A stretch of 32,512 nucleotides of DNA from Candidatus Hodarchaeota archaeon (GTDB lineage: Archaea > Asgardarchaeota > Heimdallarchaeia > Hodarchaeales > Hodarchaeaceae). The stretch covers positions 1 through 32,512 of the forward strand of contig JAEOTQ010000119.1 in assembly GCA_016839785.1 (NCBI GenBank), read 5' to 3'. This document shows, piece after piece, positions 1-32,512 of the stretch. Numbering within the stretch: position 1 is the first letter of the stretch; every line of letters begins with the position of its first letter. Position numbers and translations under genes: made by a program. The notes beneath the pieces are model-generated. The model saw only the letters and a program-made list of their open reading frames with translations. It was not told the DNA's origin and did not search any database.

Positions 1-885
1 ACAGATCTAGTAAAATATTCTGGGCACCTTATTGGGGGATTCCAAGCAGAGAAATTCAGTAAGGGTTTTGCGGGAGCTGTTTGGTGGTTCATAAATCTCT
101 ACTATAACAGATCAGATGTTGTTGTAACGCCTTCAAAGACTCTTCAACATGACCTTATTGCGCATGGGTTGAAACCACCGGTTTACTCACTTCCAAATAT
201 GATCTCAGAGGTATTTTTTAATCTTAAAAAAACGCAAACGGATTTGGAGGAATTTGGTTCCTCGATCAGAAAGAAATTCTCCATCCCTGAAAACCATCGG
301 ATTATAACTTATTGTGGACGGGTTTCTTTTGAGAAAAAACTTGAAATTGTACTAGAAGGGTTTAAGGACGTTGAAAAGTCACATAGAGATGTTACTCTAC
401 TAATAATTGGGGATGGCCCTCATTTAAAGGCGTATAGAAAGCAGGCAGAAAAACTAGGTTTGCAAAATGTTGTTTTTACTGGTTTCATTGCACATACAAA
501 ACTTCTGTACTACTACCAAATGGGAGAGTTTATGGTGACGCCTAGTGATACTGAAACTCAAGGACTTACTGTAATAGAGGCAATGAGCCAATCAAAGCCC
601 GTTATTGGGGTAAATGAAGGTGGAGTAAAGGATTACATCAAAGATTACAAAAATGGAATTCTAGTGGAACCAAATAATGTTGAAGAGTTTAAAAGAGCCA
701 TCCTTTATTTATTAGACAATCCATCTGAGACGATAAAAATGGGAAATATAGCAAAAACGTCTGTGATGAAATGTTCTCCCGAAGGATTTTCAGAAAAGCT
801 CAATAAAACATTTGAAATTGCCTTTGAACGTTATATCCTTTTGTTTTGGGCAACCTCAATTCTTATAGCGGAATACGAAAATTGA
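1..885 (+). CDS. Glycosyltransferase family 4 (GT-B), 5' end truncated by window
   Basis: Frame is open from base 1 (TDLVKYSGH...YYNRSDVVVTPS) and continues into the 169..885 ORF; GT4 motifs CGRVSFEK, IIGDGP and ETQGLTVIEAM (EX7E). Confidence 0.9.
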   Translation, partial: TDLVKYSGHLIGGFQAEKFSKGFAGAVWWFINLYYNRSDVVVTPSKTLQHDLIAHGLKPPVYSLPNMISEVFFNLKKTQTDLEEFGSSIRKKFSIPENHRIITYCGRVSFEKKLEIVLEGFKDVEKSHRDVTLLIIGDGPHLKAYRKQAEKLGLQNVVFTGFIAHTKLLYYYQMGEFMVTPSDTETQGLTVIEAMSQSKPVIGVNEGGVKDYIKDYKNGILVEPNNVEEFKRAILYLLDNPSETIKMGNIAKTSVMKCSPEGFSEKLNKTFEIAFERYILLFWATSILIAEYEN

Positions 886-989
886 TTAACCCCTCTATGT
901 TCCGCCAAAAACGTTCGAGAGTAATGATTTTTCTTTTAGAAATGTTCTAAACTGACAGACTAGAGATTATAAGGGATATGTAAGAATCA

Positions 990-2345
990 ATGAGTTCCAA
1001 TGCTACATTCACTCCGTCTCCAGATAAAGACACAGAGTCTGTTAAAAGACCGTCAGAGAGAATGGAGAAGATCCCAATTTATACCACCAGCATAGCTTGG
1101 GCTGCAGGAAGATCATCGATATTTACATATCTTTCGTATTTTGGCGTTGTTATCGGTGCAAGTCCCTTAGAACAGTCAATTCTCACATCTGTCAGAAATT
1201 TGGGTTCAAATATATTCCAATCTATTTGGGGCTGGCTTGCGGATTTGAGAGGTCGCAAATTAGTTATGACGATTGGATTAGCAACGTTAGCTCTTACCAT
1301 CTTCCTTACTCCATTTGTTACTAACCCATTTGAACTTGTATTAATTTCAATCATTATGACTTCACTTGGGTTTAGCTTTATTCCAGCATGGATTGCATTT
1401 CTTGGTGATTACGCTTCAGAAGAAAAACGGGCTTCATTTATTGGATTTATAAACTCAATCGGTACCTTAAGCTCCCTCTTTGTCATTCTCCTCTTGGGAT
1501 GGTGGATGGATAGTACACCTTTCCCATTCCCTACAGAAATAGCTATCTATGCAGAAAGTAAACCAGTTTTCTTTATTCCTTTTATAACAGGAGCCATTAT
1601 CTTCACAATTGCATTATTCAGCGAATTGTTCCTTAAAGAAAAATATACGGCACGTAATAGAGCAGTAATTCGTGATGAACTCCATCTTTCAACTAGAAAC
1701 CTGATTGACAGAAATGCACCTTTTAAAAGACTTCTCCCCATTAATTCCTTCTTTAAATTTTGTATGAGTATGGCTTGGCCTATTTTTCCATTTGTAACTC
1801 TCAGGGTTGCGCACACTTGGTTGGAAGTTTCGATTTTATGGGCAGTATTTAATTTACCTAGGGGTCTTGGTCAATCTTTTGGTGGGATAATTGCTGATCG
1901 TTTTGGAAAAAAAATAGTAATTATTCTCTCCCGTTTTGGGTACGCCATCGTTCCTTTTGGATACGCGGTTGGATTAGTTACAGGTAATGTTTGGTTTCTC
2001 CTTCTGGTGAATATTCCAGGAGGATTTGCATTCGGTGCGGAGGATACTGCAATTTCGTCTTACTCACTTGATTGTTCTACTGTAGATACACGTGCACGTT
2101 ATTACTCCATTTTACTCACATTTGAAGGCGTTTTTGCATTTACGGGGTCTTTATTCGCTGGATTATTAATGGAAATTCTATTGTCAATGTTACATATCAC
2201 AGATAAAGATCCTGGATTTGAAAATGTACTCATGATTCTTCTTCTTCTTATCACTGCACTAAGAATAATCGGAGCTGTGTTCCACAAATATATTTATTCC
2301 AATCCTTTAGATTTCGAGCTTGAAAAACAACTAGGAACCTTTTAG
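990..2345 (+). CDS. MFS transporter
   Basis: About 12 hydrophobic segments; MFS motif A in both halves (GWLADLRGRK, GIIADRFGKK). Confidence 0.9.
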   Translation: MSSNATFTPSPDKDTESVKRPSERMEKIPIYTTSIAWAAGRSSIFTYLSYFGVVIGASPLEQSILTSVRNLGSNIFQSIWGWLADLRGRKLVMTIGLATLALTIFLTPFVTNPFELVLISIIMTSLGFSFIPAWIAFLGDYASEEKRASFIGFINSIGTLSSLFVILLLGWWMDSTPFPFPTEIAIYAESKPVFFIPFITGAIIFTIALFSELFLKEKYTARNRAVIRDELHLSTRNLIDRNAPFKRLLPINSFFKFCMSMAWPIFPFVTLRVAHTWLEVSILWAVFNLPRGLGQSFGGIIADRFGKKIVIILSRFGYAIVPFGYAVGLVTGNVWFLLLVNIPGGFAFGAEDTAISSYSLDCSTVDTRARYYSILLTFEGVFAFTGSLFAGLLMEILLSMLHITDKDPGFENVLMILLLLITALRIIGAVFHKYIYSNPLDFELEKQLGTF

Positions 2346-2456
2346 GTATTATTTGCTGCGATTGGTATTATTTGCATATTATGTGTGCTATTAATGCGAA
2401 AAAGAAGTATTATCAATAACTCAATATTGAAATAATATTTAGGAGGCATCGATGAG

Positions 2457-3071
2457 ATGAGTATCTTATCACGATTATTTGCACGGAGTCGAAAAACTCG
2501 AGTCACAATAGGAATCCTAGGAGCCCCTAATGCAGGAAAGACAACTCTTGCAAACCGTATTTCCAATGAATGTGGAAACGGTGAACCACTTGGTGTGGTA
2601 AGCCCAGTTCCTCATGAAACACGTGATTGCAAAGCTCTCGAACATTGTGTTATTAGCGATCAGAACGGATCACTAGATTTAACCATTGTCGACACTCCAG
2701 GTATTGCCACGTCAATAGACTATAGGGAATTCCAACAACATGGTTTAACAAGGCAAGATAGTATTCAACGAGCAAAAGAAGCAACTAGAGGAGTAATAAA
2801 AGCTATTCAAAGCTTAGATAAGATGGATGCGGCAATAGTAGTGGTTGACGCTGCTCGTGCACCATTTGATCAAATTAATTGGACTGTGATAGGAAATCTT
2901 GAAGCAAGACGGATCCCAATCATTGTTGCGGCTAATAAATCTGATTTAACTGAAGCCGATCCCGAACTTGTCAAAGAAACTTTCCAAAGTGATATTATTC
3001 CAATTTCAGCAAAAGATGGAACTGGAATGAATGAATTGTATGGAAGTATCCTATCTGTGTCAGGAATGTGA
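2457..3071 (+). CDS. arvA: Archaeal Era-like small GTPase, OapA/ArvA family
   Basis: G1 GAPNAGKT, G2 PHETR, G3 DTPG, G4 NKSD, G5 ISA; family-typical stretch RAKEATRGVIKAI and 'PFDQINWTVIGNLEARRIP'; SD AGGAGG upstream; followed by OapB- and OapC-like genes. Confidence 0.85.
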   Translation: MSILSRLFARSRKTRVTIGILGAPNAGKTTLANRISNECGNGEPLGVVSPVPHETRDCKALEHCVISDQNGSLDLTIVDTPGIATSIDYREFQQHGLTRQDSIQRAKEATRGVIKAIQSLDKMDAAIVVVDAARAPFDQINWTVIGNLEARRIPIIVAANKSDLTEADPELVKETFQSDIIPISAKDGTGMNELYGSILSVSGM

Positions 3072-3074
3072 GAG

Positions 3075-3392
3075 GTGCAAAAAGTGGACTTACGTATCAA
3101 TTTCGTGACGGAAAACACAACACGAAAAATGAACAGCACCCAGAAATGTGATTTTATAATTTCAAAACTTAAAACTGATTGTGTTTTGGTTTTTGAAGGC
3201 GGTCTTAATCCTGAAGAAGAAGCTGCTTTGATAGAGGAAGCTATGACTCAAATAGATCACCAAGAATTCTTGGGATATAAAATCCTTAATCCTACACCTC
3301 TCAGAATGAATGGACTGTTCAGTCGGAAGAACGTCAGAATGACGGTCATCGCTCCGTATAACTATGAACATCTCTCAATTGCGCTGGTCTAA
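3075..3392 (+). CDS. arvB: OapB/ArvB family protein (DUF2073)
   Basis: VLVFEGGLNPEEEAALIEEAMTQIDHQEFLG and MTVIAP resemble DUF2073; starts 3 nt after arvA. Confidence 0.8.
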   Translation: MQKVDLRINFVTENTTRKMNSTQKCDFIISKLKTDCVLVFEGGLNPEEEAALIEEAMTQIDHQEFLGYKILNPTPLRMNGLFSRKNVRMTVIAPYNYEHLSIALV

Positions 3393-3407
3393 TTTGACGG
3401 TGGATTT

Positions 3408-3755
3408 ATGGCATTAACTAGTGGAGAGGTCAATTTAAGCCGCTATCGTTGTGCAAAATGCGATCGTACTCCAGAAAAAGCGAATGAGCTCTTCACTGGA
3501 TGTTCATGTGGACATCGACTTTTTCGGTTACGTTTACAACCTTCAGCTAGTAAAAGAGCTTCTATTCCTCTTGATAAGACAACTTATTCAAAGGAAGATA
3601 TGGAGTTTCTTACAATTCGTGAGAGACAGATTGGTATTTATGATATAAATGTGGACAAATTACTCAAACGTGAACCTCAAAAGAAAAAATCTCCTGTTAT
3701 TGCTGGAAATAATGGAGTATATTCAATTCGTCTTGATTCCGTGTCAAAAGAATAG
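3408..3755 (+). CDS. arvC: OapC/ArvC family Zn-ribbon protein (DUF2072)
   Basis: CAKC...GCSCGHRLF Zn ribbon, then IRERQIGIYDINVDKLL and GVYSIRL; third gene of the operon. Confidence 0.8.
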   Translation: MALTSGEVNLSRYRCAKCDRTPEKANELFTGCSCGHRLFRLRLQPSASKRASIPLDKTTYSKEDMEFLTIRERQIGIYDINVDKLLKREPQKKKSPVIAGNNGVYSIRLDSVSKE

Positions 3756-3772
3756 TTTCTCTTCTTAGTCTC

Positions 3773-4459
3773 TTAGGCCTTTACTAATTTAATTTCTCCT
3801 GAGACTTCGTTGAAAGCCACGACACCTAAACCATGAAGTAAGCGTAGATGTTTACGAATTATGATCGGGGCGAATTGTAACTCTGATGCTATGGTTTCTC
3901 TAGCGAGAGACTTCTTTTTAGAATTCTCAAAATAATCGACAATGAACATGGTGATTTTCCCCAATTCGGTTTCCTGCAACACTGTTCGTATAAGAATATC
4001 TTGTGCATGCGTGCTAGATGATTCTCGACTCAAATCCGCACTTACTTGGCCATATTGGTCTTCCATTCGCTTGATTTCTTCTTGGAGTTGTCTTTGAATT
4101 GCCAAATGACTTGCTTCTATACCTTCAATCTCATTTTCGGTGTCTTGAAGTAGCTGTTGCATTTTAGCAATTTGTTGCAAATATGATTCGACGGTTACCT
4201 CGTGTTGTTTAATAATTTCAGACATTTCTCCTATCTGTTTTTCCAGTTCTGCATTTTCAGCAGTTTTTACTTCAGATTTTGCTTTCTCTGCTTGAAGGTC
4301 AGTTTTGACATCACTGAGAACGTCTTGACTTTCTTGAAGTTGCTTTTCAAGATTAGTGGTGTCGCTAATTGCCTCATTGAGTTTATCCTGTGAATGATCT
4401 TTCATGCGCTCTAATTCTTCACGTAAATCATTAATAATGATGTCTTTCTCATCTTGCAT
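3773..4459 (-). CDS. Long coiled-coil protein with C-terminal winged-helix-like domain
   Basis: About 150 aa of E/Q/K-rich heptads followed by ETIASELQFAPIIIRKHLRLLHGLGVVAF (wHTH pattern). Confidence 0.7.
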   Translation of the reverse strand: MQDEKDIIINDLREELERMKDHSQDKLNEAISDTTNLEKQLQESQDVLSDVKTDLQAEKAKSEVKTAENAELEKQIGEMSEIIKQHEVTVESYLQQIAKMQQLLQDTENEIEGIEASHLAIQRQLQEEIKRMEDQYGQVSADLSRESSSTHAQDILIRTVLQETELGKITMFIVDYFENSKKKSLARETIASELQFAPIIIRKHLRLLHGLGVVAFNEVSGEIKLVKA

Positions 4460-4487
4460 AAAAAACCACTAAGACTATGTCTGAAAT

Positions 4488-4509
4488 TTTGAGTTAGGAG
4501 ATACTCAAA
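4488..4509. promoter_or_regulatory. Inverted repeat, candidate operator
   Basis: TTTGAGT-N8-ACTCAAA, 29-50 nt upstream of the coiled-coil/wHTH gene start. Confidence 0.3.
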
Positions 4510-4722
4510 GGTGAATGTTTTAGAGTTTTTGATATTTTTAAATTATCGGGTTTCAAACATAAAGTCATCCAATATTCCATTTTCTGAAAATCTAAGAAAA
4601 CTCTTAAAAAGATGAATTTTAACCCCTCCCTGTAAGAGTATAAAGGACGATTGAATCTTTGGGGGAAGCATGAAGTACTTCCGTGAATCATCAACCCTTA
4701 TTTCTATACAACTTAAATCTAG

Positions 4723-4944
4723 GTGATAATACTGATTATACAAAAAGATACAACTACAATAGAGAGTGATCTCCCTAAAGTTGATTCACAGGAATGTCAA
4801 TACTGTGGGAAACCTGCTATATGTAACTCATATACGTGCTATAAGAAAAAACATACAACGAGTAGCCATGATTATGATTGTGCTACATGTGAAGAACGTC
4901 TCTGTCAGCGTCATTGGCGACTCTACTTTAGGAAAAATGTTTGA
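4723..4944 (+). CDS. Small Cys/His-rich zinc-finger protein
   Basis: 7 Cys + 3 His in the pattern C-x2-C-x5-C-x4-C-x4-H-x4-H-x3-C-x2-C-x4-C-x2-H; exact start uncertain (AGGTGA overlaps the called GTG). Confidence 0.6.
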   Translation: MIILIIQKDTTTIESDLPKVDSQECQYCGKPAICNSYTCYKKKHTTSSHDYDCATCEERLCQRHWRLYFRKNV

Positions 4945-5087
4945 TAGAATGTGGCCAAATATCTCTTCCAAAAAAAACCGTAGAATTTTTAACCCTTGAG
5001 GTTTTGTAGTAGGCCAAAGCATTTATCTCAAGGAAAATTAATAATTTTTAAAGATAACAAGACGACCTTGTCGGAGTATCATCGTAG

Positions 5088-6239
5088 ATGTCAGAATGGA
5101 GCGCTATTGTCTTAGCAGGGGGAATCGGATCAAGATTAAGACCATTAACTAGTAATATCCCCAAACCATTAGTACCTGTGGCGAACAAGCCCATGATCGA
5201 CTATAACTTGGAGCTATTACGTAATGCAGGGATAACAGGGAAGATTGCGATTATTACAAGATATATGAGGGAGGAAATTATTCAATATTTCAAAGATAAT
5301 GACCATTTTAATGATTTAGACATAGTACTGCCAGTTTTTGATCCATTAGACACTGCGGATGCAGTAAGAAAGGCAGCAAATTATATTGATACTGAAAATT
5401 TTATTGTTTCAATGGCCGACATTGTAACAAACATTCCCCTGCAGGATTTCATGGCTTTTCACGTTGAAAAAGGGGGCATTGCGAGTATAACACTGAAAGA
5501 TGTAGCACATCCAAGAGCATTCGGGGTCATCATGCTTAACCAGGGTTCACGAATTTTATTATTCCTGGAAAAACCAATTCCTCAGGAACTGAGTTTAGCT
5601 ACCTTAACCTTCTCGAAGAAGGAAACAATACGATTTCAATCGAATTTAGTAAATACAGGAATCTACGCGTTCAAACATGATGTTTTAGAGATCCTTGAAT
5701 CATTGGATGATCTTATGGACTTCGGAAAAGATGTGTTTCCTTACTTAGCCCGAGAATATGGGATCTATGGATATGCACGTCGAGACTACTATTGGATGGA
5801 TGCGGGGAATCCCCAAACCTATTTGTACACAAACTGGGATGTCCTTAGAAGATGGGCCTTCCCGTATTTTCCAAGAGCCACATCAGAAGAAAATAATGTC
5901 TGGATTAATCACAACCATCCTTCCCTCCCAAGTGGGAGTATTATTGATCCACCTGCGGCATTTGGCAATGATATCACAATTGGTAATAATACACGTATAA
6001 AATCTCAGACCGTGATTGGGGATCGAGTCACAATAGGGGATAATTGCGAAATAGAAGCCTCTGTAATTTGGGATGATGTAATAATTGAAGATAATGTAAA
6101 AATTAAAAATAGCGTCATTTGTAATGGGGTACTTATTACTACAGGCTCTCAATTGAACGAAGGTACAGTAATAGGCCCGAATTTTACGAGTAGTGAGGCA
6201 TTGATCTCTGAGAAAAACCAAACTTTTGTTAAGAATTAA
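5088..6239 (+). CDS. NDP-sugar pyrophosphorylase (mannose-1-phosphate guanylyltransferase-like)
   Basis: LAGGIGSRLRPLT...PKPL signature, FLEKP, DFGKDVFP, YWMDAG and C-terminal hexapeptide (left-handed beta-helix) repeats. Confidence 0.9.
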   Translation: MSEWSAIVLAGGIGSRLRPLTSNIPKPLVPVANKPMIDYNLELLRNAGITGKIAIITRYMREEIIQYFKDNDHFNDLDIVLPVFDPLDTADAVRKAANYIDTENFIVSMADIVTNIPLQDFMAFHVEKGGIASITLKDVAHPRAFGVIMLNQGSRILLFLEKPIPQELSLATLTFSKKETIRFQSNLVNTGIYAFKHDVLEILESLDDLMDFGKDVFPYLAREYGIYGYARRDYYWMDAGNPQTYLYTNWDVLRRWAFPYFPRATSEENNVWINHNHPSLPSGSIIDPPAAFGNDITIGNNTRIKSQTVIGDRVTIGDNCEIEASVIWDDVIIEDNVKIKNSVICNGVLITTGSQLNEGTVIGPNFTSSEALISEKNQTFVKN

Positions 6240-6272
6240 GGAATTATATTATCCAGGACGGAAGTCTGAATC

Positions 6273-7676
6273 ATGTTGAAAGAAATTGAACGATTAACTA
6301 AAGGTGGACGAATTACTGCATTCTCAAATACTGAATTAACTCCAGAACTTTCTGCCCTACTAGGAGGCGCTATGGGAACACTTCTAGATCCTAATGCTGT
6401 AGTGATGATAGGTCGAGACTATAGACGAGATACTCGGATGTTAAAACGGTCATTTTCTGGGGGCCTTCTTTCAGCTGGAATCGAATTAATAGACCTTCAC
6501 GGAATACCTACAAGTATCTTACAATTTGCGGTGAGACGGTATGGTGCAGATGCAGGCGTTATGCTCACTCGAAGCCACAATCTTGCAGGTATGGTGTCCA
6601 TAAAACTATTTGAGGCAACTGGAATCGAATTTGAAAGCAGTCAAGTTGCAAAAATTGTAAATATTGCGAAATCTGGAGAATTAAGACGAGTCGCTGCACC
6701 TGATGTGGGATGGATAAGTGTAGCTGATGCAATGAAGGTCTATGATAGGGCATTAGCAGGTTTTTTCGCCTCTAGCAAGGAATCCATGAAGGAGGCCAAT
6801 CTACGAGTAGTAGTTGATTGTGCCTGTGGCCCAGCGTCAAGAATTATGCCTGATTTACTCAGTGAGTTTGGATGTCAAGTTATTACTCTTAATGCACATA
6901 GACCGAGAAATCCGCTCTTTTTACCTAACCCAAGCTCTTTAGTGCGATTAAGGGAAATGGTTCGCGCAATTGGTGCAGATCTAGGTATTGCTTTAGACGC
7001 AGAGGCTCGTCATGCAATTATAATTGATAGTCAAGGCCGTATTCGAACTGCTGAGGAAACAGCATCAGTTAATTTGCATTCACGTTATGATCCACGCTCT
7101 AATGCCACTGTAGTTATTGGCAGCTCAGTCCACCCCTCGGTTTATCACGATTTACACAAAAATATAATATTTTCAGGTCATGGAGAACCCGGAGGAATCG
7201 GTCGGGCGGTTCTAGAACATAGAGCAATCTACGGATTTAATGATACTGGCTTATTTGTTTTACCTGTGTTTTCGCCCGGATCGGATGCTATTGTTGCATC
7301 ATTTACTGTCCTTTCTCAAATGGCGAAATCACATCTTAAATCAACGGATATTTATCGAAATCATCAAGTGTTTGCTCAAAGAACTGCAGAAGTAACATTT
7401 CCGATAGAAAAAATGTTTGAATTCTTTAAATCTGTATTAAATGAGCAACCACAAGATTTTCGTGTAATCGACACCTTCATTGGAATTAAACTCATTACCA
7501 ACGAGAATGAATGGATTCATCTACACTTGGCAACAGAGGATAATACATTACAAATTGAAGTGTATGACCCTAAAGAAAATCTAGATCGTCAAACTGAGCT
7601 GATTGCTTTAGCACGAAATCTTGTTGATACTTTTCTTCAAAATAGGTCTAGCTCTCTTGCTCGCTGGGAAAACTAA
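6273..7676 (+). CDS. Phosphomannomutase/phosphoglucomutase-family protein with degenerate active-site loops
   Basis: ELTPE, IGRDYR, TRSHN phosphoserine loop, VVVDCACG, ADLGIALD; metal loop reads DAEARH instead of DxDxDR. Confidence 0.85.
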   Translation: MLKEIERLTKGGRITAFSNTELTPELSALLGGAMGTLLDPNAVVMIGRDYRRDTRMLKRSFSGGLLSAGIELIDLHGIPTSILQFAVRRYGADAGVMLTRSHNLAGMVSIKLFEATGIEFESSQVAKIVNIAKSGELRRVAAPDVGWISVADAMKVYDRALAGFFASSKESMKEANLRVVVDCACGPASRIMPDLLSEFGCQVITLNAHRPRNPLFLPNPSSLVRLREMVRAIGADLGIALDAEARHAIIIDSQGRIRTAEETASVNLHSRYDPRSNATVVIGSSVHPSVYHDLHKNIIFSGHGEPGGIGRAVLEHRAIYGFNDTGLFVLPVFSPGSDAIVASFTVLSQMAKSHLKSTDIYRNHQVFAQRTAEVTFPIEKMFEFFKSVLNEQPQDFRVIDTFIGIKLITNENEWIHLHLATEDNTLQIEVYDPKENLDRQTELIALARNLVDTFLQNRSSSLARWEN

Positions 7677-7708
7677 TTCTTATTTCGTATAGGTAAGAAA
7701 TGAAATGT

Positions 7709-7823
7709 AGCTCGGGTACAATAGAAGCGCATTTACAAATTATTAAATATTATAGATGGTGAGGTGTACTGAGGACACCTACATATTAAGTGTAATTATG
7801 ATTCCTGTGTCCGAGTTGAAACA
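7709..7823 (+). ncRNA. Candidate structured RNA or 5' leader hairpin
   Basis: 12-bp basal helix (7709-7720 with 7806-7817, 3 G-U pairs), nested stems and apical AGGTGT/ACACCT hairpin. Confidence 0.3.
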
Positions 7824-7826
7824 ATC

Positions 7827-8780
7827 GTGCAAGAATATCCAAGAAAACGTATTCCTATTGTTATTGTCGGACTAGAGTTTGCAGGGAAAACCTCATTCGT
7901 ATTGCGTCTCCAAACTGGTGAATTTGTTAATACACTTCCGACCTCAGGACTTGATACAGAAATTCTCGAAATTCAAGGCACGTTTTTCCAGCTATTCGAT
8001 CTTGGAGGCCACGAGCGATTCCGACACATGTTTTGGAAAGAGTATGTAAAGCTTTCACAAGGAATTGTTTTCATGATCGATGCAAGCGATCTTGAAAAAC
8101 TCGATGATGCAGTAGAATGGCTGTGGAAATGTTTAGAATGGAATCTAGAAGCACCTCTAGTGATTCTAGCAAATAAAGCAGATTTAACTCACATAGAATT
8201 ACCAAAATTAATAGACAAGGTTAATCTTAGGAAATTACCACGCCAAAGTCCCACTCGATCTTTTCAAATCTTTGAAATTTCTGTGAAGACTGGAATGAAT
8301 ATAGATCGGGCATTAAATTGGTTCTCTCAAAAAATTGCAGTTTCTCTCTCAAAAAAATACATTAAACTTGAAGGAATCTATCTTTTTCTTCGTACAGGAG
8401 TACCTATCGTATCTCATCTATTTATGGATCAACCAGAAGAAGCGATGGATAATGACATTGTTCCTGGATTTCTGAACGCAATAAATGAATTTGCAAGTGG
8501 TGTGATGGGCGGCAGTGAGGGATTAAGTTCCTTGACTACAGAGAAGCATTCTATAGTAATGGTTAAACACGAAACACTCCTATGTGCTATTATAACTGAC
8601 CTCGAATCGGATCTGTCTGTTGCACGGATGGTAGCTGAATCAGTAGTTATGCATCTCGAAAAAGCTTATCCAAATCAACTCCTTAAGTATCAATCAAAAG
8701 GTAAATTCCTTTTTCCTGAGAATTTCCTTGTAGATTATCTACAGCAAGAGTTCAACGAGAATGTAGTGATTTCTACTTAA
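7827..8780 (+). CDS. Arf/Sar1-like small GTPase fused to C-terminal longin/roadblock-like domain
   Basis: G1 GLEFAGKT, G2 LPTSG, G3 FDLGGH, W in FWKEY, G4 ANKAD, G5 ISVK; C-terminal GVPIVSH...GFLNAINEFA...LLCAIITD pattern typical of Asgard longin/roadblock domains. Confidence 0.85.
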   Translation: MQEYPRKRIPIVIVGLEFAGKTSFVLRLQTGEFVNTLPTSGLDTEILEIQGTFFQLFDLGGHERFRHMFWKEYVKLSQGIVFMIDASDLEKLDDAVEWLWKCLEWNLEAPLVILANKADLTHIELPKLIDKVNLRKLPRQSPTRSFQIFEISVKTGMNIDRALNWFSQKIAVSLSKKYIKLEGIYLFLRTGVPIVSHLFMDQPEEAMDNDIVPGFLNAINEFASGVMGGSEGLSSLTTEKHSIVMVKHETLLCAIITDLESDLSVARMVAESVVMHLEKAYPNQLLKYQSKGKFLFPENFLVDYLQQEFNENVVIST

Positions 8781-9612
8781 GATATAACCATTTCTCCGAT
8801 TTGTACCTTTCATCTGCTAATTGTTGCGCGAGACGGTGTTCCTCAGTAGTTAAGTCTCCCATTAGAAATTTAGATGGATAGTTTGTCAATAGATCATCGT
8901 TAATATACGTGGCAAGCGTACGGGGAGTCATTTCTTTTTTAGTATGCTCAGAAATGGAAGTTACATTTTGATATATCGAGGCTACCATTTGCTTGGTTGA
9001 TCGTCCAGGGCGTGCTTTAAGAACGGAATACATAAGTTCTGGATCAAAATCAATCAGGATTGTCCCATGTTGAAGGATTACATTTCCTGAACGAGCTTGG
9101 GCGTTCCCAGAAATTTTTTTTCCTCTACTGAAAACACTTGGACAATGAATCTGATTATACTCAACCGATAAACCAAGTTTTGAAAGCGGTGAAAATAATA
9201 GGTTTACAATTTCATAGTAACTTGCTTCAATGGATTTACTAGACACTTGATCAGTTGAAGTGACTACAGAGTACGTTAGTTCCCCCTTAGAGTCATGAAA
9301 TACTGCTCCTCCTCCAGAAATACGTCTAACAACCTGAAAGTTATATTTTTCAACCATTGAAAGATCTATTTCATCATCTAAACATTGATGATGACCTATT
9401 GAGACGGTACTGGGATGCCAACTGTATAAACGAAGCGTGTTAACTTTAAGTTTTCCATATAGCTGATAGATGGCTTCATCCACACCCATGTTGAAATATG
9501 CGTCATTTTGGGAATAAGGAATGATTCGCCACGATAGATCGTGAATGTGTATACTCAAGATATATCCCTGTGAAGTAATAAAGTGAGAATTTCGATTATT
9601 CTTGACATTCAA
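8773..9612 (-). CDS. Lipoate-protein ligase A / octanoyltransferase family protein
   Basis: NMGVDEA, VVRRISGGGAVFHD, KKISGNAQ and LQHGTI; true start may be the TTG near 9558. Confidence 0.9.
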   Translation of the reverse strand: MNVKNNRNSHFITSQGYILSIHIHDLSWRIIPYSQNDAYFNMGVDEAIYQLYGKLKVNTLRLYSWHPSTVSIGHHQCLDDEIDLSMVEKYNFQVVRRISGGGAVFHDSKGELTYSVVTSTDQVSSKSIEASYYEIVNLLFSPLSKLGLSVEYNQIHCPSVFSRGKKISGNAQARSGNVILQHGTILIDFDPELMYSVLKARPGRSTKQMVASIYQNVTSISEHTKKEMTPRTLATYINDDLLTNYPSKFLMGDLTTEEHRLAQQLADERYKSEKWLYLK

Positions 9613-9645
9613 ATTACTTCTGAAACGAGAGGTTTAATGGTAAAA

Positions 9646-10404
9646 CTAAGTTTTACCAAAATTAATTGGTTTATCAACTTTGATGGATATCCCTTTTCCC
9701 CCAATATCGTAAGGGTGAACCCTCTTACTGTGATTCATACCCCGCATCTTTAAAATTTCAATCGCTCGTTCCCTAGAAGAATTTACAAGTATATATTGTA
9801 AATTAATAACACCATATGAAAGGAAATCTTCGGTAGAAAATTGAGGATTATGTATATCCGTCACCGCATCATCCGTGTTCTCATAGACAGCTAGAGTAGT
9901 GCACTGTTCTCCCCATAAGATACCTATTACTCTATGTAATTCTTTTCGTACCTCGAATAAATCTCGGAACAATAGGGAGAATGTATTGAGCGGATCAATT
10001 ACTAATCGGTTGACTCCCAAGCGCCGTACTTCATCAATTATTTTCTGGGTGACATAGTCCAGTGAGGCTTCCCGGAGTCGACTTGCTTGTTGCATTATCC
10101 CCATTTCTGTTGAGCTAAAATCTAAAACGGATAATTCTCCCATATCTTGTAATCCTTGCAGATCCCAGCCATAATTTCGCATAATGGCATTCAATGCGGG
10201 TAAGGGTTCATTAAAGGTCACCAAAAGACCAGGATCATGATATTTCAAAATCCCTTCGAGTAAGAATTGAATTGCTAAGGTCGTTTTTCCAACTCCTGCT
10301 CCTCCCCGTAGAGCAATGAACCACCCAGCTGGAATTCCCCCACCGAGAATTTTATCGAATTCTGGGATCCCCGTAGGTTTGATATTTAGACTACCATCGG
10401 CCAT
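9646..10404 (-). CDS. Single-domain KaiC/RAD55-like RecA-superfamily ATPase
   Basis: TGIPEFDKILGGGIP, Walker A GGAGVGKT, Walker B RLVID, EILKMRG; ATG at 10404 preceded by SD GAGGT (ORF track extends to 10425). Confidence 0.9.
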   Translation of the reverse strand: MADGSLNIKPTGIPEFDKILGGGIPAGWFIALRGGAGVGKTTLAIQFLLEGILKYHDPGLLVTFNEPLPALNAIMRNYGWDLQGLQDMGELSVLDFSSTEMGIMQQASRLREASLDYVTQKIIDEVRRLGVNRLVIDPLNTFSLLFRDLFEVRKELHRVIGILWGEQCTTLAVYENTDDAVTDIHNPQFSTEDFLSYGVINLQYILVNSSRERAIEILKMRGMNHSKRVHPYDIGGKGISIKVDKPINFGKT

Positions 10405-10455
10405 AGAAATAACCTCAATGTGCACTATTGGGAATGATGTGGTTAAAAGCCTTCT

Positions 10456-10653
10456 TTAATCAACTAACTTTTCATAAGGATCTTTTTCTGCTTCCTCTTC
10501 TTCTTGGCCAACAGAATAGACTTTGATTTTAACCATCTGACCAGCTAAATTCAGTAATTCGACATCTTTTTTACGAATTTTCAAATGGTATCCGTTAGCG
10601 CATCGACTGACTTTTGTTGTGAATATTAATAGAGGATCGTCCTTTTTACTCAT
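10456..10653 (-). CDS. AbrB/MazE/SpoVT-like (DUF2080-like) small DNA-binding protein
   Basis: TTKVSRCANGYHLKIRKKDVELLNLAGQMVKIKV matches the swapped-hairpin pattern; acidic tail; co-oriented just upstream of the KaiC-like gene. Confidence 0.6.
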   Translation of the reverse strand: MSKKDDPLLIFTTKVSRCANGYHLKIRKKDVELLNLAGQMVKIKVYSVGQEEEEAEKDPYEKLVD

Positions 10654-10856
10654 AATGAATCGGCCCTTTAACCATTAATGTAATTGAATAATCAAAATAC
10701 AACTATAAATAGATTTATTTTCAAAGAAGTAGATTTGAGACCTAGTACCACTCTTTATTCAATTTTAGCCATCATTCGGGTAATAAGTGAGAAAAATTTG
10801 AATAAGGCAAGAAAAAGTAACTCCAGTGACTTTATAAACAAGTAAAGATAGATTTT

Positions 10857-11399
10857 TTATCTATTTGTTATTTTACTCCGCCTAGCATCGATATGAGCAA
10901 TAATCTGTAGGGCTAGTTGGGTAAAAGCTTCCTGGACATTTGTTCCGTTAAGAGCAGATGTTTCATAATAGGTGGCATTAAATTGTTCGGCTTTTTGAGC
11001 AGCTGTTTCACGTTTTACAGCTCTTTTTTCCTCTAAATCAACCTTATTGCCGAATAACATTAAAGGGACCCCACCAGCTTTATCAGTAAAATCTGTATGC
11101 CATTTATCAAGCTTGTTCAGGGTTTCGGGACGAGTTAAATCGTAAACCATAATTCCGCCATGAGAATGCAGGAAATACTGCGTTCGGATATTTCGGAAAG
11201 AATCCTGACCGCTGAGATCCCATATTTGCATCGTCATGCGTGTTTCGGCATCTAATTGAAGTCTCTTTAGTAAAAAATTACTACCGACCGTTGTCTTATA
11301 GTCATGGCTGAAAGCTTGCTCGACGAAGCGACGGATAACCGAAGTTTTACCGACACCTCCTTGGCCTAATAAAATGACCTTGCAGCTATACATAACCAT
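10857..11399 (-). CDS. Rab-like small GTPase
   Basis: KVILLGQGGVGKTS, YKTTVGSNF, QIWDLSGQDSFRNIRTQYF, VYDLT, GNKVDL, ETSA; SD GAGGT. Confidence 0.92.
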   Translation of the reverse strand: MVMYSCKVILLGQGGVGKTSVIRRFVEQAFSHDYKTTVGSNFLLKRLQLDAETRMTMQIWDLSGQDSFRNIRTQYFLHSHGGIMVYDLTRPETLNKLDKWHTDFTDKAGGVPLMLFGNKVDLEEKRAVKRETAAQKAEQFNATYYETSALNGTNVQEAFTQLALQIIAHIDARRSKITNR

Positions 11400-11590
11400 A
11401 AGATCGACCTCACGGACGAAAGGAAAAAGAACTTGACAAGTCAGACCCTTGTTTTGAATTGACTCATAGCTCTGCCAGTTGGTTATTAATAATTAGCTAT
11501 TATGAATTTAAAAATGTGTTACTTCACTCAGATTTTTTTTCGAATTAATTGAAGTAACTTAGTAATTTTATATTTATTTAATATTACGAA

Positions 11591-12328
11591 TCAGTGATTT
11601 CTTCGTTTTTTAATAATCACTAGTGTGAATAAGGTAAAGAGAAACATTATAGGAAGAAAGTTTCTCTCTAGAGTTAAATTGAAGAATATTCCCGAAGTCT
11701 TTGTTGAGATCTCCAATTCCATCAAGATGTGAGTTTCATTCTGTCGTTTATAGTGGTAGTAGGTAAACCACCCAGTCTTCCAATTTCGTTTGAGAATTCC
11801 CTTAAAACTTAATCCTGGTAAATTCTTAGAAACAGCTTCACTTGATTCTACAAAATAATCTCCATCTAAATAGGCTGCATATGTATAATTATTGAATTGA
11901 TCACTCTCTACATTCTGAAAAGATTGATCCTCCCAATAGGTTCGGTTTACAACAGTTTTTCCCATAGCATGCGTAACATATATCCATAAACTATCTGTAA
12001 TTGGAGTAAGAATACCATCATAAGTTTTTTGTATTTTTGGAATGGGCTTTAACTCAATAATTTCAACTTTCGCCTTCAATCCCGCTTTCAGGGTTATATT
12101 AACGGGATCACCATCTATATTAGCAATCGTGACATTCGTTGAATAAGGGTCTCCATTTCCATCAGTATCAAAAATATTGTAATATTTCTTATAGACGAAA
12201 GTCTTGGAATCTCCTACAGACACCTTCCATTCAAATTCTGGATCCTCGAGTATGACAGCTGAAATGTTCAGACTAGATATTGATAAAATCAAGCTTAGAA
12301 TGGCTACTAGAGTGAATTTACTCATCAT
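11591..12328 (-). CDS. Secreted, C-terminally anchored surface protein
   Basis: N-terminal signal-like hydrophobic segment; C-terminal TM followed by KKRR; several N-x-S/T sequons. Confidence 0.75.
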   Translation of the reverse strand: MMSKFTLVAILSLILSISSLNISAVILEDPEFEWKVSVGDSKTFVYKKYYNIFDTDGNGDPYSTNVTIANIDGDPVNITLKAGLKAKVEIIELKPIPKIQKTYDGILTPITDSLWIYVTHAMGKTVVNRTYWEDQSFQNVESDQFNNYTYAAYLDGDYFVESSEAVSKNLPGLSFKGILKRNWKTGWFTYYHYKRQNETHILMELEISTKTSGIFFNLTLERNFLPIMFLFTLFTLVIIKKRRNH

Positions 12329-12552
12329 TTCATTTACCGCGGTTTATATTTGATCAGAGAAATAAACGTCCTTTTCTAAAAATACGAGATATTGAGTTTT
12401 TTATATCTTTGTAAAGGAGAATCTCGGAAGGATTCGATTGTTTTAATAGTTATTCAAAAACTCGTAAAAGATAGTGCTAAAAAATTCTTATTGTATTGGA
12501 AATTCGTATTACTGACATTCTCAATACTAATATGTTGTAAGAAGGTCTTACT

Positions 12553-13854
12553 TTGAGTTTTGAATCCATCAAATCACTATCAGACAAAATAGGTGAAGAA
12601 GTATCAATACGTGGGTGGTTACATCACGTCAGAAGGCAAGGAAAGCTTACTTTTCTTGTGATTCGCGATGCTACTGGGTATATTCAATCAGTTGTGAAAC
12701 CTGCTAGCGGTGAAGCAGCTACAAGCGTAGCGAGTAAATTAACGCGTGAAACAGCAGTGACAGCAACAGGAGTTGTGAAAGAAGATAAACGTGCTCCTTA
12801 TAATGGATTAGAGCTTCAAATTAATAATATTTCTCCAGTAATTGACTATGCCTCCCCCGAATTAGAATATGAAATACGCCCCGATTCAGGACCTCAGGTT
12901 TTACTTAATAAACGTCATCTGGTGTTACGAGGGGAACAAGCCTCTAATATCATGCGATTTCGTGACATTGTCACTCGAAGCTTCCGGAAATTTTTCTTCT
13001 TACGCGATTTTGTGGAGGTTACCCCTAGCACTATTGTACAGACTCAAGTTGAAGGTGGATCTACACTTTTCGGCTTTAAGTATTTTGAACAGGATGCTTA
13101 TCTGACTCAATCGAGTCAACTTTATTTAGAGACAGTATTACCCAGTCTAGGAAATGTTTTTTGCGTACTTCCTTCTTTTAGAGCTGAAAAATCCAGAACT
13201 AGAAGGCATCTTACAGAATATACTCATATAGAAGCAGAAATGCCCTGGTTTGAATTCGAGGATCTATTGGAATTTCTTGAAGATATGATGATTCATGTCT
13301 ATAAAAGAGCTGAAGAGTCTACCATCGTACCAAAATTTGATCAGAAAGTGATTATTCCAGATAAACCATTTGAAAGAGTATCTTATGAGAAGGCTATTGA
13401 TTTATTGAGAGAATATGGTATTAAAGGAGAATCTGGTACTTTTCTTGAATTTGGAGAAGACCTAACAGAAGGACCTGAGCGGATGCTGGTAGATGCTATC
13501 GGTAAACCGACATTTTTAACCCATTTTCCTGTAGGTATGAAACCATTCTACATGAAACTCAATGAATCTAACTCTGAAGTGATGAATGCCGCTGATCTCT
13601 TAATTCCCAATGTGGGAGAAATTGTAGGTGGTTCCCAACGAGAAGACGACTATGAACTACTACTGAATCGAATGAAAGAGGAAGGTTTAGACCCTGCTCC
13701 CTACTATTGGTATTTGGATCAACGAAAATATGGAACAGTTCCACATTCAGGCTTTGGTCTAGGATTAGAAAGATTTATACAAGCGGTTCTGAATTTGGAT
13801 CATATTCGAGAGGCATGTCTATACCCCCGATTGATAAACCGAGCGACTCCGTGA
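12553..13854 (+). CDS. asnS: Asparaginyl-tRNA synthetase
   Basis: OB-fold (IRGW...FLVIRD), EGGSTLF, YLTQSSQLYLE, motif 2 FRAEKSRTRRHLTEY, motif 3 PHSGFGLGLER. Confidence 0.95.
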   Translation: MSFESIKSLSDKIGEEVSIRGWLHHVRRQGKLTFLVIRDATGYIQSVVKPASGEAATSVASKLTRETAVTATGVVKEDKRAPYNGLELQINNISPVIDYASPELEYEIRPDSGPQVLLNKRHLVLRGEQASNIMRFRDIVTRSFRKFFFLRDFVEVTPSTIVQTQVEGGSTLFGFKYFEQDAYLTQSSQLYLETVLPSLGNVFCVLPSFRAEKSRTRRHLTEYTHIEAEMPWFEFEDLLEFLEDMMIHVYKRAEESTIVPKFDQKVIIPDKPFERVSYEKAIDLLREYGIKGESGTFLEFGEDLTEGPERMLVDAIGKPTFLTHFPVGMKPFYMKLNESNSEVMNAADLLIPNVGEIVGGSQREDDYELLLNRMKEEGLDPAPYYWYLDQRKYGTVPHSGFGLGLERFIQAVLNLDHIREACLYPRLINRATP

Positions 13855-13873
13855 TATCGATCCTATTAAATCT

Positions 13874-15613
13874 TTAATCTACTAGTAAGAGTTTTGTGAT
13901 AATCTTCCCACAGGCTTCACATTTTTCAGGGGTTTTATTCCGATCCTTAACCTCAAAAACATTATTGCAGCTAGTGCATTTCCATTGAGAGGGGATTATT
14001 AGTTCCGATTCAATCTGGAGAATGATAGCTGTGAACTTATTCAATAATTGATCAGCTTTGGAGGTCACACTACCTATATCACTTGCCTTACGTAATTCCT
14101 GGGGTGACTCTGCATCACGTAAAGGATCAATATCAAGGATGAGATTGTCAATTGTAGCTTGGATTTCGGCATAGTTTGAAAGTGCTTCGATAACATTTCG
14201 TTCGGTAATCCAAGCAATAACTTCAAGAATATGATCCATTAACTCATAGGTATCAGAAATGGCCGCTTCCTTAGATAAACTGTCAGGAAGCTTTTGAATT
14301 GTGAGGGAGAGTTGCTCAAAGAGGGGTTTCAAGTCTTTTTGGAGCTTTAATTGGGTATATAGACGGAATAGTGTTAGATAATGTGAAAATTGCTTATCTG
14401 GATCGGCCTTTGACATGATTGCGGTCGTTATTTCTCGAATTTGATTTACAGGACAGTCATGTGGATGGGTTGTTTCCCCAACTGGAGTTTTCCACCTGGA
14501 TAAAATGACAATCTGTTTCCCTCGAGTATAATCAAGATCCACATATTCTTGAGCTTTATGTGTCAAACATTCAAAATAAGTATAGTTGGACTTGTCATCA
14601 TCGGCAACAAGAAGTGTGGTATCTGCTTGACAATAGTTACACTGATCAATTGACTCTTCCTCCGTTCTATTAGTTTTCCCACACGCAATACAATAAATAT
14701 AAGTATATTCCGTGGTGAACTTACCGAATGTTCCTGTCCCAGATACTCCAGATTCATCTGCAGATCGACGCATCCGCGCAAAGAGGGAGTCGTCATCATC
14801 CAACATGGCAGTTAACGAGGAACCAAGACCTTCCGCTGCTTCCGACCGAGCTTTTTCTTCCTCTTTCTTCCTCAAATACTCCTCCCGATCCTCAGGTGAC
14901 ATCTTTTCGATCATTTTCAGCTCTTTGACACGATTTTGGATTCTGCCTCTATCTACAGGTGTCAAAGCCTCTAAAAAGTCAGGGGGAAGAGCAGTAATTT
15001 CGTCCATACTCATTTCCTCAAAATCAGTACGTAATGCTGAAATTGGGCCAGCTGGAACGGTGCTGGTAGCCAACATCGCCCCTCCGGGAGGAGGTGGAGG
15101 AGGCGGAGCACCTCCAACAATAGGACGAGGTGGGGGGGGTGCTGAACTCGATTGAATTTGGACAGCTTGGAGATTTCTTTGAATAGATGCGACGATTCTA
15201 CGTTCTAATTCATCTAAAAATCCTGCAGTTTGTTCAAACTTAACTTTTTGATCGGCACGAAGTTTCTCTTGTTTATCTAACGTTTTTCGAACTTCTGTTA
15301 ATAAGTGTTCAGTCATAGCATCTAAACGGGGGAACATATATTGGAGAACATCATACATGATCCACTGCTCAACCTCACCAAATTTCTTGAACGGCTCTGG
15401 GGTTAATGCTCGGAGTGCAGGATAAATTTCGTTGTTATCCATGTTTCGTTGAGCCCATGACCAGATAGTCGATTTTTTCTTACGGTTTCCAAGTAATTCA
15501 TCAGCAATTTGTTCAAAAGTTTGATTATCTAATCTACGCTGAATTAGTTCTTTTTTTCGATCTTCCTTGCTCAAAGAGTACCATATGGCATCAGAAGTAG
15601 TCATACTGGTCAT
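13874..15613 (-). CDS. Multidomain protein: N-terminal HTH-like, coiled coil, polyproline tract, two Zn ribbons, helical region
   Basis: TFEQIADELLG...STIWSW; APPPPRPIVGGAPPPPPPPGG; CIAC...CNYC and WKCTSC...CEACG. Confidence 0.75.
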   Translation of the reverse strand: MTSMTTSDAIWYSLSKEDRKKELIQRRLDNQTFEQIADELLGNRKKKSTIWSWAQRNMDNNEIYPALRALTPEPFKKFGEVEQWIMYDVLQYMFPRLDAMTEHLLTEVRKTLDKQEKLRADQKVKFEQTAGFLDELERRIVASIQRNLQAVQIQSSSAPPPPRPIVGGAPPPPPPPGGAMLATSTVPAGPISALRTDFEEMSMDEITALPPDFLEALTPVDRGRIQNRVKELKMIEKMSPEDREEYLRKKEEEKARSEAAEGLGSSLTAMLDDDDSLFARMRRSADESGVSGTGTFGKFTTEYTYIYCIACGKTNRTEEESIDQCNYCQADTTLLVADDDKSNYTYFECLTHKAQEYVDLDYTRGKQIVILSRWKTPVGETTHPHDCPVNQIREITTAIMSKADPDKQFSHYLTLFRLYTQLKLQKDLKPLFEQLSLTIQKLPDSLSKEAAISDTYELMDHILEVIAWITERNVIEALSNYAEIQATIDNLILDIDPLRDAESPQELRKASDIGSVTSKADQLLNKFTAIILQIESELIIPSQWKCTSCNNVFEVKDRNKTPEKCEACGKIITKLLLVD

Positions 15614-15835
15614 TTCGCTATGTTTTTTTCGAAGAGTCTCAGTACGGCCAATATACTTTGTTCATATAAACGTATACATTTTGTTCATATGGTAAGATAT
15701 CAAAATGAGTGTCAAATTTTCATCTTGTCGCAATTAAGTGATTTTTTAGCTTTGAGAAAAAAGATTGAAAGAAAGAAATTTCGAAAAATCCCCTATTTTT
15801 CATTTATCTGATATTTTAATTTTCCAGTGATATTA

Positions 15836-16801
15836 TTACTCAAAAGACACGAGAAAGGAAGTAGCAATGTCAACCAAATCCGGGGGATACCAGTGACCAA
15901 GGTTGGGGTACTCAATAAATTCACAAGAAATTCCCCCATTATTTAACATCACAACCAGATCTTTTAACTTGTCCCTAGGAATCGCTAGATCTTCTGTACC
16001 ACGAATAATCATTCCACGTAATTCATTATTCTTCGTATCATCAATGAGAGACTGCCATTTATCAGGTTCGTCCAAGATTCCTCCTCCAGGAGCTACAATT
16101 ACAAAACTACAGACTGAAATATCCCCAGTTAATGCCATTTGCAATGCAACGCCTCCTCCTTGGGAAAAACCTCCGATAAAACGTCTATCAGGATCTATGA
16201 TATTATTCCTGTTAATTTCACCCATATACTTATGAATTTCCTTCACCGATGATTGATAATCAGGCCAGTATGCATTATCCATTCCTGACCAGTATAGATT
16301 AGTGGAACGAGGGATCCCTAGTAAATATCCTTGAGTCCCTATAGATTTCCAAACTTCATATTCATCCTCAATAAACCCCCCACCTCCATGCAAGCTTAAC
16401 ATCAACGGATAGGGCGGATCAGTATTATCTGGAATAACTGTAATATTATTGGATTTTGAAGGTTGCTTAGATCGACTGACACTAAGTTTAACCAAGTCTT
16501 CAAATTTAGGCAAACCTTGAAGGGGAATTAATGCAGGACTTTCTCGTAATATCAATTCAGAATACCACCCACCCTCATCTAAAACTTCTTTCAAAAAATT
16601 ACAGGTCAATTCATAATCTTTCATCTTTGATGCTGTAGCAATCAATGAATAGCAAATGGCCGTTTTCAGTTCAGGAAACTCTTTCACAAGATCTTTATCA
16701 ATATTCATGGCTTCTTGATATTTTTCAGCATAATATAGCTCAGTAGACTTTCTTTGAAGCTCTCTATAGCGTAATCTAGCTTCTAAATTCATTTTTACCA
16801 A
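15836..16801 (-). CDS. Alpha/beta hydrolase (phospholipase/carboxylesterase type) with N-terminal helical TPR-like region
   Basis: LHGGG, nucleophile motif GFSQG, GTED and LGHWYP (Ser-Asp-His triad). Confidence 0.85.
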   Translation of the reverse strand: MVKMNLEARLRYRELQRKSTELYYAEKYQEAMNIDKDLVKEFPELKTAICYSLIATASKMKDYELTCNFLKEVLDEGGWYSELILRESPALIPLQGLPKFEDLVKLSVSRSKQPSKSNNITVIPDNTDPPYPLMLSLHGGGGFIEDEYEVWKSIGTQGYLLGIPRSTNLYWSGMDNAYWPDYQSSVKEIHKYMGEINRNNIIDPDRRFIGGFSQGGGVALQMALTGDISVCSFVIVAPGGGILDEPDKWQSLIDDTKNNELRGMIIRGTEDLAIPRDKLKDLVVMLNNGGISCEFIEYPNLGHWYPPDLVDIATSFLVSFE

Positions 16802-17005
16802 ATCTCGCTTAACATATAGTAAATTAATTTAGAAATTAAAAATTGAAAAGTCAAATATTACTTTTAATATTTTTAGATCTCTGCAGGTATCATTTTACGA
16901 GTCTGTCACGATAGAATTGATCAGAAATTCAGTTATTCTTCTTCTGTTGAAATAATTTAATGAGAGAGATTCACCCTAATTCAAACGAACATAAATCATT
17001 GGCCT

Positions 17006-17062
17006 TCAGATTCACGTTAAAGTCGATCACTTCTTCTCAATAATTCAATGCGTCTTCATCAG
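17006..17062 (-). ncRNA. Candidate C/D box sRNA
   Basis: Minus strand: C box cTGATGA, 15 nt, D' TTGA, C'-like GTGATCGA, 13 nt, D box CTGA; 57 nt in total. Confidence 0.4.
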
Positions 17063-17069
17063 GGTTTTT

Positions 17070-18638
17070 CTAAGTATGCTTAAGAGATCTTAACTTTTCT
17101 TCTAATTTCCTTGATGCATCTGTAATAGATAGGCCACCTAAGGCAGTACATCTCAACTCATACGCAATGCTTTTGCCCACCTGATCCATAGCTTCGATAA
17201 CTTCTCCCAACGGAACAACAACATCATAATTAGCCAATGCCATATTAGCACAAGCCAGAGCATTACTTGCTGCCATGACATTTTTTCCCAGACATGGGAC
17301 TTCTACTCTATTAGCTACAGGATCACAAACCATCCCCAAACTATTCTGTAAGGCCATTGATGCTGCATCAATAGCTTGTTTTGTAGTACCGTTTTTTAGA
17401 GTCACAAGCCCTGCAGTCGCCATTCCAGAAGCTGATCCACATTCAGCTTGGCAACCTCCGATTTCAGCGGAAAAAGTACTTCCATTAGAAATGAAGATAC
17501 CTATCATACCTGCAGCAAGCATTGCGCGAATGATTTCGTCTTCAGATAAGTTCATGACACTGGAAGCCCCTAGTATAGTCCCTGGGATTGTCCCACAGGC
17601 ACCAGCAGTAGGAGCTGCAATGATTACTCCCATAGAACTTTTAATTTCCATCATAGCTGTGATATAAATAATAATTTGATTTAGGATACCACCATCAAGG
17701 AGGTTCCTGTTTTCCAGTTGAGCCTTATAATCTCCAGATTGAAAACCTAAGATTCTATCAGTATAATCAGTACCTTTTAGTCCAGCCTCAATCGATGTTT
17801 TCATAATCTTAATAAGGTGTTTCATTTTATTGAAAACTTCTTCAGAAGAAATATTGCCTCTGATACTCTCATAATGAGTAGCTAAATTCCATAGATCCCA
17901 ATTCTTCTTCTCATTATACCTTAGCATCTCTTCACAGGTTGTAAATGGTACATTCATATCTTTACGAGAAAGAATCGGTAAAACAGGACAAATTTCTTTA
18001 ATTTCTAGAATATTGAATTTCGAAAGAATATCATCCAAGATTTCTTTACTTAAGAAATTTTGGCCTTTTACTTCAATAAGGCGAGTTTCTTTATCTTTAA
18101 AGCTAATAATTTCGTCATTTACACGCAAATTTTGCAAATATTTCAAAACTGTTGATTCTTTCGTATAAATTAATGTTTCATAATAGTCTCCGAGAATTGA
18201 AACTTTCATCCTATCAATTTCAGTAATTTCTATCATCCCTCCACCAGTAGATATCGCTATTAGTTCATGGGTTTCTTCTTCATTCTTTAGTGTTAATTTA
18301 TAAGTGTTAGGATGTTCAGCTTTAATATCATTGATTATTATTTTTATATTGATCCCTGCGTCCGCAATTGCTTCATTATAAGTCGTTAGCCTCTCGTCAT
18401 CAGCCTCCCAACCGAGAAAACCTGCGCATAGGCCCATATCAGATCCTTGACTGTCATGAGTGGTCGCTAAGGAACCGTTTGGGTCAAATTCTATTAATAC
18501 CTCCTGAATATTTCCATCCATCAAATCTCGTGCCATTCTACCGATACGAACAGAAGCTGCACAATGAGAACTAGACGGGCCTCTCATTATTGGGCCCAAA
18601 ACATCATTAAAAATACTTGGATAATTGTTTACTGTCAT
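17070..18638 (-). CDS. Fe-S-dependent L-serine dehydratase, fused beta and alpha subunits
   Basis: GPIMRGPSSSH, HPNT and STGGG (beta); APTAGACG, GGCQAECG, CDPVANRVEVPC (alpha, three Fe-S Cys). Confidence 0.92.
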   Translation of the reverse strand: MTVNNYPSIFNDVLGPIMRGPSSSHCAASVRIGRMARDLMDGNIQEVLIEFDPNGSLATTHDSQGSDMGLCAGFLGWEADDERLTTYNEAIADAGINIKIIINDIKAEHPNTYKLTLKNEEETHELIAISTGGGMIEITEIDRMKVSILGDYYETLIYTKESTVLKYLQNLRVNDEIISFKDKETRLIEVKGQNFLSKEILDDILSKFNILEIKEICPVLPILSRKDMNVPFTTCEEMLRYNEKKNWDLWNLATHYESIRGNISSEEVFNKMKHLIKIMKTSIEAGLKGTDYTDRILGFQSGDYKAQLENRNLLDGGILNQIIIYITAMMEIKSSMGVIIAAPTAGACGTIPGTILGASSVMNLSEDEIIRAMLAAGMIGIFISNGSTFSAEIGGCQAECGSASGMATAGLVTLKNGTTKQAIDAASMALQNSLGMVCDPVANRVEVPCLGKNVMAASNALACANMALANYDVVVPLGEVIEAMDQVGKSIAYELRCTALGGLSITDASRKLEEKLRSLKHT

Positions 18639-18827
18639 TTAAGGGAACCTTCTAGGATTATACAGTGTGATTCAAGGAAGAAAATAATTACTTACTACCC
18701 AAGGGGTATCATTAAAACTTTAAATTTTTGCGAGTCCATTCGGAATTTCCTTACCTCGTACTAATTGAAATAAGTAATTAATTCCAGGGTAAATTGATTA
18801 ATTTTAGAAGACAGGCGTTCCATATTT

Positions 18828-19292
18828 ATGACTATCCTTAATTGGATCTCAATTAAATGTAATTGTAACTACGAATTTAAATTTGAGCTACCAAAAAGCA
18901 TTACTACTTGGATGTATCCAGAAATGGTCCAAACTTTGGTAGATGGCGGATATTCTCAAACCTCTTGTCCTGAATGTGGAATTTCTGTTATTATTAATGG
19001 TGCAATAATGGTGAATACACCGAAAGGCATTGTCACGATGCCTACTGGACCACCAGAAAAACTAATAGATATCCTACACAAACTTGAAATTGTGGATGAA
19101 ACTGGAAAACCCTTTTCTTCACAGGAAATTTCAAATAGCCTCCAGAATAATATGCAAAATCTTGATGAAAATCCTCTCCTCAAGGAACAGGCAGAAATGA
19201 ATGAAATTTTCAAAGAACCTAAGAAATATTTTGAAAAGATCTTGGTAGGAGAAAAGGAAAAGAAAAAGAAAAAGAGATTTGGACTGTTTTAG
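18828..19292 (+). CDS. CpXC-domain Zn-binding protein with polybasic-hydrophobic C-terminus
   Basis: IKCNCNYEF...SI...P...CPECG; ends in KEKKKKKRFGLF. Confidence 0.65.
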   Translation: MTILNWISIKCNCNYEFKFELPKSITTWMYPEMVQTLVDGGYSQTSCPECGISVIINGAIMVNTPKGIVTMPTGPPEKLIDILHKLEIVDETGKPFSSQEISNSLQNNMQNLDENPLLKEQAEMNEIFKEPKKYFEKILVGEKEKKKKKRFGLF

Positions 19293-19328
19293 AAAAGGAA
19301 AGACTCTGAGTATCTCCTGGATGTAGGC

Positions 19329-20504
19329 TCAAAGGATCTTTTGTATGATATAATGACTCACAAGATAACAAAGTACCACTGATACTGGAAAGACAATAAC
19401 AAGTTTGACCACAGCAAAGAGGGGGATAAAAGTAAACACAAGGGATACAGCAACAACGACAGGTGGGTGAACGAGATACATAGGAAAAGCACTCGCCGAT
19501 AGATTCTCAAGGAGGGGACTTTGGGTGTTAAATCTGGTATAAAAAGTTGGAATCAAGACAAAAACCATTCCCATACATATGATATTATCAACCAGTGAGA
19601 ATACTAGTGCAGGTAAAGTGGGTCCGCCTAATAAAACACTAAAATCTGCATCAAACCCAATAGATGCAAAAACATACAGGTAAAACACTACAAATGTAAT
19701 GACTATTATCCGTGACCAGATTCTGACCAGATCGTGACTATCTTGATACATTTGTTCAAACCAATTATATCGAGCGGCGATTATTCCAACACTGAACATC
19801 ATGAGGTATTGGGGAAAAAATCCAAATGGGAAACCCCAAGGGAAACTATCAACGGGAGAAAGAAGACGAAACAAAAAAGTTCCAAAACCTAAAGCAACCG
19901 CTATAAGGAGTAAATAGTAAAATTTCGGGATAGAAAGTTCTTTTGGAACGTATCGCTGTAAAGATATTCGATTGGTTAACTGCCGCCAAAGTGTATACAG
20001 GAATGTGAAGATAAGTAAACCAAGAAGAAACCACATCGGACCAGATCTTGTAAGAAACTTTATTATTTGCTCTAATGATTGAAATTGATTCAAATAATAA
20101 TCTAAAAAGGACTCTTGTAAGCCTTCAAAAACCTCTACTATATAATACAGGATTGGATTTATAAGGATGATATACAAAAGTAAAGGAATACCGAGGCGGA
20201 GAAGACGCTCCTTCCAAAAGGTAGAGAGACCTTTGCGATCAAAACTTTTAGGTGTAAAATAGGCACTCATCAAAAAGAATAATCCCATGAGTGATGATTG
20301 GAACAGTCCACCGATTGAGGTTATCGTCTGAAAAAAGATATAACTCATAAGATCAAGGTCCCCCCCTTCAATATAATACCACCCACCCGTTCCACCATAA
20401 GTGACTCTCACATGCTGGAAGATTACTAGTACGGCAAATAGAAATTTTATATTATCAAGAAAGAGGTACCGGGGTTTCTTAGGTGCTATAGATTCTGTAT
20501 TCAT
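19329..20504 (-). CDS. Acyltransferase family 3 (OpgC/OafA-like) membrane protein, copy 2
   Basis: FLDNIK...VIFQH, MGLFFLMSAYF, KERLLRLGIP, GPMWFL, MYLVH; about 10 TM segments. Confidence 0.9.
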   Translation of the reverse strand: MNTESIAPKKPRYLFLDNIKFLFAVLVIFQHVRVTYGGTGGWYYIEGGDLDLMSYIFFQTITSIGGLFQSSLMGLFFLMSAYFTPKSFDRKGLSTFWKERLLRLGIPLLLYIILINPILYYIVEVFEGLQESFLDYYLNQFQSLEQIIKFLTRSGPMWFLLGLLIFTFLYTLWRQLTNRISLQRYVPKELSIPKFYYLLLIAVALGFGTFLFRLLSPVDSFPWGFPFGFFPQYLMMFSVGIIAARYNWFEQMYQDSHDLVRIWSRIIVITFVVFYLYVFASIGFDADFSVLLGGPTLPALVFSLVDNIICMGMVFVLIPTFYTRFNTQSPLLENLSASAFPMYLVHPPVVVAVSLVFTFIPLFAVVKLVIVFPVSVVLCYLVSHYIIQKIL

Positions 20505-20523
20505 TGGAGCAGTTCACCATTTA

Positions 20524-21717
20524 CTATCCTAGAATTTTACGCAACCCATACTGACTTGCTAGATAGCAGACGAAAACGGCCAGTAGAAAGACAATGATGA
20601 GTTTAAGAACAGGGAAAAGCGGGATGGAGATAAAAACAAGGGATATAGCAACAAGGATGGGTGCGTGAATTAGGTACATATGAAAGGAGCTATCAGATAA
20701 TTTCTTGATGAATATCCCCTGAGTGTTGAATTTTAAATAGAAAATCGGAATTAAAACAAAAATCATTCCCATACATACCATATTATCGACGAGCGCGAAA
20801 ACAAGGGCAGACAGGTTGGGCCCTCCAAATACAACACTGTAATCTGAGTCGACTCCCATAAATAGGATGAAGTACAGAAAGAATAATACTACTGTTGCTG
20901 CGATAATACTAGACCAGACCTTGATATGATCCTTAGATATCTTCTCAAACCAATCATATCGAGCAGTGATAACACCCACCGCAAACATCATGAAATACTG
21001 AATCAAATAACCAAAGGGGATTCCTAATGGAAACCTGTCGACTGGGGCAACGAATCGAACTAAAAATGCAACACATCCTAGACCAATGGCAATCAGGAAT
21101 AAATAAACATTCCTTGGTATGGCTAATTCTTTCGGAATGTTTTGCTGTAATGATTCGGATCTTGAAACCTGTCGCCATAGCGTGTAGATAAATGTGAAGA
21201 TGAGCAAGACGTAGAGGAACCACATTGGGCCAGTATCGGTAAGAAAATCAATTAACGTTTCCAGTGATTTGAATTGAGCAAAATAATAATCTAGAAGAGA
21301 TCCTTGTAGATTGGGGTACGAAGTCCAAGGTTCAATTCCTAATACAGAAAGAGTATAGAACATAATGGGATTAATTACCAGAACGTACAAAATGAGAGGA
21401 ACACCAAGACGCAGCAGGCGTTCTTTCCAGAAAACAGAAAGGTTTTTTCGATCAAAACTCTTGGGGGTCAGAAATCCAGCCAATAGGAAGAATAACCCGA
21501 GGAGGGAGGCTTGAAAAATTCCTCCAAATGAAGCTAGTGTTTGAAAAAAGATCGTACTGAGAAGATCTAGGGTATTTTCTTCGATATAATACCACCATCC
21601 TGACCCCTCATATGTGACTCTTGCATGATTAAAAATAACGAGAATTGCAAACATGAGCTTGATGTTATCAAGAAAGACGTACCGTGGTTTTTTCAGTTCG
21701 ATAGATTCTGTAGTCAT
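20524..21717 (-). CDS. Acyltransferase family 3 (OpgC/OafA-like) membrane protein, copy 1
   Basis: Same motifs (FLDNIK, LFFLLAGF, KERLLRLGVP, GPMWFL, MYLIH); close tandem paralog. Confidence 0.9.
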   Translation of the reverse strand: MTTESIELKKPRYVFLDNIKLMFAILVIFNHARVTYEGSGWWYYIEENTLDLLSTIFFQTLASFGGIFQASLLGLFFLLAGFLTPKSFDRKNLSVFWKERLLRLGVPLILYVLVINPIMFYTLSVLGIEPWTSYPNLQGSLLDYYFAQFKSLETLIDFLTDTGPMWFLYVLLIFTFIYTLWRQVSRSESLQQNIPKELAIPRNVYLFLIAIGLGCVAFLVRFVAPVDRFPLGIPFGYLIQYFMMFAVGVITARYDWFEKISKDHIKVWSSIIAATVVLFFLYFILFMGVDSDYSVVFGGPNLSALVFALVDNMVCMGMIFVLIPIFYLKFNTQGIFIKKLSDSSFHMYLIHAPILVAISLVFISIPLFPVLKLIIVFLLAVFVCYLASQYGLRKILG

Positions 21718-21896
21718 CCGAATACTTCACCTTTGAGTAAATCCCAGTAGAGAGGTGATATCATAAGTAGTATCCTTAAATAATTTTGGAATAAAATGTG
21801 TATTACCACGGGTTATAGCTCTTAACTAACTCAAATTCTCTCCATTGGGGTTTCGAAGAGAAGTTTTTGATCTATTCTTAATTCAGAAATAGTATA

Positions 21897-22736
21897 TTGG
21901 AGGTCATTTGGCTGCCCTTTAAATCCGAAATGAAACCCTTTCTTAACGAAACTATCCCTTCTTATTGGTTCATTTTTCGTGAAAACTTATTATTAGTAGA
22001 ATTTGCAGATGATTCGGCCTCTATTCCTTTTTACTCGAATTTAAGCAAATTAAATATGTCTTTGGAACTGAACCAACCCATATATTTTGGGGCATTTGAA
22101 ACTATCCCGTGTTATTACTTCGAAGCTTCCAATGATCTTGAAATTCCAAAGAAAATGTCATTTCAAAGCATCCGCAAATTATTTGGGTTATTAAACGAAG
22201 AATTACTCTGGGTAGCAGGACGAGCGTTTCAACTCTTGGTTTGGGATAAAAATTCTCAATATTGTGGTCGATGTGGGAATCCTACAGAATTAAAGTTCGA
22301 TGAACGAGCAAAAATATGTCCAGAATGCAGTTTACTTGTTTTTCCCCGAATTTCTCCTGCAATAATTGTTGGAATCATCGATCAGCAGAAAAAGAAAATA
22401 TTGTTGGCCAATGGAACACGTTTCCCTGCAAGCTTCTATAGTGTTCTTGCAGGTTTTGTTGAACCAGGGGAGACGCTTGAGGAATGTGTTAGACGAGAAG
22501 TCCTTGAAGAAGTGGGAATTGAAGTTAATAATATTCGATACTTTGGTAGCCAATCTTGGCCTTTTCCTGATTCTCTTATGATAGGTTTTCTTGCAGATTA
22601 TGCAACTGGCCAAATTGTAATAAATCCAATTGAGATAAACGATGCAAACTGGTTTACTGCAGATAATCTTCCTCAAGTACCTGGTGAAATCAGTATTGCT
22701 AGAAAAATTATTGATTGGTTTGTGCAAAATTACTGA
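21897..22736 (+). CDS. nudC: NADH pyrophosphatase / NAD-cap decapping Nudix hydrolase
   Basis: CGRCG...CPEC Zn ribbon, PRISPAII, Nudix box GFVEPGETLEECVRREVLEEVG, SQSWPFPDS signature. Confidence 0.93.
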   Translation: MEVIWLPFKSEMKPFLNETIPSYWFIFRENLLLVEFADDSASIPFYSNLSKLNMSLELNQPIYFGAFETIPCYYFEASNDLEIPKKMSFQSIRKLFGLLNEELLWVAGRAFQLLVWDKNSQYCGRCGNPTELKFDERAKICPECSLLVFPRISPAIIVGIIDQQKKKILLANGTRFPASFYSVLAGFVEPGETLEECVRREVLEEVGIEVNNIRYFGSQSWPFPDSLMIGFLADYATGQIVINPIEINDANWFTADNLPQVPGEISIARKIIDWFVQNY

Positions 22737-22830
22737 AAGTTTCTTCACGCCTTTAGAATATTAATTAAGTATAAAAAGAGGAATACCAATGCCCTTTGAC
22801 TGCATTGATATTAAATATTCTGTTTTTAAT

Positions 22831-23685
22831 TTATTTGAATTCTCGTTTCTGGCCAAAAGGATTGTCAAAGATCAATAACGCCCCGAGAATCGCCAAAACC
22901 CCAATAGCAGCAATGAAAACCAATTGGCCTAAGGGAAATACACCGTAACCTTCTTTAATAATCTGATCAGTAATTTCGAGGCCATCGAGATAGTAGTAGA
23001 ACGAAGAATATTGAAGGAGGTCTGCAATGGTTTCCATCCCTTCGGCTATACTAAATAATCCTGCGAGGATGTCAAGAAGGAAAGAGCCTCCAAGAAGTAA
23101 CCCACCAAACCCTAGAGTTTTTCCTGTATCCATGAAGATAACTGAAATAAGAACTACGATCGCAGTGAGAGTCATATAAAGAACCCATCGACTAGTTAAA
23201 CCCAAAAAGAATGCCATTAGACCACGTGGTTGAAATGCGATTCCAGGTATAATTAAAGCGCCCAACACCGCCCCTCCAGCTGTTAATATGGGGAAGGAAG
23301 CTGTTACTGTTAAGAATGCAAGGAACTTTTCTAATAAAAATCGTCGGCGATTAACTGGAAAACTCAGCATAAAATCCAAACTCCCAGAATCTACTTCACG
23401 GGAGATGGCTTGCACTCCAAAAAGCAATATAACTCCCATATAAAATATATCAGATAGTATGAACAACTCCATGGTAAGTAAACCCTCAACTGAGGTAAGA
23501 CCTGAAGCTTCTCCGAGTATGGCTTCATAAAAAGGAAGTTCTAGCATCTGTTGTAAGGCCTCGACATAAGGTTCGAAACCCGGCCAGAGTGCCACCATTA
23601 ACAGCGAAAAACCAGCCGTTACAAAAGAAACGGCGGACCAGGCTAACCATTTTTTACGTAGTTGTTTTGTATAAATCTCTAACAT
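22831..23685 (-). CDS. ABC-2 type transporter permease
   Basis: About 6 TM segments; ISREVDSGSLDFMLSFPVNR...LLEKF motif; 2 nt downstream of the ABC ATPase. Confidence 0.88.
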   Translation of the reverse strand: MLEIYTKQLRKKWLAWSAVSFVTAGFSLLMVALWPGFEPYVEALQQMLELPFYEAILGEASGLTSVEGLLTMELFILSDIFYMGVILLFGVQAISREVDSGSLDFMLSFPVNRRRFLLEKFLAFLTVTASFPILTAGGAVLGALIIPGIAFQPRGLMAFFLGLTSRWVLYMTLTAIVVLISVIFMDTGKTLGFGGLLLGGSFLLDILAGLFSIAEGMETIADLLQYSSFYYYLDGLEITDQIIKEGYGVFPLGQLVFIAAIGVLAILGALLIFDNPFGQKREFK

Positions 23686-23687
23686 TT

Positions 23688-24662
23688 TTATTCCTCCTTC
23701 ATTCCTTCCTCTATCAAATCTAATTCATCCTTATAGTAAGTCAGAAAGATGTCTTCTAAACTGCTGTCTGTGAGCGTCATCCTCTTGATCCTTCTGGCGG
23801 TGACAAATTTCATGAGATCATTCACATCCTCTTGGACCTTGACGATAAAAATATCAGCCTTTTTCTCTACGCTGAATACGTTTGGAATAGCCTGAAATTC
23901 AGCTACATCAGGCGCCTCCCCATCACTGAATTCAACAGTTAACTGCTGCATGGACTTTGTTCTAAGCTCCTTTACCGTTTCAACTACAATAATCCTTCCT
24001 TTTCTAATAATACCAACGCGATCACAAATTTCCTGCACTTCCATTAGATTGTGACTCGAAAGAAAAATCGTTTTTCCCTCATCCCGCATATGTAGTAGTA
24101 AACGATGGAACCGTGCAGCCATTAAGGGATCTAAGCCACTGGAAGGTTCATCAAGAATGACCAAGTCAGGGTTAGAAGCTAATGCAGCAATAATAATAAC
24201 TTGTTGTCGGTTGCCTGTTGATAAGTTATTAAACTCGAGAGTGAGGTCTACCTTGAACGTGGATCTCAATCTGTTCAAGAATTTTTGATCGATTTGCCTA
24301 AACTTCCCAAAATACGAAATTATCTCCTCTCCGGTAAAATTTCCATATAAATCAATTTCACTGCGAATAAAACCAAGGCTTTCCCTAATTTCAAGGGCAT
24401 CTTTCAGGTAATCGAGACCGTTGATCTTTATGTTCCCTGATTTGATGGATAGATACCCAAGAATAGAACGGATAGTGGTTGTCTTTCCTGCGCCATTGGG
24501 ACCAAGAAACCCAAAGATTTCTCCTTTATTGACGGAAAAACTCACGTCAGTTACCGCTTCAACACGACGTCCAATTTTACGGGAACCGAGTTGAAATTCT
24601 CTGCCATAAACCTTGGTCAAGTTTTTTACTTGAAGGACAGATGGATTTTCACTAGCACTCAT
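23688..24662 (-). CDS. ABC transporter ATP-binding protein (multidrug/CcmA-like)
   Basis: GPNGAGKT, LSTGNRQ, ILDEP, LSSH; ATG at 24662 with SD AGGAG preferred over the ORF-track start at 24734. Confidence 0.93.
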   Translation of the reverse strand: MSASENPSVLQVKNLTKVYGREFQLGSRKIGRRVEAVTDVSFSVNKGEIFGFLGPNGAGKTTTIRSILGYLSIKSGNIKINGLDYLKDALEIRESLGFIRSEIDLYGNFTGEEIISYFGKFRQIDQKFLNRLRSTFKVDLTLEFNNLSTGNRQQVIIIAALASNPDLVILDEPSSGLDPLMAARFHRLLLHMRDEGKTIFLSSHNLMEVQEICDRVGIIRKGRIIVVETVKELRTKSMQQLTVEFSDGEAPDVAEFQAIPNVFSVEKKADIFIVKVQEDVNDLMKFVTARRIKRMTLTDSSLEDIFLTYYKDELDLIEEGMKEE

Positions 24663-24920
24663 TATAAGAACTCCTATTAATTGCGAAAGTGAGGCAATTC
24701 TTACAAATTTAAATTTATTTTCTTGTTTATACAAATTTTTTCAAAACCAGTGAGTCGAATAGAATTCACTTTAAATCTCATTTCGGACTGCAAACTCTCC
24801 CAATTTGCTACCATCAATATTCTCAATTAGTAAACCTAATTCCTATTGAGTCTAAGCAGTTGAAAAAACCTAAAAGTGAATTAACCAAATCAAAGAAAAA
24901 GCTCTTCGGAAGTACTGACC

Positions 24921-27545
24921 ATGCTCAATAGCCAAAAAAATACTTTAATTAAGATCGTAGGTGCAGGGGGAATTTCTATCATATTAATTGTCGGTTTACT
25001 CACTCCTTTAGGAATAATTCCCCCACTCGGTTCCCTACTGTTACCTGGTGACGGAATATGGAAAGTTCCTCAGGAAATTTCCCACTTTGAAGAATTAAGT
25101 TATTCTGGACTTTCAGATAAAGTGAATGTCTTTCGTGATGAATGGGGTGTCCCACATATTTATGGGTCAAATTTTGGTGATATCGTCTTTGCACTGGGTT
25201 ATTGTCATGCTCAAGATCGATTTTTCGAAATGGATATGGCACGAAGGAGTGTCCGAGGGTTACTCTCCGAAATATTAGGGCCGGAAATGCTTGACCAAGA
25301 CAGATTTAATCTCATGAAACTGGAGGAGTACTGGGCTAACGAAACATTAAAAGTATTAGCATCGAACAGTGATCCTGATATACAAGAAATGTATGATGAT
25401 TTTATATTATATACAGCTGGAGTGAACTTGTATCTTTCAGAGCATTCTGATACCAAACCTGTCGAGTACCATCTTCTCGACGCAGATTTTCGTTCATGGG
25501 AGATGATAGATAGCTTGTGTATGGTGAAATACCTTTCCGAATATTTTACGTGGAATTATCATGATATGGATCGGTTTAATGTCGTAAATTCAATAGGATT
25601 TGATGCTTATACTGAATTATTCGGCTATCCTTTTCCTTACCAAATTCCAGTTACCCCTGGGTATGGAGAATATGATGATGTATCTTACCCCTCGGAAATA
25701 TCAGGTTCAATTGACAAGGAGTTTTATACAGAGGCTGAAATGCGTATTGTACAATTTGCTGATTCGTTTCAAACTAGCTTAGAACGCCTACCGCAGGAAA
25801 AAGAGCGATTAGGTCGTGAATCAGACATCCTAGGGGCTACTCTCCAAGGGTCAAACAATTGGGCTGTTTCAGGAAATAGAACTTCTACGGGAAAACCGAT
25901 ATTAGCAACAGATATGCATGCAGGCTGGCCTCTCCCCGGAATTTGGTATGAGGCGCATTTAGTTGATATCACTTCAGATTTCAATGTATATGGATTATGT
26001 TTTCCTGGAATCCCTTTTCCCATTACTGGCAATACCAGGTACATTGGATGGGCAAACACCATCGCCATGTTTGATATGATTGACTGGTATTACTACGACA
26101 CAATTGATGCTTCTCATTACTGGTATAAAGGTCAATCTTTGGAGTATGAAACAATAGAGGTAACTATTCCAGTTAAAGGTCGTTCTCCTGAGACTTTTAC
26201 AATTAAATCAACGGTTCATGGCCCTGTTTTCACTGATTTGGTTCCTACTCCTGCTGAATATTCCGATCTCGCAATTGCTTGTAAATGGGTTGCTCAAAAT
26301 GTTACTCGGGATTATCTCGCTATCTGGGGATATCTGCATGCTCAAAATGCACAGGAATTTGATGAAGCCTCACAATATATGGAAATGTTACCCTTAAACA
26401 TTGTGTATGCGGATATTCATGGGAATATCGGTATCCGACCTAACGCCAAGGTTCCGATACGAAATGATACAGGGATTCCCTCATGGAATCCAGGTGGAGG
26501 CTCAATGATGTATAACGGATCCGCTGGTCACGGAGAATGGATTGGTTATCTTCCCTTTGAAGAATTACCTCATGCTGAAAATCCTTCACAAGGATATCTC
26601 TGTTCTGCAAATCAAATTATTGCTGGACCTGATTATCCAAATATTGAAATTGTTAATCAAGCTGGGACGGCAATGGGTTATCGTGCAAGACGGTTGAACA
26701 ACCTACTGGCCTCTGATGACCACATAACAATGGAAGATATGAAAGATTTTCAATTGGATGTTTATAGTGTTCGTGCAGGAAACTTCACCCCGCATTTCTT
26801 AGACGTTCTCGAATCAATTCCCTCTCCCACACCCTTACAACAATCGGTACTTGATGAATTATCCTCATGGGATTTCATAATGGACAAAGATGAGGTTGCT
26901 CCCACCATTTTTAATATCTGGTTTGAAGCTTATCATTCAGCTACCTTTGATGACGAAATTCTGGAGTATGATCTTCCAAGATCCCCCTCTTGGGCAGTTT
27001 TAGAAAAATTTACGAGAGAAAATGCTACTTCTAAGTGGTTTGATAACATATCTACATTAACTATAGAATCAAGGGATGATATCATTCTACAAGCGTTCGA
27101 TACTGCGCTTGATGCCTTGGAACGATATTTTGAGACCGATGACATCTCTAAATGGACATGGGGTACTATCCATCAACTTCTCTTCTGGCATATTTCTGGA
27201 CTTCTTCCGTTCGATGCTGGTCCTTTTCCTGGTGATGGAACTGGAGTCACTCTAAATCCATCTGGGACTGATAATTTTAACAACGGTAACGTAAGACGAC
27301 AATCTGCCATGGGAGGTGCCTCTGAAAGAATGATTATTGATTTTGCTAATTTTAGTAATTCTCTCTCAGTTCTCCCTTCGGGACAACGTGGGATTTCTAC
27401 TTCTAAACACTATACAGATCAACTCGAAAAATTATTCTTGAATGGGGAATATCACTACACTCATTTCGATTTGGATACTCCAGAAAAGATTGTGACAGGA
27501 ATTAAAATCGAATCAAGAATAGTTTTCAACCCAGGAGGAGATTAA
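24921..27545 (+). CDS. Penicillin acylase family protein (peptidase S45, Ntn hydrolase), N-terminally anchored
   Basis: RDEWGVPHI, GYCHAQDRFFEMD, catalytic GSNNWAVSG, GYLCSANQ, GYRARR, PSGQRG. Confidence 0.93.
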   Translation: MLNSQKNTLIKIVGAGGISIILIVGLLTPLGIIPPLGSLLLPGDGIWKVPQEISHFEELSYSGLSDKVNVFRDEWGVPHIYGSNFGDIVFALGYCHAQDRFFEMDMARRSVRGLLSEILGPEMLDQDRFNLMKLEEYWANETLKVLASNSDPDIQEMYDDFILYTAGVNLYLSEHSDTKPVEYHLLDADFRSWEMIDSLCMVKYLSEYFTWNYHDMDRFNVVNSIGFDAYTELFGYPFPYQIPVTPGYGEYDDVSYPSEISGSIDKEFYTEAEMRIVQFADSFQTSLERLPQEKERLGRESDILGATLQGSNNWAVSGNRTSTGKPILATDMHAGWPLPGIWYEAHLVDITSDFNVYGLCFPGIPFPITGNTRYIGWANTIAMFDMIDWYYYDTIDASHYWYKGQSLEYETIEVTIPVKGRSPETFTIKSTVHGPVFTDLVPTPAEYSDLAIACKWVAQNVTRDYLAIWGYLHAQNAQEFDEASQYMEMLPLNIVYADIHGNIGIRPNAKVPIRNDTGIPSWNPGGGSMMYNGSAGHGEWIGYLPFEELPHAENPSQGYLCSANQIIAGPDYPNIEIVNQAGTAMGYRARRLNNLLASDDHITMEDMKDFQLDVYSVRAGNFTPHFLDVLESIPSPTPLQQSVLDELSSWDFIMDKDEVAPTIFNIWFEAYHSATFDDEILEYDLPRSPSWAVLEKFTRENATSKWFDNISTLTIESRDDIILQAFDTALDALERYFETDDISKWTWGTIHQLLFWHISGLLPFDAGPFPGDGTGVTLNPSGTDNFNNGNVRRQSAMGGASERMIIDFANFSNSLSVLPSGQRGISTSKHYTDQLEKLFLNGEYHYTHFDLDTPEKIVTGIKIESRIVFNPGGD

Positions 27546-27941
27546 TTGAGCCTAGAGGACTTTAATAGATATTCACCAGTTTTAGCATTCTTTGTATGCT
27601 TTCTCTTGGATGTAATTGTCGTAATGGCTCTATACTGGCCATTGACCATAGTACCTGCAATAATTGGAGGATTTTTTTGTATTGAAATGAAGTGGGGGGC
27701 TTTATCTGGTACATTTGGAGTGTTGCTTGCTTGGATGCTAAGCTTTCTATTCTCCATGAATGACATTACTCTTCAAGTGGATCAGCTCGGACGGTTATTG
27801 ATTAATTCTAATGGAGCAGGAGGAGTAATTGTCTTACTCATCTTCATCGTAGGCGCTCTCTTCGGATTTTTAGGAGGATCAATTGGCAGTGGAATCAGAA
27901 TGTTAGCCTTGTCAGAAAATGCGGTTACTCAAGAGGATTAA
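27546..27941 (+). CDS. Small membrane protein (about 4 TM)
   Basis: Hydrophobic Gly-rich helices; TTG directly abuts the acylase stop, with SD GGAGGAG. Confidence 0.75.
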   Translation: MSLEDFNRYSPVLAFFVCFLLDVIVVMALYWPLTIVPAIIGGFFCIEMKWGALSGTFGVLLAWMLSFLFSMNDITLQVDQLGRLLINSNGAGGVIVLLIFIVGALFGFLGGSIGSGIRMLALSENAVTQED

Positions 27942-27943
27942 CA

Positions 27944-28708
27944 ATGACTGAACTTTCAATACGTGAAATCGGTAGTAAGTTGAAAAATGCAGGTAGATTA
28001 CATTCCCACCCACTAGTTATTTATGGAACGGAGACTCCTCCAGATAATTCTGTTTCATCAATGGATATTAATCGTTGCATAGCAAATGTCATTTACTCAA
28101 TAGCGACAGATTCGACATTCTCTGCTATTCACATTGGAAAAGATGACCAGAAGCGATGCTGTCCAGGGGGTCAAGCGTGGTTCGGATATAAACCTTTCAG
28201 ACCTTACTTGAAATATTTCTTATCAACTGGATCTCAAAATTTTAGAAGTGGAAAATCAGAATTTCTTATTTCTAATCCCGATTTAGTGGAAAAAAGATTA
28301 CCCTCAGATGGCAAGATTACCCCCCTAGGTAAATTCATTGTCATTTGTCGAAGTGACCAGCTAATAGAGACGAATACCGAGTTAAAGGCTTTTCTATGCT
28401 TTGGAAATTCCGAACAGATTAGAAATCTTTGTTCCCTAGCATATTTTAGGTCAGATACATCATATGGGATCCATATGCCTTGGGGACCTTCCTGTGCTTC
28501 GTTTGTTTCTTATCCTTCTGGAATGATTGAGGATGCCCCTGATAATATTGCAATTCTTGGGCCAACTGATCCCACTGGTAATTATTGGCTTCCCGAGGAC
28601 TGTTTGTCACTGGGAATTCCCTTTCAAACTGCTTTACAAATAGCAGAGGATGTGGACTCGTCTTTCATTAGTAAACGTCCGAAAATAGCATATCCTGTAC
28701 GAAAATGA
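27944..28708 (+). CDS. DUF169 family protein
   Basis: RC...CCPGGQAWFG...GPSCAS...LGPTD pattern of conserved Cys residues; 2 nt after the previous gene. Confidence 0.75.
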   Translation: MTELSIREIGSKLKNAGRLHSHPLVIYGTETPPDNSVSSMDINRCIANVIYSIATDSTFSAIHIGKDDQKRCCPGGQAWFGYKPFRPYLKYFLSTGSQNFRSGKSEFLISNPDLVEKRLPSDGKITPLGKFIVICRSDQLIETNTELKAFLCFGNSEQIRNLCSLAYFRSDTSYGIHMPWGPSCASFVSYPSGMIEDAPDNIAILGPTDPTGNYWLPEDCLSLGIPFQTALQIAEDVDSSFISKRPKIAYPVRK

Positions 28709-28864
28709 CGGTGCTAACCACATTCAAAATCAAATTTTATTTTGAAACATAATGCGAATGGACTTCAGAGCTCCTTATGTATCTTCGAAAGGAGAAGCTG
28801 GAAAATTTCTACATTGATAATTGAAATAGCTTACATATACGGAGAACTTTTCTTTTTAAGAAAA

Positions 28865-29263
28865 TCAGTCAATTATTCTAATACCAGTTTTCTCGAAGTG
28901 AGAACGATTTCTTGTTACTAAAGGGAGATCTTTCTCCAATGCAACACTTGCTATTAGTGTATCCAATACCCCTATTGGAGTTCCTTTTTTTCTGAGATCG
29001 TTTATAAGAAAGCCAAATCTGTTGGCAATTGCTTGAGTAAACGGGATTATGGTAAAAAATTGTATAAGCTCTTCTGCTTGTTTAAGATTAAACTCAACTC
29101 TTGAAGATTTATACACACCTTGATATAACTCCCAAAGAGTCACATGAGTGATAAATAATTCATTAGGTTGTTCTAGTAAACTTTTTAGTTGTTTAATTGT
29201 TTCTTTGTCATTTCTTAGAATTTTTATAAGATAATCAGTATCAAAAATCATTGCTGCCACCAA
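28865..29263 (-). CDS. vapC: VapC PIN-domain toxin
   Basis: IFDTD, WELYQG, DTLIAS, LVTRNRSHF; real start probably the MIFDT methionine. Confidence 0.92.
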   Translation of the reverse strand: MVAAMIFDTDYLIKILRNDKETIKQLKSLLEQPNELFITHVTLWELYQGVYKSSRVEFNLKQAEELIQFFTIIPFTQAIANRFGFLINDLRKKGTPIGVLDTLIASVALEKDLPLVTRNRSHFEKTGIRIID

Positions 29264-29267
29264 AAAT

Positions 29268-29492
29268 CTAAAATCTAAGATTTATATTCATCCTGTCATC
29301 AAATACTGATTCAACTGAATCAGCTAGGTCTGATAAATCTTTTTGGCTTGATAACCATGCAATTAGATCTTCTTTCTTCTTTTTACTAGTTAGAATTCTC
29401 TTAATTACTTCGGTAAAAGACTCATTCTCCTTTTTGTTTTCTTTTAATAAATTATAAGCCTCTTCAGAAATTGTAATTGTTTTGTGTGCCAT
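29268..29492 (-). CDS. vapB: VapB antitoxin (UPF0330, RHH-like)
   Basis: MAHKTITISEEAYNLLKENKKENESFTEVIKRI; directly upstream of vapC. Confidence 0.9.
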   Translation of the reverse strand: MAHKTITISEEAYNLLKENKKENESFTEVIKRILTSKKKKEDLIAWLSSQKDLSDLADSVESVFDDRMNINLRF

Positions 29493-29507
29493 GGTTCTAA
29501 TATGATT

Positions 29508-29517
29508 ATACATGTAT
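29508..29517. promoter_or_regulatory. Palindrome, probable VapB operator
   Basis: Perfect palindrome ATACATGTAT 16-25 nt upstream of the vapB ATG, followed by a related ATGTGTAT. Confidence 0.45.
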
Positions 29518-30061
29518 TTATGTGTATTGATAGACTCTATCCACCCAATCTCTGTCCTAAAAAAAATATTTGAATATTTTAAGAAAAAAGGGCATTTTTA
29601 GGGTTCGGGGCATGTTTGACAGTATATATCTGAATCATCTCAGCTGTGTATGAAAATGTCGCCAAACTCAAATTCAATAATGGCTTGAAAAAATATATAT
29701 TCACAATTTATGATTTTAATTATATAACAGAATCGATATTTATGTCTATTTTTTCTAAAAGCGGCATGTAACATAATTAAATATTATCAATAGTTAAATA
29801 TATTATATTATGCTATATTTGATAGTTTCTTGCGTCATTATTTTAAATATAAAAGGAGAATATATTTTATTCACAATTGCATTTGTTTTAAATTCATACT
29901 CTGCGAATAAAAACAAATTTTGCCATTTAATGACAAAAGAAGGTAGGAAAATTGAAATAAAAATACGAAATATGATCAAAAGGTATATAAATGGATTTAA
30001 ATCTAGTATAATTAGGAAATATTCCTACAAAGTAAGATAAAATATAAAAGGTGAATAAAAA

Positions 30062-30523
30062 ATGAGTTTAATAAGAACAAATAGAGGTTGGCTATATAAT
30101 CCTTTCAATACTTCTACTCTTTACGAGAATAGAATTCAAAAATTATTTTCGGACGTTTTCGGTGATCAGGAGGTTTTACATACAGATCAAGTCTATAGTC
30201 CTCGAGTTGATATAAAAGAATCTGAAGATAGTATCATTATTGAAACAGATTTCCCAGGATTCAAAAAAGACGAGATTACCATTGATATATCCCCTGAAGC
30301 AGTTGAATTGGCTGCTGAGCATAAAGAGGAGATAAAAGAAGAGAAAGAAGAGAATGGAGAGAAAATTCTTCGTCGAGAACGATATGCACAAAAATTCCAT
30401 CGGAAATTTTCACTTCCCTATCCGATTGACACAGAAAAAATCAATACATCATTCGTTGATGGAACTCTGAAACTTGAGATTGGGAAGCAATTGAACACAG
30501 GAAAACGGAGAGTTACCCTATAA
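30062..30523 (+). CDS. Small heat shock protein (Hsp20/alpha-crystallin)
   Basis: PRVDIKE, DFPGFKKDEI, RRER...FHRKFSLP, FVDGTLKL; SD AGGTGA. Confidence 0.93.
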   Translation: MSLIRTNRGWLYNPFNTSTLYENRIQKLFSDVFGDQEVLHTDQVYSPRVDIKESEDSIIIETDFPGFKKDEITIDISPEAVELAAEHKEEIKEEKEENGEKILRRERYAQKFHRKFSLPYPIDTEKINTSFVDGTLKLEIGKQLNTGKRRVTL

Positions 30524-30529
30524 CTTGTC

Positions 30530-30561
30530 TTTTTTTCTTCCCTTCCTTTTTTAGAAGGGAA
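30530..30561 (+). terminator. T-tract plus hairpin after hsp20
   Basis: T run at 30530-30536, then TTCCCTTC-N8-GAAGGGAA (30538-30561). Confidence 0.4.
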
Positions 30562-30595
30562 ATTCTTTCGTAAGAGTGAAATAAACATCTAAGAG

Positions 30596-31555
30596 GTGAT
30601 AGAATTGAGTCAAGTTCCCACAGATTATTATGATATTATTGGAGTCCCCAGCAATGCCTCTGTAAAGGATATTAAAAAGGCTTACAGAAAACTTGCTCTC
30701 AAATATCATCCAGACATGGCAAAAGAGAATGGTATCGATTCCAAACAGGCTGAAGAGCGGTTTAAGGAGATCTCTGAGGCATATTCAGTTCTCTCTGATC
30801 CAGATAAAAGACGATCTTATGATCAAAGTAAGAATGAACCCTTTTCCCAGCATTTTGGGACAGTCGATCCATCTGGATTTCGAATGGACATCGATCCATT
30901 TGAGATATTTCGACACTTTTTCGAAGAGAGTGGTGAAGTCCATTCATTTGACTCTGACAATACAGACTTTTCACCTTTTTCGCAAAGAAATTCTCGTCAA
31001 ACTAGACATGTTTTTCCGCAACAGGGGTCTGATATCGCAATAAACATCGATATTAAGAGATCTGAGCTTGAAAATAGGAGTATGGATTTAGAAAAGTCAC
31101 TAAAAATGAAAAGGAAATTCCATGATGGAACGGTACAATCGGAACAAATTAAGATCAAAATACCCGTTGATATAAAAAATGATCAAGTATTACACTTTCC
31201 TGGGAAAGGCAATGCAGGAAAATTTCAAGGAAAAGCGGGAGATCTGTATCTGAATGTTAACATTGTGGAAGATATCCTTGATTTACCCGTGTCGCTTTAT
31301 TTGGCCTTGCGGGGAACGAATATTTCATTTAAAACTAAACATGGAGAAAAAATCACTGGGAATATACCTGGTACGACCCGTGAAAATACAATTCTTACAA
31401 TGCAGACTCAAACAGGGAAACCGCAGAAAGTTCGTATCAAATATCAATATCCAAGTGTAATAACAACTCCACAAAAAAAATTACTTACTCAATTACATAA
31501 TTTAAGTCCAAGATATTCTAAAAGAAAAAAATCTGAAATAAAAGATTATTATTGA
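30596..31555 (+). CDS. DnaJ class B (CbpA-like) co-chaperone
   Basis: [24 protein letters not shown]-like region, C-terminal GKG...AGDLYL; no CxxCxGxG repeats; probable start TTG 30605 after SD GAGGTGA. Confidence 0.9.
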
Positions 31556-31565
31556 AGTGAATATC

Positions 31566-32512
31566 ATGGCAAACATTAATAGGTTTACATATAAAGCTCA
31601 AGAGGCGTTACAACAGGCTATTACCCTAGCTAATCAGATGAAAAATCCCGAGGTTTATCCTCAACATTTACTAATTTCAATACTTAACATTGATTCTCAA
31701 GAGGGAATTGTCTCGGTGCTCTTATCCAAGTTAGGGATAAATACATCTAACTTGAAGAAGCAGCTGCAACAAAAATTGGCAGAGTCACCGCAAGTAGAGG
31801 GCGGACAAGAACCACGTTTATCTCAGAACTTAGTAAAAGGTTTGGAAGCAGCGGAAAAAACCATGGTTGAGTTAGGTGATGAATTTATTACTTTAGATCA
31901 TATTTTCTACGGAGTCGTAAAAGAAAGTAAGGATATTCATGCGTTTCTGAAACGAGAAGGGATTTCAGAAACAATTATCTTGGATGCAATTAAGGAAACG
32001 AGGAAATTCTCTAAGGTCGCCGACCAATATGCTGAAGATAAAATGCATGCCTTGAAACGATACACGATTAATTACAACGATTTAGCATTAAAAGGTGCAT
32101 TAGATCCAGTGATTGGAAGAGACGAGGAGATTAGACGAGTTATTCATGTATTATCCAGGCGAACTAAGAATAATCCCATTCTGTTAGGGGAACCTGGTGT
32201 AGGAAAAACGGCTATTGTCGAAGGATTAGCTCAACGGATCATTCAAGGTGATGTTCCTGAGTCCCTCAAATCAAAACAAGTCAATGCTCTTGATATGGGG
32301 GCCTTGATTGCAGGGTCAAAATATCGTGGGGATTTTGAAGAGCGCTTGAAATCGGTTCTAAATGAAATTCAGAACTCTGAAGGACGAATAATTCTTTTTA
32401 TTGATGAAATCCACACAGTTGTAGGTGCTGGTGCTACAGGAGAGGGGTCAATGGACGCTTCAAACCTTCTCAAACCCGCATTAGCACGTGGAACACTTCA
32501 TTGTATTGGAGC
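31566..32512 (+). CDS. clpB: ClpB AAA+ chaperone, 3' end truncated by window (absent from the ORF track)
   Basis: Manual translation: [18 protein letters not shown] (Clp N-domain)...[47 protein letters not shown]...[13 protein letters not shown]...LFIDEIH...LKPALARG. Confidence 0.92.

Follow-up and report, generated by a model that had tools for sequence, protein, structure and literature searches.

An already described archaeal gene trio, arvABC, in a Hodarchaeales genome probably encodes a Min-like GTPase system for placing the FtsZ ring

The operon HVO_3014/3013/3012 of Haloferax volcanii has been named OapABC, ArvABC, DipABC and ArcoABC. Two independent bioRxiv preprints of 2026 (He et al., 10.64898/2026.05.19.726155; Zheng et al., 10.64898/2026.07.23.738820) describe the Haloferax DipABC/ArcoABC proteins as an oscillator that runs from pole to pole and restricts assembly of the FtsZ1 ring to midcell. 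All three proteins were reported to oscillate and dip deletions led to minicells and mislocalised division proteins (He et al.). With the A. fulgidus proteins the same authors found that AfDipA hydrolyses GTP and binds liposomes in the presence of GTP, but not of GDP, and that AfDipB releases AfDipA from liposomes and stimulates its hydrolysis. ArcoC is a binding partner of ArcoA and an inhibitor of FtsZ1 polymerisation (Zheng et al.). For the N-terminal segment of H. volcanii ArcoA (residues 1-20) and of A. fulgidus DipA, membrane binding is shown in the two preprints. Both of these functional sources are unreviewed and deal with a haloarchaeon and with A. fulgidus proteins. Both draw a parallel to the bacterial MinCDE system, with MinD and ArvA as nucleotide-switched membrane binders, MinE and ArvB as releasing activators and MinC and ArvC as passenger inhibitors of FtsZ, and in both systems a gradient is described that is high at the poles and low at midcell. 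The Min and Arv proteins share no sequence homology, and the Min engine is a ParA/MinD ATPase while the Arv engine is a GTPase. The parallel is hence one of analogy and not of membership.

We have analyzed a stretch of 32,512 nucleotides (the window, contig JAEOTQ010000119.1), whose closest named database records are Hodarchaeota/Heimdallarchaeota MAGs with 94-97% identity. Judged by these matches the host genome is that of an Asgard archaeon, as a preliminary description of the window had proposed, and of a Hodarchaeales relative. The same description had noted three tightly spaced genes for a GTPase, a DUF2073 protein and a Zn ribbon protein. Its coordinates are exact: three co-directional genes on the plus strand fill positions 2457-3755 in the ORF list, with intergenic gaps of 3 nt and then 15 nt. 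The features are the following.

2443..2447, plus strand: putative Shine-Dalgarno-like site GGAGG, read from the sequence, 9 nt 5' of the arvA ATG; function presumed.
2457..3071, plus strand: arvA (= oapA / dipA / arcoA), ATG open reading frame for a predicted membrane-targeted GTPase of 204 aa, assigned by Pfam, motifs, tree and fold.
2457..2495, plus strand: arvA codons 1-13, predicted to encode an amphipathic membrane-targeting segment at the N-terminus, from charge, hydrophobic face, AlphaFold2 and orthologue data.
3075..3392, plus strand: arvB (= oapB / dipB / arcoB), GTG open reading frame for a DUF2073 protein of 105 aa (PF09846).
3408..3755, plus strand: arvC (= oapC / dipC / arcoC), ATG open reading frame for a protein of 115 aa with a Zn ribbon at the N-terminus and a conserved domain at the C-terminus (PF09845).

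The arvB start may be the GTG at 3084 instead of 3075, giving a product of 102 aa, since GAGGTG at 3071-3076 is a properly spaced ribosome-binding site for 3084 and since the equivalent start residue is used in two genus-mates. One contig of 196 nt in a metatranscriptome library from sediment (2989-3184) spans the arvA/arvB junction with zero differences from the window; this is a hint of expression and not a proof of transcription, which contigs from RNA libraries cannot give. One further record (record 18 of run X9) was not counted as bridging because it has just 20 nt on the arvA side. The gaps in the RNA-contig cover, at 2300-2648 and 3203-3453, carry no information.

The GTPase encoded by arvA matches MMR_HSR1 (4.3e-16) and GTP_EFTU (7.2e-16) in Pfam. 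The preliminary description had ascribed all G motifs to it, and this is borne out: G1 (G22-APNAGK-T29), G2 (T55), G3 (D79-TPG82), G4 (N160-KSD163) and G5 (S184-AK) are complete and their residues sit in invariant columns of an alignment of 112 family members. A careful tree was built from 59 ArvA rows and four FeoB G-domain rows as outgroup, with 16 rows from a Halobacteriota sample and Ca. Alkanophaga as euryarchaeal anchor; the H. volcanii sequence was not included. An Arf-like paralogue from the same genome, the nearest in-genome relative of ArvA at 28% identity, was excluded, because as outgroup of a quick tree it had a branch length of 10 and its position floated. Support for the split between the ArvA family and the FeoB outgroup is 100/100. 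All 23 Asgard rows group in a single clade, which holds the window (UFBoot 97, SH-aLRT 81) and is monophyletic in 98% of 200 bootstrap trees examined. Within it, the window ArvA is nested in a clade of eight rows from its genus (97/100), on a long stem branch of 0.73 substitutions per site. This places the window ArvA in the clade whose GTPase genes lie upstream of OapB genes. Together with OapB and OapC matches in the two downstream genes, this agrees with the earlier assignment of the trio to oapABC/arvABC, and the three genes are most simply read as Hodarchaeales orthologues of HVO_3014/3013/3012.

The preliminary description had further likened the N-terminus to those of Arf and Sar1. Residues 1-13 are hydrophobic and basic with a net charge of +4, and I3, L4, L7 and F8 share one helical face. 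AlphaFold2 (pLDDT 90 overall) models residues 4-8 as a short helix, and its pLDDT stays below 50 over residues 1-10. The hydrophobic moment is moderate (0.53 in the best 11-residue window) and is matched by 13% of shuffles (p = 0.13). An amphipathic N-terminus is thus plausible, while it is not statistically distinctive, and because of the shuffle result the case for a helix draws on the family context and the published experiments. The segment appears to be of the membrane-targeting kind that is common across the family. An N-terminal amphipathic helix with GTP-coupled membrane exposure, both predicted for ArvA, would indeed be shared with Arf/Sar1. However, the likeness is one of analogy only. 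ArvA carries DTPG-I as G3 rather than DxGGQ with its catalytic Gln, and a full-length Arf match was not found in Pfam; the Arf model covers residues 2-38 only at 23.6 bits, and no stretch passes alone. This model matches 37/45 ArvA family members (best 3e-8), compared to 45/45 for MMR_HSR1 (best 1e-16), and Arl3 appears merely at rank 17 of the fold search. The best profile matches among solved structures are Der (9.6e-17), TrmE (1.6e-13) and Era (1.8e-10), and the best fold matches are Era 3iev (E 1.2e-10, TM 0.67) and the MnmE G-domain. Thus it is the Era, EngA (Der), MnmE (TrmE) and FeoB G-domains that ArvA resembles most. Unlike Era-type proteins, ArvA is a single G domain without KH or other RNA-binding domain and with a predicted N-terminal membrane helix. 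In a tree that Zheng et al. built from Ras-superfamily GTPases, ArcoA stands beside SR-beta, a placement that the present matches do not favour.

A further feature that ArvA shares with these G-domains concerns the cation. By the two-asparagine rule (PMC3466195) an Asn in G1 (GxxNxGKS/T) is joined by a second Asn five residues past the G1 Lys. The window ArvA has both, N25 and N33, which are found in 107/112 and 111/112 rows of the family. The residue after DxxG is I, L, V or M in 112/112 rows and Ile in the window. ArvA thus bears what reads as the signature of K+-activated GTPases of the Era/MnmE/FeoB type, and hydrolysis would then use a K+ ion and not an arginine-finger GAP. The word potassium is absent from the main text of He et al., Zheng et al. 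and Mills 2024 (PMC10927574); the Dip proteins were purified in 150 mM KCl buffers (He et al.). We tentatively propose, at somewhat less than even chances for both parts taken jointly, that ArvA/DipA/ArcoA, the engine, works as a K+-activated GTPase of this kind, with a hydrophobic residue at the place of the catalytic Gln, rather than an Arf/SR-beta switch, and that the compact operon of this genus is a minimal oscillator. ArvB would in this case need no arginine finger to accelerate hydrolysis; it might, for instance, order the switch-I K-loop or favour dimerisation. The genus-fixed operon, with a membrane segment of 13 residues, a trimmed ArvB tail and an ArvC of 115 aa that lacks a long linker, could be the minimal device that chooses the FtsZ site in the ESCRT-bearing Hodarchaeales. 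The K+ signature offers a cheap biochemical handle on how ArvB activates ArvA.

ArvB matches PF09846 OapB (formerly DUF2073) with 9.2e-17 and 61.3 bits against a cut-off of 27, over profile positions 3-87 of 104 only; as a positive control, the profile also matches in the H. volcanii genome. The protein, modelled by AlphaFold2 with a pLDDT of 82.6, has a basic loop of 22 residues with a net charge of +5, in which the GLF..K motif is retained. Its tail past TVIAP comprises 16 residues compared to 23-33 in 29 rows from outside the genus, and it is shortened in 5/5 genus rows. Both preprints call the orthologue SepF-like. The top Foldseek match of ArvB is indeed the archaeal SepF 7al1 (E 0.011, probability 0.99, TM 0.47/0.56), while Foldseek found no match at E 0.001 or better and a SepF Pfam match was not found at E 0.01 or better. 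In VIA-align five SepF entries reach Z 5.1-5.5, and Pop6/7, SpoVS, Stn1 and IF3-C tie at 5.4-5.9, so the likeness may reflect a common alpha/beta arrangement. We therefore do not assign a SepF-specific fold to ArvB, as neither method sets it apart from generic small alpha/beta folds. Marginal matches of ArvB to Septin-7 and RAD57 among solved sequences (E 8e-4 to 6e-3) were treated as chance.

The match of ArvC to PF09845 OapC (DUF2072) is marginal (1.7e-5, 25.5 bits against a cut-off of 23) and covers residues 56-114 only; in four genus-mates the scores lie around this cut-off, at 18.3-23.6 bits. The Zn ribbon can be read from the sequence as C15-x2-C18 ... C32-x-C34, and C15, C18, C32, C34, G35, F39 and G76 are invariant in 22/22 aligned ArvC rows. 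A custom ArvC profile scores the window protein with 91.5 bits, the window sequence being itself a member of the profile. It matches 177/400 genomes of the phylum, of which only near-full-length matches were used. Many matches in two families (f20 and f31) were discounted as generic Zn ribbons, since they cover profile positions 2-76 or fewer with E 1e-4 to 1e-8.

Compared to H. volcanii DipABC/ArcoABC and to AfDipA/AfDipB, the locus holds the same three families in the same order. The G motifs of the A protein are complete, with the P-loop GxPNAGKT and DTPG among them, and it has a segment at the N-terminus that is predicted to target the membrane, B has a basic loop whose lipophilic face is small, C has the Zn ribbon at its N-terminus and a conserved C-terminal domain, and FtsZ is present in the genome. 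There are also clear differences. The window ArvA is just 40-49% identical to the euryarchaeal rows, and its membrane segment comprises 13 residues compared to 20 in Haloferax. ArvC with its 115 aa lacks the long disordered linker of the 330-aa H. volcanii protein and resembles in this the non-halobacterial DipC proteins of about 131 aa (He et al.). The operon is not beside an origin, and the Hodarchaeales host, unlike those of the compared systems, also encodes ESCRT-III.

OapB was found in 97/400 genomes of the phylum, namely in 20/21 genus-mates, in 72/82 genomes of the same class and in 24/317 of the rest of the phylum. The custom ArvC profile likewise matches 20/21 genus-mates. In 20/20 genus-mates arvC adjoins arvB and the trio is contiguous, which argues for continued joint function, whereas in another family arvC lies 4.8-8 kb away. 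Among fetched loci with an ArvA match of at least 40% identity, an open reading frame begins no more than 100 nt 3' of arvA in 112/116, of which tblastn with the window ArvB confirmed part only. Five genomes of another genus in the class have no ArvA or OapB match, yet they carry a full-length ArvC-like gene, so the Arv parts are separable within the class. The genus of the window carries the most divergent Arv version, as judged from the long stem, the partial OapB match, the short ArvB tail, the 13-residue segment and the low ArvC scores. According to Zheng et al., arcoAB occur in Heimdallarchaeia with arcoC located elsewhere in most cases, and 8% of genomes have contiguous operons. Our counts agree with this distribution and, on newer genomes, reproduce it independently: nearly all genomes of the window's class have the system, few genomes elsewhere in the phylum do, and the contiguous operon is concentrated in the window's genus. 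The peer-reviewed survey of 2024 named only Jordarchaeia and Baldrarchaeia among the Asgards, hence the class of the window was missed at that time. The novelty that the preliminary description saw in a system mainly known from Euryarchaeota and DPANN has thus gone, as Heimdallarchaeia, including a minority with contiguous operons, are already covered by Zheng et al.; the trio is genuine, but it belongs to an already known system.

In the host genome (4.04 Mb, 84.5% complete) arvABC is single-copy. Profile searches found 63 matches to the Arf model and two Snf7 (ESCRT-III) genes, so many eukaryote-like small GTPases do occur in this lineage, as the preliminary description had assumed. The genome contains one FtsZ_C match (contig C180), which identifies FtsZ at the family level. 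A SepF Pfam match was not found at the completeness given. The two Snf7 genes mean that division may not depend on FtsZ alone. FtsZ_C is present in 21/21 genus-mates and in 385/400 genomes of the phylum, compared to 97/400 for OapB; FtsZ therefore does not require the Arv system, and its co-occurrence with OapB is weak support for a functional link.

By orthology, arvABC probably sets the position of the FtsZ ring as a Min-like GTPase oscillator, an assignment that we hold with fair but not full confidence. GTP-bound ArvA would attach to the cytoplasmic membrane via its N-terminal amphipathic segment and would recruit ArvC, which would block FtsZ polymerisation. ArvB, with its own basic and partly lipophilic loop, would bind ArvA, stimulate GTP hydrolysis and free ArvA from the membrane. 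Oscillation of this ArvA-ArvB cycle from pole to pole would keep the time-averaged level of ArvC lowest at midcell, and the FtsZ ring could form there. Such a system would be a GTPase-driven analogue of bacterial MinCDE.

The preliminary description had instead suggested ArvA-type vesiculation, and it might be that the primary role is the biogenesis of extracellular vesicles. GTP-bound ArvA would then insert its N-terminal helix and deform the membrane or recruit a coat, with ArvB and ArvC as positive and negative regulators. The peer-reviewed study of Mills 2024 (PMC10927574) reports that arvA knockout abolishes RNA-carrying vesicles and that overexpression yields 3.5-fold more, while vesicles decrease 3.13-fold upon arvB knockout and increase 1.65-fold upon arvC knockout. 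The hydrophobic and basic N-terminal segment kept in the window ArvA would suit this role. However, mass spectrometry in the same study did not detect ArvB and ArvC in vesicles, the catalytic motifs of ArvA are of the Era/MnmE and not of the Arf type, and both preprints show oscillation, inhibition or positioning of FtsZ1 and minicells for the same genes. Because of these two preprints vesiculation is no longer the best inference. In Zheng et al. the arcoC deletion figures only as an earlier finding, that of "vesicle formation upon deletion". Vesicle counts in arv mutants may reflect disturbed division, which is our own suggestion and not a statement of Zheng et al. The earlier vesicle interpretation is thus partly supported, as a vesicle-related role keeps the data of Mills 2024 behind it, and as the primary role we consider it unlikely.

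It is likewise improbable, in our estimate, that the Hodarchaeales trio has drifted from placing the FtsZ ring to a modified job, such as a static polar or protrusion gradient or an ESCRT-III-coupled membrane remodelling, in which the ArvA switch was kept and its partners changed. Such a drift would fit the long genus stem, the shortened ArvB tail, the weak similarity of ArvC to its Pfam model (18-25 bits), the ESCRT-III genes of a host in which SepF was not found by Pfam, and the ArvC-like genes that occur without ArvA and OapB matches in the same class. Against it stand the catalytic, Zn-binding and loop features, which are all kept, as well as the contiguity of the trio and the retention of FtsZ among the genus-mates. 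A replication-origin-associated function, to which the original Oap naming refers and which recalls that the H. volcanii operon adjoins oriC1/orc1 (He et al.; Zheng et al.), is rejected as most improbable, since the 32.5-kb window holds no Orc1/Cdc6 gene and in five single-contig Asgard assemblies about 320-650 kb separate arvB from the nearest Cdc6_C match.

The preferred reading, a Min-like oscillator acting on FtsZ, has a direct bearing on annotation. The annotation of the trio should name the Dip/Arco (Oap/Arv) division-site system, and evidence of vesicle trafficking should not be read into it. In Asgard MAGs its genes now bear the labels "Era-like GTP-binding protein", which is the NCBI name of ArvA homologues, "hypothetical" or even "MnmE".

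The trio that the preliminary description placed at 2457..3755 is found exactly there, as three open reading frames with gaps of 3 nt (arvA-arvB) and 15 nt (arvB-arvC).

Features of the window (coordinates, strand where given, product and match)
2457-3071, +, arvA (ORF1), GTPase, 204 aa; Pfam MMR_HSR1, 4.3e-16
3075-3392, +, arvB (ORF2), OapB, 105 aa; PF09846, 61.3 bits (cut-off 27)
3408-3755, +, arvC (ORF3), OapC, 115 aa; PF09845, 25.5 bits (cut-off 23)
3773-4459, -, convergent coiled-coil protein, 228 aa, ending 17 nt past arvC; weak SMC and CENP-F matches only
7827-8780, +, Arf-family GTPase, 114.5 bits (Pfam)
9646-10425, KaiC-like ATPase, between the Arf-family and Ras-family GTPase genes
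10857-11399, -, Ras-family GTPase, 164.6 bits (Pfam), 2 kb from the Arf-family gene

The PF09846 and PF09845 matches, both above cut-off and downstream of a GTPase that Pfam recognises, confirm the identity as oapABC/arvABC. In NCBIfam the generic small_GTP domain was the sole match above cut-off for the arvA product, and the arvB and arvC products had none. The operon is present only once in the genome of the window (G000; 4.04 Mb, 248 contigs, completeness 84.5%, contamination 3.4%). The ATG of arvA is preceded by GGAGG 9 nt upstream. The start of arvB is ambiguous within 3075-3086: a GTG at 3075 would have GAGG directly abutting, and a GTG at 3084 has GAGG 7 nt upstream and the same start position in two genus-mates. 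Translation may begin at 3084 instead of 3075.

Mills et al. 2024 (PMC10927574) named the ArvA family from vesicle phenotypes of H. volcanii. The preliminary description proposed that the present lineage may use ArvA-type vesiculation. The identity of the genes and the Asgard host stand, but the vesicle role is outdated by two bioRxiv preprints of 2026 that describe a division oscillator. He et al. (10.64898/2026.05.19.726155) report that DipABC deletions lead to minicells and mislocalised division proteins, and that all three Dip proteins oscillate. DipA of A. fulgidus is an active GTPase that attaches to liposomes in the presence of GTP but not of GDP; DipB releases DipA and raises its GTP hydrolysis. 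Zheng et al. (10.64898/2026.07.23.738820) assign membrane binding to ArcoA residues 1-20 and ArcoB residues 89-97, describe oscillation that needs no more than ArcoA and ArcoB, and report that ArcoC binds ArcoA and stops FtsZ1 polymerisation. By orthology, the trio of the window is rather probably such a Min-like oscillator. The catalytic residues of ArvA and the Zn-binding residues of ArvC are all intact. The predicted fold of ArvA is confident (pLDDT 90), with the N-terminal tip (residues 1-10) below 50. At the site of the published membrane-binding loop, ArvB has a basic loop of 22 residues (net +5) that retains the GLF..K motif; its C-terminal tail has 16 residues compared with 23-33 in 29 rows outside the genus. 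ArvC is a short, linker-poor form. An FtsZ match is present in G000; however, FtsZ_C occurs in 385 of the 400 phylum genomes and OapB in 97, and therefore an argument from co-occurrence is weak in this phylum. The best Foldseek match of the ArvB model was archaeal SepF (E 0.011), and a Foldseek-independent search gave Z 5.1-5.9 alike for SepF, Pop6/7, SpoVS, Stn1 and IF3-C. By both structure searches a likeness to SepF is plausible, but it is not specific. Two sediment metatranscriptome libraries, each from a different study, contain contigs that match stretches of the operon without a difference, and one of these contigs (196 nt) spans the arvA/arvB junction; such contigs do not establish transcription and are a hint of operon expression.

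ArvA sequences were taken from 78 loci with GTPase relatives (one-genome-per-species contigs), 30 OapB loci of the window's phylum and 30 OapB loci of a 101-genome sample of the Ca. Alkanophaga phylum, in which 86 genomes have OapB. A match of at least 40% identity was present at 116 loci; no clean start codon could be assigned at L007, L013, L015 and L019, and without these four 112 sequences remained. A careful tree was built from 59 rows (mutual identity <88%, length at least 185 aa) with the first 200 residues of four bacterial FeoB G-domains as outgroup, and the ArvA family parts from these at 100/100. All 23 Asgard rows, the window's included, fall into a single clade (UFBoot 97, SH-aLRT 81), which is also monophyletic in 98% of the 200 bootstrap trees examined. 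The window's GTPase lies in this Asgard part of the ArvA family, and a long stem branch (0.73) leads to its genus. Halobacteriota and Thermoplasmatota-like rows form a second clade (100/96), and DPANN rows are non-monophyletic. A quick tree also recovered the Asgard clade (SH-aLRT 98; 32 of 112 rows). The Asgard row L054 has the NCBI label Thermoproteota and was treated as Asgard because its genome belongs to the window's phylum set. Several rows of the genus clade bear the submitter labels Thorarchaeota or Hermodarchaeota. MAGs with these labels have an ArvA 76-85% identical to that of the window, and L049, which was included in the tree, groups within the Hodarchaeales genus clade. For L054, L049 and L039 the submitter label is at odds with the placement.

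Searched against solved structures, the ArvA family profile found Der/EngA first (9.6e-17), then TrmE and Era, with Arf-like chains at ~1e-7. Foldseek with the ArvA model had Era on top (E 1.2e-10, TM 0.67), together with the MnmE G-domain, and Arl3 at rank 17. Among 45 family members Pfam matched MMR_HSR1 in 45, FeoB_N in 40, Arf in 37 and SRPRB in 11. Two asparagines are reported to determine K+ binding in MnmE, FeoB and EngA (PMC3466195); the window's ArvA has both, and N25 is found in 107 and N33 in 111 of the 112 rows. The residue following DxxG is I, L, V or M in 112/112 rows, and a hydrophobic residue here is the 'HAS-GTPase' pattern (10.1101/2020.08.16.253419). From these signatures we predict that ArvA is a K+-activated GTPase. 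The main texts of Mills 2024, He et al. and Zheng et al. do not contain the word 'potassium' (0 occurrences). The prediction sits uneasily beside the placement of ArcoA as SR-beta sister by Zheng et al., whose Figure 6 legend has the wording 'Era-like'.

Mills et al. 2024 counted ArvA homologues in only 8/183 Asgard genomes; their supplementary file 10 has 'Asgardarchaeota' eight times (Jordarchaeia three, Baldrarchaeia five), and the strings Heimdall, Hodarchaeales, Loki, Thor, Odin and Sif are absent from that file. According to He et al., the system occurs in 'some species' among the Asgard archaea, in some of which dipC is a 'loner'. Zheng et al. report arcoAB from Heimdallarchaeia, where arcoC mostly lies elsewhere, and a contiguous operon in 8% of genomes. 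The system is therefore already documented in this lineage, and the novelty first ascribed to the operon is lost. An independent count in a newer set of genomes, a contiguous form fixed in one genus and the predicted K+ activation remain, and their value is modest.

In the 400-genome phylum set PF09846 was detected in 97 genomes. OapB was found in 20/21 genus-mates, 72/82 genomes of the same class and 24/317 of the remainder of the phylum, with 0/135, 0/19 and 0/14 in families f20, f12 and f19. A scan with an ArvC profile built from 22 sequences gave near-full-length matches in 20/21 genus-mates and 30/31 genomes of family f4, and matches in all 12 genomes of family f7 (strong in 11). Weaker matches limited to the N-terminal part of the profile were discounted as generic Zn ribbons. 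In 20/20 genus-mates possessing both genes arvC starts at most ~100 nt from arvB; the contiguous form is fixed in the window's genus. Among the 29 family f4 genomes with arvB and arvC, the genes share a contig in 16, spaced by 4.8-8 kb, and lie on separate contigs in 13. The wider order of MFS transporter, arvABC, convergent coiled-coil gene and nucleotidyl-transferase is kept in 20 named genus-level loci. The coiled-coil gene stands beside arvC in 20/20 genus-level loci; loci from beyond the genus gave no match to it at E <=1e-5. In genus g17 of the same class 5/11 members keep arvAB. In each of five g17 genomes (G082, G085, G086, G087 and G089; 69-90% complete) an ArvC-like gene matches over nearly the full length (E 2e-18 to 5e-21), with no OapB match and no ArvA at E <=1e-20 in a search with a same-family query run without a positive control. 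This suggests an orphan arvC in part of the genus.

The nearest named records for ArvA are Heimdallarchaeota B3_Heim (97%) and Hodarchaeota MAGs (94-96%); Ca. Hodarchaeum mangrovi reaches 79%, and NCBI taxonomy places Ca. Hodarchaeum in Hodarchaeales within Promethearchaeati (Asgard archaea). G000 has 63 matches to the permissive Arf model and, on contig C137 (3334-4481), a pair of neighbouring Snf7 (ESCRT-III) genes. Together with these, the named records bear out the Asgard-like genome of the preliminary description. From the FtsZ match, the Snf7 genes and arvABC it follows that FtsZ, ESCRT-III and the Dip/Arco trio coexist in this organism. Pfam gave no SepF match in its genome (84.5% complete). 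The Arf-family GTPase at 7827-8780 has a C-terminal extension of ~150 residues without Pfam match. The closest ArvA paralogue in G000 is an Arf-like GTPase of 28% identity (contig C116:43178-43690, -), with an N-terminal hydrophobic/basic segment similar to that of ArvA. The Pfam Arf match to ArvA residues 2-38 is explained by this resemblance.

Follow-up and report, generated by a model that had tools for sequence, protein, structure and literature searches.

P0001 is an open reading frame of 579 amino acids plus stop at 13874..15613 on the minus strand of the window (the whole stretch of 32,512 nucleotides that was analyzed), and its translation runs without internal stops. All the motifs listed in the original prediction (a proline-rich stretch, short helical motifs, SLFARMRRSA, and two CxxC..CxxC ribbons) were located in this real ORF where they had been placed; RIQNRVKELKMI corresponds to residues 224-235, SLFARMRRSA to residues 276-285, and the proline-rich segment, predicted at ~15080-15143, spans 15077-15148. 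The features of the gene and its upstream region are as follows.

13874..15613, minus strand: whole ORF P0001, 579 aa; 57 homologues at E≤0.001
13877..13993, minus strand: C-terminal Zn ribbon, residues 541-579 (C546, C549, C565, C568); sub-threshold HypA-type and Zn_ribbon_8 matches
13994..14413, minus strand: up-down helical bundle, residues 401-540; pLDDT 78-92
14414..14710, minus strand: first Zn ribbon (C308, C311, C325, C328) and beta-rich subdomain, residues 302-400; invariant C349 and C387
14714..14833, minus strand: most conserved segment of P0001, residues 261-300 (EGLGSSLTAMLDD.DSLFARMRR.AD.S.VSGTGTFGKF); conservation 0.90-0.92
14834..15034, minus strand: conserved acidic/helical block, residues 194-260 (LRTDFEEMSMEEITALPPDFLEALTP.DR.R.Q.RVKELK.IEKMSPEERE.YL); majority identity 0.79-0.84 per 20-aa bin
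15077..15148, minus strand: proline-rich segment SSAPPPPRPIVGGAPPPPPPPGGA, residues 156-179; four prolines (P4) at 159-162 and seven (P7) at 170-176 (nt 15086-15106)
15152..15376, minus strand: helical region, residues 80-154, including a 60-residue helix (95-154); AlphaFold2, pLDDT 46-71
15425..15592, minus strand: HTH-like domain, residues 8-63 (RR..N.SF.QIA..LLG...K.STIWSWA.RN); helices with pLDDT 86-91
15651..15690, minus strand: operator-like element ATATGAACAAAATGTATACGTTTATATGAACAAAGTATAT (gene strand), 38-77 nt upstream of the start codon

Modeled architecture of P0001

The AlphaFold2 model of P0001 (mean pLDDT 69.6) opens with a set of short helices (residues 10-63; pLDDT about 86-91), followed by a single long helix (95-154), disorder (155-195), and further helices (203-271); residues 261-301 are low-confidence, and the C-terminal half consists of a beta/Zn-ribbon part (302-394), a helical bundle (405-538), and a terminal ribbon. 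Helices matching the predicted HTH and coiled coil were modeled, but no HTH family, HTH_38 included, scored above its curated cut-off in the Pfam scan of P0001, and we use both labels as structural inferences from the model. Residues R27, F33, L40, K47, T49, W51, W53, A54, R56, and N57 of the HTH-like domain are invariant in alignment A1, which comprises 27 of the 57 homologues. Judging from the modeled helix, residues 80-154 may mediate coiled-coil oligomerization.

The helices of the block at residues 194-260 are modeled with a pLDDT of 82-90 in the domain model, and this block is common to the paralogues; a MIM1-like reading of its LQ.RVKELK motif (MIM1 being a Vps4 MIT-binding motif) was set aside, as the motif is internal and not C-terminal. 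Residues 261-300 have the lowest pLDDT in P0001 (35-48 with the full model, 41-58 with the domain model), yet they are the most highly conserved, which makes this low-confidence or disordered segment a candidate partner-docking motif. An amphipathic-plus-basic motif at residues 262-285 is conserved, and its basic part reads LFKKM or LKKF in the paralogues.

Fold searches with a domain model of residues 190-400 gave no match (highest Z 4.7; lowest Foldseek E 0.079, with MCM N-terminal and rubredoxin-like ribbons among the nearest structures). For the bundle at residues 401-540, only generic fold matches were obtained (hemerythrin DcrH, Z 10.2; vinculin tail, Z 8.9-9.7; Rsd, Z 9.2), all of which fall below our bar for helical bundles, a Z of about 13. 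Some sources give the homologues a rubrerythrin/hemerythrin name, which we rejected, as there is no corresponding Pfam match and the DcrH likeness is that of a generic bundle. Di-iron four-helix bundles have conserved His/Glu ligands; here, H411 is the only His among the invariant and near-invariant residues and E535 the only invariant Glu, which leaves no paired ExxH or H..HxxxE. The name Nob1 endonuclease, also given to homologues by some sources, was likewise rejected, as the Pfam and NCBIfam scans showed neither a PIN nor a Nob1 family; the Zn ribbon only could explain that name.

Family distribution and the polyproline tract

P0001 belongs to an uncharacterized family confined to one small Asgard clade. 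The 57 homologues found at E≤0.001 are of similar length and 48-100% identical; every other genome of its GTDB genus (21 of 21) carries the family as a single copy, one of two genomes of the sister family has it, and it was not found in the remaining 376 Asgard genomes sampled. No match to a known unrelated family emerged from Pfam, NCBIfam, PDB, or fold searches, and on this count the original prediction was not refuted. At E≤10 the Pfam scan of P0001 listed 18 families, with no FH2 (PF02181), WH2 (PF02205), or WH1/EVH1 among them; HMMER filters discard most matches above about E 0.1, leaving room for a very weak FH2 likeness. DUF7130 (PF23458) aligned residues 273-335 with profile positions 21-83 at 26.7 bits (E 5.3e-6), short of its cut-off of 35. 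Many homologues carry a precomputed DUF7130 label, and in 400 Asgard genomes the cut-off was exceeded in 21, most matches being sub-threshold and aligning with nothing in the profile but its Zn ribbon; our literature search found no paper mentioning DUF7130. A PDB profile search with P0001 returned nothing below E 0.16 (an FMNL1 chain came at E 0.26), the full model had no Foldseek match in the PDB at E≤0.001, neither P0001 nor its paralogue matched PHROGs, and no match in the BFVD viral fold library was significant (best E 0.016).

A common module, made up of the long helix, PPPPPPP, the conserved helices, the disordered motif with its very high conservation, and a Zn ribbon, recurs in a shorter paralogue (~30% identity to P0001, without the HTH) and in distant Asgard relatives. 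Directly upstream of the paralogue, in all seven loci, lies a gene for a protein of 204-247 aa with weak winged-helix signals (MarR_2 in four of seven members, best E 0.0045; PDB 2d1h, E 0.027), and it is probable from these signals that the gene encodes a winged-helix protein. The paralogue operon has upstream palindromes of its own, TAGAC-WW-GTCTA. Distant relatives of P0001 carry the same N-terminal HTH, with sub-threshold matches to HTH_38 (PF13936; P0080, P0079, and P0083 at 17.5-19.1 bits against a cut-off of 27) or to a transposase HTH (a PHROG match in P0073).

The P7 and P4 runs of P0001 are eight residues apart. The longest proline run is at least five in 49 of the 51 homologues of at least 500 aa, and paralogues about 30% identical to P0001 still carry an all-proline run with G or S after it; the tract is thus conserved in the orthologues and the paralogue, a point on which the original prediction had depended. 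The distant relatives P0083 and P0086 have no PPP run. Proline runs of at least six occur in 2 of 3605 crude ORFs of the same genome (P0001 and the paralogue) versus about 0.005 expected from the proline frequency of 0.040 across these ORFs, and the polyproline run exceeds chance. All four CCN codons are used among the seven proline codons of P7. The genome has a G+C content of 36%.

The upstream element and candidate polyproline readers

An ATGAAC/GTTCAT palindromic element, a new finding here, lies upstream of the P0001 gene in all 14 genomes examined and is operator-like in sequence. It takes the canonical form ATGAAC-N10-11-GTTCAT-ATGAAC-GTTCAT, also written ATGAAC-N11-GTTCATATGAACGTTCAT, in 11 of 11 other genomes, with the 12-mer exact in 6; the window shares a variant form with G061 and G063, and its own element contains a direct repeat. 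Flanking genes vary among the loci with the element, and the flanking DNA is unalignable. Such a conserved operator-like element strengthens the link of P0001 to DNA, although DNA binding by the HTH is a prediction from sequence and another regulator could use the element. Half-site clusters were not enriched in the same genome (27 observed versus 18-29 in shuffles), and the exact 12-mer was no more frequent than a reversed control in five genomes, so no regulon is visible; two further exact 12-mers, in G066 and G074, of which one is placed at a divergent promoter of TetR type and the other within an ORF, look like chance. Among the seven loci compared, the gene neighborhood AsnRS/unknown/Ras-type GTPase was present in just three, and no conserved cytoskeletal genes adjoin the P0001 gene.

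Actin and profilin are widespread across Asgard archaea, and the same genome encodes both, as the original prediction had supposed for the group; across the genus (n = 22), actin was found in 19 genomes and profilin in 20. The profilin of this genome (122 aa) is related to the Heimdall LC3 profilin, which binds polyproline, and matches PDB 6yrr at E 4.4e-36; its W30 and F121 correspond to W53 and F147 in that structure, and both are invariant in 16 orthologues. In Heimdall LC3 profilin, W53 and F147 have been equated with the human polyproline-contact residues (PMC8410842). Reported archaeal profilin-polyproline affinities are weak, at 0.3-3.3 mM, with a KD of 0.3 mM for N-terminally truncated Heimdall LC3 profilin and a VASP peptide (PMC8410842). 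Profilin is, on sequence grounds, the leading candidate partner of the P0001 polyproline, and we regard actual binding as possible, if doubtful. In the same genome, SH3_1, WW, and GYF gave no match at E≤0.1, and the sole WH1 match (E 0.057) contains two stop codons and lies away from P0001; these Pfam searches were run without a positive control on a genome that is 84.5% complete, and the real profilin itself reached just E 0.16, so divergent polyproline readers could be missed. Only one actin-family gene, on another contig, was matched in this 84.5% complete genome, and hence neither Arp2 nor Arp3 is evident. The PPAPRPLP motif, for which the LC3 protein GenBank OLS24758 was cited earlier (PMC8410842), occurs in exact form in none of the fetched P0001 homologues; P0006 and P0007 have PPIPPRPLP.

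Candidate roles of P0001

The conserved module, the rarity of the polyproline run, the upstream element, and the probable winged-helix gene beside the paralogue are best read together as signs of a DNA-bound scaffold. We suggest, at a probability of roughly 0.4, that P0001 is a lineage-specific scaffold, anchored to DNA and probably self-regulated, that docks partners through its polyproline and its disordered motif, with profilin as the leading candidate. The N-terminal HTH would bind DNA, its likeliest target being the ATGAAC/GTTCAT element; since this element travels with the gene, self-regulation is probable. Two P0001 chains are probably paired by the long helix that follows the HTH, an arrangement that would suit the two-fold symmetric half-sites. 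On the far side of this helix, other proteins would dock on a rigid rod of polyproline and on the conserved disordered motif, and the C-terminal Zn-ribbon/helical-bundle/Zn-ribbon unit may be a further interaction or sensor module. The polyproline would be read, in the leading case, by the cell's profilin, possibly with actin bound. What the analysis shows is the architecture, its conservation, the singular polyproline of this genome, the conserved element upstream, and the occurrence of profilin and actin; we infer DNA binding by the HTH, dimerization, self-regulation, and any partner, profilin included.

Archaeal HTH/Zn-ribbon self-regulators share with P0001 the HTH head, the probable dimer, and inverted-repeat half-sites upstream of their own gene, whereas no counterpart has been described for the rod of polyproline, for the disordered motif with its extreme conservation, or for the tail of ribbon, bundle, and ribbon. 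It is possible, but on the whole somewhat unlikely, that P0001 is a plain transcription regulator of this kind with no link to profilin or actin, its HTH and Zn ribbons binding DNA or the basal machinery and its polyproline serving as a stiff spacer; residues 261-300 would then fold onto the protein's own ribbon domain or contact RNA polymerase, TBP, or TFB. The conserved palindromic element fits such a regulator, as do the HTH-like heads of all HTH-bearing relatives, the probable winged-helix partner of the paralogue and the palindromes of its operon, the absence of cytoskeletal neighbors, and the want of a proline run in P0083 and P0086. Spacers usually drift in length and composition, however, whereas an uninterrupted proline run with a following G or S has been retained across paralogues at ~30% identity; the polyproline is also unique in a 36% G+C genome, and no regulon was seen. 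If the profilin link fails, P0001 would be an ordinary, uncharacterized clade-specific regulator.

That P0001 is an actin assembly factor of the formin, Ena/VASP, or WASP type, with a tract that recruits profilin-actin, SLTAML..SLFARMRR acting like a WH2/G-actin site, and a coiled coil conferring multivalency, seems improbable to us. The order of its elements (an oligomerizing helix, GAPPPPPPPGG, and the amphipathic-plus-basic motif) is reminiscent of PRM-then-WH2 layouts, the paralogues have LFKKM or LKKF in the basic motif, and actin and profilin occur in this genome and in most of the genus. WH2, FH2, and WH1 are nevertheless unmatched at E≤10, SLFARMRRSADE is helical in the AlphaFold2 domain model where the LKKV part of a WH2 is extended, there is a single actin-family gene with Arp2/3 not evident, the vinculin-tail and alpha-catenin-like matches of the bundle lie under the helical-bundle bar, and the HTH and operator indicate DNA. 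The DNA-to-cytoskeleton adaptor of the original prediction has therefore gained on the DNA side, through the operator-like element, but the nucleation-factor activity attached to it is speculation, with no FH2, WH2, WH1, Arp2/3, or conserved cytoskeletal neighbors found to support it.

Like Ena/VASP proteins, P0001 has a G/A-flanked run of at least five prolines beside a putatively oligomerizing helix, followed by a short amphipathic/basic motif, but it has no EVH1/WH1, its helix lies N-terminal and not C-terminal of the proline tract, and it adds an HTH and two Zn ribbons. Eukaryotic profilin recruiters usually have several proline runs, whereas P0001 has one long, main run and one short. A profilin able to read polyproline is present in the clade (PMC8410842). 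A tract of FH1 type could recruit profilin-actin as in formins, from which P0001 differs in its single tract and in having no FH2 at E≤10; it differs from WASP/WAVE proteins in having no WH2 match and in that neither Arp2 nor Arp3 was found in its 84.5% complete genome.

ParR-type adaptors of the actin-like ParM segregation systems and the MreB-binding HTH protein RodZ each combine a head that binds DNA or is of the HTH type with a peptide or domain that engages an actin-family filament. P0001 recalls these systems in its HTH head and in the palindromic or repeated sites adjoining its gene; it differs in that no sequence or fold relation to them was found, no actin-like gene is adjacent, and those systems are not known to have a polyproline or profilin step. 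A long shot is that in the P0001 family an archaeal profilin has its first endogenous polyproline ligand, a dimeric adaptor on specific palindromic DNA sites that captures profilin-actin with its proline rod while its disordered motif engages actin or a filament end. If true, this would tie DNA (its segregation, its positioning, or the shape of the nucleoid) to the actin cytoskeleton of Asgard archaea, and actin delivery in the manner of FH1/VASP would have a prokaryotic forerunner that also follows ParR-like logic.

The natural polyproline partners of Asgard profilins have been a standing question since these proteins were first characterized; the earlier work, in the part of the report consulted, used a human VASP peptide and indicated only scattered proline motifs in Asgard genomes (PMC8410842). 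As the candidates in this genome are narrowed to two related proteins and the reported contact residues are kept in its profilin, one peptide-binding experiment would settle the matter for this clade. P0001 and its upstream element also form a testable candidate regulator/operator pair. To our knowledge, almost no transcription factor with a known site has been described in this Asgard lineage close to eukaryotes.

We give very little credence to a domesticated regulator with an IS30/HTH_38 transposase-type head that governs a mobile element or virus or arose from one: the sub-threshold HTH_38 matches in P0079, P0080, and P0083, the transposase PHROG in P0073, and the viral clusters nearest in the protein atlas (score just 0.76-0.80, uninformative) lean that way, but the P0001 gene is single-copy in every genome of the genus and lies in chromosomal, nonmobile contexts in G066, G064, and G065, the Pfam scan shows no transposase catalytic domain, IMG/VR viral contigs (query alignment A1) hold no P0001 relatives, and there is neither a PHROG match nor a significant BFVD fold. 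Relatives of the short HTH forms were found neither in genome contigs (query P0080) nor in metagenome contigs (queries P0073 and P0079). Two of these three short forms carry the database label "Promethearchaeota archaeon."

Sequence features and distribution of the P0001 family

Translation of the P0001 gene gave an uninterrupted reading frame, and every motif listed in the original prediction, which described an HTH, coiled-coil, polyproline and Zn-ribbon protein, was present in it:

13874-15613, minus strand: P0001 ORF, 579 residues
15077-15148, minus strand: proline-rich stretch (residues 156-179), a P4 run and a P7 run
Residues 224-235, minus strand: RIQNRVKELKMI
Residues 276-285, minus strand: SLFARMRRSA
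C308/311/325/328: first CxxC..CxxC
C546/549/565/568: second CxxC..CxxC

All four CCN codons are used among the seven prolines of the P7 run. In a crude ORF set from the same genome (n = 3605; 36% G+C), only P0001 and a shorter paralogue contained proline runs of at least six residues; about 0.005 such ORFs are expected from composition, and the observation far exceeds chance. The longest run was 4 residues in 2, 5 in 9, 6 in 14, 7 in 21, and 8 in 5 of the 51 homologues of at least 500 aa; the tract is conserved, and the original prediction therefore does not fall on this point.

Pfam and NCBIfam scans placed P0001 in no family above the curated cut-offs; the best match was DUF7130 (26.7 bits, below its 35-bit cut-off; residues 273-335), and the others were either weak helical matches or generic ones to Zn ribbons. 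Among 5.8 billion clustered proteins, 57 homologues were recovered (E ≤ 0.001), nearly all of 560-600 aa and 48-100% identical, labeled as hypothetical proteins from metagenome-assembled genomes of Hodarchaeales, Heimdallarchaeota, or "Promethearchaeota"; a few carry the automatic names rubrerythrin or Nob1, explicable only by the ribbons. When a profile built from 27 of the 57 was run across 400 genomes of the phylum, the full-length gene was found in all 21 other genomes of the same GTDB genus and in one of two genomes of a sister family, with no match in the remaining 376. Literature searches returned no mention of DUF7130, no paper combining Hodarchaeales with proline-rich proteins, a mention of GenBank OLS24758 only in PMC8410842, and no description of the P0001 family. 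A 2025 preprint (10.1101/2025.11.30.690169) names only gelsolins and profilins as the main known Asgard actin regulators.

In 19 of the 22 genomes the profile matched a second time, over a shorter range (residues about 105-330); in the P0001-encoding genome this match is a 360-aa paralogue encoded on contig C206. Only 33 proteins (E ≤ 0.001) came out of an exhaustive HMMER search covering 1.84 billion representatives. They form three groups: full-length proteins, paralogues with an N-terminal Zn ribbon in place of the HTH, and short forms that carry the HTH; two of the short forms are labeled Promethearchaeota. The groups share a module in which a long helix leads into 5-9 prolines and then G or S, followed by an F/W-acidic helix (.[FW]..MSLEEI..LP..LE.L), R.KEL..IEKMS.EEREEYL, a short LF.KM+..A[DE] motif, G.GTFG, and a CxxC..CxxC ribbon; a PPP run is missing from P0083 and P0086, both of them distant members.

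G000:C206, L084 6390-8100 and L002 1483-3196: two-gene unit of the paralogue, kept in 7/7 loci

The paralogue (N-terminal Zn ribbon, helix, P7, core module, ribbon) has no HTH, and in all seven loci it lies 3-20 nt behind a same-strand gene of 204-247 aa. This preceding gene matched MarR_2 in four of seven members, as well as TrmB, IclR, and HTH_24, and PDB entries 2d1h (E 0.027) and 1ku9 (E 0.085); these weak but consistent signals suggest that it is probably a winged-helix gene. Palindromes of its own, of the form TAGAC-WW-GTCTA, precede the operon in 5/7 loci. In every version, then, the module comes with a putative DNA-binding part, either in the same chain or encoded by the adjacent gene.

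Predicted structure and a conserved disordered motif

The AlphaFold2 model of P0001, built from the family alignment (mean pLDDT 69.6, pTM 0.39), was consistent with a separate model of residues 190-400 and showed the following parts:

Residues 10-63: small helical N-terminal domain, confident
Residues 95-154: single 60-residue helix
After this helix: proline region, disordered
Residues 203-271: helices, confident
Residues 261-301: low-confidence stretch before the beta/Zn-ribbon part
Residues 405-538: helical bundle, confident, with the terminal ribbon ending the model

Foldseek found no match to the models in PDB or BFVD at E ≤ 0.001. VIA-align matched the bundle only, to hemerythrin (Z 10.2), vinculin tail (8.9-9.7), Rsd (9.2), and the alpha-catenin actin-binding domain (8.8), all below its own bar for helical bundles of about Z 13, so the actin-binding bundles among these matches are not evidence; the best Z for the 190-400 model was only 4.7. 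The name rubrerythrin was rejected because the bundle has no conserved di-iron ligands.

Conservation per bin was highest at residues 261-300 (0.90-0.92), coinciding with the pLDDT minimum of both models (35-48 in the full-length one, 41-58 in that of residues 190-400). Such a combination, strong conservation but no predicted fold, typically marks a peptide that becomes folded on its partner, and residues 261-300 are a candidate for such a peptide.

The upstream element and the HTH

Upstream of the P0001 gene, the window contains two 17-nt direct repeats (15651-15690), and a composite palindrome, ATGAAC-N10-11-GTTCAT-ATGAAC-GTTCAT, lies upstream of the orthologues in 11/11 other genomes, six of which have the exact 12-mer ATGAACGTTCAT. 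It begins 47-106 nt before the start in the window and in four other genomes matched by a TGAACAA search. The window has a variant, ATGAAC-N11-GTTTAT-ATGAAC-AAT/AAA-GT(T/A)TAT, in common with G061 and G063, the two closest of the relatives examined. Around the element, the intergenic sequences of different loci do not align, and the adjoining genes vary. The location and conservation of the element are new observations. No regulon that includes the element is visible: in five genomes the exact 12-mer was not commoner than a reversed control, and half-site clusters in the P0001-encoding genome were not enriched (27, against 18-29 in shuffles). A second operator-like intergenic site, at G000:C23:14288-14308, has a flank, TCTTACCATATGAAC, in common with the window copy (ATATGAACGCAGTTCACATGTTCACAT), and no ORF of at least 80 aa starts within 300 nt of it.

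An HTH protein whose gene lies beside a gene-specific inverted repeat fits the classic pattern of self-regulation, and the HTH of P0001 is the putative binder of the element. The HTH is assigned from the confident helical N-terminal model, an invariant pattern (RR...F.QIA..L.G...K.T.W.WA.RN), and consistent sub-threshold HTH_38 or transposase-HTH matches in four relatives. An origin of P0001 in a mobile element is unlikely.

Candidate partners and alternative readings

Our preferred reading, to which we give a probability of about 0.4, is that P0001 is a clade-specific, DNA-anchored, probably self-regulated scaffold, whose proline rod and disordered motif would recruit partners; profilin is the leading candidate among these, though a tentative one. 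A plain regulator in which the prolines form a stiff spacer is nearly as likely.

The P0001-encoding genome (84.5% complete) has one actin (383 aa) and a profilin, which gave only E 0.16 in Pfam and E 4.4e-36 against the solved Heimdall LC3 profilin, 6yrr; across the genus, profilin was matched in 20/22 genomes and actin in 19/22.

G000:C90:21994-22359 (L023 1507-1872): profilin

According to PMC8410842, the affinity of LC3 profilin for a VASP polyproline peptide is weak (KD 3.3 mM for the full-length protein, 0.3 mM once the N-terminal extension is removed), and W53 and F147 of this profilin correspond to human contact residues. W30 and F121 of the profilin found here align with these and are invariant in 16 orthologues. 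Profilins of the genus start at the equivalent of M24 of 6yrr, with a stop two codons upstream in this genome, so this profilin resembles the better-binding truncated form, and the extension discussed in PMC8410842 is not conserved in the genus. Pfam searches of the genome gave no SH3_1, WW, or GYF match, and the sole WH1 match (E 0.057) contains two stop codons; this lack of other proline readers is weak evidence, since no positive control was included and the genuine profilin itself nearly escaped Pfam. Among known proline readers, profilin alone was seen in this genome, and long proline runs occur only in the P0001 family; the case for pairing the two is circumstantial. Weaker candidate ligands are two other proline-rich proteins of this genome: one crosses the membrane several times and has a Pro-rich cytoplasmic tail with P5 (G000:C222:3723-5396), and the other, of 517 aa, has a C-terminal membrane anchor and an acidic, PxP-rich middle part (G000:C15:12152-13702).

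The originally proposed nucleation-factor-like adaptor, an actin assembly factor, is possible but thin. P0001 has no FH2, WH2, or WH1 domain in Pfam at E ≤ 10, SLFARMRRSADE lies in a helix in the AlphaFold2 model, no second, Arp2/3-type actin-family gene was found in this genome, and the family is restricted to one clade. The neighbors are housekeeping or variable genes, with no fixed cytoskeletal ones: AsnRS, an unknown gene (245-280 aa), and a Ras-type GTPase adjoin the P0001 gene in 3/7 loci, and unrelated genes in the other four.

7827-8780: Arf-type small GTPase, eukaryote-like, with a C-terminal extension of ~140 aa
10857-11399: Ras/Rab-type small GTPase, eukaryote-like

Elsewhere in the window, a GTPase gene is followed by genes for OapB and OapC (origin-associated protein) at 2457-3755, which suggests a replication origin nearby; a 630-nt gap (4460-5087) contains only weak repeats. 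An AT-rich intergenic stretch with several inverted repeats (29264-30061; G+C 0.267 for 29001-30000) is flanked by a PIN-domain gene and an Hsp20-DnaJ-ClpB-like cluster.
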